Part shown: positions 1 through 64,000 of the stretch, in pieces
How the letters are laid out: each line of letters starts with the position of its first letter
Position numbering within the stretch: the first letter of the stretch is position 1
IMG/VR virus record: IMGVR_UViG_3300046387_001332
Direction: 5' to 3' (one strand)
Origin: a virus
DNA: 64,000 bases
Notes under the pieces: generated by a model
Database searches by the model: none
What the model saw: the letters and a program-made list of their open reading frames with translations, nothing else
What the model was told of the DNA's origin: nothing
Program-made: the position numbers and the translations under genes

Positions 1-343
1 CACGACTCATAGATTCTTTGTTATTATTTGAATCATTATTATCAGTTTTAACATCTTTGTTTTCTATGTGTGGTTGCTCAACAACCTTAGATTCTTCACT
101 TCTCTGAATGGCATCTTGTCTACTACTTTCTAACATTGCTCTAAGTTCTTCTGCCTTCTTGACTTCACTTTCATTATTTTCTTTTACTTCGGTTGTATTA
201 AATACTGATTTGTCTTGATCGTTTGAATTATCTTCTATTTGACCTCCTGGTTCAAATCCTTTATTTATATACAAACTGTGAACTTCTTCAAATGTAGATT
301 TGATTACACCCCTCTTTTTATATCTTTGATAATATTTTGCCAT
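1..343 (-). CDS. Hypothetical protein, truncated by window edge (MAKYYQRYKKRGVIKSTFEEVHSLY...)
   Basis: CAT at 341-343 opens a reverse-strand frame running off the left edge; charged, low-complexity product; divergent from the gene at 386. Not in the ORF track. Confidence 0.6.
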   Translation of the reverse strand, partial: MAKYYQRYKKRGVIKSTFEEVHSLYINKGFEPGGQIEDNSNDQDKSVFNTTEVKENNESEVKKAEELRAMLESSRQDAIQRSEESKVVEQPHIENKDVKTDNNDSNNNKESMSR

Positions 344-385
344 AACGTTTTAAAATTAATTGTACACTAAATACTTATATAAGAG

Positions 386-700
386 ATGGAAGAAAAAATA
401 CTAAAAATTCCAAGTGACAACAAATTACTTGAAGATGACCTCAAAAAAGATATAAAAAAGTATATAGACCAAATCTTCATCAGGTTTACTGAGGACATAA
501 CTATTAACCATATACCCGATAGCATTAAGTTGTTTTCTTTTGATAATACTGAATTACAAGTCATTGTTAAAAAAGCAAGTTATATAGCAAATATAGAAAA
601 TGCAATCAAAAAATACACGGAGGAAGAAGAGTATGAAAAATGTGCAAAACTGTTAAACCTAATAGACATAATAAATAAAAATAGAAATATAAATACTTAA
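386..700 (+). CDS. Small protein with C-terminal UVR (UvrB/UvrC) motif
   Basis: C-terminal IENAIKKYTEEEEYEKCAKLLNLID fits the UVR motif (ExYExCA). Confidence 0.6.
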   Translation: MEEKILKIPSDNKLLEDDLKKDIKKYIDQIFIRFTEDITINHIPDSIKLFSFDNTELQVIVKKASYIANIENAIKKYTEEEEYEKCAKLLNLIDIINKNRNINT

Positions 701-740
701 GCCGCTATAGTCGCTTTATAAACTACAAGGAGAAAAACTG

Positions 741-1484
741 ATGTCAAGGAAAAAGCACAAAGATATTACAAAAAGTATTATTACAGATACTCAACTTCAA
801 GAAATAATAAGAACTAACGAAGAGATTAGAAAGTTAAAAATAACCCATAAACCATTCACAGACAATCAGAAAAAATTTTTAGATGTTGGTTTAAATGAAT
901 CAACAAAATTAATGTTTGTTAACGGTCCTGCTGGAAGTGCGAAAACATATATCAGCATATATTGTGGATTGCAATTTTTTAACAATAATGTAATAGAAGA
1001 ACTCGTTTATATAAGAAATGCAGTTGAAAGTTCAGATCACAAATTAGGTTTTTTACCAGGAGCACAAGACGATAAAATGGCTCCGTACTTAGAACCAATG
1101 AAAGATAAACTAGAAGAATTTTTAGATATAGTAGATATAAAATACTTACAGGAAGAAGAACGCATTTATGGACTTCCGGTTGGATACTTACGTGGTGCGT
1201 CTTGGGAAAACAAGTGTGTAATCGTAGATGAAGCACAGAACATGACAGAAAAAGAACTAATCACGATAATGACACGTGTCGGTGAAAATTGTAAATTGTT
1301 TATTTGTGGTGATAATATGCAAAGTGACATTGGCAACAAATCGGGTTTTACAAATATTAAAAGACTTTTTGCTGATGAAGAATCTAAAAACCAAGGCATT
1401 TATAGTTTTGATTTCACAGAAGATGACATAATTAGAAGTGAATTGGTTAAATTTATAGTTAAACGAATAAAAAGTTTAAAATAG
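741..1484 (+). CDS. phoH: PhoH-family ATPase
   Basis: GPAGSAKT Walker A, LGFLPG, YLRG, IVDEAQN, GDxxQSD motifs; SD AAGGAG upstream. Confidence 0.93.
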   Translation: MSRKKHKDITKSIITDTQLQEIIRTNEEIRKLKITHKPFTDNQKKFLDVGLNESTKLMFVNGPAGSAKTYISIYCGLQFFNNNVIEELVYIRNAVESSDHKLGFLPGAQDDKMAPYLEPMKDKLEEFLDIVDIKYLQEEERIYGLPVGYLRGASWENKCVIVDEAQNMTEKELITIMTRVGENCKLFICGDNMQSDIGNKSGFTNIKRLFADEESKNQGIYSFDFTEDDIIRSELVKFIVKRIKSLK

Positions 1485-1548
1485 AAAATATTTATAGAAT
1501 AAAAAAATATATGTATATTTATGTTATATATATTTTCTATAATTAGAT

Positions 1549-3303
1549 ATGGCCAATCAGAAAATTACAGATTTAAACAAGAGTAGCAAATTATCAAATG
1601 ACGATTTGTTCATAGTTGTTGATAAAGACGAATATGCGTCTTCACCATCGGGTGAAACTAAATCAATTACCGCACAAAAACTTGCCGAGCAACTTGCATT
1701 ATTAAAACATGATGATGTGGGGATTAGATTCAGTGAATTGGCAGACGTACCAAACGAGTACACAGAAGCAGCTGGTGGTTTTATTAAAATCAAAGACTCG
1801 GGTGACGGAATTGAGTTTTCAGACTCTCCTGGTCATTCTGAAATATCTGCTGATTATTCTGAATTCTATCAAGATGTCGAGAATTCACAGGAAATTATAT
1901 ATAGAGTGGGTGATGTACTTGCACGTGATTTGGGAACTAATACTTTTAGACACGCATCCTCTGACAATCCTGACACAGCTGAAGTTGTTGGAATAATAAG
2001 AAGAGTTCGTAAAGACCTAGAGGGAAGCATAGAAAGAATAAATGTTGCATTCGGTGGTCATATAAAATTTGAAGAAACAATATTCGTAGAAAAGTTTCAA
2101 ATAGACACATCAGAAATACAGGCGAACGAATCGGTATTGGTTGGAGGAAAAACTTATTTCTTAGGAAGAAATGGAAAAATCGCAGACTTTGATCCTGCTG
2201 AACAATTAAATGATGACGAACCTCATGTCAGCAAACCCTTAATTATCGCAACAGGACCTCAGAGTGGTGTTTTTGTAAATTATCGTGGACTTATATGTGA
2301 AAAAACAGATCAACCAAATAAATTTGTTGTAGAGCATACTGCAAGTTGTAGCAAAATTAAAGTTGGAGACTTTGTAAGAGTTCGCAGAAAAATTCAAAGA
2401 AATATATCGGGTGGATTTGGTGACGCAACCGAAAAAGTATCTGAATTTGAAGGGGTTACAGAAAGTGTGCTTCCGAGTTATCTAGACTTTGAAAGTGGTG
2501 ATAGTCCATATGTGTTGTGTAATTCTGCTTCACAAAACTCACCTGACGAATTGCAAATTGATGATGCATATGGATGTGAAAGTATAGGAATAGTTACAAT
2601 TGCAACTGCGGATTATTTTCAAGTTCAAACAAGTGGAATGGTAAAATTTGAAATGCCAAGTGGTCTGATGATGTCGGAATCGGACACCAACTCAAAACCA
2701 AATGCAATTTTTAAACGAGGGTACACTTATTACCTTGATTCGTTTGATATCACCACCGATGTAAATTCTTATGCAGAACAATCAAAGAAACTAAGACGCA
2801 CCGTATACGATTATACTGCGGATGAAATGGATGACTGGTTTGATAATAGTGTCGGTGACTCTGATATTAAAAATGTAACCAACGGAGTAACTCCATTCAG
2901 AAATACTACAATAAACAATCCTTTTAAAAGAGATCCTGATACAAGAAAAGTAGTATCTTATGCAAAACCATTATTCTACGCAATATCAGAAGATCAGATT
3001 TTACTATTAAGTGATCCGGTTTACCCAACACCATACGATACCTGCAATGCAATTAATCCAAGTGTAAGTGAACCGTGTGTGTCAAAAAAGACCGAGAAAA
3101 ACTTTACTACCACTGTTGATTATGTAGCAGACGAATATTTAAACAAACAATGGCCTGACGCAAGTAAAGGGGATGTTGCAAATGTAAATTCAGTTAATTT
3201 TAATACAGGAACAATACAACTTGAAAAGTACATTAAAACTGAATTTAATGTTACAGTTGGTGGAAACATAAATTATGGTAATTGGGAAAGATCGGAAAAC
3301 TAA
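1549..3303 (+). CDS. Putative virion structural/fibre protein
   Basis: N-terminal KITDL...DDLFIVVD...TKSIT motif typical of phage fibre proteins; two copies of a beta domain (VGD...A...E-x-[VI]-GI...G...YYL...KPL). Confidence 0.6.
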   Translation: MANQKITDLNKSSKLSNDDLFIVVDKDEYASSPSGETKSITAQKLAEQLALLKHDDVGIRFSELADVPNEYTEAAGGFIKIKDSGDGIEFSDSPGHSEISADYSEFYQDVENSQEIIYRVGDVLARDLGTNTFRHASSDNPDTAEVVGIIRRVRKDLEGSIERINVAFGGHIKFEETIFVEKFQIDTSEIQANESVLVGGKTYFLGRNGKIADFDPAEQLNDDEPHVSKPLIIATGPQSGVFVNYRGLICEKTDQPNKFVVEHTASCSKIKVGDFVRVRRKIQRNISGGFGDATEKVSEFEGVTESVLPSYLDFESGDSPYVLCNSASQNSPDELQIDDAYGCESIGIVTIATADYFQVQTSGMVKFEMPSGLMMSESDTNSKPNAIFKRGYTYYLDSFDITTDVNSYAEQSKKLRRTVYDYTADEMDDWFDNSVGDSDIKNVTNGVTPFRNTTINNPFKRDPDTRKVVSYAKPLFYAISEDQILLLSDPVYPTPYDTCNAINPSVSEPCVSKKTEKNFTTTVDYVADEYLNKQWPDASKGDVANVNSVNFNTGTIQLEKYIKTEFNVTVGGNINYGNWERSEN

Positions 3304-3305
3304 TC

Positions 3306-3683
3306 ATGGGATCATTATACGATATAGGAAACTTTAGGTACAAGCATTTTACATTTTATTCAACGTGTGGGATGGATGAAAGTGGATGCCAAGACTTTGA
3401 AGATGTTGATAAAGAGATAAAAGGTTTTCTTAACTCGGTGTGGCCATTACATGGATTGTTAATTGGAGATTCATCCGAGGGAGATTATGCGTTTGTAACA
3501 TATGTGAATCAACAGACCGACGATAAACTCGATGTTGTCAAACATATTTCAAAAATACACATCTACACAAGAATGAGCCTCGGTGGAGGAAAAGAACCAG
3601 AGTGGGTAAAGGCCGTTGATCCTGTACCCACACTCGACTCAACTGCGTCATCACAACAAATATCCAGTTCTGATGATTCGTAA
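3306..3683 (+). CDS. Hypothetical protein
   Basis: ORF packed between neighbours; ATG 2 nt after the upstream stop preferred to the track start at 3282. Confidence 0.6.
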   Translation: MGSLYDIGNFRYKHFTFYSTCGMDESGCQDFEDVDKEIKGFLNSVWPLHGLLIGDSSEGDYAFVTYVNQQTDDKLDVVKHISKIHIYTRMSLGGGKEPEWVKAVDPVPTLDSTASSQQISSSDDS

Positions 3684-3701
3684 AATTTAGAAAGAGGAAA
3701 C

Positions 3702-5810
3702 ATGGCAACACTACAAAACAGATCAGCATTTAATTTAAGAGGGTGTCAACCAATTGGTGGTCAGGCACTACAAACTACATCAAGTTCATGTGATGCTGAT
3801 GTTCTTGAGAATATATATGAACAAGTAAAGCAAGCAGCCAAAGACTACAGATGGGAGTCTGAAAGAACTACATTACGAGCAAAACTTACATACAATTGTC
3901 CTAAAGTTGGTGATGCAGTAAGATGGGACCCTAAAATAAATGGATTTAATTTAGCATACGCAATGTATGATACTAACAATCCATCCGACCAAGAGCACCT
4001 AATAGAAGTTGTTGGTATCGTAGAAAGTGTTAGTGTAACCTGCGATGGTTCGGGTAGTGAAATAAACGCAAACGAAACCGAAACAAATGCAGTAATAGTA
4101 ACTTCCGGGAAAGTATCATTTGATCAACTTAAATCAGAATCATATCTTGAAAGTGGGAAAGTTTACTATTTGTGGGACAGAAACCATCCTGCTCATGTTG
4201 CACTTGGTAATAATGTTTCATCTGATGTACATGAACCGATAATCAGTAAACCACTTTTTGTTTCAACAGGAACAAACACCGGAATGGTTTTAAATTATCG
4301 TCCCATGACAGGTTCACCAACGGGTGGTAGAGCACAAACAGAAAAGTATGAAATTGATATAGTAAAAACGGCTGCCGAAGGTGGTGGTTGGTTCATAACA
4401 ATAAAAAACATAGGTGGAATTGCATCAAGACACCCACTAATTGCCCAGATTGACTATAACAGAAGAACCGGACCAAGAGAGTCACTGAATGGTCAAGAGG
4501 TTCATACTATGTTCAAAAACATAGGAATTCTTCATAGCAAGGCAGTTGCCGATCAACATCCAACGGACACACTTGAATCAGAAACATCTTTTTATGTTAC
4601 AAAAAATTCTGAGTTTGGTATTAGTGGAGGAATTTCGGATAATATAATTGATGGACTAAACGGAGTCGGTGAAATTACCGTAACACTTAAGTCAAATACG
4701 GCAAATACCCAAAGTTCATCGTTACTAAAATCATTAATACCATTTCAAACAAGTCCAACTGCTCGTAGATTTCCAAACATCAAAGTACGTGGTGAGTGTG
4801 CATATGCGAGTCAACGAGACAACACAGAATCAGAAGACGAAAACAATTTATACATTGACAACAACGACACGGATATTCCAGACTTGGTTGTTTCTCCATC
4901 TGGTGCATCAACTGCGTATAGTTTTGAAGGTGTAATCTTTGAAATTACACTTGAAAAAGATGCTCAAAATGAAGAAATTTATGTGCCAATGGCAGATGAA
5001 ATGTATTTTAAAATAGATAGTCCAAGTTTAGACGAACCAATTATTAACAAATTTAAACTAACCGCAGAGCAGACTGCCGTAGAAATTATACCAGTCAACG
5101 AACTAGGTGAGGGTATAACAAAAGAAAATGTAACTCTGTCAGTAATAACACAGGACGGAGAAGAACTAAACATTAAACATTGGGGAAGAACCATACAACA
5201 ATCTTCGTATATATGTGATAGTGAAAGATGTTGTGATGAAGATAAAGTTACTGTTGATGTTAATGATGGTCTCACAAATGCTTCTGCAAAACTTGAGGAT
5301 TTATTAGTGGCAGACGGAGATAGTAAATTTATGACAACCGGTGTTAACGGAAAAACAATAGACACAACACCAAGATTACATACACTTGATCCTGAAAAAA
5401 CAATAGACTTACCATCAGGAACACCATCGAATGGATTAAGGTGTACATTTAAAAACGCACGTGAAAACACTATATTCTGTTATCCAAAGAATGTATTATC
5501 GGGAACACAACCCTCATTTATGGCAATTTACTTTAACGAAGCAAGACAAGGTACACTAGGCATAAGAAACGCAAAGGATTACGATCCACGATATATAGCA
5601 ATAGAAATAGGTGGTCAAGATACACTTAATGGTGCAGTTGTTACCGTTACATTAAATTCCGGACAAGAAAATGAGTGTTGCATAGACTTTAAGTTTGATG
5701 GAAGTGCAAACGGAACACACTATACATTCAGAGAACTATATCAAGCAGGATTAATTGTAAAAAGATCAAGCAACTCTGACATATTATTTGGAATAGAGGA
5801 TGGGGTGTAA
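3702..5810 (+). CDS. Putative virion structural protein
   Basis: Shares the VGDAV...EVVGIV...GKVYYL...SKPL...NYR domain with 1549..3303; SD GAGGA. Confidence 0.55.
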   Translation: MATLQNRSAFNLRGCQPIGGQALQTTSSSCDADVLENIYEQVKQAAKDYRWESERTTLRAKLTYNCPKVGDAVRWDPKINGFNLAYAMYDTNNPSDQEHLIEVVGIVESVSVTCDGSGSEINANETETNAVIVTSGKVSFDQLKSESYLESGKVYYLWDRNHPAHVALGNNVSSDVHEPIISKPLFVSTGTNTGMVLNYRPMTGSPTGGRAQTEKYEIDIVKTAAEGGGWFITIKNIGGIASRHPLIAQIDYNRRTGPRESLNGQEVHTMFKNIGILHSKAVADQHPTDTLESETSFYVTKNSEFGISGGISDNIIDGLNGVGEITVTLKSNTANTQSSSLLKSLIPFQTSPTARRFPNIKVRGECAYASQRDNTESEDENNLYIDNNDTDIPDLVVSPSGASTAYSFEGVIFEITLEKDAQNEEIYVPMADEMYFKIDSPSLDEPIINKFKLTAEQTAVEIIPVNELGEGITKENVTLSVITQDGEELNIKHWGRTIQQSSYICDSERCCDEDKVTVDVNDGLTNASAKLEDLLVADGDSKFMTTGVNGKTIDTTPRLHTLDPEKTIDLPSGTPSNGLRCTFKNARENTIFCYPKNVLSGTQPSFMAIYFNEARQGTLGIRNAKDYDPRYIAIEIGGQDTLNGAVVTVTLNSGQENECCIDFKFDGSANGTHYTFRELYQAGLIVKRSSNSDILFGIEDGV

Positions 5811-7180
5811 TGAATAATGATAACGTCACGATTATTGTCCCAATTTATAGACTAATATCCAACAGATTTAATAACTTTTGTTATTTAATCAAAAAATTGA
5901 ATAAACTAGACTGCGATGTGGTGGTTGTTGAACAAGAAAGTGACAAAACTCTGGTAATAGAGCAATACTTATTAAACTACACAAACATTACTCATTTAAT
6001 TTACAAAAGTAATTCCAACAAATTTAATAAATCAAAAATCATAAACTATGCAACCAAGGATGTTTATACCGAATATATATGGATTGTAGACGGAGATTTT
6101 TATACTGATTTTAATTTTGTCTTACAAAGTATTGATACAACAACAGACTTTATACGTCCATTTTCAGAAGTAATCTTTCTCGACAAAGAAGAAACATATC
6201 GTCTTCATTCGAGTGACATTGCACAATTAAACAACGAAACTGAATATAAATCTAATTCGCAAAATGGAAAATTTTCATTTATTGTTAGAAATTCATCTTT
6301 TGTTGATGCCGGTGGAATGAACGAAGATTTTGAGGGGTGGGGGTTTCAAGATTTAGATTTCGTAGAGAACAGACTTAAACCAGGAGTAAGTTTTGGCACT
6401 GTCTCGCAGACGGCATATCATATGTACCACGCACCTGCTTCACGTGAAAATGTAAATATCAATCGTCAACTTTACACAAACTACAATCGGGCTGCGATAA
6501 AACAACTTATATCAAAAAAAATAAAAGAATATAATGGTAAAACAGAAGTTGTATTAAATAAAAAAAGTTTATACCGTGAAAAACATCAAAAAGATGGTAC
6601 TGAACTTGAGACTTATCATCAAGAAACTGAAAAGAAAACACGAATAATAAAAAAATGGAATGAACCAAAGTTTGGTGTAGTATATTCATCAGATTCAAGG
6701 GTATTCTATCCTGGACTTGATGTAATAACCGTAAGAGACTCAAATTCTCATAAATTAAAAAATGTAAATGGTACATTTTCACGTGTTAAAACTGAAAATC
6801 ATTTTTTATATTACTATTACGAATATATTTGTCACATATACGAAGTATTGCCTAATGACAGAACACTGTTATTTGCAAATGATACTTTTTGTAGTAACTA
6901 TAGTGACATAAACGATTTAAATAGTAAGATAAAAAAAGTAAAGAATGGTGAAATACTAGATGTAGAGGAACAAGGTTATACATCTCTATATAAAGAGTTT
7001 AAGCACTCATTGCTCGATAGACCTTTTTCTAAAACAGGATGCTTTTTGGTAAATTCTAATAAAATCTTAAATAAAAAGTTTGATTATTATTATTCACTTT
7101 TAATGCAAATGAAAAACTGGAAACGAGAAGATTTCCAAGCACAGATAAGTGAGTTTAAAAAAGTTTTGTTTGACAAGTAG
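5810..7180 (+). CDS. GT-A fold glycosyltransferase (GT2/GT7C-like) with DUF3431-like C-terminal domain
   Basis: TIIVPIY, VVVVEQ, FNKSKIIN, DGD (DxD), GGMNEDFEGWGFQDLDF, YHMYH; C-terminal YICHIYEVLP...FLVNSNKILNKKFDYY. Confidence 0.8.
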   Translation: MNNDNVTIIVPIYRLISNRFNNFCYLIKKLNKLDCDVVVVEQESDKTLVIEQYLLNYTNITHLIYKSNSNKFNKSKIINYATKDVYTEYIWIVDGDFYTDFNFVLQSIDTTTDFIRPFSEVIFLDKEETYRLHSSDIAQLNNETEYKSNSQNGKFSFIVRNSSFVDAGGMNEDFEGWGFQDLDFVENRLKPGVSFGTVSQTAYHMYHAPASRENVNINRQLYTNYNRAAIKQLISKKIKEYNGKTEVVLNKKSLYREKHQKDGTELETYHQETEKKTRIIKKWNEPKFGVVYSSDSRVFYPGLDVITVRDSNSHKLKNVNGTFSRVKTENHFLYYYYEYICHIYEVLPNDRTLLFANDTFCSNYSDINDLNSKIKKVKNGEILDVEEQGYTSLYKEFKHSLLDRPFSKTGCFLVNSNKILNKKFDYYYSLLMQMKNWKREDFQAQISEFKKVLFDK

Positions 7181-7198
7181 CAAACTATAATATAATCT
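7170..7198 (+). promoter_or_regulatory. Sigma70-type promoter, probably near-leaderless
   Basis: TTGACA 7170-7175, 17 nt, TAATCT 7193-7198 (overlapping TATAAT 7191-7196); ATG at 7206. Confidence 0.6.
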
Positions 7199-7205
7199 TT
7201 TCTGT

Positions 7206-7874
7206 ATGAATTATACCGAAAAGCAACTTGAAGAAAATTATACTAAATTTCTGCAATTTATTGAAAACACATTTGAAGGAGACAGGCAAAAAAAGTTACT
7301 TCATATGTTTGGAACTGATGATGGGTGTCTTGGTTTACGTGCGTTGATTTCTCCTGCGAGTAGTATTGATAGATTTCACAACGCATATGATGGTGGATAT
7401 ATTGACCATGTTATGGGTGTATGTAAAACGGTTCGTGGGGTTAAAGTTCTACTACAAAGCATAGGTGCAAATATAGACTTTACGGATGACGAAATGATGT
7501 TCGCAGCCTTCAATCACGACCTTGGCAAACTTGGATCACTTGACGGAGAACAATATCAACACAACGATAGTGAATGGCATCGCAAGAATCAAGGAAAGTT
7601 GTATAACATAAATCCTGATATTCACTGGATGTCAGTCACAGATAGATCAATCTGGTTACTTCAGCACTTTGAAATTAAAATAACTGAGAAAGAATTTCTC
7701 GGAATAAAACTTTCAGACGGAATGTATGATGAAGCAAACCCACAATACCTAAAAGCATTTTCAAAAGAAGTGGGGTTGAAAACAGAACTTCCAAGAGTTA
7801 TTCATTGGGCAGATCATATGACTTGTTTGGCAGAAAAGTCCAATATGGATAACATAATGAAGTTTGAACCGTAA
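7206..7874 (+). CDS. HD-domain phosphohydrolase
   Basis: HNAYDGGYIDH, NHDLGKLG and IHWAD motifs. Confidence 0.85.
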   Translation: MNYTEKQLEENYTKFLQFIENTFEGDRQKKLLHMFGTDDGCLGLRALISPASSIDRFHNAYDGGYIDHVMGVCKTVRGVKVLLQSIGANIDFTDDEMMFAAFNHDLGKLGSLDGEQYQHNDSEWHRKNQGKLYNINPDIHWMSVTDRSIWLLQHFEIKITEKEFLGIKLSDGMYDEANPQYLKAFSKEVGLKTELPRVIHWADHMTCLAEKSNMDNIMKFEP

Positions 7875-7912
7875 ACTTGACTTTTTTATATATTATAGTA
7901 TATTTATCATTA

Positions 7913-7962
7913 GAGTAATGCTCAAATGAGGTTACTCGGCGGATGCCCAAAACGGGATTCGT
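7913..7962 (+). promoter_or_regulatory. Tandem bulged-G hairpins in hsp20 leader (candidate cis-regulatory RNA)
   Basis: GAGTAAT-G-CTC-aaat-GAG-GTTACTC and GCGGAT-G-CCC-aaaac-GGG-ATTCGT have the same architecture. Confidence 0.5.
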
Positions 7963-7983
7963 AACCAAATAGGAATAAATAAA

Positions 7984-8481
7984 ATGAAAAACTACGGATA
8001 TAATAAGTCCACAGGAACAGGACTTGGTAAACACGTTCCAAATTTAAGAGACGAATTTTTAACTCCATTCGACTCTATTTTTGACAAAATGGTCAATCAA
8101 GCATTTCCAAACTTCGGACAGGAATTCGGAGTAAACTTTTTTGGAAATAGTTCATATCCAAGAGTAAATGTTGCAGACACGACCAAAGAGGTAAGAATTG
8201 AAGCAGAAATTGCAGGACTTGGAAAAGAAGATGTCTCTGTTGAATATGAAGATGGGTTGCTCACAATTTCAGGTGACAAAAAGACCGAAATTGAAGATCC
8301 AGATGTAAAATATGTTTACAAGGAACTGAAAAGGTCCTCTTTTAAAAGGTCTTTTAAGGTCGATAAAACAACATTAAATGTTAATAAGATTTCCGCAAAG
8401 TTTGACAACGGAATTCTAAATATTACTATTCCAAAAAAAGAAGTAATTGAAACAAAATCAAAGAAGGTTAAAATCCTTTAA
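7984..8481 (+). CDS. Small heat-shock protein (Hsp20/alpha-crystallin)
   Basis: YPRVNV, AEIAGLGKEDVSV, LTISG, SFKRSF, AKFDNGILNITIPK. Confidence 0.93.
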   Translation: MKNYGYNKSTGTGLGKHVPNLRDEFLTPFDSIFDKMVNQAFPNFGQEFGVNFFGNSSYPRVNVADTTKEVRIEAEIAGLGKEDVSVEYEDGLLTISGDKKTEIEDPDVKYVYKELKRSSFKRSFKVDKTTLNVNKISAKFDNGILNITIPKKEVIETKSKKVKIL

Positions 8482-8507
8482 TTATCTAACTTAAACAACT
8501 TAAAAAT

Positions 8508-8536
8508 AAAAGGGGGTAAATTTACCCTCTTTTTTT
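8508..8536 (+). terminator. Rho-independent terminator after hsp20
   Basis: AAAAGGGGGTAAA/TTTACCCTCTTTT inverted repeat followed by a T run. Confidence 0.75.
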
Positions 8537-8614
8537 ATAACTATATTATATTTATACATATAATAATGTGTGTTGGTAGAATTACGAAAATAGAAAAGGG
8601 AGATATGTATTAAT

Positions 8615-9709
8615 ATGAAGTTATTTACTGCTATTATAGGCGGACTCGCACTTGCAGTAGCAGGAACGGCTGCTTTCTTTTCGGTGCGTGGTATTGGGTT
8701 ATTATTTGCAGGTGCGGCCATTGCAGCCATGGTTATGGCAGGAGTATTAGAGGCAGGAAAACTTGCAATGACTTCATTTTTGTATCGTTATTGGGAAAGA
8801 ATTCCAAGAATGTTAAAATGGTATTGCACAATTGCAGTTGTAGTTTTGATTGGAATTACTTCTTTGGGTATTTACGGATTTTTAAGTGATGCATATGATG
8901 ACACACGATCAAGAGTTGAAATGCACGAAAGTAACATAGAGACACTAAACAAAGAAATAGTAGTTATTGAAACTGAAATTGAAACACTTAAAAACACAGA
9001 TGTAACAGTTGAAGATAAAAAGACCGAAACGATTGCAGGTTTCCAAAAGATATATGATGATTTTGTAGCAGACGGAAGAAAACGACAAGATGCACTTGCT
9101 AATAGAAATAAAACCGACACAGAAGCAAGAGGACTACGCAGACAACAATTAATGGATCGTCTTGCAGTATTAGATAAATCTAAAAGTGAATTAGAATCAA
9201 AGGGTGGTGGGTTATTTAGTAACAATAAAAAGAAAATAGAAGAACTAAGGATAGCACAACAACCTGAAAGAGATTCTATCGCAAAGTCACTATCAGCAAT
9301 AACAGACGAAGAAACTTCCGCAACAAAATCATATAACGATGCTCTTGCAAAAATAGACGATCAGATTTCAAGTGAATACGATAAATTTGTGGAAAAAGTA
9401 AATGGTCTTCGTGATACAACAAACGATTTAGATAATGTAACTATCATAGAAGACAAGTATGATAAAATAAAAGAAAACCAAGCAGATATATTAAAAGAAA
9501 AAGAAGGAATCCGTGCAACCGATATTGGTAGTTTTCGTTTTATAGCAGAATCATTTAATATGCCAGTAGACCAAGTTGTAAAATGGTTTATTATTGTAAT
9601 TGTTTTGGTATTTGATCCCGTTGCAGTTGCACTTGTGTTAGCATACAACATTATGGTAGGCGGAAGAATGACCCTTGGAGAAGAGTTACCGAAAAAAAAA
9701 ATTGGATAG
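8615..9709 (+). CDS. Membrane protein (N-terminal TM helices, long coiled coil, C-terminal TM); zero-frame product of a putative frameshift gene
   Basis: Hydrophobic N-terminal helices, heptad-rich middle, [21 protein letters not shown]; ends PKKKIG* across an A10 run. Confidence 0.8.
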
Positions 9710-10416
9710 ATAATTTACCATTTGCTGACCGATTCCAAGAAGATGGTGATTTTATAGAAGATGTAGTTGAAGAAACACCAACTCCAACTCCAACTGAGAC
9801 ACCAACTCCAACACCAAGTCCGTCTCAAACTCCAACACCAAGTCCGTCTCAAACTCCAATTGAGACACCTACTCCAACACCAAGTCCTTCTCAAACTCCA
9901 ACCGAGACACCAACTCCAACACCAAGTCCGTCTCAAACTCCAACACCAAGTCCGTCTCAAACTCCAACCGAGACACCAACCCCAACACCAAGTCCGTCTC
10001 AAACTCCAACACCAAGTCCTTCTCAAACTCCAACACCAAGTCCTTCTCAAACTCCAACACCAAGTCCGTCTCAAACTCCAACTAGGACACCTACTCCAAC
10101 ACCAAGTCCTTCTCAAACTCCAACCGAGACACCAACTCCAACACCAAGTCCCAACATAACACCATCTCCGATAATAGAAAACAAAAAGATACGAAAAGAT
10201 GATGAGAATGTAATTTCAACACCAATGTACGATACAGAACTAGAATCAAAAGGACCGTATTATGTACCTTGGAAAAAAAGTTCAATGGACGCACATAGTA
10301 AATATTTTGCAAAAACAATATACAAGAATAATAAAGGATATATACCAAATAGTACCCTTGGAAATGTACCAACTAAAGAAAAAAAAGAAGAATCTGACAA
10401 TAAAGATGGTAAATAA
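9700..10416 (+). CDS. -1-frame mucin-like (Thr/Pro/Ser) extension of 8615..9709
   Basis: Frame is open from 9616 to TAA at 10416 with no ATG before 10225; reads [43 protein letters not shown]...; entered at the A10 run 9692-9701. Confidence 0.65.
9775..10152 (+). repeat. Coding tandem repeat: 24-bp ACTCCAACACCAAGTCCKTCTCAA (TPTPSPSQ) units interspersed with 18-bp TPTETP-like units
   Basis: Directly visible; variation among the 24-bp units is at third codon positions of the TPTPSPSQ frame (CCG/CCT, ACT/ACC). Confidence 0.9.
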
Positions 10417-10428
10417 ATTACTTAAACA

Positions 10429-10458
10429 TTGACAAATCAACTATTTAAGGGTTATTAT
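10429..10458 (+). promoter_or_regulatory. Sigma70-type promoter for the small membrane protein/sigma factor pair
   Basis: TTGACA 10429-10434, TATTAT 10453-10458 (18-nt spacer); ATG at 10466. Confidence 0.5.
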
Positions 10459-10465
10459 TTAAAAT

Positions 10466-10717
10466 ATGACTGTGTATATTTTTAGTGGATTGGTATTAGT
10501 AGTTCTTATTTTATTGTATATAATTTTTAATTTATATAGAAAAGTTTCGTTATATGAAGAATGGACAATTGAAACACTAAACGAGTTAAACTCTACAGTT
10601 GAAACATGGAAAGAGTTAGACAGTAAACAATTATTTGAAAAAGATGATGAAGTTGGAGTCATCTTTGATGAACTTAATATAACAATAAAAAACCTAGAGA
10701 AAAGGCTAGACAATTAA
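10466..10717 (+). CDS. Small single-pass membrane protein
   Basis: N-terminal hydrophobic helix; TAATG overlap with the next gene. Confidence 0.7.
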   Translation: MTVYIFSGLVLVVLILLYIIFNLYRKVSLYEEWTIETLNELNSTVETWKELDSKQLFEKDDEVGVIFDELNITIKNLEKRLDN

Positions 10718-11448
10718 TGGAAGAAGTAAAATTCAAGAAAAAAAGAAAACCAAGATCAAAAAACAAAAAAATATACTTTTCGCAAGATACAGAAGATGCA
10801 ATTGTAGAATATAATAATTCAGAAGATGTAATTTTCAGAAATAATATATACAACGAAAGAATAAGTTACGCATTCGATAAACTAGCGGAAAATATTTTAA
10901 ATACATTTAAGTTTTCTTATTTTCAGTGTAGTCACGAAGAGGTACAACAAGAAGTTGTTAGTAATTTAGTAAGTAATATACACAAGTATAAACAAGGAAA
11001 CGGAAAAGCATTTTCCTATTTTAGTATAATTGCAAAGAATTTTTTAATTTTATATAACAATGGAAACTATAAAAAATTTAAAAGACACGAAAGTGTTGAT
11101 GACGAAGAAATAATTTACGAAAAGAAAGAACTCACGGTCAATCCAAAAAGTGAAACTCATAAAAAAGAATTAAGTGAGTTTGTAACATTAATGATTGCGT
11201 ATTACGATAAACACCTAGAACGATTATTTAAAAAGCAAAATGAATTTAAAATTGCGTGTGCAGTTATTGAAATATTCAGAAGAAGTGACTCAATAGAGAA
11301 TTTTAACAAAAAAGCACTTTATCTGTATATCAGAGAAATGACAGATTGTAAAACACAGAATATCACAAAAGTTGTAAATAAAATGAAAGATATCCAGTCT
11401 CAGTTAACACGGTCATATATTGACAAAGGTTATATTGACATGGATTAA
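10717..11448 (+). CDS. Phage sigma factor (gp55-like, probably late transcription)
   Basis: Region-2-like helices ending KAFSYFSIIAKNFLI (compare the gp55-family NPFAYFTQI motif); N-terminal YF...AIVEYN. Confidence 0.7.
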   Translation: MEEVKFKKKRKPRSKNKKIYFSQDTEDAIVEYNNSEDVIFRNNIYNERISYAFDKLAENILNTFKFSYFQCSHEEVQQEVVSNLVSNIHKYKQGNGKAFSYFSIIAKNFLILYNNGNYKKFKRHESVDDEEIIYEKKELTVNPKSETHKKELSEFVTLMIAYYDKHLERLFKKQNEFKIACAVIEIFRRSDSIENFNKKALYLYIREMTDCKTQNITKVVNKMKDIQSQLTRSYIDKGYIDMD

Positions 11449-11494
11449 CTCTTATTCATTACCATAAAAAATATATACATCTATATTTATATTT

Positions 11495-11899
11495 ATGGAT
11501 TCTGATACTGAAATTTTTAAGGGAAAAACATTCTCTTCACTTGTAAAAGATATATACTTCAACTCAAATCACAAAAAAGAGCAAATCAATCAATTGATTA
11601 AAGATTTGCGTGAAATGGTAAAGGATATAGGTTCTGCGACTGTAATTGCACCAATGATAAAAGACTATATAGATGTTGGAGTTAAAAACGATGATCAACT
11701 TGTAAAATTGTCTGCCGTTTTAACTAGATTTATCAATGGTACATCTTCGTCATCAGATGATACGGGAGGCAGTGGTATGCTAACGGAAGGTGAAAAAGAA
11801 GAATTGTTAAATAATGTAAAAAAAGAGTTAAATGATTTAGAAGAAAAATCAGCAAGTATTGATAAACAAATAAAGCAATCAAAGGATGGCATACAGTAA
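11495..11899 (+). CDS. Hypothetical helical protein
   Basis: ORF preceded by ATATTTAT; overlaps the next gene's start. Confidence 0.65.
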   Translation: MDSDTEIFKGKTFSSLVKDIYFNSNHKKEQINQLIKDLREMVKDIGSATVIAPMIKDYIDVGVKNDDQLVKLSAVLTRFINGTSSSSDDTGGSGMLTEGEKEELLNNVKKELNDLEEKSASIDKQIKQSKDGIQ

Positions 11900-14800
11900 A
11901 TTTACGAAAAAATCTGTGACCAAAGAAATTGGCACAAACCACTTGATGACTGTACGCAGGGCATACTCAACTCCGCCTGATTCGGCCGAGTTTTATGAAC
12001 TCGAACCTGCGGTGGTACTTGACATAATTCGTGACGAAAACCATCCTGTCTTTAAGGATAAAAAAACTTGTCCTAAAATTACTGAACTTGAATGGCCAAA
12101 GGGATATAACGACAAAGAAAAACCAGATTATTCATGGATAGGTCGTATAAAGGCAAGAGCAATTGTTAGTCAAAATAAAGCACCTCTTGAAGAACTTACT
12201 TGGATTTTGCCACTTGAAACTGGAATAAAAGAATATCCATTGTTAAATGAAACTGTGGTTATTGTAAAATATATTAATAATATCTACTATACTCGCAGAA
12301 TAAATTCAAGAAATTTTTTAAATAATTCGGCAGATTTTAGAACTGAACCTAGATTCGGAGCAGGTAATCGTCCAAGTAAAACAAATTGTCCAAATTTGGT
12401 AGGTGCCAGAAATCCATCAAACATAAGTCCTGCAAGCAATCAATACGGAGTTTTTCTTGGAAAATATTTTAAAGCAAATAATAAAGTAAGACCACTAAAG
12501 CACTTTGAGGGAGATACTATTATAGAAAGTAGGTTTGGTTCAAGTATTCGTTTTGGTTGCTATGAGGATGATCCGAAAATAGACATAGGAACAAACCAAG
12601 GCAACGGAGATGACTACAGTGGAAACTTGGGAAATCCTATGATTTTAATTCGCAATAGACAGAGACCCAAACGTGGAAACGAGTCGACATTTTCCCATAC
12701 AATTATGGAGGATATAAATGCAGATGGGTCATCAATTCACATTACTTCGGGAAAAACAATACAAAGATTTTCACCAACATTAGTTGGTCCAAAACCAAAA
12801 CCAAATGAAAAACCAAAAAAAGAACCAAAGAACTTTGCTGGATTGAGTAAACTTTCAAGTTCATCGGTTGGAACGGGACAGGTTCCGGGTCCGGGTAGTG
12901 TCAGTCCAAGTCCCACGCAAATGGGTCAGGTTTCGGCTGCTCCATTAAATAGCATGAATGCATCTTCTACCGGTGGGGGTGTTGGTCCAAGTGCAGCCGC
13001 AAGCAAAGCAAAAGCAGGAGACTGGTCGGGATCAATTGGAGCAAGCATGAGTTCTGCGGTTGGTGAAAAAGATGGAACTGCAATTGGTGAACGACTTGGT
13101 AAGATGGGAATGGCAAATGCATCTAAACTTGTAAATGTAGAGGGTGTATCACCAAATCCACGGATGGGGGCAAATGTGTCCGGAAGCATAGGTTCAACCG
13201 GAGTATCGTCATCGTCAAATGTTTACCACTCAATTAATAGCAAGCAAGGAAAATCTAAATTTATTAAGGGAGTTGGTGTCGGAAATTTTTCACTAAACTC
13301 TGCATACGAAAGTGGAATTGAAGGTGCATTGGGAAAGGCACGTTCTGTTGGCAAGTCAACCCTTCTGAATAAAACCAAAGCAGGTAGAGCACTGTCAGCC
13401 GCAAATTCACTTGGAATAGATGTAGACGGAGTAAGAGACTTGGGTATAAATTCAGAAGACAGCCCTATGTTTAAAATATTTAAACTTGCTTCATTCGGGT
13501 TAAAGTCAATTTGTGCAAGTTTAAAAAATAAAAAAGGATTCGGAAGTAAGACAGAAGAATCTCTCGGTTGGATGCTTTCATTTGGAATAAACTTAGAGTT
13601 ACTTGCATTACTTATGGCAATTTTTAGTAGATTGCGGAATTTAAAATTTAACTTTGGTGCAATGTTTGGCTTGGATTTAGATAAGTTTACATTTGATTTA
13701 TGTGATTGGGTAAATCAAGTTGAGTTTGGGAATTCATTGACAGACACTTTCAAAGGAGAAGCAACTAAGTTAGTAGATCCACTCGACCCACGTGCAAAAG
13801 TGAAGGCAGTTGGTGATGATTTAAGTTCCAAGGGAATTTTGAATCCGTTTGCACGTAATGATCCTGATTTTAAACAACAATACTCTGCTATAATTACCGA
13901 GGAAGAAAAAGCAAAACTAAAAGCAGCCGGTTCATCTTTTGGTTCTATGGGTTTGTCATTAAACAAAGGAAGTGAGCAAGTTGCGACTATGGGATTTGAT
14001 CCAATAAGTGGGTTATTCCGACAAAAAGAAGCAGGAGCATCAACACAACTTAATTTTGGCAAAGCAAATGTTGCATCGGTAAATGTAGCAAAAAATGCAG
14101 GAGCAATAGATTATGCATCCTTTGGTGAGGGAGTTTCATTTGACGCAGGAGTAGGAATTGGGGGAACTGCACTTTCGGGTCTAGGTTCTATTTCACAAGA
14201 TTCTTCACAGAGTTCAAGTGCAAATAATACAAATCAACAAAGCCAACCACAACAAAGCCAACCACAACAAAATCAGACTCAACCAGAATCACGACCAAGT
14301 GCATCTAATAATAGATCAGGACAAACGAATGTTGGTTCAAGCGGGTCACCGCAAACACAACCAACAAGTTCATCTTCGTCTAGCACAAGCACACCAAGCA
14401 ATGTTTCTTCAAAACCAACAACAACACGACCAAGTGCAGGACAACAAAAAACCGCAAACGAAAATCCAGATTCGGTAAATTCATTTCACACAGGCCAACC
14501 AATCACACGTTCTGACATAAAAGGCACACCAATTGAAAATGCCGACTTAAATGCAGTTGCACTTTTACATCCAGAAGACTACAAAACACTTACGGATAAA
14601 AAAGCAGTAAAACAATCCATAAAGCAAGCACAACAGGCACGACAAAACACGTTTAATGCTGAGATGGAAAAGACCGAAACAGAAGCAATGGAACAGGCCG
14701 GAGGAAATTTAATGTTTGGAAAGCAATTACCTGAGTTAAGTGGAAACCAAATCTTGATTAACTCGGAACGAGTTATGTTTTCATCAAAAACCGGAGAAAT

Positions 14801-15128
14801 GGTTACATTTGCAAAAGGAAAACTTGGTTTCGCAACAGACAGTGAAATGACACTTAATGCAGTAAAGAGAATTGTAACAACAACATCTCAACATACATCT
14901 GTTGTTAGTCCAACCATTCACCTTGGGGCATATACAACCACACGTCATCCTGTGTTGAAGGGAGATATTACCACAAATTGGTTGTCAAGTTTATGTGGGT
15001 GGTTATCAAGTCATGTTCACAATGACCCATATATTACCACCGGTCCTCCTGCCCAACAAGGAACACTTGCGGGATTAAGAGCAAGGTTACCTACATTACA
15101 TAGCACAAGAGTGTGGATAGATGGTTAA
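11886..15128 (+). CDS. Baseplate hub/central spike protein (gp5/VgrG-like) with long Gly/Ser-rich insertion
   Basis: N-terminal OB-fold-like segment (GRIKAR...PL...YPLLNETV); GDTIIESRFGSSIRFG; C-terminal beta repeats and SHVH...TGPP tip; lies just upstream of gp25/gp6. Confidence 0.65.
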   Translation: MAYSKFTKKSVTKEIGTNHLMTVRRAYSTPPDSAEFYELEPAVVLDIIRDENHPVFKDKKTCPKITELEWPKGYNDKEKPDYSWIGRIKARAIVSQNKAPLEELTWILPLETGIKEYPLLNETVVIVKYINNIYYTRRINSRNFLNNSADFRTEPRFGAGNRPSKTNCPNLVGARNPSNISPASNQYGVFLGKYFKANNKVRPLKHFEGDTIIESRFGSSIRFGCYEDDPKIDIGTNQGNGDDYSGNLGNPMILIRNRQRPKRGNESTFSHTIMEDINADGSSIHITSGKTIQRFSPTLVGPKPKPNEKPKKEPKNFAGLSKLSSSSVGTGQVPGPGSVSPSPTQMGQVSAAPLNSMNASSTGGGVGPSAAASKAKAGDWSGSIGASMSSAVGEKDGTAIGERLGKMGMANASKLVNVEGVSPNPRMGANVSGSIGSTGVSSSSNVYHSINSKQGKSKFIKGVGVGNFSLNSAYESGIEGALGKARSVGKSTLLNKTKAGRALSAANSLGIDVDGVRDLGINSEDSPMFKIFKLASFGLKSICASLKNKKGFGSKTEESLGWMLSFGINLELLALLMAIFSRLRNLKFNFGAMFGLDLDKFTFDLCDWVNQVEFGNSLTDTFKGEATKLVDPLDPRAKVKAVGDDLSSKGILNPFARNDPDFKQQYSAIITEEEKAKLKAAGSSFGSMGLSLNKGSEQVATMGFDPISGLFRQKEAGASTQLNFGKANVASVNVAKNAGAIDYASFGEGVSFDAGVGIGGTALSGLGSISQDSSQSSSANNTNQQSQPQQSQPQQNQTQPESRPSASNNRSGQTNVGSSGSPQTQPTSSSSSSTSTPSNVSSKPTTTRPSAGQQKTANENPDSVNSFHTGQPITRSDIKGTPIENADLNAVALLHPEDYKTLTDKKAVKQSIKQAQQARQNTFNAEMEKTETEAMEQAGGNLMFGKQLPELSGNQILINSERVMFSSKTGEMVTFAKGKLGFATDSEMTLNAVKRIVTTTSQHTSVVSPTIHLGAYTTTRHPVLKGDITTNWLSSLCGWLSSHVHNDPYITTGPPAQQGTLAGLRARLPTLHSTRVWIDG

Positions 15129-15160
15129 TATATGCAATAGGTTAATATATATGTATAGAA

Positions 15161-15168
15161 ATATTTAT
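15161..15168 (+). promoter_or_regulatory. Representative ATATTTAT upstream motif (candidate late promoter)
   Basis: The same motif (or ATACTTAT/CTATTTAT) also starts at 371, 1488, 1515, 7900, 8548, 11483, 31164, 31196, 33375, 37512, 43865, 50316, 52602, 54483, 57131, 59844 and 62890, all intergenic. Confidence 0.6.
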
Positions 15169-15169
15169 T

Positions 15170-15586
15170 ATGAAAAAGACAGAATTAGTAAACATTATTA
15201 AACAAGCAGTGCGGGAAGAACTACGATCATCTCTTCCTGAGTTATTATCTGAGATCAAAACACAGACAAATACACAGAAAATAAAATCTACTAAAAAAAG
15301 AGAAACTGATCCAGTTTCTCTTGCAAAGCAGGTTCTCAAGACCGAACAAACAATAAAACCACAACGTACATTTAGTAAAAATGAAGCAATAAATAAAATA
15401 TTAAATGAAACCGTAGGTGGAATACCACAAGAGGGGTCAAATGTGTCAAGTGGAATGGGTCAAAACTTTTCTGACACAAATGGTAATGAGGTTTCTTTAG
15501 ACGCATTACCAGATCATGTTTCCAATGCGTTAACACGAAATTATTCAGAGGTATTAAATCTCGTTGATAAAAAGAAAAATGGCTGA
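15170..15586 (+). CDS. Hypothetical protein with N-terminal KxELxxIIK..VREEL helix
   Basis: ORF; its N-terminal motif is shared with head-region proteins. Confidence 0.65.
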   Translation: MKKTELVNIIKQAVREELRSSLPELLSEIKTQTNTQKIKSTKKRETDPVSLAKQVLKTEQTIKPQRTFSKNEAINKILNETVGGIPQEGSNVSSGMGQNFSDTNGNEVSLDALPDHVSNALTRNYSEVLNLVDKKKNG

Positions 15587-16049
15587 TGATTATGTAAATG
15601 AATCCGTTCCACTTGGAATTAAAATACCATATCATAGAAATGATCTGGACGGATACTTTGCACAAAATAGATCAACATTACTTAGATATAAAACTAATTT
15701 AATGATGCTATTATTAACAAATAAAGGTGAACGACCAATGATGCCAACATACGGTTCCACTTTGCGAGAAATATTATTCGAGCAAAATACAGCCGATGCG
15801 GTAGATGGACTTTTAGAGGATTCGATAACAGAGGCAATTGAGAGGTGGATGCCCGATGTACAAATTGATACCTTGGAAATTACACATGGATCAAATGATT
15901 TAATAACTGAACTTGATAGCATGGGAAACGAAGTAAGAAGAGTTGTTGGAAATGATACAAATGAATATACGGTAAATATAAATCTTATATTTTCTATAAA
16001 AGAAATACCTGAATCTGAACAAGATTTGCAACTTACAATAGGGGTCTAA
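15579..16049 (+). CDS. Baseplate wedge subunit, gp25-like
   Basis: NLMMLLLTNKGERPMMPTYGSTLREILFE...AIERWMPDV, the GPW/gp25 signature. Confidence 0.9.
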   Translation: MADDYVNESVPLGIKIPYHRNDLDGYFAQNRSTLLRYKTNLMMLLLTNKGERPMMPTYGSTLREILFEQNTADAVDGLLEDSITEAIERWMPDVQIDTLEITHGSNDLITELDSMGNEVRRVVGNDTNEYTVNINLIFSIKEIPESEQDLQLTIGV

Positions 16050-16050
16050 A

Positions 16051-18021
16051 ATGGAGAGTGACAATTACAACGCAGTAACAAAAGATAAAGACATAAATTA
16101 CCTTAGTCGTGATTTTGCAAGTTTTAAAGAAAACCTTGTTCAGTATACTAAAACCTATTTTCCAGGTACACATACAGACTTTTCTGAAAACTCAACGGGA
16201 ATGATGTTTCTTGAATTGGCATCATATGTAGGGGATGTATTATCTTATTATATAGATTATCAATTTAAAGAAAGTTTTCTTCAATATGCAACTGAAAGAA
16301 AAAATATTTTAACTCTTGCAAATTATCTTGGATACAAACCAAATGCTTCTAAACCAGCATCTACAATTGTTGACATAATGCACATTGTTCCATCCAAATT
16401 AGATGAAGATGGTAAAAACGTTCCGGACATGAAATACGCACTAAATATTCAGTCTGGAATGGAAATAAGATCCTCCGCAAATACAGAGGTAGTCTTCAGA
16501 ACAACAAATAGTGTCCAATTTGCAGAGAATACAACCGAGTCACCACTCCAAATAACTGTATTTGAAAGAGATTCATCGGGTCAAGTATTGTTTTATTTAC
16601 TCAAGAAAAGGGTTCATACAACGGCCGGCACACTTACCAAAAAAACAGTTGCTGTGGGGCAAGCATCTGAATTTTTTGAAATAGAATTAACAGAACCAAA
16701 TGTACTTGAAATAGTATCAGTAAAAGATTCCGATGGAAACATATACCACGAAGTTCCCTACATGGCACAAGATTTAGTTTTAATTGAGCAACAAAATACT
16801 CAAAAGTCATTTCCAAACTATGCTCAATATTCAGCAAGTACTCCATATGTTCTAAAATACATCAAGACATCAAGAAGGTATATATCTCATGTAAACACAA
16901 ACAATTCAGTAACACTTGAGTTCGGCAAAGGTTCGGATAAGGTTGATGACAACATAATTTCACCAGACACCACCAACATAAATAGAAACATAAACATTAC
17001 AAAAAGTTCACTCGACATGGGATTTGATCCAATGAACTTTTTAAAATCAGATTCTTATGGGTCTGCCCCAAGCAACACACAGATAACGGTTCAATATTAC
17101 ACAGGTGGTGGTACAGAATCTAATGTAAAATCAAATGTACTAAATGCAATTGGTACTGTAAATTATGCCGACACAAATGAGTATCTTTCTGCTCAAGAAA
17201 AATTAGTCCTACAAACTGTTAAAAATAGTTTGATAGTTAATAATCCCGATCCAGCACGGGGTGGTGGTGGAGAAGAAACCGATGAAGAAATTCGTCTAAA
17301 AGGTCTTGCAAACTTTTCATCACAAATGAGAGCGGTCACAAAAGAAGATTATGTAATTAGATGCTATGCAATGCCAAGTAAATACGGCAGTGTTGCAAAG
17401 GCATTTGTAACCAAGGACGGGATATTAGATACAAAGTCACAAATAGATGCAATAAAATCTTCAACTATGGGAGACACGGACGTACAACCAAGTGGACTAA
17501 ATACGGTATATGGTGAAATAAACAATCCGTTTGCTGTAAATCTATATATTTTAAGTTATGACGAAAATCAAAAATTGGTAGCACCAAATGAACTTGTTTT
17601 AAACAACTTAATAAATTATTTATCAAACTTTAGAATGCTAACGGATGGCATAAATATATCAAATGCATTCATAATTAATATTGGAATTTATTTTGAAATA
17701 AGTGTATTTCAAAGTTTTAACAAAAAAGAAGTATTATTAAATTGTATCAATAAAATTACAGAACATTTTAATATAACGACTTGGCAAATTTCACAACCAA
17801 TTGAAATTGGTAGTGTAGAACTTTTATTGTCAAAAACAAAAGGTGTAAAGTCAGTAGCACGACTTGACTTTATAAATTTAACAATAAATGATGGAGATTA
17901 TTCCGAAAACGAATACGACATAGAAGGAGCAACTATTAACAAAGTAATATATCCATCACAAGACCCGTCGATATTTGAAATAAAATATCCATCGAGAGAT
18001 ATAATTGGGAGGGTTGTATAA
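16051..18021 (+). CDS. Baseplate wedge subunit, gp6-like
   Basis: YLSRDFASFKENL, TDFSENSTGMMFLE, LGYKP, LEFGKG, GGGGEETDEEIR, QMRAVTKEDY. Confidence 0.9.
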   Translation: MESDNYNAVTKDKDINYLSRDFASFKENLVQYTKTYFPGTHTDFSENSTGMMFLELASYVGDVLSYYIDYQFKESFLQYATERKNILTLANYLGYKPNASKPASTIVDIMHIVPSKLDEDGKNVPDMKYALNIQSGMEIRSSANTEVVFRTTNSVQFAENTTESPLQITVFERDSSGQVLFYLLKKRVHTTAGTLTKKTVAVGQASEFFEIELTEPNVLEIVSVKDSDGNIYHEVPYMAQDLVLIEQQNTQKSFPNYAQYSASTPYVLKYIKTSRRYISHVNTNNSVTLEFGKGSDKVDDNIISPDTTNINRNINITKSSLDMGFDPMNFLKSDSYGSAPSNTQITVQYYTGGGTESNVKSNVLNAIGTVNYADTNEYLSAQEKLVLQTVKNSLIVNNPDPARGGGGEETDEEIRLKGLANFSSQMRAVTKEDYVIRCYAMPSKYGSVAKAFVTKDGILDTKSQIDAIKSSTMGDTDVQPSGLNTVYGEINNPFAVNLYILSYDENQKLVAPNELVLNNLINYLSNFRMLTDGINISNAFIINIGIYFEISVFQSFNKKEVLLNCINKITEHFNITTWQISQPIEIGSVELLLSKTKGVKSVARLDFINLTINDGDYSENEYDIEGATINKVIYPSQDPSIFEIKYPSRDIIGRVV

Positions 18022-19265
18022 TGAACTTATTTTATTACCCAAGCAAAGACACTACAATATATAAATTAAAATCTAAAAGAGAGTTAAACTACGGAAACTC
18101 TGAAATATTAGAAATAACCAACACACACAACAATAGTAATGGTCATAATTTAAGTCAGATTTTAATAAAGTTTGATATACCAATCGACACAGACACACTT
18201 GAGTCTTATTTAGATTTCAGTGCTGAGTTAAACTTAAAAATAACCCATGTTGAAAATATTGATAGTGGAAATTTTCTTGAAGTTTTTCCTATTAATTGTG
18301 AGTGGACAGAGGGAACGGGTGCGGGTGTGGATTATGATCCTGTGTATGGTCCAACCAACTGGTTATATTCATCTGATGTAAAGTGGTTGCATGATAACGA
18401 TGGCATACTTGGTGCAACTTATTTTGATAAAAAAATAGATTGTTGTGGAAACTATAAAAATATAAACACAGGAATAGAACTTACAGAAAAAACATCTGAT
18501 CTTAGAATAAATGTTACTGATATAGTAAAGTATTGGATAAAAAATGATATTGAAAATAATGGATTTGTATTAAAGTTAAGAAATGAAAGTGTAACTAATC
18601 AATTTGGGAGTATTAAGTTCTTTTCATCTAGTACTAATACTATTTATTCCCCACGTTTAAAAGTTTCATATGATGATTTTGAGTTTTTAGAAGTAAAAAC
18701 GGAGGTTAAAACGGACAACGATTTAAGTGGGTCGTTAGGAAGTGGGTCGTTAGGAAGTGGAACACTTAAACATGAGTGTGATGGGGGAGACGGTTTAGAC
18801 TTTGAAGAATTTGACATTGATAAAGTAATCACCGAATCTTGTGATTTCTACAAAACATTTAGTAGTGAAAAAATTGAGATAGAGAATTTGGAAGAACTTA
18901 CAGGTGATGTTCATGTAAAAATAAAAAATATTAAAAAAGAATATAAAGTTTCGGAGATTATAAAATTTAGACTTGGGGTGCGTAATAAAAATCCCATTAA
19001 AAAAATAAAAAAGAGGGCTGTTTATACCGCATCGTATTACACCACAAACGAACTTTATTATTCAATTATTGACGCAGAGACGCAAGAGGTAATAATTGAC
19101 TTTGACAAATATTCACGAATAAGTTGCGATACAACTGGCCATTATTTTAATATATCTTTTTTAAATATAAGTCCCGGTAGGTATTACAAATTCTTGATAT
19201 TAGTAAAATCAGAAGAGGGTGACTACATAACAGAAGAACAAAGAACATTTCACTTATCTATATAA
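18021..19265 (+). CDS. Baseplate-region protein with DNRLRE/CBM96-like beta-sandwich
   Basis: KDTTIY...NYG..EILEI, WTEGTG, INVTDIVKYW, NNGFVLK, FFSS...PRLKVSY. Confidence 0.55.
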   Translation: MNLFYYPSKDTTIYKLKSKRELNYGNSEILEITNTHNNSNGHNLSQILIKFDIPIDTDTLESYLDFSAELNLKITHVENIDSGNFLEVFPINCEWTEGTGAGVDYDPVYGPTNWLYSSDVKWLHDNDGILGATYFDKKIDCCGNYKNINTGIELTEKTSDLRINVTDIVKYWIKNDIENNGFVLKLRNESVTNQFGSIKFFSSSTNTIYSPRLKVSYDDFEFLEVKTEVKTDNDLSGSLGSGSLGSGTLKHECDGGDGLDFEEFDIDKVITESCDFYKTFSSEKIEIENLEELTGDVHVKIKNIKKEYKVSEIIKFRLGVRNKNPIKKIKKRAVYTASYYTTNELYYSIIDAETQEVIIDFDKYSRISCDTTGHYFNISFLNISPGRYYKFLILVKSEEGDYITEEQRTFHLSI

Positions 19266-19861
19266 TGAAAGAAATACCACAAATTTTAAAAGAATCAAAT
19301 TTCAGTCAAGATAAAATTCAATCGTTATTTACAGAGGAAACCCTAGATGTAAATACAGATGGATTTGGTGTGATAAATTTTTCTCAAAACGAAGTAACAA
19401 ATGATTCTAATTTAGAGGATTATTTTCTTACAATAAAAACAGAAAAAAGAAAAATAGTTCCACCCAAAATAGAGTCGTATGCAACAACAGATGTAATTGA
19501 ATTTCAAGGAGAAATACAATCATTTGAAGAAGCACCTATTGAAGAAAACGAAGACTTGGTGAATATTGAGGAAGACTTAGATGACGCAATTAATAACGAG
19601 CAAATGCTACAAGCACAAATTGATGAACTCAGTTCAAAATTAGACGAAGAAATGGCAAGAAACATTAAATTTAGTGAAGATTCTGCCGAAATGTATCTGG
19701 CTGCAAGAGATACAATAATAGCACAAAGAATTGCAGCGGGTGAAGGAGCAGGTTCTGATGACTTTGAGGATATTTTTCCATTCTTACCAAAGTCATCAAC
19801 CGAACGAGATACTTCAACTGCGAGAGTAGAGTCGTTTCCTTTTATGGGAATAAATCAGTAA
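19265..19861 (+). CDS. Hypothetical acidic coiled-coil protein
   Basis: ORF coupled on both sides (TAATG, TAA-ATG). Confidence 0.65.
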   Translation: MKEIPQILKESNFSQDKIQSLFTEETLDVNTDGFGVINFSQNEVTNDSNLEDYFLTIKTEKRKIVPPKIESYATTDVIEFQGEIQSFEEAPIEENEDLVNIEEDLDDAINNEQMLQAQIDELSSKLDEEMARNIKFSEDSAEMYLAARDTIIAQRIAAGEGAGSDDFEDIFPFLPKSSTERDTSTARVESFPFMGINQ

Positions 19862-22800
19862 ATGGCAACTAATTTACAATATATTCAATCCGAACCGTCG
19901 GATGATAAAAAACTTACAAGAGGTTATTTTGTAAACAAAGACACTCTAGATCTTTCGTATGAACTGAACCCAACGGAATATATTTTTGGAAAAAGTCCAA
20001 AAGACACCCTTGAGTTCACTGTGTATAATTTAGACCAAGAAAAACTTGGGTGGAAGAATATCGAGGACACACCGGTGTATGAAAATCAAGTTCTAAATTA
20101 CACAGATTACAATGGAGATTTTATTTCAGGAACAACTCAGGTATTTTCTCAGAACTACTCATTAATAGGAAATGAGGTTTTTGTATCACCAAGTGCTGAC
20201 TTGCAATCTCTCGAACTTGATCGTGGGAGTTATTATATAAGGTATAGTTTTTTAAATAATATATGTGGTTCTTTTGAAAATCCAACAAAACTTGTAATAG
20301 CAGAAATATCACAAACCAGAACCGAGGTTAAAATTATACCCGAGTGTTTAAAGACATCATCAAACCCAAGTGACGCATCTTTGACATTCGAATACTTAAA
20401 TTTAATAAATAAAAGAATTCCTGGACCTTCACTATACAATTTCACAGAAAACTTTATTAAAAAAATAGATGTAAGGGATTTATCTTTTCAAGACGAAATT
20501 GCATCTCTTGTAGAAAACTACGAAGATGTATTAAATAAATCTAAACAAGTATTGGGTACTGATTTAGTAAAAGATGTTTATGAATCAATAGAAAGCATAA
20601 ACAAAAAACTGATAGATCTTTACAAAAATATTTTACTATCAAAATATAATAATGTATTTACACAAAGTGATTACTATTTTGAATTTTTAAATTCTATTAA
20701 TTACTTGGTGAGTGTTCACCCAAGATTAGGAGACTCCCAAGTTGATGAAGATGTTATAAATTTTTACAAAACAGTTTTAATTTCACTATTTGATGTAGAT
20801 TATTTAAACTCTTTGTTTGTAGATAGATTTGATACATATTTAAATAATTATATAAATTTTGGAGAAGGTGAAAAGTATCCGTTGATTTCAGTTACACCTA
20901 CATTAGAAAATCAAAGTGATGAACAAAAACACCAACCTTGTATTTTAAAATTATTTGATCCACTACCAACTAACATAGCAGTAGGTCAAAAACTTTATTT
21001 GTCGTCGTCAATTTACTCTGATGATGTAATGCAAAAAACTAATTTTTTTAAAACAAGCAAAGTATCTGCTTTTAAATTAAGAGGACCCGACAGATTCAAG
21101 ATAATATCAACGAGTGGAACGACTCAACTAAATCGAGACGAGTTACAAAATGAGACTGAACCAAAACTTGATAAAGCAACTAAATCAATATCAAATTATT
21201 TTTCGGAAGATATAAATGTAAATAACCACGACTACTCGGACTTTAAAGATTTCGTAAAATTTTCATCAGCAAGCAAACAACTTGAAATATTCATAGCAAA
21301 GCATTCTAAAATCTCAGATTTAATAAATAAAATAGATGCTATTGAATACGATATTCTATCATTACAAAAAAGAATAGAAAGCAATCTTGCAACAGAAGAA
21401 GATGCTTCTGATGCGATTAATATATTAAAAAAGATTGATTTGGATAATTACAAAAAAAGTCTCGATGAATTACTTTATTCTTTAACCGACTATGAAAGAT
21501 TTTTGTTTTATGAAGAGTCTGACAATGCGTTTCCAAGAAACGAGTACATTTACATATCTGGCATAACAGGATTAAACGAAACTGCGAATGGAAGATATAT
21601 TAAGTATGGATACAACGACGGAAAATATGATTTTAAACACACAAACGGAAATTGGTTTATATGGTGGGAAGTTGAAGAAGCATCTTGGATTTTATCTGAT
21701 ACTCGTTATTTCAAATTATCAAATTGGATAAAAATAAACGAAGATTCTTATTATTTTACATATAACATTTCTGAACTTACAAGTGAGGGATTTAATGAGT
21801 CTGATAGAATTGTATCTAATCGTGAGTTAGTACGTGTAGGACCCGAAATAGGAAAAATAGCACCGGACTATATATCCACAAGAGCAAAAGAGTGGACTCA
21901 GTCATTATCATATCAATGGTTTCAAAAAAAGCATAAAGAAGCATCATACTACGACAGAGAAAACTACGAATCGTTGGCAATGAACATTCCTGAGTTTTTA
22001 AGAAGAAACGAAGAAAATGACGAATTTATTGATCTTTTAAATTTGGTAGGATTGCACTTTGATCATATTAATGGATACATAGAAAATTTAGGAAATTCAA
22101 GGAAAATAAGAAATAAAAATACAAAAGGAATACCAGATAAATTAATTTATTATTTTTTACAATCACTTGGAATAAATTTTGCAGGACAAAATATAAATCT
22201 CGATGATATACAAAAAAGCAATGTAAATGACAAAGAGACACAAACATATCGTAGAAATCAAATTTGGAGAAGAATCCTAAATAATCTACCGTATATTTTA
22301 AAAACAAAAGGAACATTATCTTCAATAACGGCATTGTTAAGGTGTTACGATATTCCTGATCATTTATTTAGCATACGAGAATACGGAGGTGCATCTGAAT
22401 ACTCTGACAAAGAAGGTGACTCGGCATTTACATTTGACACATATGATTATGGTCTAAGCATTTCACATGAAAATCAGTATATTCAACTACCGTGGTCATA
22501 TGAAAATAAAAAAGCAAGTTCTCTTGAACTAAATATTATATTTGATTCCAGTATCAATAATGGTTCTCACCGTGTAAAGCTAATAGAGGGTGAGAGTTGG
22601 GAACTTGGGGTACAGTTCTTAGCAGAAAACGATGGAGATTATGGTAGATTTTATATGCGTGTCGGTGAGCATGAACAAATGTGTCCTTCGGAATTAAAAA
22701 ATCCTGTTTATATGTGGTTTGAAGAAGGTTTTGATATTTTAGTTCAGAGAAGTGAATCATTTAACAGATTAAAACGAAAAACAATATCTTTGTATGTTAA

Positions 22801-25800
22801 AAGAAAAGTAGATAACAAAATTGTATTTAGTGAGAATACTGATATTATTATTGATGAAAAAAATTACGAGTCGTTTTCAAACGATGACTATATTTTTATA
22901 GGAAACTATACCGACCACACATACAAAGGAGTTATAAACAGGTTGAGGGTTTATGCTTCACCCATTTCTGAAGATAAATTTGAAAACCACGTATTATTCT
23001 CTCAATCATATAATATATCTGATTTCTATAATCTCAGAGATACTTTATTATTTAAAAGTAATCTTGATTATCCACTTGATCTGTCGGACACCGCAAACTA
23101 TAAAACTGGATATGGAATATTAAATAATAGTGCATTTAGCAAAGATTTAAAATCTCATGCAAGGTGTTTTAATTTTATTAAGAAAGAATTTCCCTTTGAT
23201 TTCGTGGGTAGGTACAAAAAAGAAATTGCCGATTTACCCGGATATGGAAACCATGCTTTCAATAATAATAAAATTAGAAACGAATCACAGGAATTAATCT
23301 CAACTTTAAACCCAAGATTTAGTGCTACAAAAAAATCATTAGACAGAGCTGGTAAAGATTCAAATACAGTTGGTTTGTTTTTTGGTTCTAGTATACCCTT
23401 AAACGAAGAAATAATCAAATTTTTTGGAAAATTTAAATTAGGAGATTACATTGGAGACCCATCCTATTATGATAAACGTAAATATAAGGAATTGGAAAAT
23501 TTAAGAAAAGTGTTTGTAAGAGAGGGGTTTTCTAAAATAGATTGGTCAAATTATCTTAATACATTGAAAGCATATTTAGACGAATCTTTATTTGAAAATT
23601 TTGAAAAATTATTACCCGCAAGAAGTCGTGTTATTGCCGGATTGGTAGTAGAACCAACAATACTAGAACGATCTAAATTTAAAGGAATCAATGTCGATAA
23701 TGAAATTCAAACCAATTATCAAAATATTACGATAGTAAATTCAACTGATAAAATAAAACCACTTAAAAACATTAGATTATCAGGTAGAAACAAAAATAAA
23801 GATATTGTATCATTTGCAAATGAAAAAGTTTTTGTAAATAAACCCGACAATGAAAACAAACTGTGTATTACCGCAGATAGTATGTATAAGAAAGTTGTAG
23901 GTAAAACTAACAAGACAAGTTTATACAATAATTTTTATGGAGAATTAAACTCCAACTCACTTGAATCTGATATACCGACATTCGGTCATGTATTTAAAGA
24001 CGGAAACTTATATAGAACAGAATACACATCTAATGAATTTTATTATGACACTCGGTGGAAATCTGGATTGGTTGATTATACTATATTAACAAAATTTTAT
24101 ATAGATATAAAAATACTAAAAAAAGATACAATTAATGTAGATGAAAGACGTTTAATAAGTTCGGCCGAGGGAAGATATACTTCCCAACGAAATGTAAACA
24201 AAAAAATATGTTTTAAAAACTCAGCAAATACTTGGTTTATTTATTACGAACCTTATGTAGACCAATGGGTTTTGATTAAATACGACCCAAGAAAAGTTAG
24301 AAACACGGAAACACTTCTATCAGATGGATCAATAATAAGATTTTATGCAAATGTAGATTCCGATAAATATTTTCCATCTGACTTTAATATTGTTGTGCCA
24401 AATGAAATATCTAAATTATTAGGTAATTTTACAATTTGGAGTCCATTTTTTTTAAATAACAAAAAATCAGGACCTTTAAATTCCTACAAAAAATATGAAC
24501 TAAGCACAGGTGTAACTTTTAACTCTAATAAAAGAATGAGATTATCAGGAACTGTAAACGGAGTAATTGATTGTCAAATATCTGGTTTATTTAACGGAAC
24601 ATATACACTTATATCAAACATAAACGGAGAGGAGGTAATAGAACGAAAGACTGGTGTAATTAGATTTAGAAATCAAAAAATAAAAGTTAGATTAGAAGGA
24701 TTTTTCACAGGTATTCTTGAAAACGGTTTTGTTGGAAACAAAAATACAGATTCTAAGTTTATTTTAAGTGACGGACTTTACAATAATCAAAGATTTGGTG
24801 GGTGTTATTTTAGCAAAAAATATATGTTTGGAGATATAAATGAAATAGTAGAAAATCATCCAGACAATGTAATAGTAAACTTAGATTTATACGATCCAAC
24901 TAAAGTAAATAAATCTAATTACAACTTTAAAAATCAAGTGTTGGTAAAAACACCAAAGTATGTAGGTTTTAATTTTTCAAACATAATAAATTCTACTAGA
25001 AAATTAGAAATAAAAAAAGAATCAGAAAATAAAATATTTTATGAAAACGGAATTCCAATGAGGAATACCAAGGTCAAATATGAAAATAGTTTTATTCACA
25101 AAACACGTGATGTTTTAATTAACCCACTGATTACTAAGTTAAAATTTAACACTAATGTTAAAATAGAAACTACTGAAATAAAAAATATTAAAGTAATTGC
25201 ATATCATACCTCTTATGTAGACAGAGATTTAAATAAAGAATTAGAATATAGAGTAAAATTTTTAAGAGAAAGTGAACAGGAGAATATTGAATTTTTGCTT
25301 AAGTTTGTATACGACAGAAAGCAAGAGTTGTATAATTGCAATTTTAATTTATTTTCTTCTGGATTAAACTTGGAAGAAAACAAAGTTTATTCATCTTCAT
25401 TTATAAGTCCTGATATTGTAATTGAAAATGATTTAGAACTAAATAACTTATCTAATGAAATCTATTCCAATACAGAACTTAATATAAAACTTACTAAAAA
25501 TGATTTTGAAAGTGAGTTAAATACCGGAAGATATTTGATTTTAAAATACAACAATTCTGAGTTTGACGATCACTTTATTTACTTAATGTGTTTAATGGAT
25601 GATTCAGTTGATCATATACTTAATTTAAGTTCTAACAATTTTATAGAGAATACAAAAGATCAAATATCATATGGGGGTATCAATTATTACAGAAATGAAG
25701 TAATAGATGGATATGATGTAAAATCTGACATTATAGAAATTATCCAAAACAAACATAAACTATTGGACCAAACACTTGATATAGGTGACGATGTTACTCT

Positions 25801-28800
25801 TGAGGTATCTGCTAATAGTAAAATGAAATATTATTCAGCAGTAAATCGTGAGTTAAATAATGATGCCGACGATGATGAAGAGGCAATTATATACACACAC
25901 GATACACTTGATGCAATTTCTAATATTAGCATAAATGATAAATTTTTATCTTATAGTTGTGAAATAAGACCACTTTTAAATCAAGCATACTATAATGAAA
26001 GCAATTCGTTAACAAAATATTTTCATGTAATCGGAACTGATGAATATAAAGGATTTTATATAAATGACTTTAATGGCAGATGGATTACTGCAAATGGTCA
26101 ATATTTTAGAAGTTACAGAAAAAACAAAAAAAATTCTTATATACATGAATCTGGAAACTGGTTAGTCTTCTATAGCATAACTAAACCAAATTGTAAAAAG
26201 GACTCAATAAAAGGTGCGTGGGTTTTGTTAAAAATAGATTCCACAAACTTTGCGGAAAAGGAAGAAGGTGAATTGTTTACAGATCAATTTATATGGATGT
26301 ACGGATTTAAACAATCCGAATTTAATGGAAATGTAAATAACGATTCTAATGAAATTTCTAGTGTAAAGTTTAGTACAAATTTTGGAACGGGACCAACTGA
26401 CACAGATTTATTATACGAGTCAAATATAGATTTATACGAAGACTTATCTAAAGATGAATTGTTTATTCAAACTGAGTCAACCAAGTCTTCTCGTAAAATT
26501 ATAGACTCTTCGTTTACAATAATACCTGTAAAGGATAAATTTCGATTTGCAGATAAATATGCAGTCAACTATATTGGTGCCAGAAACAATATATTAGCAT
26601 GGTCTGTGATAATAAAGTCAGTCGAGAATAAACTACCACCGAGGGCAGTGTATTCAAAGGTTTATCCGGAAAAGGATTTAGATGTAACAGTTGAAGTATC
26701 GTATGAAAATGCGTTTGAAAAAATTCTTCCAAAGGTAAGATTACTTGGTTCGGATGTACGTACATCAACAATAAATAAAATAGAAGGAACGTATTACAAA
26801 ACAACAAAAATTATTAACAAATATCCTGTTTTTAGAAATGCACACGACTATTACATTTATTATGATACATACACAGACAAAGACGGATCAATGAATGTTT
26901 GGGTAGTTGGTGATGAAATAATACCATTAACCGATCCAGTAAATTCGATTGTAAACACAGGCAAAGTAATTTTTATATCAGATTCGGGTGCGTGTGTAAC
27001 TGATGAGTTTTATTTTAGACTTGGATACGACTTGACTCCAAATATATTTTCATATAACGACAGAGACTTGGTTGTGGCAGAGGGGTTTAGAAATGCAAAA
27101 CTACTTGACGACAGAGACACGATAATTGAGTGGGGTGCTAGAAGAAACATAGATGCGTGTTCTGTGTGTGATGATAACAATTCGTCTTCGTATTCGGTAA
27201 AAATAATACCAGAAAATGCATCTTCTTTGTATATAGGTCCACGAATACAAGTTGATGATATAAGTGGGGAGCTAAACATCAGTATCAAGTGTAACAGACT
27301 AGATTGCACAGGTGACCTTTTTGATTTTTACGGGAACTACAAGAAATCCGATCAGTTTGGGGATTTTCAAAATCCCGTATACTTTAACAACAATACCGAA
27401 AATGTTCAATTTGAAATTACCGACACGGGTTGGGAACTTGGATATAATGTGGTTATATTTAATGATACTGTTAGTTTTATAAGTTCAAAAAATAAAAGAG
27501 TCAAAAATTTTGATTTGAAATACGAATATCCAAAATATGGAACATATATTGCAGACACGGGAAGTGTGGTTAATATTGAAATAGAAAAAGACGAATATGA
27601 TGATGTAGTTTTACTATCAAGTTCGGATGAAGTAAAATTCAACAATAAAATTTTTACAAAATCACATCAGTTACATAACCAAAGAGGTGTCTGGCACTGT
27701 AATGAAGAATTATTTATTTATTATTTTAGAAACGAAATAAACAATAAAGAGGGGTGGTGTGTTAATGACATATTGACCAACAAGAATGTAAAATATAAAC
27801 AAAACATAAGACTTAATAGCAATGGTCGTGACCTTGATGAAATATATGGTGTTTATTATATGGAACGAGGTGGTGTAATAGACTTCAATATAGAAAATTG
27901 TTTGGTTGCAAATGCAGAAGTTTTATTTACTACAACAGGACGAGAAAGTATAAATTCTACAAAACAAATAAATGAATCTGATCCAAACTCGTTCGCATAT
28001 AGAGTAAGTACCCGTGGGTCATCAAAAGTTGACACAGATGCATTTGAAGTTAGAAAACTTACCTCGTCTTCAAGTAACTTAATTGAGACATATATCCCAT
28101 TTCAGTTTAAATATAAACCATCGTGCTTTGAACGAGATGTAAGAAACAATCCAGTTTTTAAAATAGAAACAAACGGAAAGTTTGACTCAAATGAAAAGTT
28201 AAAAATAGACATAAACTATTTAGATTTTCAAAACACGATAAGTGTTGAAAATAAACTATTAGACTCGTTTGATCGTGTAACCGGTACAAATAAACTTAGC
28301 AGACATATAGAGTTATATAGAAACGACACAGATCAAGACACATCAAGCACTCGTTCTATTGTGAAACATTTAATTGGAAAACAAATTTCTGATAATATGC
28401 CAGAAATTAAAAGAATTAATTTAAATATAGATTTGGATGTTGATTACTTTAGAGACAGAACACGAATCTATGATAATGAGTTTTTAATAGAAGAAGATGA
28501 AGACTTGGTAGAATCTTTTAGAGATGACGGAGACGAAGAAGATGCGAAGGTTGATCGTATCGTAGAAATAAAACAACTAAACAAATATAAAGTAAACACA
28601 GAATATAGATTGTGTGATGTTAATAGAATAAAAACACCTGGTAAATTAGTATCTCAGACAAAATCAAAACTACACAAAAGTAGTAAACGGAGATTGTTTA
28701 GAAGAAATAGTATAAATGATGTAAATTCAACTATAGATATGTTTTCTGGTGATACAAACAAAACATCTCCAATAATAAGGACAAGATCAGTTTTTGACCG

Positions 28801-30106
28801 AGTCGGAGTGGAAAGTGGTTCACCAGACTCATTTTGGTTTATTGACGACATCCCTGTTGAGTCACAACAAGATTATTCGGAAGAACCCACACCAATTAAA
28901 GGTTGGTCCGATATTAATATTGAAGTTCGTGATAATCTCGAATTACATTATGTATTTAATAATTCACGTGAAATAAATTATCCAGAAACACCAACACCTT
29001 CACCTTCACCTTCACCATCTAGGTCTAGGACGAAAACAAAAACAACTACTCAAACGAAAACAAAAACTAAAACCCCAACATATACACCCACACCAACAAA
29101 AACACCCACACCAACACCAACTAAAACTCCAAGTATGTCAGCATCATTGTCCTATTCAAATACAAAGTCAATATCGTATAGTAAGTCAATAAGTTATTCA
29201 AAATCGAGATCATATACCGATTCCGGTACTCCAACAAGATCTTCATCTAGGAGTATATCATATTCAAAATCAGAAAGTGCTTCAAAATCATATTCACAAT
29301 CAAAAACACCAACATTAATACTTCCAAATAGTTTTGATGTAACTCAGGACGGAATGACACTTAGTTCAGTGATTTATATAACAGGTGGTCATTTATTAAA
29401 TAAACAAATATTTGCAAGTTTGGCAGAAGTATCTGGTGTTGATCCAAATACATTCAACAACGCATCATTGAGTGGTGCTTACGCCCTTACCACATTTGCA
29501 AACGGTGGAAGGTGGGAACACATTGATTCTGAAAATGGAATAAGACTACAAATTTATCGTGACAATCAAAACTGGTGGTATATTGCGGTGATTGATTATG
29601 CAAATGTAAAATTTAATAAACCGATATTTTTTGCTAGAGATATTAGTGTACGTCCTGAAACATTTGATAATTGGACACAGGACAAGCCATTAGAGTGGGG
29701 TCAACTATTTACCCATCCTGAATTATTTGCAAATGTACCCACAAGTCTAAAAGATAAAGCAAACACATATAATGTAGATTCACAAAAAGAAATTCCATTT
29801 GATGTTGATCCAGACTCTCCGTATGTAATAACTTTAAAAATAAAACCAATTACTGGCTCATCATCAATGGCAGATGTAATTACAGAAAGTGATGTTGTGT
29901 ATTTTCACGATTGGCAACTAGACTCAAGTGTATGTGATAATTACGAAAATGCACTCAACTTTACTTATAGAATAACTGAAGTAGTATCTAAGAATCCAGA
30001 CGGGTGGACACTTAAATTACAAAATACAATGTTTACAAATCCAACATTTATGTGTCCGATTGAGGTAATACAGAAATTTGGATATGTAACGATAATAAAG
30101 GCATAA
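19862..30106 (+). CDS. Giant (3414 aa) baseplate/tail-associated protein
   Basis: Wedge-like segment (NIPEFL...LNLVGLHFDHI...ILKTKGTLSSITALLRCY...IREYGG), internal LamG-like region, dispersed aromatic beta modules, Thr/Pro/Ser tract. Confidence 0.7.
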   Translation: MATNLQYIQSEPSDDKKLTRGYFVNKDTLDLSYELNPTEYIFGKSPKDTLEFTVYNLDQEKLGWKNIEDTPVYENQVLNYTDYNGDFISGTTQVFSQNYSLIGNEVFVSPSADLQSLELDRGSYYIRYSFLNNICGSFENPTKLVIAEISQTRTEVKIIPECLKTSSNPSDASLTFEYLNLINKRIPGPSLYNFTENFIKKIDVRDLSFQDEIASLVENYEDVLNKSKQVLGTDLVKDVYESIESINKKLIDLYKNILLSKYNNVFTQSDYYFEFLNSINYLVSVHPRLGDSQVDEDVINFYKTVLISLFDVDYLNSLFVDRFDTYLNNYINFGEGEKYPLISVTPTLENQSDEQKHQPCILKLFDPLPTNIAVGQKLYLSSSIYSDDVMQKTNFFKTSKVSAFKLRGPDRFKIISTSGTTQLNRDELQNETEPKLDKATKSISNYFSEDINVNNHDYSDFKDFVKFSSASKQLEIFIAKHSKISDLINKIDAIEYDILSLQKRIESNLATEEDASDAINILKKIDLDNYKKSLDELLYSLTDYERFLFYEESDNAFPRNEYIYISGITGLNETANGRYIKYGYNDGKYDFKHTNGNWFIWWEVEEASWILSDTRYFKLSNWIKINEDSYYFTYNISELTSEGFNESDRIVSNRELVRVGPEIGKIAPDYISTRAKEWTQSLSYQWFQKKHKEASYYDRENYESLAMNIPEFLRRNEENDEFIDLLNLVGLHFDHINGYIENLGNSRKIRNKNTKGIPDKLIYYFLQSLGINFAGQNINLDDIQKSNVNDKETQTYRRNQIWRRILNNLPYILKTKGTLSSITALLRCYDIPDHLFSIREYGGASEYSDKEGDSAFTFDTYDYGLSISHENQYIQLPWSYENKKASSLELNIIFDSSINNGSHRVKLIEGESWELGVQFLAENDGDYGRFYMRVGEHEQMCPSELKNPVYMWFEEGFDILVQRSESFNRLKRKTISLYVKRKVDNKIVFSENTDIIIDEKNYESFSNDDYIFIGNYTDHTYKGVINRLRVYASPISEDKFENHVLFSQSYNISDFYNLRDTLLFKSNLDYPLDLSDTANYKTGYGILNNSAFSKDLKSHARCFNFIKKEFPFDFVGRYKKEIADLPGYGNHAFNNNKIRNESQELISTLNPRFSATKKSLDRAGKDSNTVGLFFGSSIPLNEEIIKFFGKFKLGDYIGDPSYYDKRKYKELENLRKVFVREGFSKIDWSNYLNTLKAYLDESLFENFEKLLPARSRVIAGLVVEPTILERSKFKGINVDNEIQTNYQNITIVNSTDKIKPLKNIRLSGRNKNKDIVSFANEKVFVNKPDNENKLCITADSMYKKVVGKTNKTSLYNNFYGELNSNSLESDIPTFGHVFKDGNLYRTEYTSNEFYYDTRWKSGLVDYTILTKFYIDIKILKKDTINVDERRLISSAEGRYTSQRNVNKKICFKNSANTWFIYYEPYVDQWVLIKYDPRKVRNTETLLSDGSIIRFYANVDSDKYFPSDFNIVVPNEISKLLGNFTIWSPFFLNNKKSGPLNSYKKYELSTGVTFNSNKRMRLSGTVNGVIDCQISGLFNGTYTLISNINGEEVIERKTGVIRFRNQKIKVRLEGFFTGILENGFVGNKNTDSKFILSDGLYNNQRFGGCYFSKKYMFGDINEIVENHPDNVIVNLDLYDPTKVNKSNYNFKNQVLVKTPKYVGFNFSNIINSTRKLEIKKESENKIFYENGIPMRNTKVKYENSFIHKTRDVLINPLITKLKFNTNVKIETTEIKNIKVIAYHTSYVDRDLNKELEYRVKFLRESEQENIEFLLKFVYDRKQELYNCNFNLFSSGLNLEENKVYSSSFISPDIVIENDLELNNLSNEIYSNTELNIKLTKNDFESELNTGRYLILKYNNSEFDDHFIYLMCLMDDSVDHILNLSSNNFIENTKDQISYGGINYYRNEVIDGYDVKSDIIEIIQNKHKLLDQTLDIGDDVTLEVSANSKMKYYSAVNRELNNDADDDEEAIIYTHDTLDAISNISINDKFLSYSCEIRPLLNQAYYNESNSLTKYFHVIGTDEYKGFYINDFNGRWITANGQYFRSYRKNKKNSYIHESGNWLVFYSITKPNCKKDSIKGAWVLLKIDSTNFAEKEEGELFTDQFIWMYGFKQSEFNGNVNNDSNEISSVKFSTNFGTGPTDTDLLYESNIDLYEDLSKDELFIQTESTKSSRKIIDSSFTIIPVKDKFRFADKYAVNYIGARNNILAWSVIIKSVENKLPPRAVYSKVYPEKDLDVTVEVSYENAFEKILPKVRLLGSDVRTSTINKIEGTYYKTTKIINKYPVFRNAHDYYIYYDTYTDKDGSMNVWVVGDEIIPLTDPVNSIVNTGKVIFISDSGACVTDEFYFRLGYDLTPNIFSYNDRDLVVAEGFRNAKLLDDRDTIIEWGARRNIDACSVCDDNNSSSYSVKIIPENASSLYIGPRIQVDDISGELNISIKCNRLDCTGDLFDFYGNYKKSDQFGDFQNPVYFNNNTENVQFEITDTGWELGYNVVIFNDTVSFISSKNKRVKNFDLKYEYPKYGTYIADTGSVVNIEIEKDEYDDVVLLSSSDEVKFNNKIFTKSHQLHNQRGVWHCNEELFIYYFRNEINNKEGWCVNDILTNKNVKYKQNIRLNSNGRDLDEIYGVYYMERGGVIDFNIENCLVANAEVLFTTTGRESINSTKQINESDPNSFAYRVSTRGSSKVDTDAFEVRKLTSSSSNLIETYIPFQFKYKPSCFERDVRNNPVFKIETNGKFDSNEKLKIDINYLDFQNTISVENKLLDSFDRVTGTNKLSRHIELYRNDTDQDTSSTRSIVKHLIGKQISDNMPEIKRINLNIDLDVDYFRDRTRIYDNEFLIEEDEDLVESFRDDGDEEDAKVDRIVEIKQLNKYKVNTEYRLCDVNRIKTPGKLVSQTKSKLHKSSKRRLFRRNSINDVNSTIDMFSGDTNKTSPIIRTRSVFDRVGVESGSPDSFWFIDDIPVESQQDYSEEPTPIKGWSDINIEVRDNLELHYVFNNSREINYPETPTPSPSPSPSRSRTKTKTTTQTKTKTKTPTYTPTPTKTPTPTPTKTPSMSASLSYSNTKSISYSKSISYSKSRSYTDSGTPTRSSSRSISYSKSESASKSYSQSKTPTLILPNSFDVTQDGMTLSSVIYITGGHLLNKQIFASLAEVSGVDPNTFNNASLSGAYALTTFANGGRWEHIDSENGIRLQIYRDNQNWWYIAVIDYANVKFNKPIFFARDISVRPETFDNWTQDKPLEWGQLFTHPELFANVPTSLKDKANTYNVDSQKEIPFDVDPDSPYVITLKIKPITGSSSMADVITESDVVYFHDWQLDSSVCDNYENALNFTYRITEVVSKNPDGWTLKLQNTMFTNPTFMCPIEVIQKFGYVTIIKA
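28982..29315 (+). repeat. Low-complexity Thr/Pro/Ser/Lys coding tract inside the giant ORF
   Basis: Encodes PETPTPSPSPSPSRSRTKTKTTTQ...TPTPTKTP...SISYSKSISYSKS. Confidence 0.75.
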
Positions 30107-31135
30107 ATGGAAACAGAACACACAACGCATTTACATTATAGTGTAAAGGACCTTTCTGGAAAAAAAAGAAAAGGACACTTACACGGAAAAATAATTGATG
30201 GTGGTGCAACCCGTGATACATCAAAGTTCGCACATCTTGGAAACGACATAACAAATATTGAACTAGAGGAAGGTGAAGTTTACACACCAAGTGATTATGT
30301 TGATGTAATAGGTGGTTCTGATATCTTGACTAACTCACTGACAATTGCAATGTGGATAAACTTTCGTGGAGAAAGCAATCCAAAAGAATCATTAATTCAT
30401 ACACGTGGAGACTCTGACAAATTTTCATTTATGGTAAATATAAATGATTCCGAAGGAGATGACGAATTAACCGGTTTACTTGGATACACATGGAATAATT
30501 CAAAAGAAAATGTATCAACAAGTGAAGGTGCAAGTACAAAGTGGAAATATCCGTTTGTTTCATTTGAAGAACAAATTCCAAAAAATAAATGGACCTGGTT
30601 GGTCTTAATGCTATATCCATCAGGAACAACTCGTCTTTTTGTTGATAATGTATATAAGTCAGTATATGACGAGGGTTATATTCGTGATAAACTATTATTA
30701 AAGGATATAGAAATAGGTAGATTCAGTGGTTATGTTGATTCAATTTATTTATTTTCTGACAATCTTGATTATGGTAATGTTGAACTAGGAGAGTCTGCAA
30801 AATACGATTTGGAGTACTTATATAATACAAGTAGAACAACTCCATTGCAACCAAAGGTTATACAACGACCCCCTAGAAAAAAGACTTTATATGAGGGAAT
30901 ACCCTTTTATTATATGCAGGATGATGAATATTTAGAAGCAAATTCTGAATATAATAATAGAACACAAAGCAGAGTTGATGGGGGTGAGTATCTTCACAAT
31001 GTGATAAGATCACAAACTCAGGAAAATTTGAATTTACAAAAATATGAAGTAAACGGTGGACCTAATTCAGGTGCCCGTGTATTTGCTGATAATAAATTTA
31101 TGTCTTTTGTTGGTGAACTTAGAGAAAATAGTTAA
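30107..31135 (+). CDS. LamG/concanavalin A-like domain protein
   Basis: KDLSG, LTIAMWINF, NKWTWLVL, RLFVDN, IGRFSGYVDSIYLF. Confidence 0.75.
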   Translation: METEHTTHLHYSVKDLSGKKRKGHLHGKIIDGGATRDTSKFAHLGNDITNIELEEGEVYTPSDYVDVIGGSDILTNSLTIAMWINFRGESNPKESLIHTRGDSDKFSFMVNINDSEGDDELTGLLGYTWNNSKENVSTSEGASTKWKYPFVSFEEQIPKNKWTWLVLMLYPSGTTRLFVDNVYKSVYDEGYIRDKLLLKDIEIGRFSGYVDSIYLFSDNLDYGNVELGESAKYDLEYLYNTSRTTPLQPKVIQRPPRKKTLYEGIPFYYMQDDEYLEANSEYNNRTQSRVDGGEYLHNVIRSQTQENLNLQKYEVNGGPNSGARVFADNKFMSFVGELRENS

Positions 31136-31204
31136 TTGATGTGTAAAAAAAACTAATATATAAATATTTATTAAAACAGAACGAACTAAATATATATATT
31201 TATC

Positions 31205-31864
31205 ATGGGTTATCTAAATAACGAAACAATAACGGTTGAAGCAACTTTAACAAAAAGAGGAAGAGAACTGCTTGCATCCGAGTCTGGACTTAACATCACA
31301 AGTTTTGCACTTGCAGATGATGAAATAGATTATACATTATACGATCCAAATCATCCAGGTGGAACTCAATACTACGATGCGGCTATTAGAAGTGTACCTG
31401 TATTTGAACCACTTACAGACGAAACACAAGCACTTAAGTATAAACTTGTAACACTTCCACCTGGAACGCAATACATACCATTAATCAAACTTGGACAACA
31501 AAGCATTACACTTGATAAGAACTATAATGGTGTAGTTTCAATTTCTCCGACAACTGATCCTGTATATAACACAACACTTGGATATACAGCTGTTTTATCA
31601 GACAGACGGGTTGGCACACTTACAGGTTCGGGTGTAGACGGAACGGCTGCGTCATCATCTGCATTGTTTCTTGGTGACACTTCAAGTGAACAGGCACAAA
31701 CTGTAGTTGGATTGACATTTACATTTAGACCAAATGCTTCTATTGATAAAGATAGAACCGCAACATTAACAATCATTGGTAACGAAAGTGGTGGTTCGGT
31801 TACAATACCAGTTCGTGTATTTACAGACGCAATGGCAGAAAGTGGAATATCTGAATCATTATGA
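31205..31864 (+). CDS. Conserved baseplate/collar-like structural protein
   Basis: ATLTKRGRELLA...ITSFALADDEIDY resembles the start of tail-collar (DUF3751-like) domains; Ig-like C-terminus. Confidence 0.6.
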   Translation: MGYLNNETITVEATLTKRGRELLASESGLNITSFALADDEIDYTLYDPNHPGGTQYYDAAIRSVPVFEPLTDETQALKYKLVTLPPGTQYIPLIKLGQQSITLDKNYNGVVSISPTTDPVYNTTLGYTAVLSDRRVGTLTGSGVDGTAASSSALFLGDTSSEQAQTVVGLTFTFRPNASIDKDRTATLTIIGNESGGSVTIPVRVFTDAMAESGISESL

Positions 31865-33354
31865 TATATAAACAAATAGAAGAAACCGATAAAGTATTTG
31901 GTCGTTCTCAGAAAATATCTTCAGGAAGTTTTACAGAAGGTTTTCAATTATTGGGTATGCACATTGATGAAAGAGAATTAAATTCTGAACTTACAAAATA
32001 TGTACAATCCGGAGTAGGTCAAACTGAAGATGACTCTGATTTACTCGGATTAAATGCAGATGAACTGGCAACACAAAATTTTGTAAGTGATCCTGATTAC
32101 TCTACATTTAATTCAAAGTTTTTAATACAGGGTTATTCACCAAGTGTTGATGTAACTAACAATTACCATGACTCACACTGGACAACGGTACAATTTGGTG
32201 ATTATTATGCAAATGTATACAACGAAGAAACTCAAATTGGTGAACTAGAAAACGAAAATGCAGAGGTTCAATTTACTATAACATACGGAAACAAATTTGG
32301 ATATGGAAGTCGTGTTGGAACAAAATCTGCATCGGTCACAAAAGCAATATATTCCCAATACAAAAATTTGTTATTGGGTCCTGGTGATGATAGTTTCACA
32401 TTTACATCTGATAATGCTAGTTTATCCGGTAAAGACCGAGATTCTATATTTGTAATGAATATGTCCGCGACTGCATTAAAAGAAAAAATTGATGAAGGTA
32501 ATCTAGAGTTTACTCTTAGTTTGACTGCAAGATTTACGTATAATGAAAATAATAATGAAGAATTTATAGAAAAAACATTTTCACAAACATTCAAAGATGA
32601 TTCAAGATACGAGGGGAATATTTTATCGGCAACGGGTGAGAAGAAGGTAGAAAAGTCTTTTAATATAATAAAAGGAACTCTTGCTGATGGAAATCCAATA
32701 GAAACTGATAAATATGCCGTGGGAACGGGTGAAGGGGCAGGAGAAGGTTTTGGTTTAGTTTATCCAGACTTGGGAATTATAATTTTAAATCCATATGCAC
32801 TTGCGTGTGAGTTTGGTACTAAAATAGAAACTTGGTATGACGAATGGTACTCACCCACAAAAACTGATATATTTCCACCAAGAGATGAAAATTGCGGAAG
32901 AGTTCTTGCTTGGTATGGTTCAATTGATCAAACCGCAACAACAGAACAAGCAGATGATGTAAAATACGGAATTGAAAGAAATCACCAAAACTTTTTAAAA
33001 CTATTTTATATGTTAAAACTTGGTGGTGACATTAAATGTCGTAGTAGTGAATTAATTCCATCTAAGCACTACTTTATCAGAGTTAGGAATTCTGATTTTA
33101 ATTATTCAAATAATCCTACTTTTATCTATCAAAATAAAGAAGCAAGGCAACTTTCTCAGTCAGAAGGTCTCCCACTTGAGTATTTTTCAGGACGATTGAG
33201 ATTTGATTCATTTTCCAATGACCCTAAAACTTACATTACAACAATTGGTTTGTATACAGAAAACAATGAACTTGTGGCAGTTGCGAAATTGAGTGTACCT
33301 GTTCTTAAAAGTTTTGATACAGAAACATTAATTAAAGTAAAATTAGATTTCTAA
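31861..33354 (+). CDS. Baseplate/collar-like structural protein
   Basis: C-terminal YITTIGLY..NNELVAVAKLSVPVLK...IKVKLDF; paralogous to 33387..37499. Confidence 0.6.
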   Translation: MIYKQIEETDKVFGRSQKISSGSFTEGFQLLGMHIDERELNSELTKYVQSGVGQTEDDSDLLGLNADELATQNFVSDPDYSTFNSKFLIQGYSPSVDVTNNYHDSHWTTVQFGDYYANVYNEETQIGELENENAEVQFTITYGNKFGYGSRVGTKSASVTKAIYSQYKNLLLGPGDDSFTFTSDNASLSGKDRDSIFVMNMSATALKEKIDEGNLEFTLSLTARFTYNENNNEEFIEKTFSQTFKDDSRYEGNILSATGEKKVEKSFNIIKGTLADGNPIETDKYAVGTGEGAGEGFGLVYPDLGIIILNPYALACEFGTKIETWYDEWYSPTKTDIFPPRDENCGRVLAWYGSIDQTATTEQADDVKYGIERNHQNFLKLFYMLKLGGDIKCRSSELIPSKHYFIRVRNSDFNYSNNPTFIYQNKEARQLSQSEGLPLEYFSGRLRFDSFSNDPKTYITTIGLYTENNELVAVAKLSVPVLKSFDTETLIKVKLDF

Positions 33355-33386
33355 CCTAATATTTAATCAAAAATATATTTATATTT

Positions 33387-36300
33387 ATGATTAAGAGTTT
33401 AAAGGTTTCTGATAAAACTGTAAGAAAGTTTAAATCTAGCAAGAGTTGGAAACACTCTACCATCGACTCATTGACGAATTTAGTATTAGAACAAACACAG
33501 AATAACGGTCGTCAAGTGAAAATTCAGTTGGATGATAACCTTGGACTTGCAACGGAGCAAAACAATAATACAACTGATATAAAAATAAAGTATGGAAAAA
33601 ACACAACTGGCACGTTCTATCCAGTTACTCATAAAAACTATAATTCAGAATATGAAAAAGTAAACTACGATGGTTCTTATTATAGAAATGTGTATAATTC
33701 AGTTAAGCATTTATTTTATAATGATTACGGAATTTATACAAACGATGAAGATATAAAAAACCCACTGATGGTGTTTGGTTCGGAAACTGGTCAGTATAAG
33801 ATAGAAAGTAGTGACTCAAATTCATTTGGTGATGTTCAAAATAATTACGAAAGAAGAATTATTCGTGATGAAATGTTAGTCATTGAAATTGCTAAGAAAA
33901 ACTTTGGTGAAAAAATAAAACCAAACTCTTTTAAAATACGAGATTTTTCATCACCACATGGAGTAATTGAAATAATTGATGATGGTGCAACCAATTTAAT
34001 GATAAGTGAGAACTCTTTTAATGAGATTAAAGAAGTTAAAAGATCAAAATCAAAAAAATTAAATAAAGAGGATTACGATGAAAAACTAAATTCATCAGAT
34101 ATGCTAGTTGGAAAAAAACTTGCATCTGATGGGGATTATATACTTGCTGGTGTTCCCATGAATCAAGATTCACCAAGTGATCTATTAACAGGTAGTGCAT
34201 CGTTATTCAGATACGACACAGAAACAAAAGAATTTAGAAGTGTGCGAGAATTTATGTGTCCTTTCACTCAACAAGGGTTGATAAATGAATCAAAATTAAA
34301 TTCAAATAGTTTCTTAGTAACTGAATTGGGTGAAATTCTATCGGGTAAAAACTATTCAATAAATGATAAGTTTGGAGAATCGGTTGAATTGAAAAATGGA
34401 ACTTGTGCAATCGGTTCACCTGAGTCACATATACACGGTGTATGTAACGATGCCCGACAAGGTCATGTATTTTTGTATGATGTTGACAAAGGAGGTTCTG
34501 AAAATTGGGGTTTAACCGAAATATTAGAGGGTGATCCTGGTTCTGAATTTGGTTCTTCTATTTCAATACATGGAAAATACATGGCAGTGGGTTCACCTGG
34601 TGCTTACAAGGGTAAGGGTGCTATATACATTTTTGAAAAAACTATTAGAAACAAAACGTCTCCTTGGTGGAGAATATCAGATGCACACTCTGACTTTTGC
34701 TATAATGAGATGTCAAAAACTCACCGTGGCATTCCTGTGTGTGATAAATTAAAAGAGTTAAACGAATCTGCGTATCGTTGGAAAATAAAAACTGCGTCAC
34801 CTGAGAATTATGGTTTAACTTATTTTGGTACAACGGAAGATGATGTATGTGAGCTAAATCAAATTGGTACTTTTGAAGATGATGATGAAGTTTCATCTTT
34901 TGGGTTTGAAACATCATTTCCAGTTTCACATTATCATAAATTTGATAAGGAGCGACGTACACCTGAGTATGGAGAGGGTGATATTACGTGGAATTTGGTG
35001 GCAATAGTCAAAAGTGATAAAGTAAATCGCCTCGGTGAAAATATTAAATTGTATGACGATTTGTTAGTTTCAACATCACCAACATCTGATCATAAAAAGG
35101 CAGTTGTGTTTAAGAAATATAAATCAGATGATGGTTGTTTTTTATGGAAGCATACTCATTCTTTGCATAAAAACTTTATCTATAATTATGATTTTGAAAG
35201 TGTAAATATTTCTAAATATTTTAATGATATAAGATTCAATCTTGAAGATGACACTATCACAATAGAGGTTGATGTGAAGCAAGTGGCCGAATCTACTGAT
35301 GTAGGTTTTATATATAGATTTGACAAACTATTTGGGGAAGGAAAAGATGCATTTAACAGTAGACTTTTACATGGTGGTGAGGTAGTAAAATCAAATAAAT
35401 TTAAACTTACTGATGTTCCTCCTGGAGAACATAAAATTTATATAGGTAGATATATTGATAAATATTTAGTTGGCATTCCTTCGGTCATATCATTTTCAAT
35501 AAATCCTCATGTACAGGAAGTGGAGGAACGACCACCTCAAGTTAAATACCCATATCAATATTTTTCAAATAAATATACAAACTATGGAGTATCACTTGAA
35601 ACAAATGGCAAATATATTCTCATAGGTGATGACAATGACAGAGTATATGTTGATACAGATTTAGAATTGACAAAGGGAGTATCATATTCATCGGGATCGG
35701 TATGGGTTTATGAAATTGAAAAAAATAGTATTTCCTACTTACAAAAATTATATGAAATAGAAGATGAAGAACGAAGATTCAATAACAGATTTGGATGTTC
35801 TGTGTCAATGATTGGTAACGACTTTATTGTAGGATCGCCTTGTACAGATGAAAGTAAAATAATATTAGAAAATAAAGGGTTAGATGTTAAAATACCAGAT
35901 TATGAACTTGGGGTAGAAAACTATGAAGAAGATTTTTATAATGTTCATCAATCATTGTTTACTTCATTTACATATGAATTTATAGGAGACGGTGACATTG
36001 ATATGTTAATTTATATTGATGTAAAGGATTTAGTTGATATTAATTTGGAAAATATAACTGACTTTGAATTAAATGCTTCTTTCATATTTTCCGACAAAAA
36101 TTATATAGATACTAACAATGGTGAACTTACCCGTGGTATTTACAAAAATAAAAACTACTTAACTGATAACAAAGTTTGCTTTGCAGTAAAAACAATTTCA
36201 CACTTATTTGATCCAAATGAAAAAATTGAATTTTCATATTCAATAAAACGCAATAGTATACAAGGTACAACCACTTATTTTAGAATTGGTGAAAATAACA

Positions 36301-37499
36301 AAATAGAATCCCTTAAAAATATAAAAAGTGTAAAACAAAAGAATAAAGTAAAAACAAGTTATGGAATTGATGTATCATTAAGTTCTACAAGAATTTATGT
36401 AGGGAATTCAATAATAGGTGATTGGCCGGTGGATCAAATAACTGGATTTGATAACACAGAGATTGTATCATTTGATGATTGCTCTCACATTTATTCAAAC
36501 CGAGGAGACATAATTTGGGGTAACTTGGAAAAGAATGACTTGATTCTAGAAGGTTCAATACTTGCGTATGATGTCAAAACAATACGGGATGGTGGTAGGG
36601 TTTACGTGGGCAATGTGTTTTACAAAAACGGCATTGCTGTAATATCAGAATTATCTGAGTATTATGAAAATCTTCTAAAATTTGGTGGTCGCACAGGATA
36701 TGAAATTACATTTGATAGTATTAATAGCATTTATGAAAATGAAATTTTGTGTAAAGTAAATCCACACGAATTTAACGCAAGTACAAATCCAACTTCCATC
36801 ATTGAGTCAAATATTGCATTTGATGTAAATGGAGATGGAAAGTTTGACATAATTGATTTATCGTTTATTTATCGTTACATACTCGGTTCTTTCAGAAGAG
36901 CACAGGTTGATGATTCAGAAACAGGTGAATTATCAAATACTCTTGTACTAGAGCAAAACTCTAACTGGCCAAATGAAGATGTATTGATGAGTGAGTCGGA
37001 AGATGCATTATTTATAAATGTATTACAAAATCTTACAAGTGACATGAATTTAAGTAAGTCGGAGGAACTTAGAATTTTGGATAAACTAGATCAATTAAAC
37101 TCACTAAAAGAAAATGGATTGGATATAGATGGTGATGGTGTTGTATCGGCTAATGATGCAAAACTACTAGCAAGATACTTTGTAGGAAGGCAAGGCAAAG
37201 CACTTACAAGTGGCATAATAAATCCATTAAACTCTACCGCAATTCGTAAGAACGCATTTGAAATTGTACAATATCTAGACGAAAAAACTGGAAAATACAG
37301 TGGCAGGGAAATTATAAAAGACTTTTTAGATTATGAAAAAAATGATCTTAATGATAAAAAAGGTAGTTATCTCGCACCATACGCAACAACGATTGGTTTA
37401 TATGATGGAAACGATTTGGTAATGGTTGCTAAATTAGCAAAACCAGTAAAAATCATACCAAACTACCCAATAAATTTTTTGATAAAATACGATGTTTAA
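33387..37499 (+). CDS. Structural protein with FG-GAP-like beta-propeller and dockerin/EF-hand-like repeats
   Basis: Repeated FGxSV...xxGSP...GxVYxF blades; DVNGDGKFDIIDL and DIDGDGVVSANDA; C-terminus paralogous to 31861..33354. Confidence 0.7.
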   Translation: MIKSLKVSDKTVRKFKSSKSWKHSTIDSLTNLVLEQTQNNGRQVKIQLDDNLGLATEQNNNTTDIKIKYGKNTTGTFYPVTHKNYNSEYEKVNYDGSYYRNVYNSVKHLFYNDYGIYTNDEDIKNPLMVFGSETGQYKIESSDSNSFGDVQNNYERRIIRDEMLVIEIAKKNFGEKIKPNSFKIRDFSSPHGVIEIIDDGATNLMISENSFNEIKEVKRSKSKKLNKEDYDEKLNSSDMLVGKKLASDGDYILAGVPMNQDSPSDLLTGSASLFRYDTETKEFRSVREFMCPFTQQGLINESKLNSNSFLVTELGEILSGKNYSINDKFGESVELKNGTCAIGSPESHIHGVCNDARQGHVFLYDVDKGGSENWGLTEILEGDPGSEFGSSISIHGKYMAVGSPGAYKGKGAIYIFEKTIRNKTSPWWRISDAHSDFCYNEMSKTHRGIPVCDKLKELNESAYRWKIKTASPENYGLTYFGTTEDDVCELNQIGTFEDDDEVSSFGFETSFPVSHYHKFDKERRTPEYGEGDITWNLVAIVKSDKVNRLGENIKLYDDLLVSTSPTSDHKKAVVFKKYKSDDGCFLWKHTHSLHKNFIYNYDFESVNISKYFNDIRFNLEDDTITIEVDVKQVAESTDVGFIYRFDKLFGEGKDAFNSRLLHGGEVVKSNKFKLTDVPPGEHKIYIGRYIDKYLVGIPSVISFSINPHVQEVEERPPQVKYPYQYFSNKYTNYGVSLETNGKYILIGDDNDRVYVDTDLELTKGVSYSSGSVWVYEIEKNSISYLQKLYEIEDEERRFNNRFGCSVSMIGNDFIVGSPCTDESKIILENKGLDVKIPDYELGVENYEEDFYNVHQSLFTSFTYEFIGDGDIDMLIYIDVKDLVDINLENITDFELNASFIFSDKNYIDTNNGELTRGIYKNKNYLTDNKVCFAVKTISHLFDPNEKIEFSYSIKRNSIQGTTTYFRIGENNKIESLKNIKSVKQKNKVKTSYGIDVSLSSTRIYVGNSIIGDWPVDQITGFDNTEIVSFDDCSHIYSNRGDIIWGNLEKNDLILEGSILAYDVKTIRDGGRVYVGNVFYKNGIAVISELSEYYENLLKFGGRTGYEITFDSINSIYENEILCKVNPHEFNASTNPTSIIESNIAFDVNGDGKFDIIDLSFIYRYILGSFRRAQVDDSETGELSNTLVLEQNSNWPNEDVLMSESEDALFINVLQNLTSDMNLSKSEELRILDKLDQLNSLKENGLDIDGDGVVSANDAKLLARYFVGRQGKALTSGIINPLNSTAIRKNAFEIVQYLDEKTGKYSGREIIKDFLDYEKNDLNDKKGSYLAPYATTIGLYDGNDLVMVAKLAKPVKIIPNYPINFLIKYDV

Positions 37500-37547
37500 C
37501 ATTTCAATCTAATATTTATATTAAAACTTCAACAAGGAGACAAAAAA

Positions 37548-38141
37548 ATGGCAGGAGACGCAGACTTACATACAAGTAAAAATTCAAGTTTAAAAAACGG
37601 AGCAAGTTTTTCCGACTTTAGAACTGGGCAAGATAGAAGAAGAACCGGCATAATTGGTCGGTTTGAATCAGACGGAGCAGGAACATTTTACAGAAATTCG
37701 ATGCCCGCACCAATTGCAGGATCTGCTCCTGGTGTAAATACATTCGCAAGAACCGGTGGTCGTGGCCAAGGTGTTAATTTCTTTACATACGGTCAAAATG
37801 TAAAGAAAGGTGATCAATCTTTTTTAAGTGGGGTTTCCCGTGCCGATGTGGGTGGTGTAGAAGCAGGAGCACAAAACGACACATTTAGTGGTGGTTCTAC
37901 AATTGCAGGATTCACAACTCACATTGCAAAGGGTATGTCTCAGTATAGTGACTATGGTGCTGATACCGGAGCAGTAGGAGATACTGCCGATGCAAGTTAT
38001 TATCGTTCTGGTGGTGGAGCAAAGTTCGATACAGAACGATATGCTAACTATATGGCAAATATGGTTGGAACTCAAAGTGCAGAAGGTCTTGCATCTGCCG
38101 GAAAAGGAGTTCTTAGTAACTCACGTACCGGTGTTGAATAA
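37548..38141 (+). CDS. Gly-rich hypothetical protein
   Basis: ORF with strong SD (AAGGAG) and upstream ATATTTAT. Confidence 0.7.
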   Translation: MAGDADLHTSKNSSLKNGASFSDFRTGQDRRRTGIIGRFESDGAGTFYRNSMPAPIAGSAPGVNTFARTGGRGQGVNFFTYGQNVKKGDQSFLSGVSRADVGGVEAGAQNDTFSGGSTIAGFTTHIAKGMSQYSDYGADTGAVGDTADASYYRSGGGAKFDTERYANYMANMVGTQSAEGLASAGKGVLSNSRTGVE

Positions 38142-38151
38142 ATTTAAATAA

Positions 38152-38180
38152 TTGACTTTTTAGTTAATTTGGCATATTTT
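38152..38180 (+). promoter_or_regulatory. Sigma70-type promoter for the resolvase-primase-Mre11/Rad50 operon
   Basis: TTGACT 38152-38157, 17 nt, TATTTT 38175-38180; ATG at 38186. Confidence 0.5.
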
Positions 38181-38185
38181 AATTT

Positions 38186-38713
38186 ATGCCAAAAAACAAA
38201 TTATGTCTCGGACTGGATTTAAGTTCTACTACGGTTGGTTATTGTTTTTCATCATCTTCAACTGATATTTTAAAAGCAGGATTCATTCCAGTTCATAAAG
38301 AAATCTCCATTAGAAGTAAAGCACATAAGGTTGCAGAGGAATTGAAAAATATTCAACTGCAACCTTTTGTTGTTATTGTAGAAGATTCGTTAAGTGGATT
38401 TGGTGGTGGGAGAACAAGTCAGCAGACTATTGTAAAATTAGCAAAGTGTAATGCCATAATAAGTTATGTTGTAGAAGAGTTGTATAATATAGAAGTACAA
38501 CATATAAATGTATCTACCATGCGTAAAGCAGTATTTGGAAAAAGCAGAGAAAAAGGATTAGATAGTAAAACATTTGTAAAGTGCAATCTTGAAAATATGC
38601 TTGATTTATCCGACTTTATTCACTATAATTCTAAGAATAATTATGATAAAAAAAACTATGATATGCTTGATGCCGTAGTCGCATCTTTGTATTATTGGTA
38701 TTCTTTAAAATAG
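38186..38713 (+). CDS. RuvC-like Holliday junction resolvase
   Basis: LGLDLSSTTVG, IVED and DMLDA RNase H-fold acidic motifs. Confidence 0.8.
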   Translation: MPKNKLCLGLDLSSTTVGYCFSSSSTDILKAGFIPVHKEISIRSKAHKVAEELKNIQLQPFVVIVEDSLSGFGGGRTSQQTIVKLAKCNAIISYVVEELYNIEVQHINVSTMRKAVFGKSREKGLDSKTFVKCNLENMLDLSDFIHYNSKNNYDKKNYDMLDAVVASLYYWYSLK

Positions 38714-39642
38714 TGGGCATCTCTGAACAAAAACTTCTCAATCTTCTGCAAAAAGTATTAGGAGCTGGAAAAATCGTCTCTAAAGACGAGGCTATGTTTT
38801 TGTGTCCATTTTCCCATCATAGAAAACCCAAACTTGCGATTAATTTATCCACACAAAGATGGCAAAGTTGGATTGATACAAATGCAAAGGGAAGATCAAT
38901 CTATGGTTTATTCAAAAAGATGAATGTTGCTCCGCAATATCTTACAGAACTTTCAAGAATTGTAAAGATACCCAAAAGTACGCAACAAAGTGAAGAAGAA
39001 CAAATTAAAATTCATCTTCCATACGAATTTACCTCATTGCGGTATGATACTGAAAAAACGAGATCATCAAAGGCTGCGTTTAATTATCTAAGACAAAGAA
39101 ACATATTTTCTTATGATATAGAAAGATATAATATTGGATATTGCGAAAGTGGTGATTATGCGAATAGAATCATAGTACCATCATATGATTGCGACAATAA
39201 TTTAAATTATTTTATAGCAAGAGATTTTACCGGAACTGCGTATTTACGATACAAAAATCCACCAGTCAGTAAAGATGTTGTGGTGTTTGAGAATCAAATT
39301 GATTTCTCCGAACCACTTATTTTTTGTGAAGGTGTATTTGATGCTATGGCAATTCGTCGAAATGCAATTCCACTATTGGGGAAGAATATTCCAAGTAAAC
39401 TAAAAACAAAATTAGTTGAACATGGAGTTTCTGAAATATGCATTGTTCTTGATAACGATGCATTTAAAAACGCATTACAAATTTCCGAAACATTGATGAA
39501 CGAGAATGTTCGTGTCAAATTAGTAAAAATGGGAAATGACGATGCGGCGGACATTGGGTTTAATAAAATAATTCATAAAATTAGAAATGCAGAACTTCTT
39601 GATTTTAGTGAATTGATGAAGCAAAAGTTATGCATGAACTAA
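38713..39642 (+). CDS. DnaG-type (TOPRIM) DNA primase
   Basis: CPF..H, YLRQR, RIIVP, FIAR, YKNP, CEGVFDA, LDNDA; GTG overlapping the upstream TAG preferred to the track start at 38695. Confidence 0.88.
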   Translation: MGISEQKLLNLLQKVLGAGKIVSKDEAMFLCPFSHHRKPKLAINLSTQRWQSWIDTNAKGRSIYGLFKKMNVAPQYLTELSRIVKIPKSTQQSEEEQIKIHLPYEFTSLRYDTEKTRSSKAAFNYLRQRNIFSYDIERYNIGYCESGDYANRIIVPSYDCDNNLNYFIARDFTGTAYLRYKNPPVSKDVVVFENQIDFSEPLIFCEGVFDAMAIRRNAIPLLGKNIPSKLKTKLVEHGVSEICIVLDNDAFKNALQISETLMNENVRVKLVKMGNDDAADIGFNKIIHKIRNAELLDFSELMKQKLCMN

Positions 39643-40334
39643 AAACAAATTTAAAGAACGTTGAAAAAGTATATCATCTCGCAGACATTCATATAAGAAA
39701 CGTAAAAAGACACAACGAATATTCATTGGTATTTGAAAACTTTTACAAACAAGTAAAAGAAGATAATCTTGATAACGCAATTATTTTTATTGGTGGAGAC
39801 ATTGCTCATGCCAAAACAGAAATGAGTCCAGAGTTGATTCATCAAATATCTTCATTTTTAAGAGAGTGTTCTAAACTTCATCCAACGATTGTTATTGCTG
39901 GTAACCACGATTGTAATTTAAACAATCCTGATCGTCTTGATGTATTGTCTCCTATTATGGACATGATGGATGATGACAATTTATTTTATTTAAAAGATAG
40001 TGGTGCATATAAAATAGGTGATGTCGCAATTGGTGTATTTGGTATTTTTGATGATCCCAACGAATATGTACGTGGAACTGATATAACAGATAAATCTATT
40101 AATACAAAGATTGCAGTTTATCATGGTGCAGTAAAAAGAAGCAGAACTGATGTTGGTTATGTTGTTATGGGAGGTGACATTGAGTTGCCTATGTTCAATG
40201 GATATGATATAGTCATGTTGGGTGATATCCACAAATATCAAACACTACAAGAATACCAAACAGAGCATAGATTTATACCCGAATCTAAAGTTGATGAATA
40301 TAAACTAGAAGGATGGGAACTTGCAGATGTCTAA
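39630..40334 (+). CDS. Mre11/SbcD/gp47-like nuclease, N-terminal fragment
   Basis: Metallophosphoesterase motifs DIH, GGD, GNHD, YHG and LGDIH; lacks the following YxGS segment, which is in 41249..43849. Confidence 0.88.
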   Translation: MHELKTNLKNVEKVYHLADIHIRNVKRHNEYSLVFENFYKQVKEDNLDNAIIFIGGDIAHAKTEMSPELIHQISSFLRECSKLHPTIVIAGNHDCNLNNPDRLDVLSPIMDMMDDDNLFYLKDSGAYKIGDVAIGVFGIFDDPNEYVRGTDITDKSINTKIAVYHGAVKRSRTDVGYVVMGGDIELPMFNGYDIVMLGDIHKYQTLQEYQTEHRFIPESKVDEYKLEGWELADV

Positions 40335-41259
40335 ACGATTTTTAATAAAGTGCAACCACATTCACATTGGTGATATTTTATTTGCAAGCAGTGTTGCAAA
40401 AAAATTAAATGAAGAACAAGGACCGTGTTCTGTCCATTTCTCAGTAAATTACTTGCAACCGATTGAGTTGCTCAATAATAATCCTTACATTGATAAAGTC
40501 TTTTTTAATGAAAGTTTCGGAACATACGATGAAGTTTTCAATTTAATCGGAGACACAGACACACTAAATCCATATGAATCTGCGGTATCTCAATTTCAAA
40601 GAATGTGTAATATAAAAAACTTCGATGATACCTTTGAAATTTATACAAACCCTTCTTTAGATTATTCAATTAGTGAAAGTTTTCGTGAACTTGTTAAAAT
40701 AGGAGATTGGCCAAACTCATTAATTAAAGTAGGTTATCAGTGTGACTGGGATAAAAAAAGTTTTTTATTTACCGAAGAACAATACGAACGTGCTGAACAC
40801 GGAGAAGACGGAACAGGATATGGTGATGGTTCTCGTAATGTATACGATATTATCAATTGTCTAGAAATTAATTCTAATATTATGTTATTTGCGTTGGGTC
40901 TTGATGATAAAATTTCAAAAAGATATCCTGCTATCAATTCAACTAGCAAATTTACTTTTACTGCAAGTTTAATTAAGAATTGTGATTTTGTTATAGGAGC
41001 AGAGGGGTGTCTAACAAACATATCATCTGCGTTGGGTGTGAAAACAATAATTACCACAGATTACATACACCAAATGTTTGGACCCAAAGGAATTAAATGG
41101 CAACAAGAAGGTGGTGATTTAAATAACCTAGAATGTCGTAAACCTTTTTTAGGACCTTGTAATTATTTTCCGAAAGCAGATCACATCCACCTCAATCCAT
41201 ATCTCACCGATCAACAAGTTGGAGAAGAAATTTTAAAAGTAGTTACACATGGAAGATAA
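40327..41259 (+). CDS. GT9-like (GT-B fold) glycosyltransferase inserted within the Mre11-Rad50 gene
   Basis: HIGDILFASSVAKKL, LLNNNPYIDKV, TASLIKNCDFVIGAEGCLTNISSALGVKTI. Confidence 0.75.
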   Translation: MSKRFLIKCNHIHIGDILFASSVAKKLNEEQGPCSVHFSVNYLQPIELLNNNPYIDKVFFNESFGTYDEVFNLIGDTDTLNPYESAVSQFQRMCNIKNFDDTFEIYTNPSLDYSISESFRELVKIGDWPNSLIKVGYQCDWDKKSFLFTEEQYERAEHGEDGTGYGDGSRNVYDIINCLEINSNIMLFALGLDDKISKRYPAINSTSKFTFTASLIKNCDFVIGAEGCLTNISSALGVKTIITTDYIHQMFGPKGIKWQQEGGDLNNLECRKPFLGPCNYFPKADHIHLNPYLTDQQVGEEILKVVTHGR

Positions 41260-43849
41260 AGAGAGTTACGTAAAAATAAAAAGACACAACGGTCAGAAAC
41301 CAGTTGTAGTGTATTCGGGAAGCATGATTCAACAAAATCATGGTGAAAAACCATTTGGTCATGGTTATGTTTTGTGGGACCTGAAATCACGTACACATAA
41401 GCACACAGAAGTATTCAATGAATATGGATATTATACCATTGAAGTAAGAGATGGAAAGTGTGTAAGTGACTTGGATAAACTTCCCACGAAAGCAAGATTG
41501 CGGGTAAAAGTATTTAACACAACTGCAACTGAAACTAAAGAAATAATTGCAGAGATACGAAAGAAAACAAGCATAACTGACTTAAATGTCACACGGTGCG
41601 ATGCAATATCTGAAGCAAAAAAGTTTGATCGTGACAATAAGTTTGATTTTGGTGACATATCACTTGTACAAGTACAAAATGACTTAATAGAAGATTATCT
41701 TCGCAGAAATTTTGTTGTTGATGATGACCAAGTAAAAACTGCTCTTGATATTAATAAAGAAATCAACGATAAACTTGTAGTAAAAGAAGTTCTTCGTAAT
41801 TGCATCTGGAAACCAAAGAAGTTTGAATTCTCAAATATGTTTAGTTACGGTGATGGTAACATTGTAGATTTTTCAAATATGAAAAGTGTCATGGGATTGT
41901 TTGCTTCAAATGCAAGTGGAAAAAGCAGTGTAATGAGTGCATTGAGTTTTTGTTTGTTTGATAAATGTGATCGTGCTTTTAAGGCATCCCATGTTTTAAA
42001 CACACAAACTGATTCATTTTATTGTAAACTAAATTTTGAAATAGGTGGAGTAGATTATTTTATTGACCGTCAAGCAACAACAAAGAAGAACGGTGACGTA
42101 ACTGTCGTGGTAGACTTCTGGAAGCATGATATCGATGGTAACACAATATCGTTAAACGGAGAACAGAGGGCTGGGACAAATGCTATAATTCGTGATCATG
42201 TGGGTTCGTATGATGACTTTGTTTTGACTACATTAAGTTTGCAAAATAATAATGCAATTTTTATAGATAAAAGTCAAAGTGAACGAAAAGATTTACTTGC
42301 ACAATTTATGGGCATAGATACATTTGATCAATTACACTCTACTGCTTCCGAAGACATTAAAGAAATAAATGCTTTACTTAAAAGATTTAATCGTGACGAT
42401 TTTGATGAAACTCTTGCAGATGTAAAAGAAAAACTTGATAGAATAAATGAAGAGTATAATCAACAAGATAGTAAGACTAATGTAGCATTACTTGAACAGA
42501 AAAGATTAAATAAAGAATTGGCTGATAAAAATTCATTATTTAAAAATTGTTCGTTTGATGAAACCGCAGTTGATATTGATAAATTAGAATTTAATAAAAA
42601 TAATTTAAAAGAAAGACTTGAAATAGCAAAAGATAATCGTTCGGATGAATCCACAAGAAAGAAAAGTTTAACATTAGAAAAGAAAAATTGCTCACAACAA
42701 ATATCCGAACTAAAAGGTACAGAAGAAAAGTATATAAGTGTATTAAAAGTTCGTGAAGATATTACAAAAGTAGAAAAAGATTTGGCCGTACTGAGAACAT
42801 CAGTTAATGCTAAGTTAGATAAATTAAAACATTATGATAGTCATCAATATGACCCAAAGTGTAAGTTTTGTGTTAACAATTCTAAAAATCTTATTGAAAG
42901 TGCAGAGCAAACTAAAACTGAACTTGATAAAGACAAAGCAGCGGCGGACGAGTTGGTAAAACAAAAAACTATTTTTAGTGATATACTTGAAGATAATAAA
43001 GATGTAGAATCCAATTATGAATTGCTAAAAGATTTAAATAATAAATCTAATCAACTTGTGTTTGAAATAAACGAAGCAGATTCTAAAGTTCTTGCTTTGT
43101 CTAGTATGATTGAATCTCTTGAAAAAGATATTGTTTTAAATGATAAAAATATTAAAGAATATTATGAGTGCAAAGACATAATTGAGTTTAATAAAAATAT
43201 ACAAAAAGAAGTTGGTGAATTAAATTTAAAATTAAATTCTGTAAATAAAATTGCAAATGATGAAAGTGAAAAACTTCAAACACTTTTCGGTGAAGTTAAA
43301 ATTGTAGAAAAAGAGCATGATGATGTAATCTCTTCAATTGAAGAAGCAAAAAGTTATGAAAGAAAAAAACGAGGATACGAGTTGTATCTCGATGCTGTCA
43401 AACGAGATGGTATATCATACGAACTTATTTCCAAAACTATTCCAAGTATTGAAAGTGAAGTAAATAATATACTTTCTCAGATTGTTGATTTTGGTATGAA
43501 TCTTGAAATGGACGGAAAACATATTTACTCAAAAATAACCTACGAGGATCGGCATTGGCCATTAGAGATGTGTAGTGGTATGGAACGATTCATAAGCAGT
43601 ATTGCTATGCGTGTAGCACTTATTAATGTAAGTAGTCTTCCTCGTTCTAATTTCCTTGTTATTGACGAGGGGTGGGGTACATTAGACGGAGACAATATTA
43701 GTAGTGTATTTAACTTATTTACTTATCTAAAAGGTCAGTTTGAGTTTATCGTGGTCATTAGTCACTTGGATGTTATGCGAGATATGGTGGATGAAATTGT
43801 AGAAATTCAAAGAGAAGGTTCATTTAGTAAGATAAATTACGGAGCATAA
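41249..43849 (+). CDS. Mre11 C-terminal part fused to Rad50/SbcC/gp46-like ATPase
   Basis: VVYSGSMIQQNHGE...GHGYVLWD, then Walker A NASGKSS, coiled coils, CKFC hook, SGME signature, VIDEGWGTLD and ISH. Confidence 0.9.
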   Translation: MEDKESYVKIKRHNGQKPVVVYSGSMIQQNHGEKPFGHGYVLWDLKSRTHKHTEVFNEYGYYTIEVRDGKCVSDLDKLPTKARLRVKVFNTTATETKEIIAEIRKKTSITDLNVTRCDAISEAKKFDRDNKFDFGDISLVQVQNDLIEDYLRRNFVVDDDQVKTALDINKEINDKLVVKEVLRNCIWKPKKFEFSNMFSYGDGNIVDFSNMKSVMGLFASNASGKSSVMSALSFCLFDKCDRAFKASHVLNTQTDSFYCKLNFEIGGVDYFIDRQATTKKNGDVTVVVDFWKHDIDGNTISLNGEQRAGTNAIIRDHVGSYDDFVLTTLSLQNNNAIFIDKSQSERKDLLAQFMGIDTFDQLHSTASEDIKEINALLKRFNRDDFDETLADVKEKLDRINEEYNQQDSKTNVALLEQKRLNKELADKNSLFKNCSFDETAVDIDKLEFNKNNLKERLEIAKDNRSDESTRKKSLTLEKKNCSQQISELKGTEEKYISVLKVREDITKVEKDLAVLRTSVNAKLDKLKHYDSHQYDPKCKFCVNNSKNLIESAEQTKTELDKDKAAADELVKQKTIFSDILEDNKDVESNYELLKDLNNKSNQLVFEINEADSKVLALSSMIESLEKDIVLNDKNIKEYYECKDIIEFNKNIQKEVGELNLKLNSVNKIANDESEKLQTLFGEVKIVEKEHDDVISSIEEAKSYERKKRGYELYLDAVKRDGISYELISKTIPSIESEVNNILSQIVDFGMNLEMDGKHIYSKITYEDRHWPLEMCSGMERFISSIAMRVALINVSSLPRSNFLVIDEGWGTLDGDNISSVFNLFTYLKGQFEFIVVISHLDVMRDMVDEIVEIQREGSFSKINYGA

Positions 43850-43892
43850 AACATATTTAGATATATATTTATTATGTACCTAAATTGTATTT

Positions 43893-44936
43893 ATGGAAAA
43901 TTCCGAAAAAAATCAAAAAGTCCAAGAAACCCTGATTAAAGCAGGATTGCGTAAAGGATACTTTACACTTGTAGAGGGTGTGTATGATCCTGGTATTTTA
44001 AAAGCAGTATTTCTAGCAGGAGGTCCTGGTTCGGGTAAATCTGCTACGGTTGATACATTATTCAATTTTCCACCAGATGCGGCTAATTTATCACCAAGTG
44101 GATTGAAGATTGTTAATAGTGATCCTGCATTTGAGATATTACTTAAAAAAGCAGGATATGATCTGAATCTATCTAAAATGGATGATGAAACATTTGCCAA
44201 AGTAACAAGTGACGATCCAAATAGTATTCGTTCCCGTGCGAAGAAAATTATGCTTAAACAATTTGAGTTATTTAAAGATGGTCGTTTGGGTATTATCGTA
44301 GATGGAACTGGTGATAATTATAACAAAATATCAAAGCAAAAGAAAGAACTTGAAAAACTTGGATACGATTGTTATATGGTATTTGTAAATACAACATTAG
44401 ATGTGGCACAACAAAGAAACGCAATGCGTAAAAGAAAACTTCCACGAAAAATAGTAAAAGATATTTGGACAGATGTACAAAAAAATCTTGGTAAGTTTCA
44501 AGGTTTGTTCAAAGCAAATTTCGTTATAGTAGACAATTCAGAAGATACTCGCAGTAAAACAAAACCTGGTAGATTAGATTTAGTTCCACGGTTAATGAAA
44601 GAAGTTGCAAGATTTATATCCAAACCAATTAAAAATCCAATTGGAAAGAAATGGATTAAAATGATGATGGCACATGATAAAATGAGTAAAAGTGGTGATA
44701 AACGAAATCGTGTTACAGAAGAACTTGATTTAGTAAAGATGGAAGATGTTGTTCTTCCTATGGATTTAGAGAGACACTTAAGTCGTTCTATTCACGTAAT
44801 TAAAAAATTTAATTTAAATGAAAGAAAGAATTTAGCAGTATTAACACGATTAGTGGAGAGTTTACAACTTAGCAGAAATCAGTTAGTAAAGTATTTTCAT
44901 AAAATCCGTACCATGAAATTCAAAGGAGAAGATTGA
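43893..44936 (+). CDS. P-loop kinase (AAA_33/zeta-toxin-like)
   Basis: FLAGGPGSGKS, VNSD, IIVDGTG, RNAMRKR lid. Confidence 0.75.
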   Translation: MENSEKNQKVQETLIKAGLRKGYFTLVEGVYDPGILKAVFLAGGPGSGKSATVDTLFNFPPDAANLSPSGLKIVNSDPAFEILLKKAGYDLNLSKMDDETFAKVTSDDPNSIRSRAKKIMLKQFELFKDGRLGIIVDGTGDNYNKISKQKKELEKLGYDCYMVFVNTTLDVAQQRNAMRKRKLPRKIVKDIWTDVQKNLGKFQGLFKANFVIVDNSEDTRSKTKPGRLDLVPRLMKEVARFISKPIKNPIGKKWIKMMMAHDKMSKSGDKRNRVTEELDLVKMEDVVLPMDLERHLSRSIHVIKKFNLNERKNLAVLTRLVESLQLSRNQLVKYFHKIRTMKFKGED

Positions 44937-44937
44937 T

Positions 44938-45288
44938 ATGTTTGATGTTATTTTTGACGAACTAATCAAAGAAGATAAACTAGGAGAAACTTGGAGAATA
45001 GAACTTGCTCCAAATCATTCTCGTTATAGTTTTTCGTCAAAAAAGTCTGGAAATGAAAATTGGGCAAAATCACTTGCTATGAAGTTATTGAAACAAGATA
45101 AAGATGAATACAAGTTTATTGGAGTATTTAGTGAGGGTGAAACTGACGATGGACCAATTGTTGATGGTTATATTTTTCATTGTACAGAAGAGTACTTTAA
45201 AAATGTCCCTCACTTGCATCGTGATAAAAGAAAAGCAATTAAACAACATCTTAAAACAAATAAAATAATTGAATATTTTGAGGATTAA
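44938..45288 (+). CDS. Hypothetical protein
   Basis: Tightly packed ORF. Confidence 0.6.
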   Translation: MFDVIFDELIKEDKLGETWRIELAPNHSRYSFSSKKSGNENWAKSLAMKLLKQDKDEYKFIGVFSEGETDDGPIVDGYIFHCTEEYFKNVPHLHRDKRKAIKQHLKTNKIIEYFED

Positions 45289-45289
45289 T

Positions 45290-45817
45290 ATGAGCATTAA
45301 AGAATATAACAGATATAAAGATGATCCTTTTTGGATGAAATCAAAATATGATGGAGTGTCGGGTGAACAAAGATTACCTGTTCAAAGAAGATTACGCAAG
45401 GGTGGGATTAAGTTTAAAAAAGGTGATGAGATTTTATATTACCCGAGGGGTAAAGTGATTATGGTAGGAAAAGAAGCAGAGCAAGCATGGAGAGATTTCC
45501 AATCAGCTGCTTCTGATGAAGATTTTTATATGTCGCAATACGAGGAGTCAATTAATATGGAAAAAACAAATGAAATTAAATTAACAAGTCCAGAGTACAA
45601 AAAAGCAATTAACTTTATGTCTGATATGCATTCTAGTATTCTTAAAGCAAAAGATAAAGTTATAAGTTTTCTAAGAAGAAAAGGATATGACGATATGGCA
45701 GATGAACTTGACGGAATGTCTAAGATTGAGTTCAATAAATTTGTTCAACGTAAAGTGTATGAAGAAAAGTTAAGAAAAGAAATAAGAAATATTCTTACTG
45801 AGATTTTAAACAAATAG
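45290..45817 (+). CDS. Hypothetical protein with C-terminal KLRKEIRNILTEIL helix
   Basis: Tightly packed ORF; ATG 1 nt after the upstream stop. Confidence 0.6.
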   Translation: MSIKEYNRYKDDPFWMKSKYDGVSGEQRLPVQRRLRKGGIKFKKGDEILYYPRGKVIMVGKEAEQAWRDFQSAASDEDFYMSQYEESINMEKTNEIKLTSPEYKKAINFMSDMHSSILKAKDKVISFLRRKGYDDMADELDGMSKIEFNKFVQRKVYEEKLRKEIRNILTEILNK

Positions 45818-48336
45818 TGATCACAAAAAATACAGATATTTTAACCAAAAAACTTACTGATTATTTGGTTGAAGAAACTTTAGAGGAGGACTCTAAAGTA
45901 AAAACTATTCTTGGAATTTATCCTGGACGGTTTCAACCTGCTGGTATACACCACTATAAAACATACAAGCATTTAAAAAAGAAGTTTAGCAAATCTTTTG
46001 TTGCAACCAGTAATAAAACTAATACAACAGATAGTCCATTAAATTTCAAAGAGAAAAAAATGGTATGGTTAAAGCATGGAGTTAAAGATGTTGTTGCTGT
46101 TAAGAATCCATATGTATGCGATGAAATTACTAAACGTTACGACGAAGATACTACCGCAGTGGTTTTCATGTTTGGTGAAAAAGATGCAGGACGATTAAAA
46201 ACAACAAAGGCAGATGGTTCACCTGCTTATTACCAACCATACGAAGAAAATAAAAGAAACTTAAAAGGTTTTAAGCAACATGGTTATTTCATAGTTGCTC
46301 CTCATGTGAGTATTAAGGTGCTTGGCAAAGAAGTAAGTGGTACACGGATACGAGATTTACTTGGTTCTCCTAAACACGATGAAATGACAAAAATTCAAGC
46401 ATTTGAGGAATTGTTTGGTTGGTATGATGAAAAGATATTCAAATATTTGACAAAAAAATTCGGAACATTGTTTGAGAATAGAGAAATTTATGAAAGTTTC
46501 ATACATGAGTATCCAAACTTAGAAGGTTATATACATAATTTACCAAATGTATGTAATGAAATAAGTTCTGTGTTTGCACATGGAAAATCATTAGTAGATG
46601 ACGGACCTAGTATTTTTTATCCAGGAAAAACATACGAGAAAAATACATCCAATTATGCCGAGCAACTTGGGTACGAATTAATTGATCACATTGCTGGTAA
46701 AAACAATGAAGGAAGAAACACAAGTTACCGAGAGTGGGGAAACTACGCAGGACCAGTACCCGCAGTTAGTTTTTACACATCGGGTGTTTCAGATGAACAA
46801 ACTCCCAACAACCAAGTTGACACAGAATCTACGAGAACTGCACATGGCCAGTGGGAAAGTTTTATATCTCAGGTGGCAGAAACTGCTGGATATAAACTTG
46901 TAGACTTTATTGGTTCTGAAAAATCTATTCGTAAAAAAGATGAACAAGGTGACGAAGATTTGAAATCAGGTAATACTATTGACACCGATAAAGCAGAGGA
47001 AGGTGACAAAATAGACCAAGGTGTAAAGGGTCAAGTAGTAAACGAAAATTTATTAACAGAAGGAGGTGCGGCTGGACACATGAGTCATCCCTTTGATGAT
47101 CGTGAGTTAACATTTGGTGATTTAAAAGAAATGATTCGTAGATCACTTGCAGGTGAATTAAATGTTGAAAAAGAAGTTACTGAAAAACTTGATGGACAAA
47201 ACTTAATGTTTTCTTGGAAAGATGGTCAGTTGGTGGCCGCAAGAAATCAAGGTCATCTAAAAAACGCAGGTGCGGCTGCTCCTAATGTAAAAGAATTTTC
47301 AAGTATATTTGCTGATCGTCCTGATAATATTCGTGACGCATTTGTAGGTGCAGTTGAAGATTTAGAAACTGCTATATCTGGTCTTACAGATGCACAAAAG
47401 AATAAAGTATTTCGTGAAGGTGAACGTTTTATGAATATAGAGGTAATGACACCTGCGACACAAAATGTTATTCCTCAGAATGTAGATATGTTAGTATTCC
47501 ACGGAACACAAGCATATGATTCCGCAGGAAAAGCAGTATCAGAAGATTCCGAGGGAAACGATATAACAGGTGAACTTAAAGACTCTGCAAGAATGCTTAA
47601 AGGTATGTTGAAACAAATAAACGCAGATGTTCAAAAACGATATTCATTGAACGCACCAATTGTGGTGGAACTTCCTAAAAGTAAAACATTTGGAGATTCA
47701 TATGCAAAGTATTCTGCTAAAATAGATAAACTTAAAAACAAATTTAGATTAAAAGATAACGATAAAGTAATGAAGTATCACGATTCTTGGTGGAGAAACT
47801 TGCTTGATAAACAACAAACAAAAAATAAAGAGATATTTCCCTCGAATGTATACGAAGCACTCGTTGGTCGTTGGGCATATAATGATAAGTCTAACAAAAT
47901 CACTACAATTAAAAAAGAATTATCTGATCATCCAAAACTACTTGCTTGGGTTACTAAATTTGAAAAAGAAGATATTACAAAACAATTTGAAGAAAATATG
48001 TGGCCATTTCAATTCATCTTTTTGAAATTGGGTGCGGAAGTATTAAAAAATGTAAAAGGATTCGTTGCGGCTGGTGGAAGTGATGATATTGCAAAAGCAC
48101 TTGATTCTCACGTTAAAACACTTGAAGGCAAGAAGATAAGTTCGGTGGAATCACCTGATAAGTTTAAGAAAGACATGGAGAAACTAAATAAGAATCTTGC
48201 TCGTCTTAATTCTATTGGTGGAAGCAATGCAATTGCACCAACAGAAGGTGTAGTATTTCAATACAAAGGTGGAACATATAAACTCACAGGTACATTTGCT
48301 CCTATAAATCAAATTATGGGTATAATGAGGTTTTAA
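45817..48336 (+). CDS. Fusion of HIGH-superfamily nucleotidyltransferase and KxDG ligase-like (DUF6267-like) domain
   Basis: IYPGRFQP, PLNFKEK, GEKDAGRL, SGTRIR; second domain GGAAGHMSHPFD, TEKLDGQN, EGVVF, KLTG. Confidence 0.7.
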   Translation: MITKNTDILTKKLTDYLVEETLEEDSKVKTILGIYPGRFQPAGIHHYKTYKHLKKKFSKSFVATSNKTNTTDSPLNFKEKKMVWLKHGVKDVVAVKNPYVCDEITKRYDEDTTAVVFMFGEKDAGRLKTTKADGSPAYYQPYEENKRNLKGFKQHGYFIVAPHVSIKVLGKEVSGTRIRDLLGSPKHDEMTKIQAFEELFGWYDEKIFKYLTKKFGTLFENREIYESFIHEYPNLEGYIHNLPNVCNEISSVFAHGKSLVDDGPSIFYPGKTYEKNTSNYAEQLGYELIDHIAGKNNEGRNTSYREWGNYAGPVPAVSFYTSGVSDEQTPNNQVDTESTRTAHGQWESFISQVAETAGYKLVDFIGSEKSIRKKDEQGDEDLKSGNTIDTDKAEEGDKIDQGVKGQVVNENLLTEGGAAGHMSHPFDDRELTFGDLKEMIRRSLAGELNVEKEVTEKLDGQNLMFSWKDGQLVAARNQGHLKNAGAAAPNVKEFSSIFADRPDNIRDAFVGAVEDLETAISGLTDAQKNKVFREGERFMNIEVMTPATQNVIPQNVDMLVFHGTQAYDSAGKAVSEDSEGNDITGELKDSARMLKGMLKQINADVQKRYSLNAPIVVELPKSKTFGDSYAKYSAKIDKLKNKFRLKDNDKVMKYHDSWWRNLLDKQQTKNKEIFPSNVYEALVGRWAYNDKSNKITTIKKELSDHPKLLAWVTKFEKEDITKQFEENMWPFQFIFLKLGAEVLKNVKGFVAAGGSDDIAKALDSHVKTLEGKKISSVESPDKFKKDMEKLNKNLARLNSIGGSNAIAPTEGVVFQYKGGTYKLTGTFAPINQIMGIMRF

Positions 48337-48338
48337 TC

Positions 48339-49202
48339 ATGGAAGAGAAAAAGTTATCTAGAATTGCACGTAGAAAACTTTCACAGGCCGCAAGACGAAC
48401 TGCAAAGAAACGTGCAACTAAAAAGAAACTATTTGCAAAAAGAATGAAGTCTCCTGCCAAATTAAAAGCAACTGCTGAGAAGGCGGCAAAGAATCTAATC
48501 GTAAAAAAAATGACAGGTGGAAAATCATATAGCAATCTTTCAGTTGGCCAAAAAGAACTTATAGATAAAAAGTTATCTAATAAAAAAGGTATTGTTGCAA
48601 AGGTTGCAAGAAAGATGCTTCCTATTGTGAAGAAAAAAGAAAAAGAACGAATTAAAAAAATTCGTGCAAAAAAGGTTGAATCTGAAAGTCTTTCAAACCA
48701 AGAAACTATATCTCATGGAGTGCTAACTTTGAATATAAATGGATCGCACCTTGAAGTATCGGCAAGAAAAAAAGATGGAAAACTAATTCCTTATACTTTT
48801 AAAGAATTAAACGATGCAAAAAAACATTGCAAAAAAGTTGGTGGAAAAACTTTTCAATCACCAAAAACAAATTTATATTATGTTGAGTTTACAAAACTGG
48901 ATGGACCAATGAGTGAAGACAAAGAAAAAGAAGAAAATTTAAAAGATTTAAAAGCAATACTTGATGTTGCAAAAATGCTGAGTGACAAAAGTCCTTATTT
49001 TAAAGGTCGTGGTAGTAAAAAAGAATATATTAAAATGCTAGTGCATAAAATAAAAAAATTGTCGGAAGCAAAACAGAAAAAAATAATTTCAACAATTGAT
49101 GCATATAATAAAGTCAGAAAACCAACGATGCCTAAAAGTCGTGCAATGAAAAATAAAAAGGCATATGATAGAAAAGACTTTAAAAAAGGAAGGTATGATT
49201 AA
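48339..49202 (+). CDS. Highly basic protein, possibly a head/core component
   Basis: Lys/Arg-rich N- and C-terminal segments. Confidence 0.6.
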   Translation: MEEKKLSRIARRKLSQAARRTAKKRATKKKLFAKRMKSPAKLKATAEKAAKNLIVKKMTGGKSYSNLSVGQKELIDKKLSNKKGIVAKVARKMLPIVKKKEKERIKKIRAKKVESESLSNQETISHGVLTLNINGSHLEVSARKKDGKLIPYTFKELNDAKKHCKKVGGKTFQSPKTNLYYVEFTKLDGPMSEDKEKEENLKDLKAILDVAKMLSDKSPYFKGRGSKKEYIKMLVHKIKKLSEAKQKKIISTIDAYNKVRKPTMPKSRAMKNKKAYDRKDFKKGRYD

Positions 49203-49596
49203 GTTAAATGGAAATGTCTATTTAAAAACAAACGAAGTTGAAATTCAAATTGAAAAAGTAAGTAAACGATTTCGTACATCACACCGTGCTATTTTACCGC
49301 AACAAGTTACTTATCTTGATCGTGAGTTTGTAGATTGCATAAGAGACGAAGCAAAGAATTTATCTTTATCTCTTTTTTATTTGTATGGGTATAATGAAGA
49401 TCACGCATCTACCAAAAAAATAATACAAGGTGTACACGATAGAATGAGAAATGAAGAAAGTTGTGATAGTCGTTTAAGATTTATGCAGTATGATTTATCT
49501 GACTCACAACGTAAAAAGCACAGATTGAGATATGAAAACTTTTTAGTAAATGTTTTTTTAGATGAGTGCATAAAACTATTTGAAAATTTACATTAA
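49195..49596 (+). CDS. Hypothetical protein
   Basis: ORF overlapping the upstream stop. Confidence 0.55.
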   Translation: MIKLNGNVYLKTNEVEIQIEKVSKRFRTSHRAILPQQVTYLDREFVDCIRDEAKNLSLSLFYLYGYNEDHASTKKIIQGVHDRMRNEESCDSRLRFMQYDLSDSQRKKHRLRYENFLVNVFLDECIKLFENLH

Positions 49597-49600
49597 TAGT

Positions 49601-49629
49601 TTGACAAACTTTATTTTAGGTGAGATAAT
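49601..49629 (+). promoter_or_regulatory. Sigma70-type extended -10 promoter, leaderless
   Basis: TTGACA 49601-49606, 17 nt, TGn-GATAAT 49621-49629; ATG 7 nt downstream at 49636. Confidence 0.65.
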
Positions 49630-49635
49630 GCCAAT

Positions 49636-50262
49636 ATGGCTAAAATGGATAAAGATGATTTAAAGTACGTTATTAAACGATCAAAAAAACTATTCGCGGG
49701 TGAAGAAATACCAAAGGTACATGGATATGAAGGTGAAAAAGAAGAAGTAAAAGTTCGTGCAGTTGGAGAAATATGGACTGACAAAGACGGAAAAGAGTGG
49801 AAACAAATTGGTGCTAATACCAAAGTTAGAACCGAAACCGTGTTTGACAAGTTAAGAAAAATAGCAAGAACCGCTCCAAATTGTCCCAAAGAAGTTTGTA
49901 CCTGTGATACTACTAAATTTTTAGATAAACGAATGGTTGCTATGAAAGGATTGTGTTTTGATTGTGTTCAAGAACATGAGCAAAAGTTAAAAGACGAAGG
50001 AAAGTATGAAGACTACGAAAAAAAGACAATGCTTGAAAACGAAAAAAGTTTTTTGTTAGATGCTAAAATCAAAATGGGTGAATCTAAACATTACATTGAA
50101 AATGATCCTCAATTTCTAAATGAAGATGGTTCTCTTGAAAAGTGGAATATACCCGAAAAGTCTAAATTATTAGATGAACTTAATGCCGACATCACAGAGG
50201 TTGATGATCGTATTAAGAGTATTGAAAAAGAACTTGAAAAATTTTCACAATGTGATTTTTAA
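49636..50262 (+). CDS. Hypothetical protein with Cys cluster (putative Zn-binding)
   Basis: GEIWTDKDGKEW, CPKEVCTC, CFDC. Confidence 0.65.
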   Translation: MAKMDKDDLKYVIKRSKKLFAGEEIPKVHGYEGEKEEVKVRAVGEIWTDKDGKEWKQIGANTKVRTETVFDKLRKIARTAPNCPKEVCTCDTTKFLDKRMVAMKGLCFDCVQEHEQKLKDEGKYEDYEKKTMLENEKSFLLDAKIKMGESKHYIENDPQFLNEDGSLEKWNIPEKSKLLDELNADITEVDDRIKSIEKELEKFSQCDF

Positions 50263-50328
50263 AAGATTCAACGATACCTTGAAACTTTTTATATTATAGA
50301 AAATTAAATACATATATATTTATCCTTA

Positions 50329-51930
50329 ATGGCAGGAAACCAAAAAGTACCATTAAGGGAAATAATAAAACAAGAGTATACAGAGTGCTTAAAGTCACCT
50401 ATATACTTTATGAAAAAGTATTGTAAAATCCAACATCCAACACTTGGTACTATACCTTTTCATTTATATGAATTTCAAGAAAAAACTTTAGAGAGTTTTA
50501 AAGACGAACAATTTAATATTGTTTTGAAGGCACGTCAGATGGGAATATCCACACTTGTATCTGGATATGCTCTGTGGTTAATGACCTTCTTCACCGACAA
50601 ATCAATTCTATGTATTGCCATTAACCAAGAAACTGCAAAGAATATCGTTACTAAAGTAACTCATATGGCAGATTTTCTACCTTCGTGGTTACGAAGTGAG
50701 TGTACAGAAAAAAACAAGTTAAGTATGAGGTTTAAAAACGGAAGTAATATACGTGCGGCCTCAAGTAGTGTGGATGCTTCTCGTTCATCCTCTCTGAGTT
50801 TACTTATCGTGGACGAGTGTGCGTTTATTACAAACATGGAAGATATATGGACTGCATCGCAATCTACAATTACAACGGGTGGTCGTTCTATTCTATTATC
50901 AACTCCAAATGGTATCGGTAACTTTTTCCACAAAACTTGGGTTGGTACTATGGACGGATCAAATGACTTCAATCCAATTAATTTGCATTGGTCATTACAT
51001 CCTGATCGCGATCAAAAGTGGAGAGATTTACAAACAAAAGTTCTTGGTGAAAAAGACGCAGCCCAAGAATGTGATTGTGACTTTATTAGCAGTGGTCGTT
51101 CGGTGGTAGACGCAAGTTTAATTGAGTGGTACAAAGAAAATACAATGCGTGAACCTGTAGAAAAAAGAGGAGCAAACAAAGAATATTGGATATGGGAATA
51201 TCCAAACCACAACAAAGATTATGTAGTTGCGGCCGATGTTGCGAGAGGAGATGGACGAGATAAAAGTGCTTTTCATGTATTTGATGTGGAAGGTGTGAGA
51301 CAGGTTGCTGAGTTTAAGGGTGAAGTAGAAACAAAAGATTTTGGTAATTTATTGGTTGCAGTTGCAAGTGAGTTCAACGGAGCATTGTTGGTAGTGGAAA
51401 ATGCAAATATAGGTTGGGCGGTGTTACAACAGATTATAGATAAAGGATACAACAATTTATATTACACTCAAAGAGATTATCAATACATAGATGAGTTTTC
51501 ACAACATACAAATAAATTAAATAGAATGGAGAAGAAACAGGTTCCCGGATTCACAACATCTATTAAAACTCGTCCATTGATTATCAGTAAAATGGAACAA
51601 TATGTTCGTGAAAAAGAAGTTGAAATTGTTTCAGAAAGAACATTAGAAGAACTTTTTACATTTGTATGGAACGGACAAAAAGCAGAAGCAATGCAAGGAT
51701 ACAATGACGATTTGGTTATGAGTTTATGTATTGCACTTTGGGTTCGTGATACTGCATTACGATTTCGTTCGGAAAGTATTGAAACACAAAAAAGTTTATT
51801 TGATTATATGGGAAGTACAACTAACATGGATGTTGGTAAAAATTATCGTCAAAATGGACTTGAATCAAATCCATATGAAATGAAGAACCCACGTGGAGGA
51901 ACTGAAAGTTTAGATTGGTTGCTTCAATAA
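50329..51930 (+). CDS. Terminase large subunit (gp17-like)
   Basis: FHLYEFQ, KARQMGIST, LIVDECAF, STPNG, QECDCDF, ADVARGDGRD, NDDLVMS. Confidence 0.93.
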   Translation: MAGNQKVPLREIIKQEYTECLKSPIYFMKKYCKIQHPTLGTIPFHLYEFQEKTLESFKDEQFNIVLKARQMGISTLVSGYALWLMTFFTDKSILCIAINQETAKNIVTKVTHMADFLPSWLRSECTEKNKLSMRFKNGSNIRAASSSVDASRSSSLSLLIVDECAFITNMEDIWTASQSTITTGGRSILLSTPNGIGNFFHKTWVGTMDGSNDFNPINLHWSLHPDRDQKWRDLQTKVLGEKDAAQECDCDFISSGRSVVDASLIEWYKENTMREPVEKRGANKEYWIWEYPNHNKDYVVAADVARGDGRDKSAFHVFDVEGVRQVAEFKGEVETKDFGNLLVAVASEFNGALLVVENANIGWAVLQQIIDKGYNNLYYTQRDYQYIDEFSQHTNKLNRMEKKQVPGFTTSIKTRPLIISKMEQYVREKEVEIVSERTLEELFTFVWNGQKAEAMQGYNDDLVMSLCIALWVRDTALRFRSESIETQKSLFDYMGSTTNMDVGKNYRQNGLESNPYEMKNPRGGTESLDWLLQ

Positions 51931-51952
51931 CAAAACAAAACGGAGAAAACAA

Positions 51953-52561
51953 ATGAAGATAACGCAAAATATACTAATAACAATGGGATTATTATTTTTT
52001 ACTGGGGGATGTGCAACGCAATCATTATTACCAACACAAGGAGTATATACTGAATCATCATTTGAAACATATACGCAAGTTGAGGGTGTCGTTGAAAATA
52101 TAGAAATTGGAAAAACAAAGTATTCTGATTTAGTCAAACTGGGGTTAGACTTAGAAAATATTCCAAATGTAAAACGACTTACTTATCTTGATGTTATGAG
52201 TAAATTTAAATTAGATAGTCCATCAAGATATACATTGTTTAACAAAATAGAACTTCCGTCTGGTGTCTTAAAAACATTGGCAGCCAGAGAAGATGGACTT
52301 GCATATGAAATAAATTTAGAAAGAATAAAAAACCAAAGAGAAGGAAGTGTCATTTTAGATATACTAAACTTTAGAAAAAATGTACACACAACTGGATGGA
52401 AAATAAGTGTATTAATATTAATGGTAGATGATACTGTAGAGTATGTATTATACTCTGGTGAAAAAAATATTGATACTTTAAAACGAGAAAGAAATCCTCT
52501 TGGTCCATTTCAAGGATTTGATGGTGGTGACATCATCGGTGCGGCTAGTGATTTAAAGTAA
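51953..52561 (+). CDS. Predicted lipoprotein
   Basis: Signal peptide with lipobox-like FTGGC; SD GGAG; IEIGKTKYSDLVKLG resembles SmpA/OmlA-type segments. Confidence 0.7.
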   Translation: MKITQNILITMGLLFFTGGCATQSLLPTQGVYTESSFETYTQVEGVVENIEIGKTKYSDLVKLGLDLENIPNVKRLTYLDVMSKFKLDSPSRYTLFNKIELPSGVLKTLAAREDGLAYEINLERIKNQREGSVILDILNFRKNVHTTGWKISVLILMVDDTVEYVLYSGEKNIDTLKRERNPLGPFQGFDGGDIIGAASDLK

Positions 52562-52569
52562 TATATCTA

Positions 52570-52609
52570 TTGACATATATGTATATATTTTGTAGAATCA
52601 ACTATTTAT
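52570..52609 (+). promoter_or_regulatory. Sigma70-type promoter plus TATTTAT motif upstream of portal
   Basis: TTGACA 52570-52575, 17 nt, TAGAAT 52593-52598; CTATTTAT 52602-52609. Confidence 0.5.
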
Positions 52610-52619
52610 AAGAATTGTT

Positions 52620-54464
52620 ATGGCAGAAGAATCAAGAACAAAGAAACTTTTTGGTGGTCTTAGAAGATTATTTTCAACTGGTGTGGTTGTAAGAAATGTA
52701 GGTGGAAAAAAATTAAAAGTTGCCGATACAGATAATTTACAATACTCAAAAAGAATACGTGACAAGTATGACCGTATGCACACATTATATAGTGATTATG
52801 CAAATGGTTTTAATAATCTTGGATTTCAAAGTGCTAGATTAGAGTTATTTAGTGATTATGAAGTGATGGATACCGATCCTATTATTTCAAGTGCATTAGA
52901 TATTTACTCAGATGAATCAACCACTAGAAGTGAATTTGGTGAAATTCTTAAAATTACAAGTTCGGATTCTAATGTTAAAGGTATCCTTGAAAATTTATTT
53001 TATGATATATTAAATGTTGAATTTAATTTGTGGGGGTGGATTCGCAATATGTGCAAGTATGGAGATTTTTATTTACATTTAGAAATAGAACCTGAATATG
53101 GAGTTATGAATGTAAAACCAATTTCTACATATGAAATGACTCGCATAGAAGATTCTGATCCTGAAAACCCACAACTTGTAATTTTTAAACAAGAGGGTTC
53201 TACTAGAGCAGATTATGAAAACTATGAAATTGCACACTTTAGATTATTAGGTGATACGAATTATTTACCATACGGTAAAAGTATGGTAGAGTCAGCAAGA
53301 CGTTCGTGGAAGCAACTTCAATTGATGGAAGATGCTATGTTGATTCACAGAATAATGAGAGCACCTGAAAAAAGAATGTTTTATATTGATATTGGTAATA
53401 TTCCACCAAATGAAGTTGATAACTTTATGCAAAAAGTTATTAATAAAATGAAAAAAGTTCCGTTTGTTGATGAAAAAACAGGTGACTATAATTTAAAATT
53501 CAATATGCAAAATATGACCGAAGACTTTTTTATGCCAGTTCGTGGTGGTGATAGTGGTACTCGTATTGAAAATCTTGGTGCAATGACCTATGATGGAACG
53601 GATGATATAGAATATATTAAAAATAAAATGATGGCTGCACTTAAAGTTCCAAAAGCATTTTTAGGGTATGATGAAAGTATAACAGGTAAAGCAACTCTAG
53701 CCGCAGAAGATATAAGGTTTGCGAGAACAATTGAGAGATTGCAGAGAATTACGATAAGTGAATTAACCAAGATTGCAATAGTTCATCTTTATTCACAGGG
53801 GTATACAGATGCTAAGTTAGTAGATTTTAGTTTGAAGTTGACCAACCCTTCAACTATTTTTGAAGAAGAACGTGTAAGAATTCTTTCCGAAAAATTAAAT
53901 ACTGCACGTGATATGATTGATGCTAAGATGTTTTCAAAGAATTGGGTATATGATAAAATATTTGGATTACCTGAAAACGAAATCAATGAAATTAGAAGTG
54001 ATTTCGTGGATGATGCAAAAGAATTTTTCCGACTTGAGAGTATTCAAAATGAAGGAAACGATCCGGCCGATCCGAATCAAGCAGTAGATGCGGATGAAGA
54101 GGATAGTTGGGGTTTTGGTAAAATGGATACTCAAACCGAAAAAGATGAAGATAAAATTCATCAAAGAAAGAAAGAAGAAAAGAAACGAAAAAATGTTAAT
54201 AAAAAATACGATCATCCCGATGAAAAACCTATGGGTAGAGACCCACTTGGTGCAGATGAAAGACGTGTTAATGGAAGAGATTGGGGTGATTCCCCACTTA
54301 AACTTGAATCAGACTTAAATAAATTAGATTTATTTTTAAATAAAAAGGCAAAAAAAGAATCAGAAATGTCTAAATTAATCTGCGAAAAAACTAAAGATGA
54401 AACACAAACTACGGAAAAAAAAGAAGTAGATTATTTAGATGATAAGAATATTATTAAAAAATAA
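52620..54464 (+). CDS. Portal protein (gp20-like)
   Basis: QLQLMEDAMLIHRIMRAPEKRMFYIDIGNIP, EDFFMPVRGG, ALKVPKAFL, EDIRFARTI. Confidence 0.95.
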   Translation: MAEESRTKKLFGGLRRLFSTGVVVRNVGGKKLKVADTDNLQYSKRIRDKYDRMHTLYSDYANGFNNLGFQSARLELFSDYEVMDTDPIISSALDIYSDESTTRSEFGEILKITSSDSNVKGILENLFYDILNVEFNLWGWIRNMCKYGDFYLHLEIEPEYGVMNVKPISTYEMTRIEDSDPENPQLVIFKQEGSTRADYENYEIAHFRLLGDTNYLPYGKSMVESARRSWKQLQLMEDAMLIHRIMRAPEKRMFYIDIGNIPPNEVDNFMQKVINKMKKVPFVDEKTGDYNLKFNMQNMTEDFFMPVRGGDSGTRIENLGAMTYDGTDDIEYIKNKMMAALKVPKAFLGYDESITGKATLAAEDIRFARTIERLQRITISELTKIAIVHLYSQGYTDAKLVDFSLKLTNPSTIFEEERVRILSEKLNTARDMIDAKMFSKNWVYDKIFGLPENEINEIRSDFVDDAKEFFRLESIQNEGNDPADPNQAVDADEEDSWGFGKMDTQTEKDEDKIHQRKKEEKKRKNVNKKYDHPDEKPMGRDPLGADERRVNGRDWGDSPLKLESDLNKLDLFLNKKAKKESEMSKLICEKTKDETQTTEKKEVDYLDDKNIIKK

Positions 54465-54526
54465 TTAGTTAAAATCTAATTTATATTTATATTTATATTC
54501 AAATATATATTTTAAAGAACATTAAT

Positions 54527-55396
54527 GTGAAGAAACTCAAACATAGTAAATACAAAAATACTGGTATTTTATTCGAACTTTTGGTAAGGCAAATTACCGC
54601 TGATATACTAGATGGTAATGAAAAGTCGTCTGCTAATTCCTTATTAAAAAGACATTTCTGTGAAAATACTTGTTTGGGAAAAGAGCAAAGACTTTATCAA
54701 CTTTTAATAGAAGAATCAACGAATGATAAAGCAAAAGCAGAATCATTGTTGCACGAAGTAAAAGAAAGTCATCAAAAACTATCTAATAAAGATTTAGCAA
54801 CTGCTAGATATAATCTTGTAAAAGAAATAAAAGAAACATATCCGATTAATGACTTGTTTCGTGCCAAAATTAAAAATTACAAGACCTATGCTAGTATCTA
54901 CAAATTATTCGAGAGTCATAATCCGAATACTTATTGTGACCCGAAAGAAATTTTTGAATCAAAAAATACTATAATTGGAAATTTGGTTTCTGCTCACGAT
55001 AAATCAAACGGTAATGTTGATGTAAGTGATTACGAAAAGCAAAATGAAGATTTAAGATTAATTACCTATAAACTTTTGGTTGACAATTTTAATAAGAAAT
55101 ACAGTAAACTTGACGAATCACAACAGACTTTATTGAAAAATTATATTCACAATATTTCAAATACTAATAGTTTAAGAGAATACATAAACGAACAAGTACC
55201 TCAAATAAAGAAAAGTATTTCAAAGTATTCCAAGAATATAAATGACGAAGTTGTCAAAATAAAATTAAAAGAAGTGGTATCTCAGTTAGAAAAAACAACT
55301 GAAGGTCGTGTGGTTAGAGATTCTCAAGTGTCTACATTGCTTATGAGTTATGAGTTAATAAAGGAACTTAAGAAAAATGCCAACGACACGAAATGA
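54527..55396 (+). CDS. Conserved head-module hypothetical protein
   Basis: KHSKYKNTGILFELLVRQI N-terminus; GTG start; follows the portal gene. Confidence 0.7.
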   Translation: MKKLKHSKYKNTGILFELLVRQITADILDGNEKSSANSLLKRHFCENTCLGKEQRLYQLLIEESTNDKAKAESLLHEVKESHQKLSNKDLATARYNLVKEIKETYPINDLFRAKIKNYKTYASIYKLFESHNPNTYCDPKEIFESKNTIIGNLVSAHDKSNGNVDVSDYEKQNEDLRLITYKLLVDNFNKKYSKLDESQQTLLKNYIHNISNTNSLREYINEQVPQIKKSISKYSKNINDEVVKIKLKEVVSQLEKTTEGRVVRDSQVSTLLMSYELIKELKKNANDTK

Positions 55397-55862
55397 ACTA
55401 AAGAATATAATTCGCAGTTTAGTATCAGAAATTTTAGAAGATGATTCTGATTTAAATGAAATGAATACCACTGCAAACGCAGATGGTTATCAAACGCCTC
55501 ATGCATTTGCGGGTACAGATGAAAAAACACACAAGAAAAAAATTAAATCACGTGCAGAAGTATTTGATTATAAGACAACAGAGGATGAAAAAAACAATAC
55601 TGTAAAAATAAACGAGGGTAAGAGTTTATATCATATAATGAGAGATCATCCGGATTATAGTCCAACTCAAAAAGTTGGGGTGATGGTTAGAGAAATTAAC
55701 AAAAATATAAATGAAATTGACAAATTAATAAATCTAGTTTCAAAATACAAATCCGAGAATAGTGTAAATTCACAAAAATACTGGAGAACAACTCGTAGGT
55801 TTCTTGAAAAAATAGACGAAAAGATTAAGACAATTTCACATAAAATGAAAGACCTAAAATAA
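55377..55862 (+). CDS. Putative prohead core/internal protein
   Basis: N-terminal ELKNIIRSLVSEILE helix; LNE|MNTTANADGYQTPHAF module. Confidence 0.6.
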   Translation: MPTTRNELKNIIRSLVSEILEDDSDLNEMNTTANADGYQTPHAFAGTDEKTHKKKIKSRAEVFDYKTTEDEKNNTVKINEGKSLYHIMRDHPDYSPTQKVGVMVREINKNINEIDKLINLVSKYKSENSVNSQKYWRTTRRFLEKIDEKIKTISHKMKDLK

Positions 55863-56248
55863 TGAAAAATTGTACAAGATTAGATGTAGTATCATCAAGC
55901 ACAATAAGCACCGAGCAAAAATTAAGAGAATTGGTAACAAAACAAAAGAATCCTAAAAAAGTAGTTGCTTCGTCTGAAGGAAAAGCACTTGCTTCAAAAT
56001 TAGGAAAGAATTGGAAAGCAGTTGGAAACTCTGCCGAAATAACAAACACACTTGATGAAATTTCTGGAACAATCAAAGTCACCCGTGATCAAAAAACAAA
56101 TCATTATTCGTTTAATATTAGATTTGATATGAGTGTTTTAAATAAAAAACGTGCAATAAACACAGATACAATCAAGCAAGAAATAAGTAATGGGTTACTT
56201 GCATTGGTAAAGTCTTCTGCTGATTTAGGAAATCAATTGGGAGATTAA
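55862..56248 (+). CDS. Hypothetical protein
   Basis: Coupled ORF (TAATG). Confidence 0.6.
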   Translation: MKNCTRLDVVSSSTISTEQKLRELVTKQKNPKKVVASSEGKALASKLGKNWKAVGNSAEITNTLDEISGTIKVTRDQKTNHYSFNIRFDMSVLNKKRAINTDTIKQEISNGLLALVKSSADLGNQLGD

Positions 56249-56252
56249 ACAA

Positions 56253-57089
56253 ATGTGCGAGTGTAGTTGTAATTCTCAATTAAACGAAGAAACTGATCCT
56301 GCACTTGAACAGTACAAAAAAGTTCTTAAAGACTTAGGTGATTCTGTAAAGTCTGCTCACAAATCAACTGAGGGTAAAAAACTTTCAATTGAATATTGGA
56401 AAGATGTAGTTAAACTTTTAAAAAAAGCAAAACTAGGAATTTCTATGATGGAATTGGGAATTGATGATGAAGAAGAACTAGAAACAGACCACGATGCAAC
56501 AACTAAAAAAGTAAAATCTAAATCTGATGGTGAAGCAGATTCTGAAGAGTCAGAGTCTAGTTCTGATGAAAACGAAGACGATGATACTTCTAAAAAATTA
56601 TCTGAATTGGGATTAAAAAACGAAGAAGCAAAATCAAAATCACAACAAAGATTATTTGGTATGGTTCATGCACTTAATAACGGTGAATTAAAAAAGTCAG
56701 ATGTAAGTGATGATTTATATCAAAAAATCAAAAAGATTTCTGATGGAATGACAAAAAAAGATGCAAAGAAGATGGCAAAAACAAACCATGATGATCTTCC
56801 TGAAAAAGTTCCATCAAATGAACACTATGATATACTTAATCATTTATCTATTTTGTTAACTGAAAGTGGATGTCGTGTAGGGGAATCTGATGGTGCTGAA
56901 TTTAAAATAGATAATAATAGTCGTATTCATACTATTAAATTTGACGATAAATTTTACTTAGTTTCTGAGAGTTATAATTTTGAACTTGGCACATCAAACG
57001 ATATTCAGAATGTAGTAGATACATTTGTGAAACTTACTTCAAATTCAGAAGACTCTCTTAAACACGAATATAATACATCTTTAAATTAA
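56253..57089 (+). CDS. Putative internal head protein with DUF3008-like module
   Basis: AKSKSQQRLFGMVHA...MTKKDAKKMAKTNHDDLPEKV. Confidence 0.6.
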   Translation: MCECSCNSQLNEETDPALEQYKKVLKDLGDSVKSAHKSTEGKKLSIEYWKDVVKLLKKAKLGISMMELGIDDEEELETDHDATTKKVKSKSDGEADSEESESSSDENEDDDTSKKLSELGLKNEEAKSKSQQRLFGMVHALNNGELKKSDVSDDLYQKIKKISDGMTKKDAKKMAKTNHDDLPEKVPSNEHYDILNHLSILLTESGCRVGESDGAEFKIDNNSRIHTIKFDDKFYLVSESYNFELGTSNDIQNVVDTFVKLTSNSEDSLKHEYNTSLN

Positions 57090-57146
57090 ATTGTTTTTGT
57101 AAAAATAGACAATTAAATCGTAATACGTATATACTTATTTATTGAT

Positions 57147-57776
57147 ATGGCAAAAAAAATATTAGTATCCACAATGCCCTTTGAATTCTCACCTGAACAA
57201 ATAAGTGAAAGTATAGATAAGAATTCGGGAAGATTGATTGTAAGAGGTATTTTACAAAAAGCATCCGAGCAAAATCAAAATGGTAGAGTTTACTCACGAC
57301 CTTTGTTAGAACGGGAGGCAGGAAAATATCAACAATTAATTGATGATAGACGAGCACTTGGTGAATTAGACCATCCTGAAAGCAGTGTAGTGAATTTACA
57401 AAATGTAAGTCACAATGTAACTAAGATGTGGTGGGACGATAATAACCTTGTGGGCAATGTTGAAGTTCTTGGAACACCAAGTGGTAATATTTTGAAAGAG
57501 TTGTTTAAAAGTGGAATTACTTTAGGAATTAGTTCACGTGGAATGGGTACTACACGTGAACATGAAGGTAAAACAATGGTAAACGATGATTTTGAATTGG
57601 TTGCATTTGATTTTGTAAGCAACCCATCAACCCGTGGTGCATTCTTAGAACCTGTGAATCTAAATGAATCTGTTAATTCAGAAAACAAAGTTGTTACTGA
57701 AGGTCGTGTTTGCACAAAGTATTGTAAGGTAGAAGGAATTATACACGAAATTTTAGGTGAACTTGGAGAAATGTAA
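57147..57776 (+). CDS. Prohead core protease (gp21-like)
   Basis: NQNGRVY, ALGELDHP, VSHNV, TPSGNIL, GISSRGMG, DFVSNPS. Confidence 0.95.
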   Translation: MAKKILVSTMPFEFSPEQISESIDKNSGRLIVRGILQKASEQNQNGRVYSRPLLEREAGKYQQLIDDRRALGELDHPESSVVNLQNVSHNVTKMWWDDNNLVGNVEVLGTPSGNILKELFKSGITLGISSRGMGTTREHEGKTMVNDDFELVAFDFVSNPSTRGAFLEPVNLNESVNSENKVVTEGRVCTKYCKVEGIIHEILGELGEM

Positions 57777-57777
57777 A

Positions 57778-58239
57778 ATGAGTACTGAGATTAAAAAAGC
57801 AATTAAGTCAGCAATTCTTGAAGTATTAAAGGAAGAAAAAGCAAAGCAATTAAATGAGTTTAATCCAGACACAGGTAGATTTGAAGATGACGGGTTGTCG
57901 TCTGAGCAAAAAAAACTTACATCAGAGAAGATTTCAAAGTTTGGTAATTATCAAAAGTATATAGCACACGAAGCAAAAGATATGGATGTAGCAAAAGATA
58001 TTTGTAACATCGTTGAAAATGCTTCTAAATATATTTTGAACGAAACTGATGATTGGTTTGATGCTATGAGTGTTAAAAGAAATCTTAAAGAAATTAAAAC
58101 TATGGCAAAGGAATTCTACAAAACTGCAAAAGAACGACAAGTTTATACACAACGAATGCAGAGTTTGTATGAAGATATGGGTAATATACTAAACAGATAT
58201 TTTGAAATTAACGGAGAAATAACCGATGAACAAAAGTGA
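57778..58239 (+). CDS. Head-module hypothetical protein
   Basis: N-terminal EIKKAIKSAILEVLKE helix; C-terminal LYEDMGNILNRYF. Confidence 0.65.
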   Translation: MSTEIKKAIKSAILEVLKEEKAKQLNEFNPDTGRFEDDGLSSEQKKLTSEKISKFGNYQKYIAHEAKDMDVAKDICNIVENASKYILNETDDWFDAMSVKRNLKEIKTMAKEFYKTAKERQVYTQRMQSLYEDMGNILNRYFEINGEITDEQK

Positions 58240-58960
58240 ACTTAAAAAATTTGTAAGAAAAGTTTTACTTGAAAAACTTGATTGCAAACCAAATGTACAT
58301 GGTAAACTAATTAAGAAGACTATTAGTTTTCGTGGAATTAATAGAGAGTGCGTTGCCGAGGGAACAATTGAAGATGCTAATTTATACGCACATGAAAATA
58401 ATTTAGAATATGTAAACTCTGACGATTCATACTTTGGTGGTCACTTTATATGTGAAATGACATCGTATGAATTTCAACCTGATCCTGAGTTTTATGGTGA
58501 GATCATGGAAACAAATATGACTGCACGTGAACAACTTGCAAGAATTTGTGGATCAAATGATCAAGTACTCACAGAAGTAGATGCGTGTAATGCAGAAAAG
58601 TTGGTAGAGTTTATATGTACATCTGAAGAATTTAAAAGTAACTACACAGACATAGTATTTGAGAACATAAACGAAAGTATCAATAATAAACTTCATGACA
58701 AATCACAATTCAAAAAGTTATTTTCTTATCTAGTTGAACAATCAATAAAATGCTCAACTGAAGATGAATTTAATATGTCAGATGCTGAAGTTAATTATGC
58801 AACTGAAGTTTTATCAAAGCATTTTTTCAAAGAGCACACATCTTCCACAGAAGAAACATTAGAACCAATTGAAACAAAATGTGGAAAAAAATCTTTTAAA
58901 CAAGGAAACGCATTTGAAAATATGCAAAGAATAGTATCAAACCATAGAATATTTCTATAA
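58226..58960 (+). CDS. Head-module hypothetical protein
   Basis: N-terminal MNKSELKKFVRKVLLE helix. Confidence 0.6.
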   Translation: MNKSELKKFVRKVLLEKLDCKPNVHGKLIKKTISFRGINRECVAEGTIEDANLYAHENNLEYVNSDDSYFGGHFICEMTSYEFQPDPEFYGEIMETNMTAREQLARICGSNDQVLTEVDACNAEKLVEFICTSEEFKSNYTDIVFENINESINNKLHDKSQFKKLFSYLVEQSIKCSTEDEFNMSDAEVNYATEVLSKHFFKEHTSSTEETLEPIETKCGKKSFKQGNAFENMQRIVSNHRIFL

Positions 58961-58972
58961 GGAAACAAAATA

Positions 58973-59743
58973 ATGAAAATAACAAAATCAGAATTAAGAG
59001 AAATAATCCAAGAAGTAGCAGACGAACTTGGTCTATTTGAAGGTCTTACGGCTGCTCAAGAAAAACTACCAGAACCATTAAAGAAAGCAATTCTTAAAAA
59101 GCAAGGAAAGTCCGATGACTCCGATGATGAAAAGAAGGATGTAGAAGAAGGTCTTACTAAAGCACAAGAAAAGTTACCCGAACCTCTCAAAAAAGCAATT
59201 CTTAAAAAGCAAGGAAAGCAAGAAGAATCTGATGAAGATTCTGAAGAAGAGAAAATTGAAGAAGGAAATGCGTTTGGTGCGGCCGTTAAGAAAGCAAGAG
59301 AAAACGGAGAAAAAGAATTTGAAGTGGGTGGAAAAAAATATAAACTCAAGGAAAAGAAAGAAATTACCGAACAAGAAGATACCGAAGAATTTGTAGGTGA
59401 TTCATCTGACGAAGAAGATGTGGAAGAAGGAAACGCATTTGGAGCAGCCGTCAAAAAAGCAAGAGAGGACGGAGAAGATGAATTCGAAGTAGATGGAAAA
59501 ACATACAAAGTAACCGAGCAATCAGATTCATCGGACATAGGAAAAAAAGATAATCATGTTGATGTAGCAGATTGTAAAGATTGTGATGATCCCGGAGAAG
59601 GTAAACTTACAAGTGAAGATGTTGACGAAAGTATTACTGAGATTGAAGTTGATGGAAAAACCTATAAAGTAGGACAAAATTGGTCAAAAATCACACTTGC
59701 TGAAAAACTAGATAGAATGCTTGGAAATCGTAAAATTTTGTAA
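58973..59743 (+). CDS. Modular acidic prohead core/internal protein with duplicated peptide modules
   Basis: MKITKSELREIIQEV; two EGLT.AQEKLPEPLKKAILKKQGK; two EEGNAFGAAVKKARE.GE.EFEV.GK.YK. Confidence 0.7.
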   Translation: MKITKSELREIIQEVADELGLFEGLTAAQEKLPEPLKKAILKKQGKSDDSDDEKKDVEEGLTKAQEKLPEPLKKAILKKQGKQEESDEDSEEEKIEEGNAFGAAVKKARENGEKEFEVGGKKYKLKEKKEITEQEDTEEFVGDSSDEEDVEEGNAFGAAVKKAREDGEDEFEVDGKTYKVTEQSDSSDIGKKDNHVDVADCKDCDDPGEGKLTSEDVDESITEIEVDGKTYKVGQNWSKITLAEKLDRMLGNRKIL

Positions 59744-59771
59744 AATATTACACCAAAAACACTTAAAAACG

Positions 59772-59801
59772 AAAAAAGGGAAGAAAATCTTCCCTTTTTT
59801 T
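59772..59801 (+). terminator. Rho-independent (bidirectional-type) terminator
   Basis: AAAAAAGGGAAGA-AAA-TCTTCCCTTTTTT. Confidence 0.8.
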
Positions 59802-59959
59802 ATATATTTTTATATATTTTTAAATATTTGTTTATGTAAGTATATATTTATCTTTTCAAAATGTTCTTACTTTATTAAGAACAACTAAAAAAAGGTTTTA
59901 ATTATTTGAAGTCCTATTAAAATGACTTTATCAAACTAATCTATAAAGGATAATTAACC

Positions 59960-61300
59960 ATGAGTAAATTACTTAAAGAAGCTATTGCTGATGCGAAAGC
60001 AGTTCGTGAGACAGCCCTTGCCAACGCAAGACTTGCCCTCGAAGAAGCATTCGCACCACGTTTGCAAAGTATGCTTACCAAGAAACTCAGAGAAGAAGAA
60101 TTAGAATTAGACGACGAAGAATCAGAAGACGAAGTTTCTGATGAAGTTGAAGAAGGTTCTTACTCCGAAGATGACGAGGAAGTAGATATTGCAGATGAAG
60201 CACCAGAAGAAGAACCCGCTGAAGAAGAAGCACCTGCTGAAGAAGCACCTGCTGAAGACGAAGTAGGGGGAGACGAAGAAATTGCTGACGAAATCGAAGA
60301 TCTTGAAGGAGACGACGAAGAAGCAGTTGAAGAAGATTCATTTGACCTTGATACTATTATTAGGGAACTTGAGCAAGAAATTGAAGAAGGTTCATACTCT
60401 GAGGAAGACGACGAGGTGGAACTTGATGAAGCATCATGTTCAGAAGACGATGAAGACGAAGCAATTGAAGAATCCGAAGAATCCGAAGAATCCGAAGAAG
60501 AAGAAGCAGTTGAAGAGCAATCTAAATCATCTGAACTTGGAAAAGGTGGAGACGAACACGTAGTTGTTGCTGATAGTGACGACGAAGAACTTCCTGCTGG
60601 AACCGAGACTGTTGCTGGTGAACCAGGAACCGAAGGTGAAGAAGAAAAAGTTGCCGAAATTGACGAAGAAATTGATATTGAAATTGTTGAAGAATCCGAA
60701 GAATCCGAAGAATCTGAAGAATCTGAAGAAGAAGAAGCAGTTGAAGAATCAGTTGAAGGGTCAGACGAAGATGAAGAAGACGAAGAAATCAATCTTGAAG
60801 AAATCCTCAGAGAACTTGAGGAAGAAACCAATATTGAGGACGAAGAAGAAGAATCATCTGACGTTTCCGAACTTAAAAGTGCCAACGAAAAACTTCAAAA
60901 AGAAAATGATGAATACCGCAAAGTTTATAAATTTTTGCGAGGTAAGTTAAATGAAGTAAATCTCCTTAATGCAAAGTTACTTTACACAAATAAGTTGTTT
61001 AAGAAACACGCACTAAGTGAAGATCAAAAGTTGAAAGTCGTAGAAAGTTTTGACCTTACGAAGAATGTTCGCGAAGCAAAATTGGTATACGCAACACTTG
61101 GAGAGAGTTTTAGAACTCAAGCAACTGAAGTAGTGGAAGAATCAAAGTCTGCTCCTAAAAAGAAAAAGACAGAAAAGAATCCATTGACAGAAGGTATTGC
61201 ATCCAAGGCAATCAAATCAACAAAACCCTCCAAGAAGATTTTATCTGAAGGCAACGAACTTGCTGACAGATTCAAGAAACTTGCAGGCATTAAATCATAA
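59960..61300 (+). CDS. Prohead scaffolding/core protein (gp22-like)
   Basis: LLKEAIADAKAVRETA N-terminus, very acidic middle, LNEVNLLNAKLLYTNKL, C-terminal RFKKLAGI; directly precedes the major capsid gene; SD AAGGA. Confidence 0.85.
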   Translation: MSKLLKEAIADAKAVRETALANARLALEEAFAPRLQSMLTKKLREEELELDDEESEDEVSDEVEEGSYSEDDEEVDIADEAPEEEPAEEEAPAEEAPAEDEVGGDEEIADEIEDLEGDDEEAVEEDSFDLDTIIRELEQEIEEGSYSEEDDEVELDEASCSEDDEDEAIEESEESEESEEEEAVEEQSKSSELGKGGDEHVVVADSDDEELPAGTETVAGEPGTEGEEEKVAEIDEEIDIEIVEESEESEESEESEEEEAVEESVEGSDEDEEDEEINLEEILRELEEETNIEDEEEESSDVSELKSANEKLQKENDEYRKVYKFLRGKLNEVNLLNAKLLYTNKLFKKHALSEDQKLKVVESFDLTKNVREAKLVYATLGESFRTQATEVVEESKSAPKKKKTEKNPLTEGIASKAIKSTKPSKKILSEGNELADRFKKLAGIKS

Positions 61301-61333
61301 CAAAAATTCAAATTATATTGAGGATAAATTAAA

Positions 61334-62791
61334 ATGAGTGAAATCAGTAAATTATTAAAGGAAAGTAGCAACCCTCAAGAACGTCTTATGGCAGAAACCC
61401 GTGGTTTGGTAAACAAATGGGAAAAAACAGGACTTCTTGAAGGAATTTCTACTGACACAGAAAAGAGTGGTATGTCCATTCTTTTAGAAAACCAAGCAAA
61501 GCAGTTGATCGACGAAGCAACACGCACAGGTACTTCTTCTGGATCAGAAGAGTGGAGTGGAGTAGCACTTCCACTTGTACGTCGTGTATTCGCAGAAATC
61601 GCATCAAAGGAATTCGTTTCCGTTCAACCAATGAATCTTCCATCTGGATTGATTTTCTACTTAGACTTTAAGTATGGAACAGCACAATCCCGTCAGGGTA
61701 GTGGAAGTCTCTTCGGTGGATCATCAGACGCAAAACTCGGTTCAACCGACAAAGCAGAAGGTGGTCTCTACGGAGAAGGACGTCATGGTTACTCAATCAA
61801 TGACGTAAGTGTATCATTGGCTGCAACCACCGAGAAAATCACACTTCCAAGTGATGCCGATCTTGATGGTGTTCGTGCATTCCAATTCACAGACTCTGCT
61901 GATAACGTAGTATCAGTTGACGGTGAAGGTAATGTTAAAGGAGCAGCCGACGGAAATGGTACTCTTCAGTACCACAAGAAAACAAAAGACACCACCCGTG
62001 GTGATTTCGAAGACAATGATGTAAACGGAGGAGATTCCGATACAGATACAGGTCTTAGAAAAGATATCGGTATCCCAGAAATCAACTTGGAACTCAAAAG
62101 TGAACCAATCGTTGCTAAAACACGTAAGTTGAAAGCAGTTTGGACACCTGAGTTGGCACAAGACTTGAATGCTTATCATAGTATTGACGCAGAAGCAGAA
62201 TTGACTTCTCTTCTTTCCGAGTACGTTTCAATGGAAATTGATTTGGAAATTCTTGATATGCTTCTTGTTAACGCACATAGCACATCATCATTCGACGCCG
62301 CAACAGATGAATTAACTGGTGGTGAAACGCAAGGAACATACTTCCAACGTCTTGGCACACAAATCCAAGGAATGAGCAACAAAATTCATCAGTTGACTCT
62401 CCGTGGTGGTGCTAACTTCTTGGTATGTTCTCCACAAGTTGCAACAATCATTGAAAGTATTCCAGGATACTCAGCTGACACAGACGGAAATCAGTCTCAG
62501 TTTGCTATGGGAGTTACTAAGGTTGGTGCATTGAACAATCGTTTCCAAGTTTACAAGAACCCATACATGACAAGTGGTGACGTTCTCGTAGGTTTCCGTG
62601 GAACAAACTTCCTCGAAACAGGTGCGGTTTATGCTCCATACATTCCATTGATTCAAACACCATTAGTATACGATCCGGTAAACTTCACACCACGTCGTGG
62701 AGTTATGACTCGTTATGCTAAGAAAATGGTTCGTCCTGAATTCTACGGAAAGATTTCTGTATCAAACTTTGATGGTTACAACCCATCCTAA
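61334..62791 (+). CDS. Major capsid protein (gp23-like)
   Basis: LPLVRRVF, VQPMNLPSGLIFYL, AKTRKLKAVWTPELAQDLNAYH, YAPYIPL, PRRGVMTRYA. Confidence 0.96.
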   Translation: MSEISKLLKESSNPQERLMAETRGLVNKWEKTGLLEGISTDTEKSGMSILLENQAKQLIDEATRTGTSSGSEEWSGVALPLVRRVFAEIASKEFVSVQPMNLPSGLIFYLDFKYGTAQSRQGSGSLFGGSSDAKLGSTDKAEGGLYGEGRHGYSINDVSVSLAATTEKITLPSDADLDGVRAFQFTDSADNVVSVDGEGNVKGAADGNGTLQYHKKTKDTTRGDFEDNDVNGGDSDTDTGLRKDIGIPEINLELKSEPIVAKTRKLKAVWTPELAQDLNAYHSIDAEAELTSLLSEYVSMEIDLEILDMLLVNAHSTSSFDAATDELTGGETQGTYFQRLGTQIQGMSNKIHQLTLRGGANFLVCSPQVATIIESIPGYSADTDGNQSQFAMGVTKVGALNNRFQVYKNPYMTSGDVLVGFRGTNFLETGAVYAPYIPLIQTPLVYDPVNFTPRRGVMTRYAKKMVRPEFYGKISVSNFDGYNPS

Positions 62792-62834
62792 GTTGTACAG
62801 AACTCGTCTTAGTACGAAGTATAACAAAAAATTT

Positions 62835-62867
62835 AAGAGGGGTTCTTTTGAACCCCTCTTTTATTTT
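62835..62867 (+). terminator. Rho-independent terminator after major capsid gene
   Basis: AAGAGGGGTTC-TTTT-GAACCCCTCTT followed by a T-rich tail. Confidence 0.85.
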
Positions 62868-62901
62868 ATAAGATTAACTTTATTGCTTTATATTTATATT
62901 C

Positions 62902-64000
62902 ATGGAAGACGAGCAAACAAATAACGAAAAAGAAAACGACTTGGAAAATGAAAATTATGAACTAGAACGAGTTCGTTGGGAAGGAGAAGTTTCATCACCT
63001 GTGGGTAAGACTCCATTTGGTTTTTTTGATAAAGATGCTGAGTTTGTTTCGTTTGCTCCACGTGCAGCTGATTGGGCAGCCAGAAGATTGGGATACCCTA
63101 TTGTAGATGTTGAGATGATTGATATGCAATTTTATGCTTGCTTTGAAGAAGCAGTGACTGAGTATAGTGCTCAAATTAATCAGTTTTCCATAAAACAAAA
63201 TCTATATTCAATAAAAGGAACTTCAACTAGCATCAATTTAACAACAAGTGTACTGCAAACACAACCATTACCTTTTTATTTAAAATTATCCGAAGCATAT
63301 GGGGCTGAAGTGGGAGTTGGTGGTAATGTAGACTGGAGAAAAGCAAGTCTTGAAGTAAAAGAAGGTGTACAAACATACGATTTACAAGGTTTGTTTAACA
63401 ATTACTATATCGACCCAAAAACGGGTGAAAAGAAAATAGAAAAAATAGAAGTCAAAAGAATCTTTCATCACCCACCACCTGCATTAAATAAAATTTACGA
63501 TCCAATGTCGAATTCAGGAATGTCACATTCTAATATGTTAAACGAGTTTAATTGGTCGGGAATGTCACCAGTTGGTACTCAGTTTTTATTACGTCCTGTG
63601 AATGAGGATCTGATGAGATTGCAAGCAATTGAATTTAACGAGCAAGTACGAAGAAGTGCATACGGATTTGAGATTGTAAATAATAAACTTACAATTTTTC
63701 CTGTTCCCACTAAAGATTTCACATTGTGGTTTGATTATGTATTTAAACGTGAAAGAGACATCGCAGCCGTTCAAGGTTATGTAGATGCAGATGAATTTAA
63801 TGTGATACCAAAAACGCAGACAGAAGTGGTAGAAGAAACTAATCAACAAGTAGTAGTTGATAAAACTGTAAATGGATTAAATCCCGGTGATCCAATTCCA
63901 CAACCTGACAATTATCTAAATGAAACGGTTGATTCTGTAACTGATTTAAGTAATGCTCCTTATCAGTTTCATAGTTTTGGAACAATTAATGATGTAGGAA
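62902..64000 (+). CDS. Neck/head-completion protein (gp13-like), truncated by window edge
   Basis: ATG at 62902; RRLGYPIVDVEMIDMQFYACFEEAVTEY resembles the gp13 N-terminus; open to the window end. Not in the ORF track. Confidence 0.75.
   Translation, partial: MEDEQTNNEKENDLENENYELERVRWEGEVSSPVGKTPFGFFDKDAEFVSFAPRAADWAARRLGYPIVDVEMIDMQFYACFEEAVTEYSAQINQFSIKQNLYSIKGTSTSINLTTSVLQTQPLPFYLKLSEAYGAEVGVGGNVDWRKASLEVKEGVQTYDLQGLFNNYYIDPKTGEKKIEKIEVKRIFHHPPPALNKIYDPMSNSGMSHSNMLNEFNWSGMSPVGTQFLLRPVNEDLMRLQAIEFNEQVRRSAYGFEIVNNKLTIFPVPTKDFTLWFDYVFKRERDIAAVQGYVDADEFNVIPKTQTEVVEETNQQVVVDKTVNGLNPGDPIPQPDNYLNETVDSVTDLSNAPYQFHSFGTINDVG

Follow-up and report, generated by a model that had tools for sequence, protein, structure and literature searches.

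A run of ten adenines (A10) close to the 3' end of a membrane-protein gene in an uncultured marine T4-like phage is very probably a genuine programmed recoding site, from which a 364-aa protein and an extended isoform of about 600 aa would be made. That two such isoforms exist had been proposed in the first-pass annotation of the locus, and the proposal of a recoding site is supported by the invariance of the run among related loci and by selection in the -1 frame behind it. With moderate confidence, the run is taken to act as a site of transcriptional slippage. It would be a deeply conserved case of recoding outside the usual examples of phage tail chaperones and IS elements. Gene callers split the locus into the 364-aa protein and fragments or spurious antisense ORFs, and hence the 600-aa isoform of an abundant uncultured marine T4-like phage lineage is missing from protein databases. 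The class of mechanism is well known; for the site in this phage gene family no description was found in the literature searched, which is weak evidence of absence.

Slip site and reading frames

The sequence was taken from IMG/VR (record IMGVR_UViG_3300046387_001332), and the whole stretch analysed, 64,000 nt with 32% G+C, is referred to here as the window. It carries T4-like genes for a baseplate wedge protein, the large terminase, the portal and the major head protein, and the gene neighbours include a glycosyltransferase, an HD phosphohydrolase and hsp20. The membrane-protein gene is located between hsp20 and a baseplate hub-like gene.

The frame-0 ORF of this gene (8615-9709, + strand) encodes the 364-aa short isoform, which ends in PKKKIG; its 3' end reads CCG AAA AAA AAA ATT GGA TAG. 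The A10 run occupies positions 9692-9701 (+ strand) in the phase AAA AAA AAA A, with the CCG codon immediately 5' of it. The frame-0 TAG stop (9707-9709, + strand) lies five bases 3' of the run and its position is kept in all relatives; when read in the -1 frame, this stop arises from an invariant ATA or GTA codon followed by G. The open stretch of the -1 frame covers 9616-10416 and, counted from the AAT codon at 9700, gives 238 residues, the fusion being 600 aa long. No ATG, GTG or TTG occurs in the -1 frame upstream of 10225, a stretch of 203 codons in the ORF listing of the window. The ORF end, the run, the open -1 frame with its 238 residues and the lack of an ATG before 10225 had all been described in the first-pass annotation, and each was confirmed in the sequence.

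The extension can be divided into three parts, all on the + strand. Its first 19 codons (9700-9756) encode a conserved acidic junction peptide that starts with NWIDNLPF and ends with GDF. This is followed by Thr/Pro/Ser-rich tandem repeats (9774-10156), which were detected with TRF as a 24-nt unit encoding TPTPSPSQ and its variants; the extension includes about 11 such units, and the repeat region is a flexible linker of approximately 130 residues. The C-terminal module (10192-10416) comprises 74 aa and a TAA stop and contains short conserved motifs, namely 15 protein letters (not shown) and Y.P.ST.GN.

Signals around the gene were sought by consensus scan, which provides weak evidence. A promoter-like site was found 5' of the gene (8553-8582, + strand), and a stronger, near-consensus sigma-70-like promoter (TTGACA, 18 nt, TATTAT; 11/12) at 10429-10458 on the + strand. 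The latter is positioned directly 3' of the extension stop and 5' of a small ORF for a TM protein (10466-10717). After hsp20, a hairpin rich in G+C with a T run behind it (8508-8536, + strand) resembles an intrinsic terminator and separates hsp20 from the membrane-protein gene. Between 9709 and 10416, the same type of scan, with the same weak evidential value, detected neither promoter-like nor terminator-like sites.

Conservation of the run and of the -1 frame

More than 1400 homologues of the protein were found, and the close ones (64-98% identity) all end in PKKK[IT]G. For the comparison of nucleotide sequences, 46 related loci were collected from ENA, JGI and IMG/VR; they come from dozens of metagenomes and encode proteins 64-98% identical to that of the window. 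In all 46 the run is A10, neither shorter nor longer, its phase is that of the window, and the frame-0 TAG follows at a distance of five bases; in those whose contig continues, 138-360 codons can be read in the -1 frame without a stop. A metagenome collection was also scanned with a pattern accepting A9 to A12. This gave 29 homologous sites, every one of them with A10, the six remaining matches being unrelated sequences. The homologous sites include TARA records and one record with the accession prefix AACY, which belongs to the assemblies of the Global Ocean Sampling. Variants with A8, A9, A11 or A12 were absent from the 46 loci and 29 sites. The check on homologues that had been suggested, for a conserved terminal A-run with an open -1 frame, was positive in the 46 loci as far as their contigs extend.

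To look for an uninterrupted homologue with this tail, 1.84 billion representative proteins were searched with a profile built from the C-terminal module. The search gave 18 matches, all of 37-251 aa and most of them starting at the Met encoded at 10225, and none was fused in frame. A word-index search with the C-terminal module for longer proteins returned one protein of 155 aa, and a blastn search of positions 8000-11000 against a phage collection gave no match. It was considered whether the interruption is a homopolymer sequencing or assembly error within a single 600-aa ORF. The first-pass annotation had pointed out that an 8-A or 11-A run, or homologues that are always uninterrupted, would speak against recoding, and neither was found. 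The general error-proneness of homopolymers is all that could be put forward for an error; the same length was observed in all 75 loci and matches, from many samples and assemblers, and the uninterrupted form was not detected among the 1.84 billion representatives. The error was thus rejected on account of the invariant A10, and its probability is close to nil.

It had also been suggested that the tail is phase-variable, replication slippage toggling genomes between A10 (short form) and A11 or A8 (long form). Homopolymers of this length are indeed mutable, and the clades of the family vary in run length and in its relation to the frame. However, a switching locus should show both states among independent assemblies, and the run length was invariant in 46/46 loci and 29/29 scan sites even with a pattern allowing A9 to A12, these being consensus assemblies that could conceal minority run-length variants. 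Phase variation is hence regarded as extremely unlikely.

Evidence that the sequence behind the run is read in the -1 frame came from an alignment of the relatives. In the sequence that immediately follows the run, the first, second and third codon positions of the -1 frame carry 14, 9 and 20 variable sites, the third being the most variable. In this frame pN/pS is 0.22, while the two remaining frames have values of 0.84 and 1.85. In one relative (L001) the -1 frame opens just 16 nt 5' of the run, without a start codon, and the junction peptide is still conserved. The extension measures 181-357 aa among the relatives, with a linker of variable length, and the frame is preserved through the repeats to the C-terminal module in 37 of the 38 complete loci. 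In the alignment of the C-terminal module, 14 columns are invariant. The contrast in pN/pS, the conservation of the junction peptide and the C-terminal module, and the changes in repeat length that keep the frame together argue that the -1 frame is translated.

A reading without any recoding would have the gene end at 9709, the downstream sequence being a decaying remnant or a small gene in its own right with its start at ATG 10225. This is how gene callers annotate the locus, and the profile matches that mostly begin at the 10225 Met agree with it. Against it stand the purifying selection in the -1 frame immediately after the run, the frame kept across changes in repeat length and the lack of a promoter-like or terminator-like site between the two parts. 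Moreover, the Met at 10225 is replaced by Leu in L001, L004, L007 and L039, and conserved residues precede its position. An independent small gene is unlikely in view of the -1-frame selection and the non-conserved Met, and the reading without recoding as a whole is very improbable.

Some peculiarities of individual loci were noted in the repeat region. L036 is the sole complete locus that loses the frame inside the repeats, so that an out-of-frame repeat replaces the C-terminal module; this probably results from mis-assembly of the repeat. The contigs L008, L012, L016, L020, L022, L025, L026 and L028 end 40-330 nt past the run, inside the Thr/Pro repeat, which is a recurrent assembly breakpoint in metagenome contigs of this phage lineage. 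In L001, L003 and L041 (about 4160-4500), the junction peptide is separated from the Thr/Pro linker by an extra Cys/Trp-rich domain of approximately 110 residues.

Slippage by the polymerase or by the ribosome

The A10 run is the sole homopolymer of at least nine nucleotides in the 64 kb, both strands considered. Matches to 9-mer homopolymers number two in the window, which overlap each other, as compared with a mean of 27.9 in shuffled sequences. The census of A runs gave 56 of A7, ten of A8, none of A9 and one of A10, while a first-order Markov model predicts about 14 A runs of nine or more. In-phase A_AAA_AAA heptamers are found 30 times elsewhere inside the ORFs of the window. Among long ORFs there are nine KKK tripeptides; only the one at the slip site is encoded entirely by AAA and the other eight are interrupted by AAG, the share of AAA among Lys codons being 79%. 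Since 30 bare heptamers are present and runs of nine or more are missing elsewhere, the phage tolerates the heptamer and avoids the longer run except here.

The Pro codon before the run (9689-9691) was examined in 28 distinct sequences and is CCG in 26 of them and CCC in two (L034 and L040), never CCT. CCG is the rarest Pro codon of the phage (8% of Pro codons) and CCC accounts for 9%. The use of these rare codons points to a constraint at the nucleotide level on the 5' flank of the run.

The first-pass annotation had proposed a mechanism of the dnaX type, with an upstream Shine-Dalgarno (SD)-like element and a 3' stem. Both elements do exist in the window. The GGAG is located 11 nt 5' of the run (9677-9680, + strand) and is shared by close relatives, but it is absent at this position in L001, L004, L034, L038, L039 and L040. 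The 9-bp stem-loop (9715-9749, + strand; arms 9715-9723 and 9741-9749) begins 13 nt 3' of the run, and the local fold of the window (-11.6 kcal/mol, z = -1.37) is not significant. Of the 26 distinct sequences, 23 leave the central pair of the stem unpaired, and the consensus fold amounts to -1.77 kcal/mol. In a covariation test, 77.8% of the cells were paired as against 78.1% in shuffles, and no covariation was observed. As neither the GGAG nor the stem is conserved, a dnaX-type mechanism was not upheld.

In the proposed mechanism, most transcripts would contain a faithful copy of the ten A's and would give the 364-aa protein, translation stopping at the TAG at 9707-9709. T4-like phages use the host RNA polymerase, and on the T10 template this enzyme would realign the nascent RNA in some rounds of transcription, adding one A or, more rarely, removing two. 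Ordinary translation of the slipped mRNA would then pass from Lys362 into the -1 frame. The resulting 600-aa isoform would consist of the membrane/coiled-coil core, the acidic junction peptide, the Thr/Pro linker of about 130 residues and the 74-residue tail. Short and long isoforms would probably co-assemble via their common core, such that a set fraction of the subunits is tailed. We infer the polymerase as the slipping machine, and likewise the isoform ratio, the co-assembly and the cytoplasmic tail.

Several observations were counted in favour of the polymerase. There is no conserved SD-like site or 3' structure, and what is conserved is a run length of at least nine. The 30 heptamers and ten A8 runs are tolerated with no other run of nine or more, and KKK is interrupted by AAG. 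The RNA-DNA hybrid is depicted with a length of 9-10 bp in the review by Atkins et al. (2016; PMC5009743, Figure 18 legend), and the cliff between A8 and A9 in the window falls at about this length. In the wider family, a tract of at least nine A's stays at the domain junction while the frame of the tail changes among clades, and in one member (L058) the tail lies in the +1 frame, which a simple -1 tandem slip does not reach.

The competing explanation is a -1 frameshift, or sliding, of the ribosome on poly-A, in which both Lys-tRNAs on A_AAA_AAA would slip back by one base and pair again, with no need of dedicated stimulators; it would yield the same 600-aa protein from an unaltered A10 mRNA. 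That the run contains the in-phase A_AAA_AAA heptamer in every locus of the first clade, i.e. that of the window, and even A_AAA_AAG in L129, speaks against slippage of the polymerase and for the ribosome. The frame-0 stop two codons past the run in all loci is also in accord with a ribosomal event, and E. coli ribosomes slide on iterated AAA codons (PMC4363877). On the other hand, the SD-like element and the 3' stem, which starts 13 nt after the run in the window, are not conserved; the heptamer alone cannot mark the site, given the 30 other in-phase copies in ORFs of the same window; and neither the conserved length of nine or more nor the +1 tail of L058 is accounted for. A ribosomal event is therefore considered unlikely, though it is not a negligible possibility. 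Insertion of one A and a -1 ribosomal shift give an identical protein, so comparative data cannot separate the two cleanly. The A8/A9 cliff of the genome and its AAG-interrupted KKK codons serve as an internal control, which makes the question of polymerase versus ribosome a testable one.

The membrane protein, its family and known systems

The AF2 model of the 364-aa core (mean pLDDT 79) comprises three N-terminal TM helices, an antiparallel coiled-coil hairpin, an amphipathic helix and TM helix 4. One helix, about 130 residues long, connects TM helix 3 with a conserved tip (residues 196-203), beyond which return helices follow. On this model, the core is a membrane-anchored antiparallel coiled-coil hairpin. 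Charges counted in 45 family members gave a net +3.0 for loop 2, about -1.6 to -2.0 for the hairpin flanks and +1.2 for the segment after TM4. By the positive-inside rule, these values suggest an N-in/C-in topology with a periplasmic hairpin and a cytoplasmic tail. The extension had been called mucin-like in the first-pass annotation; this describes its composition only and is not supported as a statement on function, since the same rule would place the tail in the cytoplasm.

The C-terminal module was modelled with low confidence (mean pLDDT 59.5). It is probably disordered until bound, and in the model it looks like a series of short putative binding motifs strung along a flexible tether. 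If tailed and untailed subunits of a membrane-anchored coiled-coil protein are made in a fixed ratio, this would point to a tether under stoichiometric control. In the working model, a substoichiometric tether would bring a partner from the cytoplasm to a phage protein that spans the envelope.

Database searches offered little on function. Pfam gave nothing above the cut-offs for the core or the extension, and only coiled-coil noise for distant relatives. Matches to PHROGs were weak or of low complexity; with regard to a possible Rz-type i-spanin, there was only a weak match to PHROG 739 (E 0.002), over a coiled-coil stretch. A Foldseek search of the AF2 core against the PDB returned generic antiparallel coiled coils (SMC arms, EmrA), none with E <= 0.001. 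The ESM Atlas gave only virus-only clusters of "hypothetical proteins", with no functional match.

Homologues also occur in cultured phages. That of Pelagibacter phage Mosig (L060) adjoins a putative glucosaminidase and a GH108 gene, and that of Flavobacterium phage immuto (L061) is found near a holin and a chitinase. A link to lysis or envelope remodelling is possible on the basis of these neighbours, which provide a lead rather than evidence.

The poly-A junction was followed into more distant parts of the family. A second clade, about 45% identical, likewise has a run, of A9 to A11, where its last TM helix is joined to the tail. The tail of this clade is in frame 0 in L050-L054, in the -1 frame in L049, L057 and L059 and in the +1 frame in L058, some of the out-of-frame members being short contigs of low coverage (3.3 for L049) in which errors are possible. 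The third clade has a Thr/Pro-rich -1 extension after A10 (L112) or A9 (L129). In L132 the run is A9 and the tail is in frame, and in most of the distant members, as in cultured Mosig and immuto, the tail is in frame and there is no run. In L058 the run is A10 (2624-2633), and the junction, KKKNLDNI, resembles KKKNWIDNL of the window's clade, a likeness that may reflect a shared origin of the two junctions. In L059 (289-900), a short contig, an HNH endonuclease gene is found two genes upstream of the family member.

It is possible, though put forward only tentatively, that the run between the last TM helix and the tail serves as an ancient isoform switch throughout a membrane-protein family that is widespread among large aquatic myophages, the alternate form being supplied by slippage of the host RNA polymerase. 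As part of the same tentative reading, lineages would differ in whether the unedited frame encodes the long or the short form (in frame with A9; out of frame, by -1 or +1, with A9, A10 or A11). If true, this would parallel P/V editing in paramyxoviruses and would represent conserved, utilised transcriptional slippage in tailed dsDNA phages.

Among known systems, the Mosig and immuto proteins (Mosig_00157 and 35A_85) are similar to the window's protein in having N-terminal TM helices, a coiled-coil hairpin and a motif-bearing last TM helix. They differ in their in-frame tails of about 80-120 aa, the lack of an A run and, unlike the window, a location beside lysis-type genes (glucosaminidase, holin, chitinase).

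The G/GT tail assembly chaperone of lambda is likewise a conserved phage recoding, by which some of the product is lengthened at its C-terminus. Its gene context, protein and slip sequence are different, the present gene lying between hsp20 and the baseplate hub region. The first-pass annotation had held that the target is a membrane protein and not this familiar chaperone, and rightly so: TM helices and a coiled coil were found, no chaperone family was matched, and a G/GT frameshift was ruled out on these grounds together with the different gene context. With E. coli dnaX (A_AAA_AAG, an SD-like site and a 3' stem-loop), the phage site shares an in-phase Lys-codon heptamer, a close frame-0 stop and two products with a common N-terminus. 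The two stimulators of dnaX are, however, not conserved at the phage site, and the shifted product of dnaX is the shorter one, whereas that of the phage is the longer.

The nearest precedent with experimental support is bacterial and is found in the tssM genes, for which transcriptional frameshifting has been described (Gueguen et al. 2014). In Citrobacter rodentium tssM1, an A11 run without an SD element or structure gives about 20% of the product as the long form; transcripts with 10-15 A's have been measured and both forms are required (PMC4256274). This gene and tssM of Yersinia pseudotuberculosis (PMC4256274) resemble the phage locus in that poly-A occurs near a premature stop in a gene for an inner-membrane protein, with a short and a C-terminally extended form and no SD element or RNA structure nearby. 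TssM and the phage coiled-coil protein with its four TM helices belong to unrelated families. The phage run is A10, which would need one additional A to enter the -1 frame. Furthermore, tssM represents a "rescued" interruption in a few strains, while the phage site is conserved across relatives 64-98% identical.

In paramyxoviruses, related lineages differ in the form that is encoded by the unedited frame, and lineages of the phage family differ in this respect too. Polymerase slippage in paramyxovirus P/V and potyvirus P3N-PIPO (Atkins et al. 2016, PMC5009743) also resembles that proposed for the phage site in that a homopolymer at a domain junction leads to alternative C-termini. The difference is in the machinery: these are RNA viruses with viral RNA-dependent polymerases, whereas in the phage case a host DNA-dependent RNA polymerase would slip on the genome of a dsDNA phage.

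Follow-up and report, generated by a model that had tools for sequence, protein, structure and literature searches.

Fractured genes in phages

The closest described relative of the locus analysed here is an intein-less, fractured SbcD-like gene that Dassa et al. (2009, Nucleic Acids Res 37:2560; PMC2677866) reported from the Lake Gatun GOS data, and which by their account is found mainly in phage. A gene for a Vsr-like putative homing endonuclease lies between the two halves, and the break is bordered by 25 C-terminal and 9 N-terminal extra residues that are absent from the unsplit proteins. The second relevant system is the nrdA-a / mobE / nrdA-b locus of Aeromonas phage Aeh1, presented as "genes in pieces" by Crona et al. 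(2011; PMC3045599). Short C- and N-terminal tails arose there with the insertion and are needed for an active enzyme, and neither RNA nor protein splicing takes place.

The present locus lies in a window of 64,000 nucleotides (IMG/VR virus record IMGVR_UViG_3300046387_001332; "the window" below means this whole stretch). We consider it likely that the window comes from a marine tailed phage and that the locus is a fractured, formerly fused mre11-rad50 gene. On this explanation two polypeptides are now made from what was ancestrally one gene of about 1050-1100 aa.

Anatomy of the locus

An initial annotation had described three ORFs, an Mre11 nuclease fragment, a GT9-like gene and a second nuclease fragment fused to Rad50, and had proposed that an ancestral fused gene was interrupted inside its nuclease domain. 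The coordinates and content of all three ORFs are as described (Table 1). The ATG of ORF2 at 40327 lies inside GATGTCTAA and its stop codon (41257-41259) inside ATGGAAGATAA, so that the space between ORF1 and ORF3 is wholly filled by ORF2, which overlaps both neighbours. The plus strand of 39630-43849 contains no terminator-like site.

Table 1. Features of the split mre11-rad50 locus, in window coordinates
Feature	Coordinates	Strand	Description
ORF1	39630..40334	+	234 aa; N-terminal fragment of Mre11/SbcD nuclease domain, motifs I-V
ORF1 tail	40254..40331	+	residues 209-234, 26 aa, net charge -4; predicted beta1-alpha-beta2 of split mini-domain
ORF2	40327..41259	+	310 aa; passenger gene, GT9-fold (GT-B) glycosyltransferase-like
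ORF1 stop / ORF2 start overlap	40327..40334	+	8 nt, ATGTCTAA
ORF3	41249..43849	+	866 aa; 17-aa head, then KPVVVYSGSMIQQNHGE, capping domain, complete Rad50
ORF3 start / ORF2 stop overlap	41249..41259	+	11 nt, ATGGAAGATAA
ORF3 head	41249..41299	+	residues 1-17, net charge +2; predicted beta3 of split mini-domain
Rest of Mre11 nuclease core, capping domain and linker	41300..41809	+	ORF3 residues 18-187; strands from KPVVVYSGS and GHGYVLWD
Rad50/SbcC part	41810..43849	+	N-lobe ATPase, coiled coil, CKFC zinc hook, SGM signature, Walker B (FLVIDE)
CKFC zinc hook	about 42860-42871	+	ORF3 residue 538

Membership in Mre11/SbcD is judged by five metal-binding motifs (DxH, GDxxH, GNH[DE], H and a GxxH-type motif), and ORF1 has them all: DIH at residue 19, GGDIAH at 55, GNHD at 91, YHG at 164 and GDIH at 198, the last of these 33 aa before the stop. 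The ORF matches Pfam Metallophos (2e-8, above its cut-off) and the SbcD-like family phrog_100 (3e-17). ORF3, after its head, resumes at the next core strand following motif V of ORF1, and its residues 18-187 align with contiguous fused relatives. From about residue 188 it matches the SbcC/Rad50 profiles phrog_77 (8e-41) and TIGR00618 (2e-17), as well as SMC_N and SbcC_Walker_B, the NCBIfam and Pfam scores being under their curated cut-offs. The elements by which a Rad50/SbcC protein is recognized are all present, namely a P-loop (NASGKS, near residue 220), a coiled coil with a CxxC zinc hook, a signature motif (at 776) and a Walker B motif (at 802).

The fold of the nuclease was examined in the unsplit relative P0225, whose residues 1-422 were modelled as a nuclease sandwich plus cap with a pLDDT of 86. 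The Foldseek matches of this model, 3qg5 (E 2e-12), 1ii7, 4lty and 7dog, are all Mre11/SbcD structures (E 1e-12 to 1e-9). In the window, the models indicate that the nuclease and cap fold would hold only for ORF1 and ORF3(1-187) taken together. A second Metallophos/Mre11 gene was absent from the window and from three related contigs; the latter, of 134-161 kb, are 65-80% complete, so this absence covers that portion of the genome.

Conservation and selection

A split inside a catalytic domain is normally inactivating, and one might suspect a decaying pseudogene or an assembly chimera that yields no functional Mre11-Rad50. We find this reading scarcely credible. The three-gene layout, with the same overlaps and with both halves intact, occurs in 26 independent IMG/VR viral contigs, and the same three ORFs are found in dozens of metagenome protein clusters; because of this recurrence, the layout is neither a chance arrangement nor an artefact of assembly. 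The chimera against which the initial annotation had warned is also contradicted by contigs from other runs, which cross both junctions with 0-2 mismatches. Contigs from RNA libraries span parts of the locus only, and may reflect DNA carry-over.

All parts of the locus are under purifying selection. Across the 26 viral contigs the identity of ORF1 ranges from 79 to 99%, and that of ORF2 across the clade from 50 to 98%. The ratio pN/pS is 0.16 for the ORF1 core, 0.20 for the tail, 0.32 for the head and 0.37 for ORF2; for both halves it is 0.12-0.20 at near-saturated synonymous divergence, and every catalytic motif is kept. The 8-nt overlap is retained in 12 of 13 diverged relatives, the thirteenth having GTG at that position, and the 11-nt overlap in all 13. 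Such conserved overlaps fit translational coupling; ORF2 probably shares a transcript with the genes on either side and probably owes its translation to coupling at the two overlaps.

Unsplit relatives and the position of the break

The initial annotation had taken a gene boundary between nuclease and ATPase as the usual arrangement. This does not apply here: about 140 of the 160 sampled relatives are a single fused protein of roughly 1050 aa with a short linker, and to judge from these sequences one gene, with no nuclease/ATPase gene boundary, is the usual state in the fused Mre11-Rad50 family. The proposal that such a fused gene was interrupted fares better, because the QEY and KP..Y.GS motifs, which in the window stand on either side of ORF2, are contiguous in the unsplit forms with a spacing of only about 5 residues (for example, P0203).

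The ORF1 tail has no counterpart in most unsplit relatives. Seven relatives (P0225, P0279, P0304, P0302, P0278 and others) carry, in frame within the fused gene, a mini-domain of about 40 aa with beta-alpha-beta-beta topology, an insertion that follows the motif-V strand and precedes the next strand of the core; P0279 is represented by two independent contigs with the same synteny. In the P0225 model the insert comprises a strand (215-221), a helix (223-231), a strand (235-239), a loop (240-246) where the pLDDT is lowest, and a last strand (247-253). The ORF1 tail maps to the first three of these elements (E215-221, H223-231 and E235-239). Alignment and model together place the break in the beta2-beta3 loop of this lineage-specific mini-domain, and the acidic tail of ORF1 and the basic head of ORF3 appear to be its two halves. 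The break is thus within the nuclease domain, as originally suggested, but its site is not the bare core, since it falls in the loop of the mini-domain. A Pfam hmmscan of the seven natural unsplit modules and three tails returned no family at E up to 10, and an Atlas feature search yielded no hit of use; the modelled topology is compatible with a DUF4177-like small domain, and membership is not implied.

Predicted reassembly of the halves

The initial annotation also held that the halves remain functional as two polypeptides. The selection described above agrees with this, and so does a predicted reassembly: modelled as two chains, ORF1 and ORF3(1-187) gave an ipSAE of 0.89, against 0.00 for the best control. 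Among solved complexes, 58 of 80 attain that mark; among mismatched pairs, 2 of 110 do. Three runs agreed in at least 95% of contacts, with a partner pLDDT of at least 77. Less weight is placed on this pass because the chains are two halves of a known fold, and the predictor may in part be reproducing Mre11 structures that it has learned. In the model, ORF3 residues 4 and 6-27 contact ORF1 residues 189-234, including the tail (209-234), and ORF3 residues 39-46 pair with the ORF1 strand at 11-21. We infer that the halves reassemble non-covalently into one nuclease domain, in which the phosphoesterase sandwich, incomplete in ORF1, would be completed by core strands from ORF3, and tail and head would re-form the mini-domain as a clasp.

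The pieces might instead be rejoined into a single Mre11-Rad50 by a group I or II intron, a split intein or translational bypass. Introns and inteins often interrupt phage genes, one lineage of the same family (L047) has an intein elsewhere in ORF1, and two runs show a joint between 40231 and 41324. That joint, however, has 46 other letters between short sides of 18-24 nt, and comes from unsplit relatives rather than from splicing. The initial annotation had supposed that neither an intron nor an intein is involved, and no signature of either was found. A search of 39400-41700 against Rfam gave no intron family at E up to 10, and Pfam finds no intein in ORF1 or ORF3. The N-junction is without Cys or Ser, and the C-junction lacks the conserved HN followed by Cys, Ser or Thr; where HN occurs, the next residue is G, P, A or K, and relatives have LN or WN in its place. 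Neither tail nor head contains a Cys, and intein halves, at about 100 and 35 aa, are much longer than these peptides of 26 and 17 aa. Bypass of 930 nt over an intact, selected gene is implausible. The complete filling of the gap by ORF2 also speaks against rejoining, as does the conservation of tail and head as protein, homologous to an in-frame segment of the unsplit relatives. Rejoining of any kind is therefore very improbable, and non-covalent reassembly is the reading that we retain.

The passenger gene

The structure model of ORF2 (pLDDT 91.5) is a two-domain GT-B fold. Foldseek matches it to 3tov (E 6e-10). In the structural alignment by VIA, 3tov has a Z score of 17.9 and an rmsd of 3.6 over 245 residues; WaaC, WaaF and TibC follow with Z scores of 15-16.4, and other GT-B enzymes score 10 or less. 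These GT9 alignments span 229-245 residues, and the GT9 heptosyltransferases (3tov, WaaC, WaaF and TibC) share with ORF2 an N-terminal G-D loop; their identity to ORF2 is only 11-14%, and the matched chains are longer than its 310 aa. Pfam Glyco_transf_9 does not match ORF2, the profile matches to DUF354 (E 0.0013) and TIGR02201 (E 0.027) are both far under their cut-offs, and a PDB profile search finds 3tov at E 0.62. ORF2 is accordingly GT9-like by fold, as the initial annotation had it, and a predicted glycosyltransferase. It has more than 250 homologues, and those about 40% identical sit in glycan gene clusters. Profile and fold searches detected no nuclease domain in ORF2.

The same slot in other lineages

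The initial annotation had asked whether other passenger genes occupy this site, and several do. In L001 the split at the same loop holds a gene for a zinc-finger protein with a TnsA-like nuclease domain (Pfam 6e-6); in L047 the passenger combines a zinc ribbon, NUMOD3 and a PvuRts1I/DUF559 (Vsr-like) nuclease domain; and in L036 a zinc ribbon and NUMOD3 are encoded by a gene cut by the contig end. Other splits have no passenger: L040 and L046 show a bare stop/start overlap of the TAATG type, L045 a 16-nt gap and L038 a 173-nt spacer. Since the same slot elsewhere holds homing-endonuclease-like genes or nothing, these comparisons indicate that the glycosyltransferase is one cargo of a recurrent fracture site and not the agent of the split.

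By the features used to recognize fractured genes, the window has adjacent ORFs collinear with the two parts of what relatives encode as one gene, and extra tail and head peptides together with a passenger whose 3' end overlaps the downstream start. A free-standing homing endonuclease between the parts is found in L001, L036 and L047, and not in the window.

In the history that we find most likely, an endonuclease cassette first broke the gene, and the glycosyltransferase later took the place of the original cargo; this order of events, including the exchange, is read from the relatives. Alternatively, a point mutation to a stop and a restart codon in the flexible loop of the mini-domain may have split the gene with no endonuclease, the joint then becoming a landing pad for morons, at which the GT9-like gene and the endonuclease genes arrived independently of each other. 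The passenger-less splits are what this would leave, the N-fragment of L040 is sister to the unsplit P0279 (SH-aLRT 97), and neither ORF2 nor its flanks yielded an endonuclease remnant. Against it, homologous zinc-ribbon/NUMOD3 genes occupy the exact site in separate lineages (L036 and L047), as in the published GOS locus, which site-specific homing predicts. The insert-bearing forms, moreover, do not group as one clade in a tree of the nuclease domain (AU p 0.0015), a better fit to horizontal spread than to repeated point mutation at the same loop; with 207 columns, the resolution of this tree is poor. We regard a split with no endonuclease as unlikely, and prefer fracture by an endonuclease cassette; it may also be that the fused genes with the insert, and the splits without a passenger, represent ancestral states and not derived ones.

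Implications

One family thus offers a series (unsplit, unsplit with the mini-domain, bare split, endonuclease split and metabolic-gene split) in which the life cycle of a fracture can be traced. A fracture slot can outlast the selfish element and hold an ordinary gene over long divergence. The predicted clasping of the halves of a catalytic domain by a split mini-domain of about 40 aa bears on the tolerance of proteins to fission, and the mini-domain could be turned into a small split tag that works non-covalently. The understanding of Mre11-Rad50 itself is unchanged by the locus.

A more speculative idea, to which we give little credence, is that fracture sites of homing endonucleases are recycled as stable, coupled expression slots for useful cargo. 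The GT9-like gene would then have replaced an endonuclease and been selected within an essential recombination operon. It could even act with Mre11-Rad50; one example would be glycosylation of phage DNA, or of a protein of the virion or the replisome, coordinated with recombination-dependent replication.

Comparison with known systems

Within the same family, the proteins of Microcystis phage Mel-JY01 (PP395634, 1066 aa) and of huge phages (LR756501, 1202 aa) are fused and, unlike the window locus, have a short linker and no split. In LR756508 the same loop is the site of a split, where a zinc-finger/TnsA-like nuclease gene is carried. All three are 27-40% identical and have the same neighbourhood, after a DnaG-like primase.

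The Aeh1 nrdA locus is likewise an essential enzyme gene fractured inside a domain, with tails at the break, and the proposed clasp resembles, by analogy, the mobE-derived tails of NrdA-a and NrdA-b. It differs in that the gene is that of a ribonucleotide reductase and the passenger an HNH endonuclease, and the role of the tails was established there by experiment, whereas here it is modelled.

The SbcD-like gene of Dassa et al. is, by its published description, alike in having two adjacent ORFs for the N and C halves, no intein, and an intervening gene whose 3' end overlaps the downstream start. The passenger there is a Vsr-like endonuclease gene instead of a GT9-fold glycosyltransferase-like gene. 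The account of it concerns one fragmentary locus, and its description of that locus does not report a Rad50 fusion, unsplit relatives with the extra residues in frame, or passenger-less splits. Fracturing itself was thus published in 2009; what is new here is a non-nuclease cargo in the fracture slot, kept across a diverged clade.

Organization of the split mre11-rad50 locus

The window comes from the genome of a tailed phage; its genes for the terminase large subunit, portal protein, major head protein and a baseplate wedge subunit all lie on the + strand. Three consecutive genes encode the N-terminal part of an Mre11/SbcD nuclease (ORF1), a passenger protein (ORF2), and the remainder of Mre11 joined to Rad50 (ORF3). 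The initial annotation described these frames accurately, with respect to coordinates, motifs and overlaps. ORF1 carries the five phosphoesterase motifs (DIH at residue 19, GGDIAH at 55, GNHD at 91, YHG at 164 and GDIH at 198), and stops 33 residues past GDIH. From about residue 188 onward, ORF3 is Rad50/SbcC (phrog_77, 8e-41), with a P-loop, a CKFC zinc hook, an SGM signature and FLVIDE.

Features of the split locus, its surroundings and related loci
Feature	Coordinates	Strand	Description
ORF1	39630-40334	+	234 aa; Metallophos and SbcD-like phrog_100 matches
ORF2	40327 (ATG) to 41259	+	310 aa; shares 8 nt with ORF1 and 11 nt with ORF3
ORF3	41249-43849	+	866 aa; 17-residue head, then KPVVVYSGSMIQQNHGE...GHGYVLWD
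ORF1 residues 16-102	39630-39935		NF053861 match
Second glycosyltransferase-like gene	5810-7177		phrog_1721 galactosyl transferase, E 7e-9
Genes 3' of the split gene	43893-48336		Zeta-toxin/AAA_33-like P-loop kinase (347 aa) and 839-aa protein
Gene at equivalent downstream position, unsplit relative P0279	L050:4387-7242		951-aa CTP_transf_like protein
Glycan-biosynthesis cluster, 73-kb freshwater contig	L031:150-10861		ORF2 homologues (~40% identical, 286 aa) with GT4, GT2, GT7, FabH-like, hexapeptide transferase, PhyH, DegT and epimerase genes
Gene order near one end of a 577-kb long-read contig	L035:4303-6619		primase / Metallophos / ORF2-like / AAA_23
mre11-rad50 locus of one relative	L047:4501-9606 (also L048)		several mobile elements

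No + strand terminator-like site was found inside the locus, and promoter-like sites were not in excess over shuffled sequence (43 versus 35.9 +/- 6.1). Together with the conserved overlaps described below, the lack of such a terminator would fit co-transcription and coupled translation. Synteny around mre11-rad50 (primase upstream, nucleotidyltransferase-like gene downstream) is conserved, since the CTP_transf_like protein of P0279 occupies the same position. In NCBIfam, ORF1 scores best against the N-terminal end of the "DS8 anti-phage protein" model NF053861 (994 aa; E 4e-8, well short of the cut-off), which hints that bacterial defence proteins may share the architecture of a fused phosphoesterase and long ATPase.

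The passenger gene

ORF2 has more than 250 homologues, matches no Pfam family and is without a nuclease domain. Its model (pLDDT 91.5) has a two-domain GT-B fold nearest to GT9 enzymes. Foldseek gave 3tov first (E 6e-10), then TibC, WaaC and WaaF; VIA-align gave Z 17.9 for 3tov (rmsd 3.6 over 245 residues), 15-16.4 for WaaC, WaaF and TibC, and 10 or less for other GT-B enzymes. Because both comparisons place it closest to GT9 enzymes, the predicted protein is GT9-like by fold, not by sequence profile, and it is on that structural ground that the intact GT9-like gene originally proposed for the gap was borne out. Homologues about 40% identical are located in gene clusters for glycan biosynthesis that also contain GT4, GT2, GT7, DegT and epimerase genes. 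The second glycosyltransferase-like gene in the window argues that the phage has more than one sugar transferase.

Recurrence and constraint

The order ORF1-ORF2-ORF3 was found in 26 of 27 loci from IMG/VR; the other one, L029, is a short fragment with only part of ORF1. Across these loci, identity is 79-99% for ORF1, 50-98% for ORF2 and 81-97% for ORF3. All 13 diverged loci compared retain the 11-nt overlap, and 12 of them the 8-nt overlap, with GTG at that position in the remaining one. Matches to ORF3 begin at its first residue in dozens of metagenome protein clusters of 866-872 aa. Pooled over pairs, pN/pS is 0.16 for the ORF1 core, 0.20 for its last 26 residues (209-234, the tail), 0.32 for the first 17 residues of ORF3 (the head), 0.12 for the nuclease/cap part of ORF3, 0.17 for its Rad50 part and 0.37 for ORF2. 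These low values argue that every piece, including tail and head, is constrained protein. An assembly error is excluded by the constraint on all pieces and by the presence of the layout in 26 IMG/VR loci and in the metagenome clusters; pseudogene decay is likewise excluded, since the layout recurs and every piece is constrained (0.12-0.37).

The same gene order occurs in the 577-kb contig, where the genes are in short pieces, probably through indel errors; this contig could be a jumbo phage, a host genome or a chimera. Two related contigs, L008 (161 kb) and L015 (152 kb), are classed as "provirus" in IMG/VR, yet have the appearance of lytic-type myovirus genomes.

Unsplit relatives and the small domain at the break

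An exhaustive phmmer search gave 3193 relatives of ORF1. About 140, among the best 150 of the 3193 and a few others, are single proteins of ~1040-1070 aa with both Metallophos and AAA_23/SMC_N matches, in which GDIH is followed after 10-24 residues by Y.GS.IQQNHGE. The initial annotation asked whether the QTLQEY and KPVVVYSGS segments, which flank the break in the window, are contiguous in relatives, and they are: only five residues separate QEY from KP in P0203, and the segments are also contiguous in Microcystis phage Mel-JY01 (1066 aa) and huge phage LR756501 (1202 aa). The initial annotation placed the usual gene boundary between nuclease and ATPase; in this Mre11-Rad50 family, the usual state is instead one fused gene. 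Literature searches for natural Mre11-Rad50 fusions turned up tagged constructs only.

The tail and head are missing from the short-linker fused proteins. Their homologue is an insert of 35-50 aa that some unsplit proteins, 1085-1101 aa long, carry in frame (P0225, P0279, P0304, P0302 and P0278). Of these, P0279 was found on two independent contigs with the same gene neighbourhood. An AlphaFold model of P0225 residues 1-422 (pLDDT 86) matches Mre11/SbcD structures (3qg5, E 2e-12; also 1ii7, 4lty and 7dog), and its insert is modelled as strand 215-221, helix 223-231, strand 235-239, loop 240-246 and strand 247-253, the loop being the least confident part. The window break maps onto this loop, so that the tail would form a beta-alpha-beta unit and the head the last strand; their net charges are -4 and +2. 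These data support the view that tail and head are halves of a split small domain. The fused gene was indeed broken within the nuclease domain, as first proposed, but that proposal missed the small domain around the break.

The small domains matched neither DUF4177 nor any other Pfam family, and an Atlas feature search gave no usable match. A PDB profile search with five of them (alignment A6, from unsplit relatives) returned noise and one 22-residue match (9qef_F, E 0.004); this chain is a 65-aa "co-purified peptide", and the match is perhaps due to chance.

Probable function as two polypeptides

When ORF1 and ORF3 residues 1-187 were modelled as two chains, they were predicted to associate, with ipSAE 0.89 versus 0.00 for the best of three controls; solved complexes attain this mark in 58 of 80 cases, mismatched pairs in 2 of 110. 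Contacts agree by at least 95% across three runs, and partner pLDDT is at least 77. ORF3 strand 39-46 pairs with ORF1 strand 11-21, and ORF3 19-22 with ORF1 194-197; these predicted pairings are what completing the phosphoesterase sandwich needs. The head side (ORF3 residues 4-27) touches the tail in the model. Many structures are known for the fold that the two chains make up between them, so this result is likeness rather than proof of binding. The proposal of a fused gene broken in the nuclease domain and working as two polypeptides appears right in outline.

The initial annotation proposed that no intron or intein is involved, and no signature of either was seen: an Rfam scan of 39400-41700 at E up to 10 gave chance-level matches only, none of them to an intron, and intein junction residues are lacking at the ORF1/ORF3 break. 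Neither the window nor three related contigs (134-161 kb) yielded another Mre11-like gene. Five RNA runs contained 7-25% of sampled words, and their contigs cover the locus in parts only; one 151-nt RNA-library contig spans the ORF1/ORF2 junction unspliced, though it may derive from DNA. A joint skipping from 40231 to 41324 was rejected as splicing, since 46 foreign letters lie between its sides and its source is unsplit relatives. Translational bypass was also considered and rejected.

Other occupants of the break site

Other genes do use this site, a possibility raised in the initial annotation, which missed the endonuclease context. The GT9-fold glycosyltransferase-like gene fills it in the window clade. 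LR756508 (L001) has a 305-aa CxxC-rich protein with a TnsA-like nuclease domain (Pfam 6e-6), L047 a gene with a zinc ribbon, NUMOD3 and a PvuRts1I-like/DUF559 (Vsr-like) nuclease, and L036 a gene with a zinc ribbon and NUMOD3, cut by the contig end. The site is empty in L040 and L046, with a stop/start overlap, and holds a 16-nt gap in L045 and a 173-nt spacer in L038. The L047 N-fragment also contains an intein (Intein_splicing and LAGLIDADG matches) directly after motif III (GNHD), and a SegE-like GIY-YIG gene lies two genes upstream.

In a phylogeny of the N-terminal nuclease portion, the window clade groups as sister to the unsplit, insert-bearing P0225 (SH-aLRT 90), the L040 N-fragment is sister to P0279 (SH-aLRT 97), and insert-bearing forms are scattered. 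A single origin of all such forms was rejected by an AU test (p 0.0015 against one clade), for which the group was chosen once the tree had already been inspected; it includes P0239 and P0295, whose inserts are of doubtful homology. Such scatter is compatible with a module that spread horizontally along with a homing endonuclease. Most likely, an endonuclease cassette would have broken the gene first, with the glycosyltransferase gene taking its place later.

Relation to known fractured genes

Among the "fractured genes" of Dassa et al. 2009 (PMC2677866) is a Lake Gatun GOS locus that, as far as the published description goes, closely resembles the window locus. According to that description, the break is marked by 25 additional C-terminal residues and 9 N-terminal ones, and the 3' end of the endonuclease gene overlaps the downstream start; the passenger there is a putative Vsr-like homing endonuclease, whereas that of the window is a GT9-fold gene. 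A fractured SbcD-like gene was therefore already published, and the novelty first claimed was overstated. In Crona et al. 2011 (PMC3045599), Aeh1 NrdA was shown to need insertion-derived tails of this kind both to assemble and to be active. New here are the non-nuclease, GT9-fold cargo, which a diverged clade has maintained, the explicit series that runs from unsplit and insert-bearing to empty and occupied states, and the placement of the break, by structural modelling, in a loop of the small domain.

Follow-up and report, generated by a model that had tools for sequence, protein, structure and literature searches.

A small module split between the two halves of a phage Mre11–Rad50 nuclease probably clasps them together without splicing

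The 64,000-nucleotide stretch of viral DNA analysed here (IMG/VR record IMGVR_UViG_3300046387_001332; hereafter, the window) contains a fractured gene: two adjacent ORFs encode the N- and C-terminal halves of one SbcD/Mre11 nuclease, with a further gene in the gap. Both halves carry extra residues at the break, an acidic C-terminal tail on the first and an N-terminal head on the second. We think it likely that the tail and the head make up a module of about 40 residues that is split at the break, moves with an endonuclease cassette and clasps the Mre11 halves together without splicing. The same break, with the same tail and head, is found in more than 100 diverged phage relatives (45–58% identical).

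Anatomy of the fractured gene

Part 1 spans the metallophosphoesterase motifs of the nuclease up to motif V (GDIH, residues 198–201) and matches the Pfam Metallophos (2.2e-08) and the SbcD-like PHROG_100 (2.6e-17) families; the N-terminus of the unsplit, 1066-amino-acid protein of the Microcystis phage Mel-JY01 is 37–40% identical to it. Part 2 is collinear with the same Mel-JY01 protein and matches the SbcC-like PHROG_77 (7.8e-41), along with weak matches to SMC_N and the SbcC Walker B region. The fold of an unsplit relative matches the SbcD/Mre11 structures 7dog, 4lty and 1ii7. The locus has the following features:

39630..40334, plus strand: part 1, the N-terminal part of Mre11/SbcD (234 amino acids), with metallophosphoesterase motifs through GDIH and the tail after them
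40236..40256, plus strand: native hairpin strand YQTLQEY (residues 203–209), found also in unsplit insert-free relatives
40257..40331, plus strand: acidic tail QTEHRFIPESKVDEYKLEGWELADV, 25 insert-specific residues
40327..41259, plus strand: gap gene encoding a glycosyltransferase-like protein of 310 amino acids (ATG at 40327), with weak DUF354 and heptosyltransferase III matches
41249..41296, plus strand: head MEDKESYVKIKRHNGQ, placed by an alignment of 21 heads and the model of the unsplit relative L094
41249..43849, plus strand: part 2 (866 amino acids), the remaining Mre11 nuclease and the capping domain, fused to Rad50/SbcC

The gap gene overlaps the end of part 1 by 8 nt (stop codon at 40332–40334) and the start of part 2 by 11 nt (41249–41259), and no plus-strand terminator was found between the ORFs of the locus. 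The extra peptides that the first-pass annotation described at the break are present as it described them. Part 1 ends with the acidic tail EYKLEGWELADV followed by the stop codon (sequence as read, GDIHKYQTLQEYQTEHRFIPESKVDEYKLEGWELADV), and part 2 begins with the more basic head MEDKESYVKIKR (sequence as read, MEDKESYVKIKRHNGQKPVVVYSGSMIQQNHGE). These 25 tail and about 13–16 head residues lie between GDIHK.Q.LQEY and KP.VVY.GS; the unsplit insert-free relatives, which are the majority and read GDIHKRQ.LQEY....KKPIVVY.GS at this place, lack about 38 extra residues, and the 25 residues specific to the tail are absent from the unsplit relatives with a short hairpin.

Two halves of one small module

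Structural modeling supports the view that a single small module, strand-helix-strand-strand, is divided between the tail and the head. The first-pass annotation had read the joined peptides as strand, helix, strand, turn and strand, cut at the beta-turn, and the same small module appears in the AF2 model of a natural unsplit relative that carries the insert (L094, residues 1–345; mean pLDDT 92.6, with 88–96 in the blocks that cover the insert). This model contains strands at 191–194, 197–201, 216–219 and 222–226 and a helix at 204–212. The break falls at the last, two-residue turn of the module, as the annotation proposed: in L120, a split relative that is nearly identical, the break is exactly at the E220–N221 turn, and strand 222–226 of L094 starts directly past the turn where the relatives are split. 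When the window tail is aligned to the L094 model, it provides strand 1, the helix (E218–L226), the G228–W229 pair and strand 2 (E230–D233), and residues Y7–R12 of the window head (41267–41284) correspond to strand 3, which continues into the native strand KPVVVYSGS.

Folded by itself, the module retains its topology (pLDDT 78.8). Secondary structure and chain connectivity, rather than coordinates, point to a strand order in which the two tail strands flank that of the head. Structure searches with the module, against the Atlas and widely across the PDB, returned generic substructure matches only (Z <= 3.7), and a language-model search of the Atlas yielded no usable match. Prediction of the tail–head complex in trans (44 and 40 residues, from alignments) scored 0.17 against a mark of 0.32 and is counted neither way.

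Conservation and charge of the tail and the head

The same tail ends 103 short N-terminal halves in public data, 99% of which have net acidic tails (mean charge -4.9), and an alignment of 20 diverse tails shows the pattern Y..GW without variation. The 21 heads share the motif M.KK[IVY]K[IL][KR][KR] and have a mean charge of +4.9, so that across these 103 tails and 21 heads the charges at the fracture are opposite, with acidic C-terminal tails and basic N-terminal heads. In the window itself, the tail has a charge of -4 and the head is weakly basic (+1 to +2). The conservation of GWE and KIKR about which the first-pass annotation asked thus takes the form of conserved GW and K.K[KR] among the relatives. 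Judged from the sequences, this pattern lies far beyond chance, and selection on the tail and head is purifying, with pN/pS of 0.28 for the tail and 0.27 for the head in the window's own clade, where synonymous sites are near saturation. The clasp (44% identity) is conserved to nearly the same extent as the nuclease domain (46%), and the capping domain shows 38%.

How the halves may be held together

The two peptides probably clip the part 1 and part 2 proteins together. The host proteins are phage single-chain Mre11–Rad50 enzymes, in which the module (a strand, a helix that closes with GW, a second strand, a tight turn and a third strand) is located at the tip of the beta-hairpin past Mre11 motif V. 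In the proposed mechanism, the halves would be translated from coupled, overlapping ORFs, after which the basic strand of part 2 would pair between the two acidic tail strands, beneath the helix. This strand pairing would extend the native hairpin and keep the halves together with no splicing involved.

The closest precedent for such tails is found in the Aeromonas phage Aeh1, whose essential ribonucleotide reductase gene is broken up by a free-standing homing endonuclease (nrdA-a / mobE / nrdA-b) and where interaction tails of opposite charge render the insertion neutral in phenotype (Crona et al. 2011, Nucleic Acids Res 39:1381; PMC3045599). The split NrdA tails have been tested biochemically and are essential, although for higher-order assembly and not for pairing of the halves, and the same authors predicted such tails in other fractured genes (PMC3045599). 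Oppositely charged C- and N-terminal tails at the fracture are common to NrdA and the window break, whereas the two cases differ in host enzyme and in tail sequence, and the charge polarity is reversed compared with NrdA, the C-terminal tail of the window type being acidic and the N-terminal head basic. In addition, tails of the window type appear to adopt a definite fold, one that occurs unsplit as well; they are known from sequence and models, whereas the NrdA tails are known from biochemistry.

Because the NrdA tails are not needed for pairing, the role of the clasp could be indirect in the Mre11 split, too. More generally, since the head continues straight into a core strand, the usual Mre11 core interface might be what rejoins the halves, and the module might serve another role, such as Mre11 dimerisation, contact with Rad50 or DNA, or regulation. 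Along with the NrdA tails, which are dispensable for the pairing of halves and essential for dimerisation and activity, the retention of the module in some unsplit proteins, which need no clasp, fits this alternative. However, all of the split forms examined contain the module and no genuine split form is without it, the short module-free proteins being contig-end or adapter-chimera fragments; furthermore, it is invariably at one and the same turn within the module that the break occurs, and the charges are complementary. A module without a clasp function therefore appears quite improbable.

It is hardly credible that a degenerate split intein, an intron or translational bypass rejoins the halves, be it covalently or in the RNA. 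True split inteins do occur in related genes at another site, e.g. in the Rad50 P-loop of L083, and the split inteins in fractured phage genes resemble this type of fractured gene in their genomic layout, with an endonuclease gene between the halves, and in having complementary charged pieces that associate. Nevertheless, split inteins have splicing motifs, whereas the window tail and head carry no such motifs and, at about 40 residues in total, are far too small; therefore, the product would remain two chains. The tail ends with ADV before the stop codon and the head begins with MEDK, whereas protein splicing needs Cys, Ser or Thr as the first residue past the break. Neither an intein Pfam domain nor an Rfam intron was matched at the window locus and a complete, conserved 0.9-kb ORF fills the gap, so the intron, intein and bypass readings were rejected.

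What fills the gap

A scan of viral contigs for the tail, using a degenerate DNA pattern, brought together loci with variable gap content. In the relatives, the gap is occupied by zinc-finger endonucleases with TnsA-like, DUF559/Vsr-like or HNH domains, by C-terminal remnants of endonucleases, by a spacer of 2–5 nt or by a glycosyltransferase-like gene. Different genes occupy the break in different phages, which supports the first-pass view of a clasp that tolerates gene insertion. The glycosyltransferase-like gene is present, besides the window, in the gap of L003–L009, L108, L111, L115, L117, L129 and L134, and a 40%-identical homolog of the window gap gene is located among clustered genes for glycan biosynthesis. 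The window gap gene shows neither a zinc finger nor a nuclease motif and is glycosyltransferase-like, not an endonuclease. The module marks a conserved fracture site that is occupied by free-standing homing endonuclease genes, and in the window lineage the endonuclease gene seems to have been replaced by the glycosyltransferase-like gene, with the clasp kept.

Distribution and origin of the insert

Altogether, 121 split forms, 131 unsplit forms without the insert and 9 unsplit forms with it were counted. Unsplit homologs with the insert, which the first-pass annotation had sought, thus exist (P0179, P0126, L094/L138, L098/L123 and L103), and they are rare. The insert is scattered over the tree of 174 tips, where its presence requires at least 26 changes, and 13 well-supported small clades mix insert-bearing and insert-free forms as sister groups. 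The unsplit L094 is nested within a clade in which all other members are split (support 0.92), and differs from its split relative L120 by a 154-nt HNH remnant that lies between GAAGAAA repeats. The scatter of the insert, the rarity of its unsplit forms and the position of one of them inside a split clade, beside a relative with an endonuclease remnant, favour travel of the insert with a homing-endonuclease cassette, and the sequences suggest this origin over an old host domain cut later. Most likely, the module would move with the cassette via recombination between phage alleles. Repeated losses of an old insert would yield the same scatter, and the cassette origin is what we infer from this distribution. 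Comparison of clasp and host-domain distances, where clasp divergence is partly decoupled (r = 0.56 vs 0.87), is suggestive of horizontal movement of the clasp, not decisive, and could instead reflect constraint on a short motif.

The opposite order of events, which the first-pass annotation put forward, is that an old host mini-domain, possibly derived from DUF4177, entered the Mre11 hairpin first and was cut afterwards by genes inserted at its beta-turn, leaving a ready-made clasp. Unsplit insert forms are indeed found in several lineages, where their turns look native and vary in length, and a fold as compact as that of the module would hardly arise from random flanking DNA. The scatter, with its supported sister groups, the 9 unsplit insert forms set against the 121 split and 131 insert-free ones, and the nesting of L094 fit a travelling cassette better, and the absence of a Pfam DUF4177 match also speaks against an old domain of that family, so that this order of events seems unlikely.

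The DUF4177 affiliation itself is not supported. The module resembles this small domain in the helix ending with GW[RE]L, the strand that follows and a final strand with a basic end, whereas DUF4177 members differ from the clasp in having longer loops between the elements. The Pfam DUF4177 model (PF13783, cut-off 25 bits) gave no match at E <= 10 to six natural unsplit inserts, and searching the Mel-JY01 and LR756508 records in all six frames did not match DUF4177 either; nor does any of the ten Atlas structure matches listed carry this domain. Alignment of a profile of 31 clasp sequences with one of 6 DUF4177 members by hhalign produced a weak, local match of 18 columns around helix-GW-strand (probability 55%, score 23.1, compared with 5.4 for the reversed control and 16.0 for the best of 30 column shuffles), which lends some weight to the old-domain scenario and leaves homology unproven.

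Relation to the first described locus and implications

In the Lake Gatun GOS data, an SbcD-like fractured gene without an intein has been described that carries 25 and 9 additional residues at the break and a Vsr-like endonuclease in the gap (Dassa, London, Stoddard, Pietrokovski 2009, Nucleic Acids Res 37:2560; PMC2677866). The likeness to the window is extensive: two ORFs correspond to SbcD-like N- and C-terminal halves, a gene lies between them, there is no intein, and the gap gene runs at its 3' end into the start of the downstream ORF (an 11-nt overlap in the window). The extras are of similar size (25 and 9 residues, compared with 25 and about 13–16 in the window), whereas the gap gene is a Vsr-like endonuclease in the earlier locus and a glycosyltransferase-like gene in the window. 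The 2009 paper does not contain the reading of the extras as one fold, the unsplit insert forms, the other endonuclease classes or the empty sites.

The marine phage Mre11–Rad50 split is, accordingly, a well-supported example of a trick described in 2009–2011, not a new mechanism. Since both the concept and the first locus are in the literature, the value of the present case is in breadth and structural detail, not in a new principle. It is a large-scale case of an essential repair enzyme that survives cutting by a selfish gene with no splicing involved, and in which two short, conserved peptides of opposite charge appear to rebuild a small fold across the break. The comparative series covers the life cycle of the cassette, from three endonuclease types through decayed remnants and empty split sites to re-fused genes and a site that now holds a glycosyltransferase-like gene. 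The module is also a natural, compact candidate for split-protein engineering.

It is possible, although we regard it as doubtful, that the tail and the head constitute an autonomous, portable split mini-domain that modular free-standing homing endonuclease cassettes carry as their own ‘antidote’, with the fracture site now serving as a landing pad. If so, insertion would be made harmless in a third way, next to introns and inteins; other split proteins could likewise be held together by the module, and the leftover fracture site would be open to ordinary phage genes, such as the glycosyltransferase-like gene.

Structure of the broken gene

The Mre11-Rad50 gene of the window is broken into an N-side piece (part 1) and a C-side piece (part 2) that flank another ORF, the gap gene; the three mutually overlapping ORFs are:

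39630-40334, + strand: part 1, Mre11/SbcD N-terminal part, 234 aa (Pfam Metallophos, SbcD-like PHROG)
40327-41259, + strand: gap gene, 310 aa, starting 8 nt before the end of the part 1 stop codon
41249-43849, + strand: part 2, 866 aa, starting 11 nt before the gap gene end

Part 1 extends beyond motif V (GDIH at residues 198-201) to the C-terminus ..YQTLQEYQTEHRFIPESKVDEYKLEGWELADV*, and part 2 opens with MEDKESYVKIKRHNGQKPVVVYSGSMIQQNHGE, followed by the capping domain and the Rad50/SbcC ATPase (SbcC-like PHROG, 7.8e-41). Specific to the insert are ~25 C-terminal residues of part 1 (the tail) and 13-16 N-terminal residues of part 2 (the head); these peptides and their coordinates are correct as first annotated. 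No + strand terminator was found between the three ORFs, and promoter-like sites among them are at background level; Rfam detected no intron, and Pfam no intein. A primase-like (Toprim) gene (38695-39642) lies directly upstream, its end overlapping the part 1 start (39630), in synteny with Microcystis phage Mel-JY01 and LR756508, an uncultured 484-kb phage.

Mel-JY01 has one continuous 1066-aa protein to which parts 1 and 2 align collinearly; its gene, too, follows the primase-like gene, and the site reads GDIHKMQYMDTERRLAYPGSLIQQNFGE. Most relatives are such single-chain Mre11-Rad50 proteins of ~1050 aa, in which GDIHK and Y.GS are 10-20 residues apart (at least 570 IMG/VR loci and 3193 cluster representatives). 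Some unsplit relatives read GDIHKRQ.LQEYN...KKPIVVY.GS, which identifies LQEY and KP.VVY as the two strands of a short native hairpin. The split recurs in LR756508 (tail ..EYEVEEMVVEEDELEKYLNSGWKLDENLDDY*, head MSDDKYRVKRVWPEAVFSGS), with a gap gene different from that of the window.

One fold cut at a turn

The first-pass annotation proposed that the break cuts a DUF4177-like mini-domain at its beta-turn and that the halves could clasp by strand complementation. Unsplit homologs carrying the joined insert do exist, both among database proteins of the family (P0179, P0126, P0204, P0178, P0202 and P0139) and among related IMG/VR loci (L094/L138, L098/L123 and L103). The AlphaFold2 model of L094 residues 1-345 (52-row alignment) has a mean pLDDT of 92.6, with 88-96 in the blocks covering the insert, and best matches the SbcD/Mre11 structures 7dog, 4lty, 1ii7 and 6s6v.

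Table. Elements of the L094 model
184-188: GDIHK
191-194 and 197-201: strands before the helix
204-212: helix, then G214-W215
216-219: strand after GW
E220-N221: two-residue turn
222-226: strand after the turn
229-232: native strand

In the split locus L120, whose part 2 shares 95% identity with L094 in its first 150 residues, part 1 ends with ..GWEIVEEIV* and part 2 begins with MTKKYKIRKAQ.., which places the break at the turn matching E220-N221. Together, the model and this break position bear out the claim that the two peptides are one fold, cut at a turn. Folded alone, the joined 45-residue module keeps the strand-helix-strand-strand order (pLDDT 78.8, core 84-89). Chain connectivity, rather than the coordinates, suggests a head strand flanked by the first and second tail strands, where it would prolong the ladder of the native hairpin along one edge and make the tight hairpin along the other. 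The two peptides likely serve as a clasp.

The DUF4177 likeness is real at the level of a motif, and the label itself is unsupported. In hhalign, the clasp aligned with DUF4177 profiles, built from six true members from genomes of one bacterial phylum, over 18 columns spanning the end of the helix and the GW-strand (probability 55%, score 23.1, compared with scores of 5.4 for the reversed control and 16.0 for the best of 30 column shuffles). The Pfam model matched neither the six natural unsplit inserts (E <= 10) nor two phage records searched in six frames, and structure searches with the isolated module gave generic matches only. Homology to DUF4177 is unproven.

Conservation of the tail and head

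The split occurs widely among relatives, and these peptides accompany it in every case. A length-restricted search yielded dozens of clusters of 220-242-aa N-halves with 45-58% identity, all stopping a few residues past ..E.[ED][LV]..YL..GWE[IL]. Of 103 tails, 99% are net acidic (mean charge -4.9), and 21 heads extracted from loci fit M.KK[IVY]K[IL][KR][KR], their charge averaging +4.9. Across the 12 loci of the window clade, where synonymous change is close to saturation (pS 0.6-0.7), the tail and head have pN/pS values of 0.28 and 0.27 versus 0.18 and 0.14 for the flanking domains; among 18 diverse loci, mean identity is 44% for the clasp, 46% for the nuclease domain and 38% for the capping domain.

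The short proteins lacking the tail are contig-end fragments or adapter chimeras. Database members of the family such as P0057, P0092, P0097 and P0116 owe their apparent shortness to assembly artefacts rather than to splits, as their C-termini (..LLYTSDAADE or ..LSLIHI) resemble translated sequencing adapters. Two N-halves of ~550 aa, P0125 and P0181, have the same tail and ~300 additional residues inside the nuclease domain, which is seen as two matched stretches; this added stretch is possibly an intein or some other insertion.

Contents of the gap

With a degenerate DNA pattern covering GDIHK..GWE, 53 further IMG/VR stretches were retrieved, in which the GDIHK-to-Y.GS distance and the gap content form a series.

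Table. Gap content across loci
Unsplit with insert, 144 nt from GDIHK to Y.GS: L094, L138
Split, near-zero spacer: L097 (TAG AA ATG); L100 (TAA TGT ATG, in frame); L090/L133 (5 nt)
Split, 60-350 nt, still coding a DUF559/Vsr-like endonuclease C-terminus (..DWKLIRIWE..): L042, L104, L107, L125, L112
The same 60-350 nt class, HNH enzyme end in the gap: L120
Split, full gap gene of 250-320 aa, TnsA-like nuclease domain: L002, L084, L101, L126
The same, DUF559/Vsr-like nuclease domain: L083, L136, L127
The same, HNH nuclease domain: L116, L128

This series marks the site as a homing-endonuclease landing site, with every stage of the life cycle represented. The full gap endonuclease genes share an N-terminal part with a CxxC zinc finger and NUMOD, fused to one of three unrelated nuclease domains, which suggests one DNA-recognition part with swapped cutters and the same target site. 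The gap proteins of the window clade (290-330 aa) have no zinc finger and show weak similarity to both DUF354 and heptosyltransferase III. One homolog of the window gap gene, 40% identical (L162:4001-4861), lies in a glycan biosynthesis cluster, which supports a role in sugar transfer for this family of normally free-standing, ordinary genes; its neighbours encode GT1, GT2, GT7, DegT and hexapeptide-transferase. In the window, an ordinary gene has taken over the homing-endonuclease landing site.

Some relatives are broken elsewhere too. In L083 (3816-8145), a second break interrupts the Rad50 P-loop (..FAPNASGK|C..), apparently through a genuine split intein: the ORF before it terminates in an N-intein-like piece, a 422-aa endonuclease-like ORF follows (4617-5885), and the next ORF opens with a C-intein-like piece ending ..GIISHN|S, with a weak Intein_splicing match. 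In the clade of L090 and L126 (reverse strand, 6002-9581 and 9064-11531), part 2 is just 76 aa and is followed by 2-3 small ORFs and then by a new ORF with the remaining capping domain and Rad50; the termini at this second fracture differ.

Order of events

In a maximum-likelihood tree of 174 N-terminal domains, insert-bearing forms are scattered among insert-less ones: Fitch parsimony requires at least 26 changes (shuffled labels: mean 47, minimum 40), and 13 small clades with support of at least 0.9 mix the two states. Few unsplit forms carry the insert (9 sequences versus 121 split and 131 unsplit without insert). All other members of the L094 clade (support 0.92) are split, and the difference between L094 and L120 is a 154-nt segment carrying an HNH remnant, with GAAGAAA repeats at its ends, so that L094 is most simply a re-fusion after endonuclease gene loss. 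Divergence of the clasp correlates with that of the host domains at r = 0.56, compared with r = 0.87 between host domains; the weaker correlation could reflect exchange or mere constraint on a short motif.

Together, these data favour an insert that moves along with the cassette when alleles recombine, in line with the proposal of Crona et al. for NrdA. An old host insert lost many times is a less likely alternative; the order first envisaged, an old domain later cut, is not supported.

Precedents and significance

At a Lake Gatun locus, SbcD-like halves flank a Vsr-like gene with no intein, the gap gene overlaps the downstream start, and 25 C-terminal and 9 N-terminal extra residues are missing from unsplit homologs (Dassa et al. 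2009, PMC2677866). Insertion of mobE into Aeh1 nrdA made oppositely charged tails that are essential, and similar tails were predicted elsewhere (Crona et al. 2011, PMC3045599). The observation in the window is confirmed and its first interpretation partly supported. The case is a well-documented addition to a known, published type; what it contributes is detail on the structure and an unusual, non-endonuclease gap gene.
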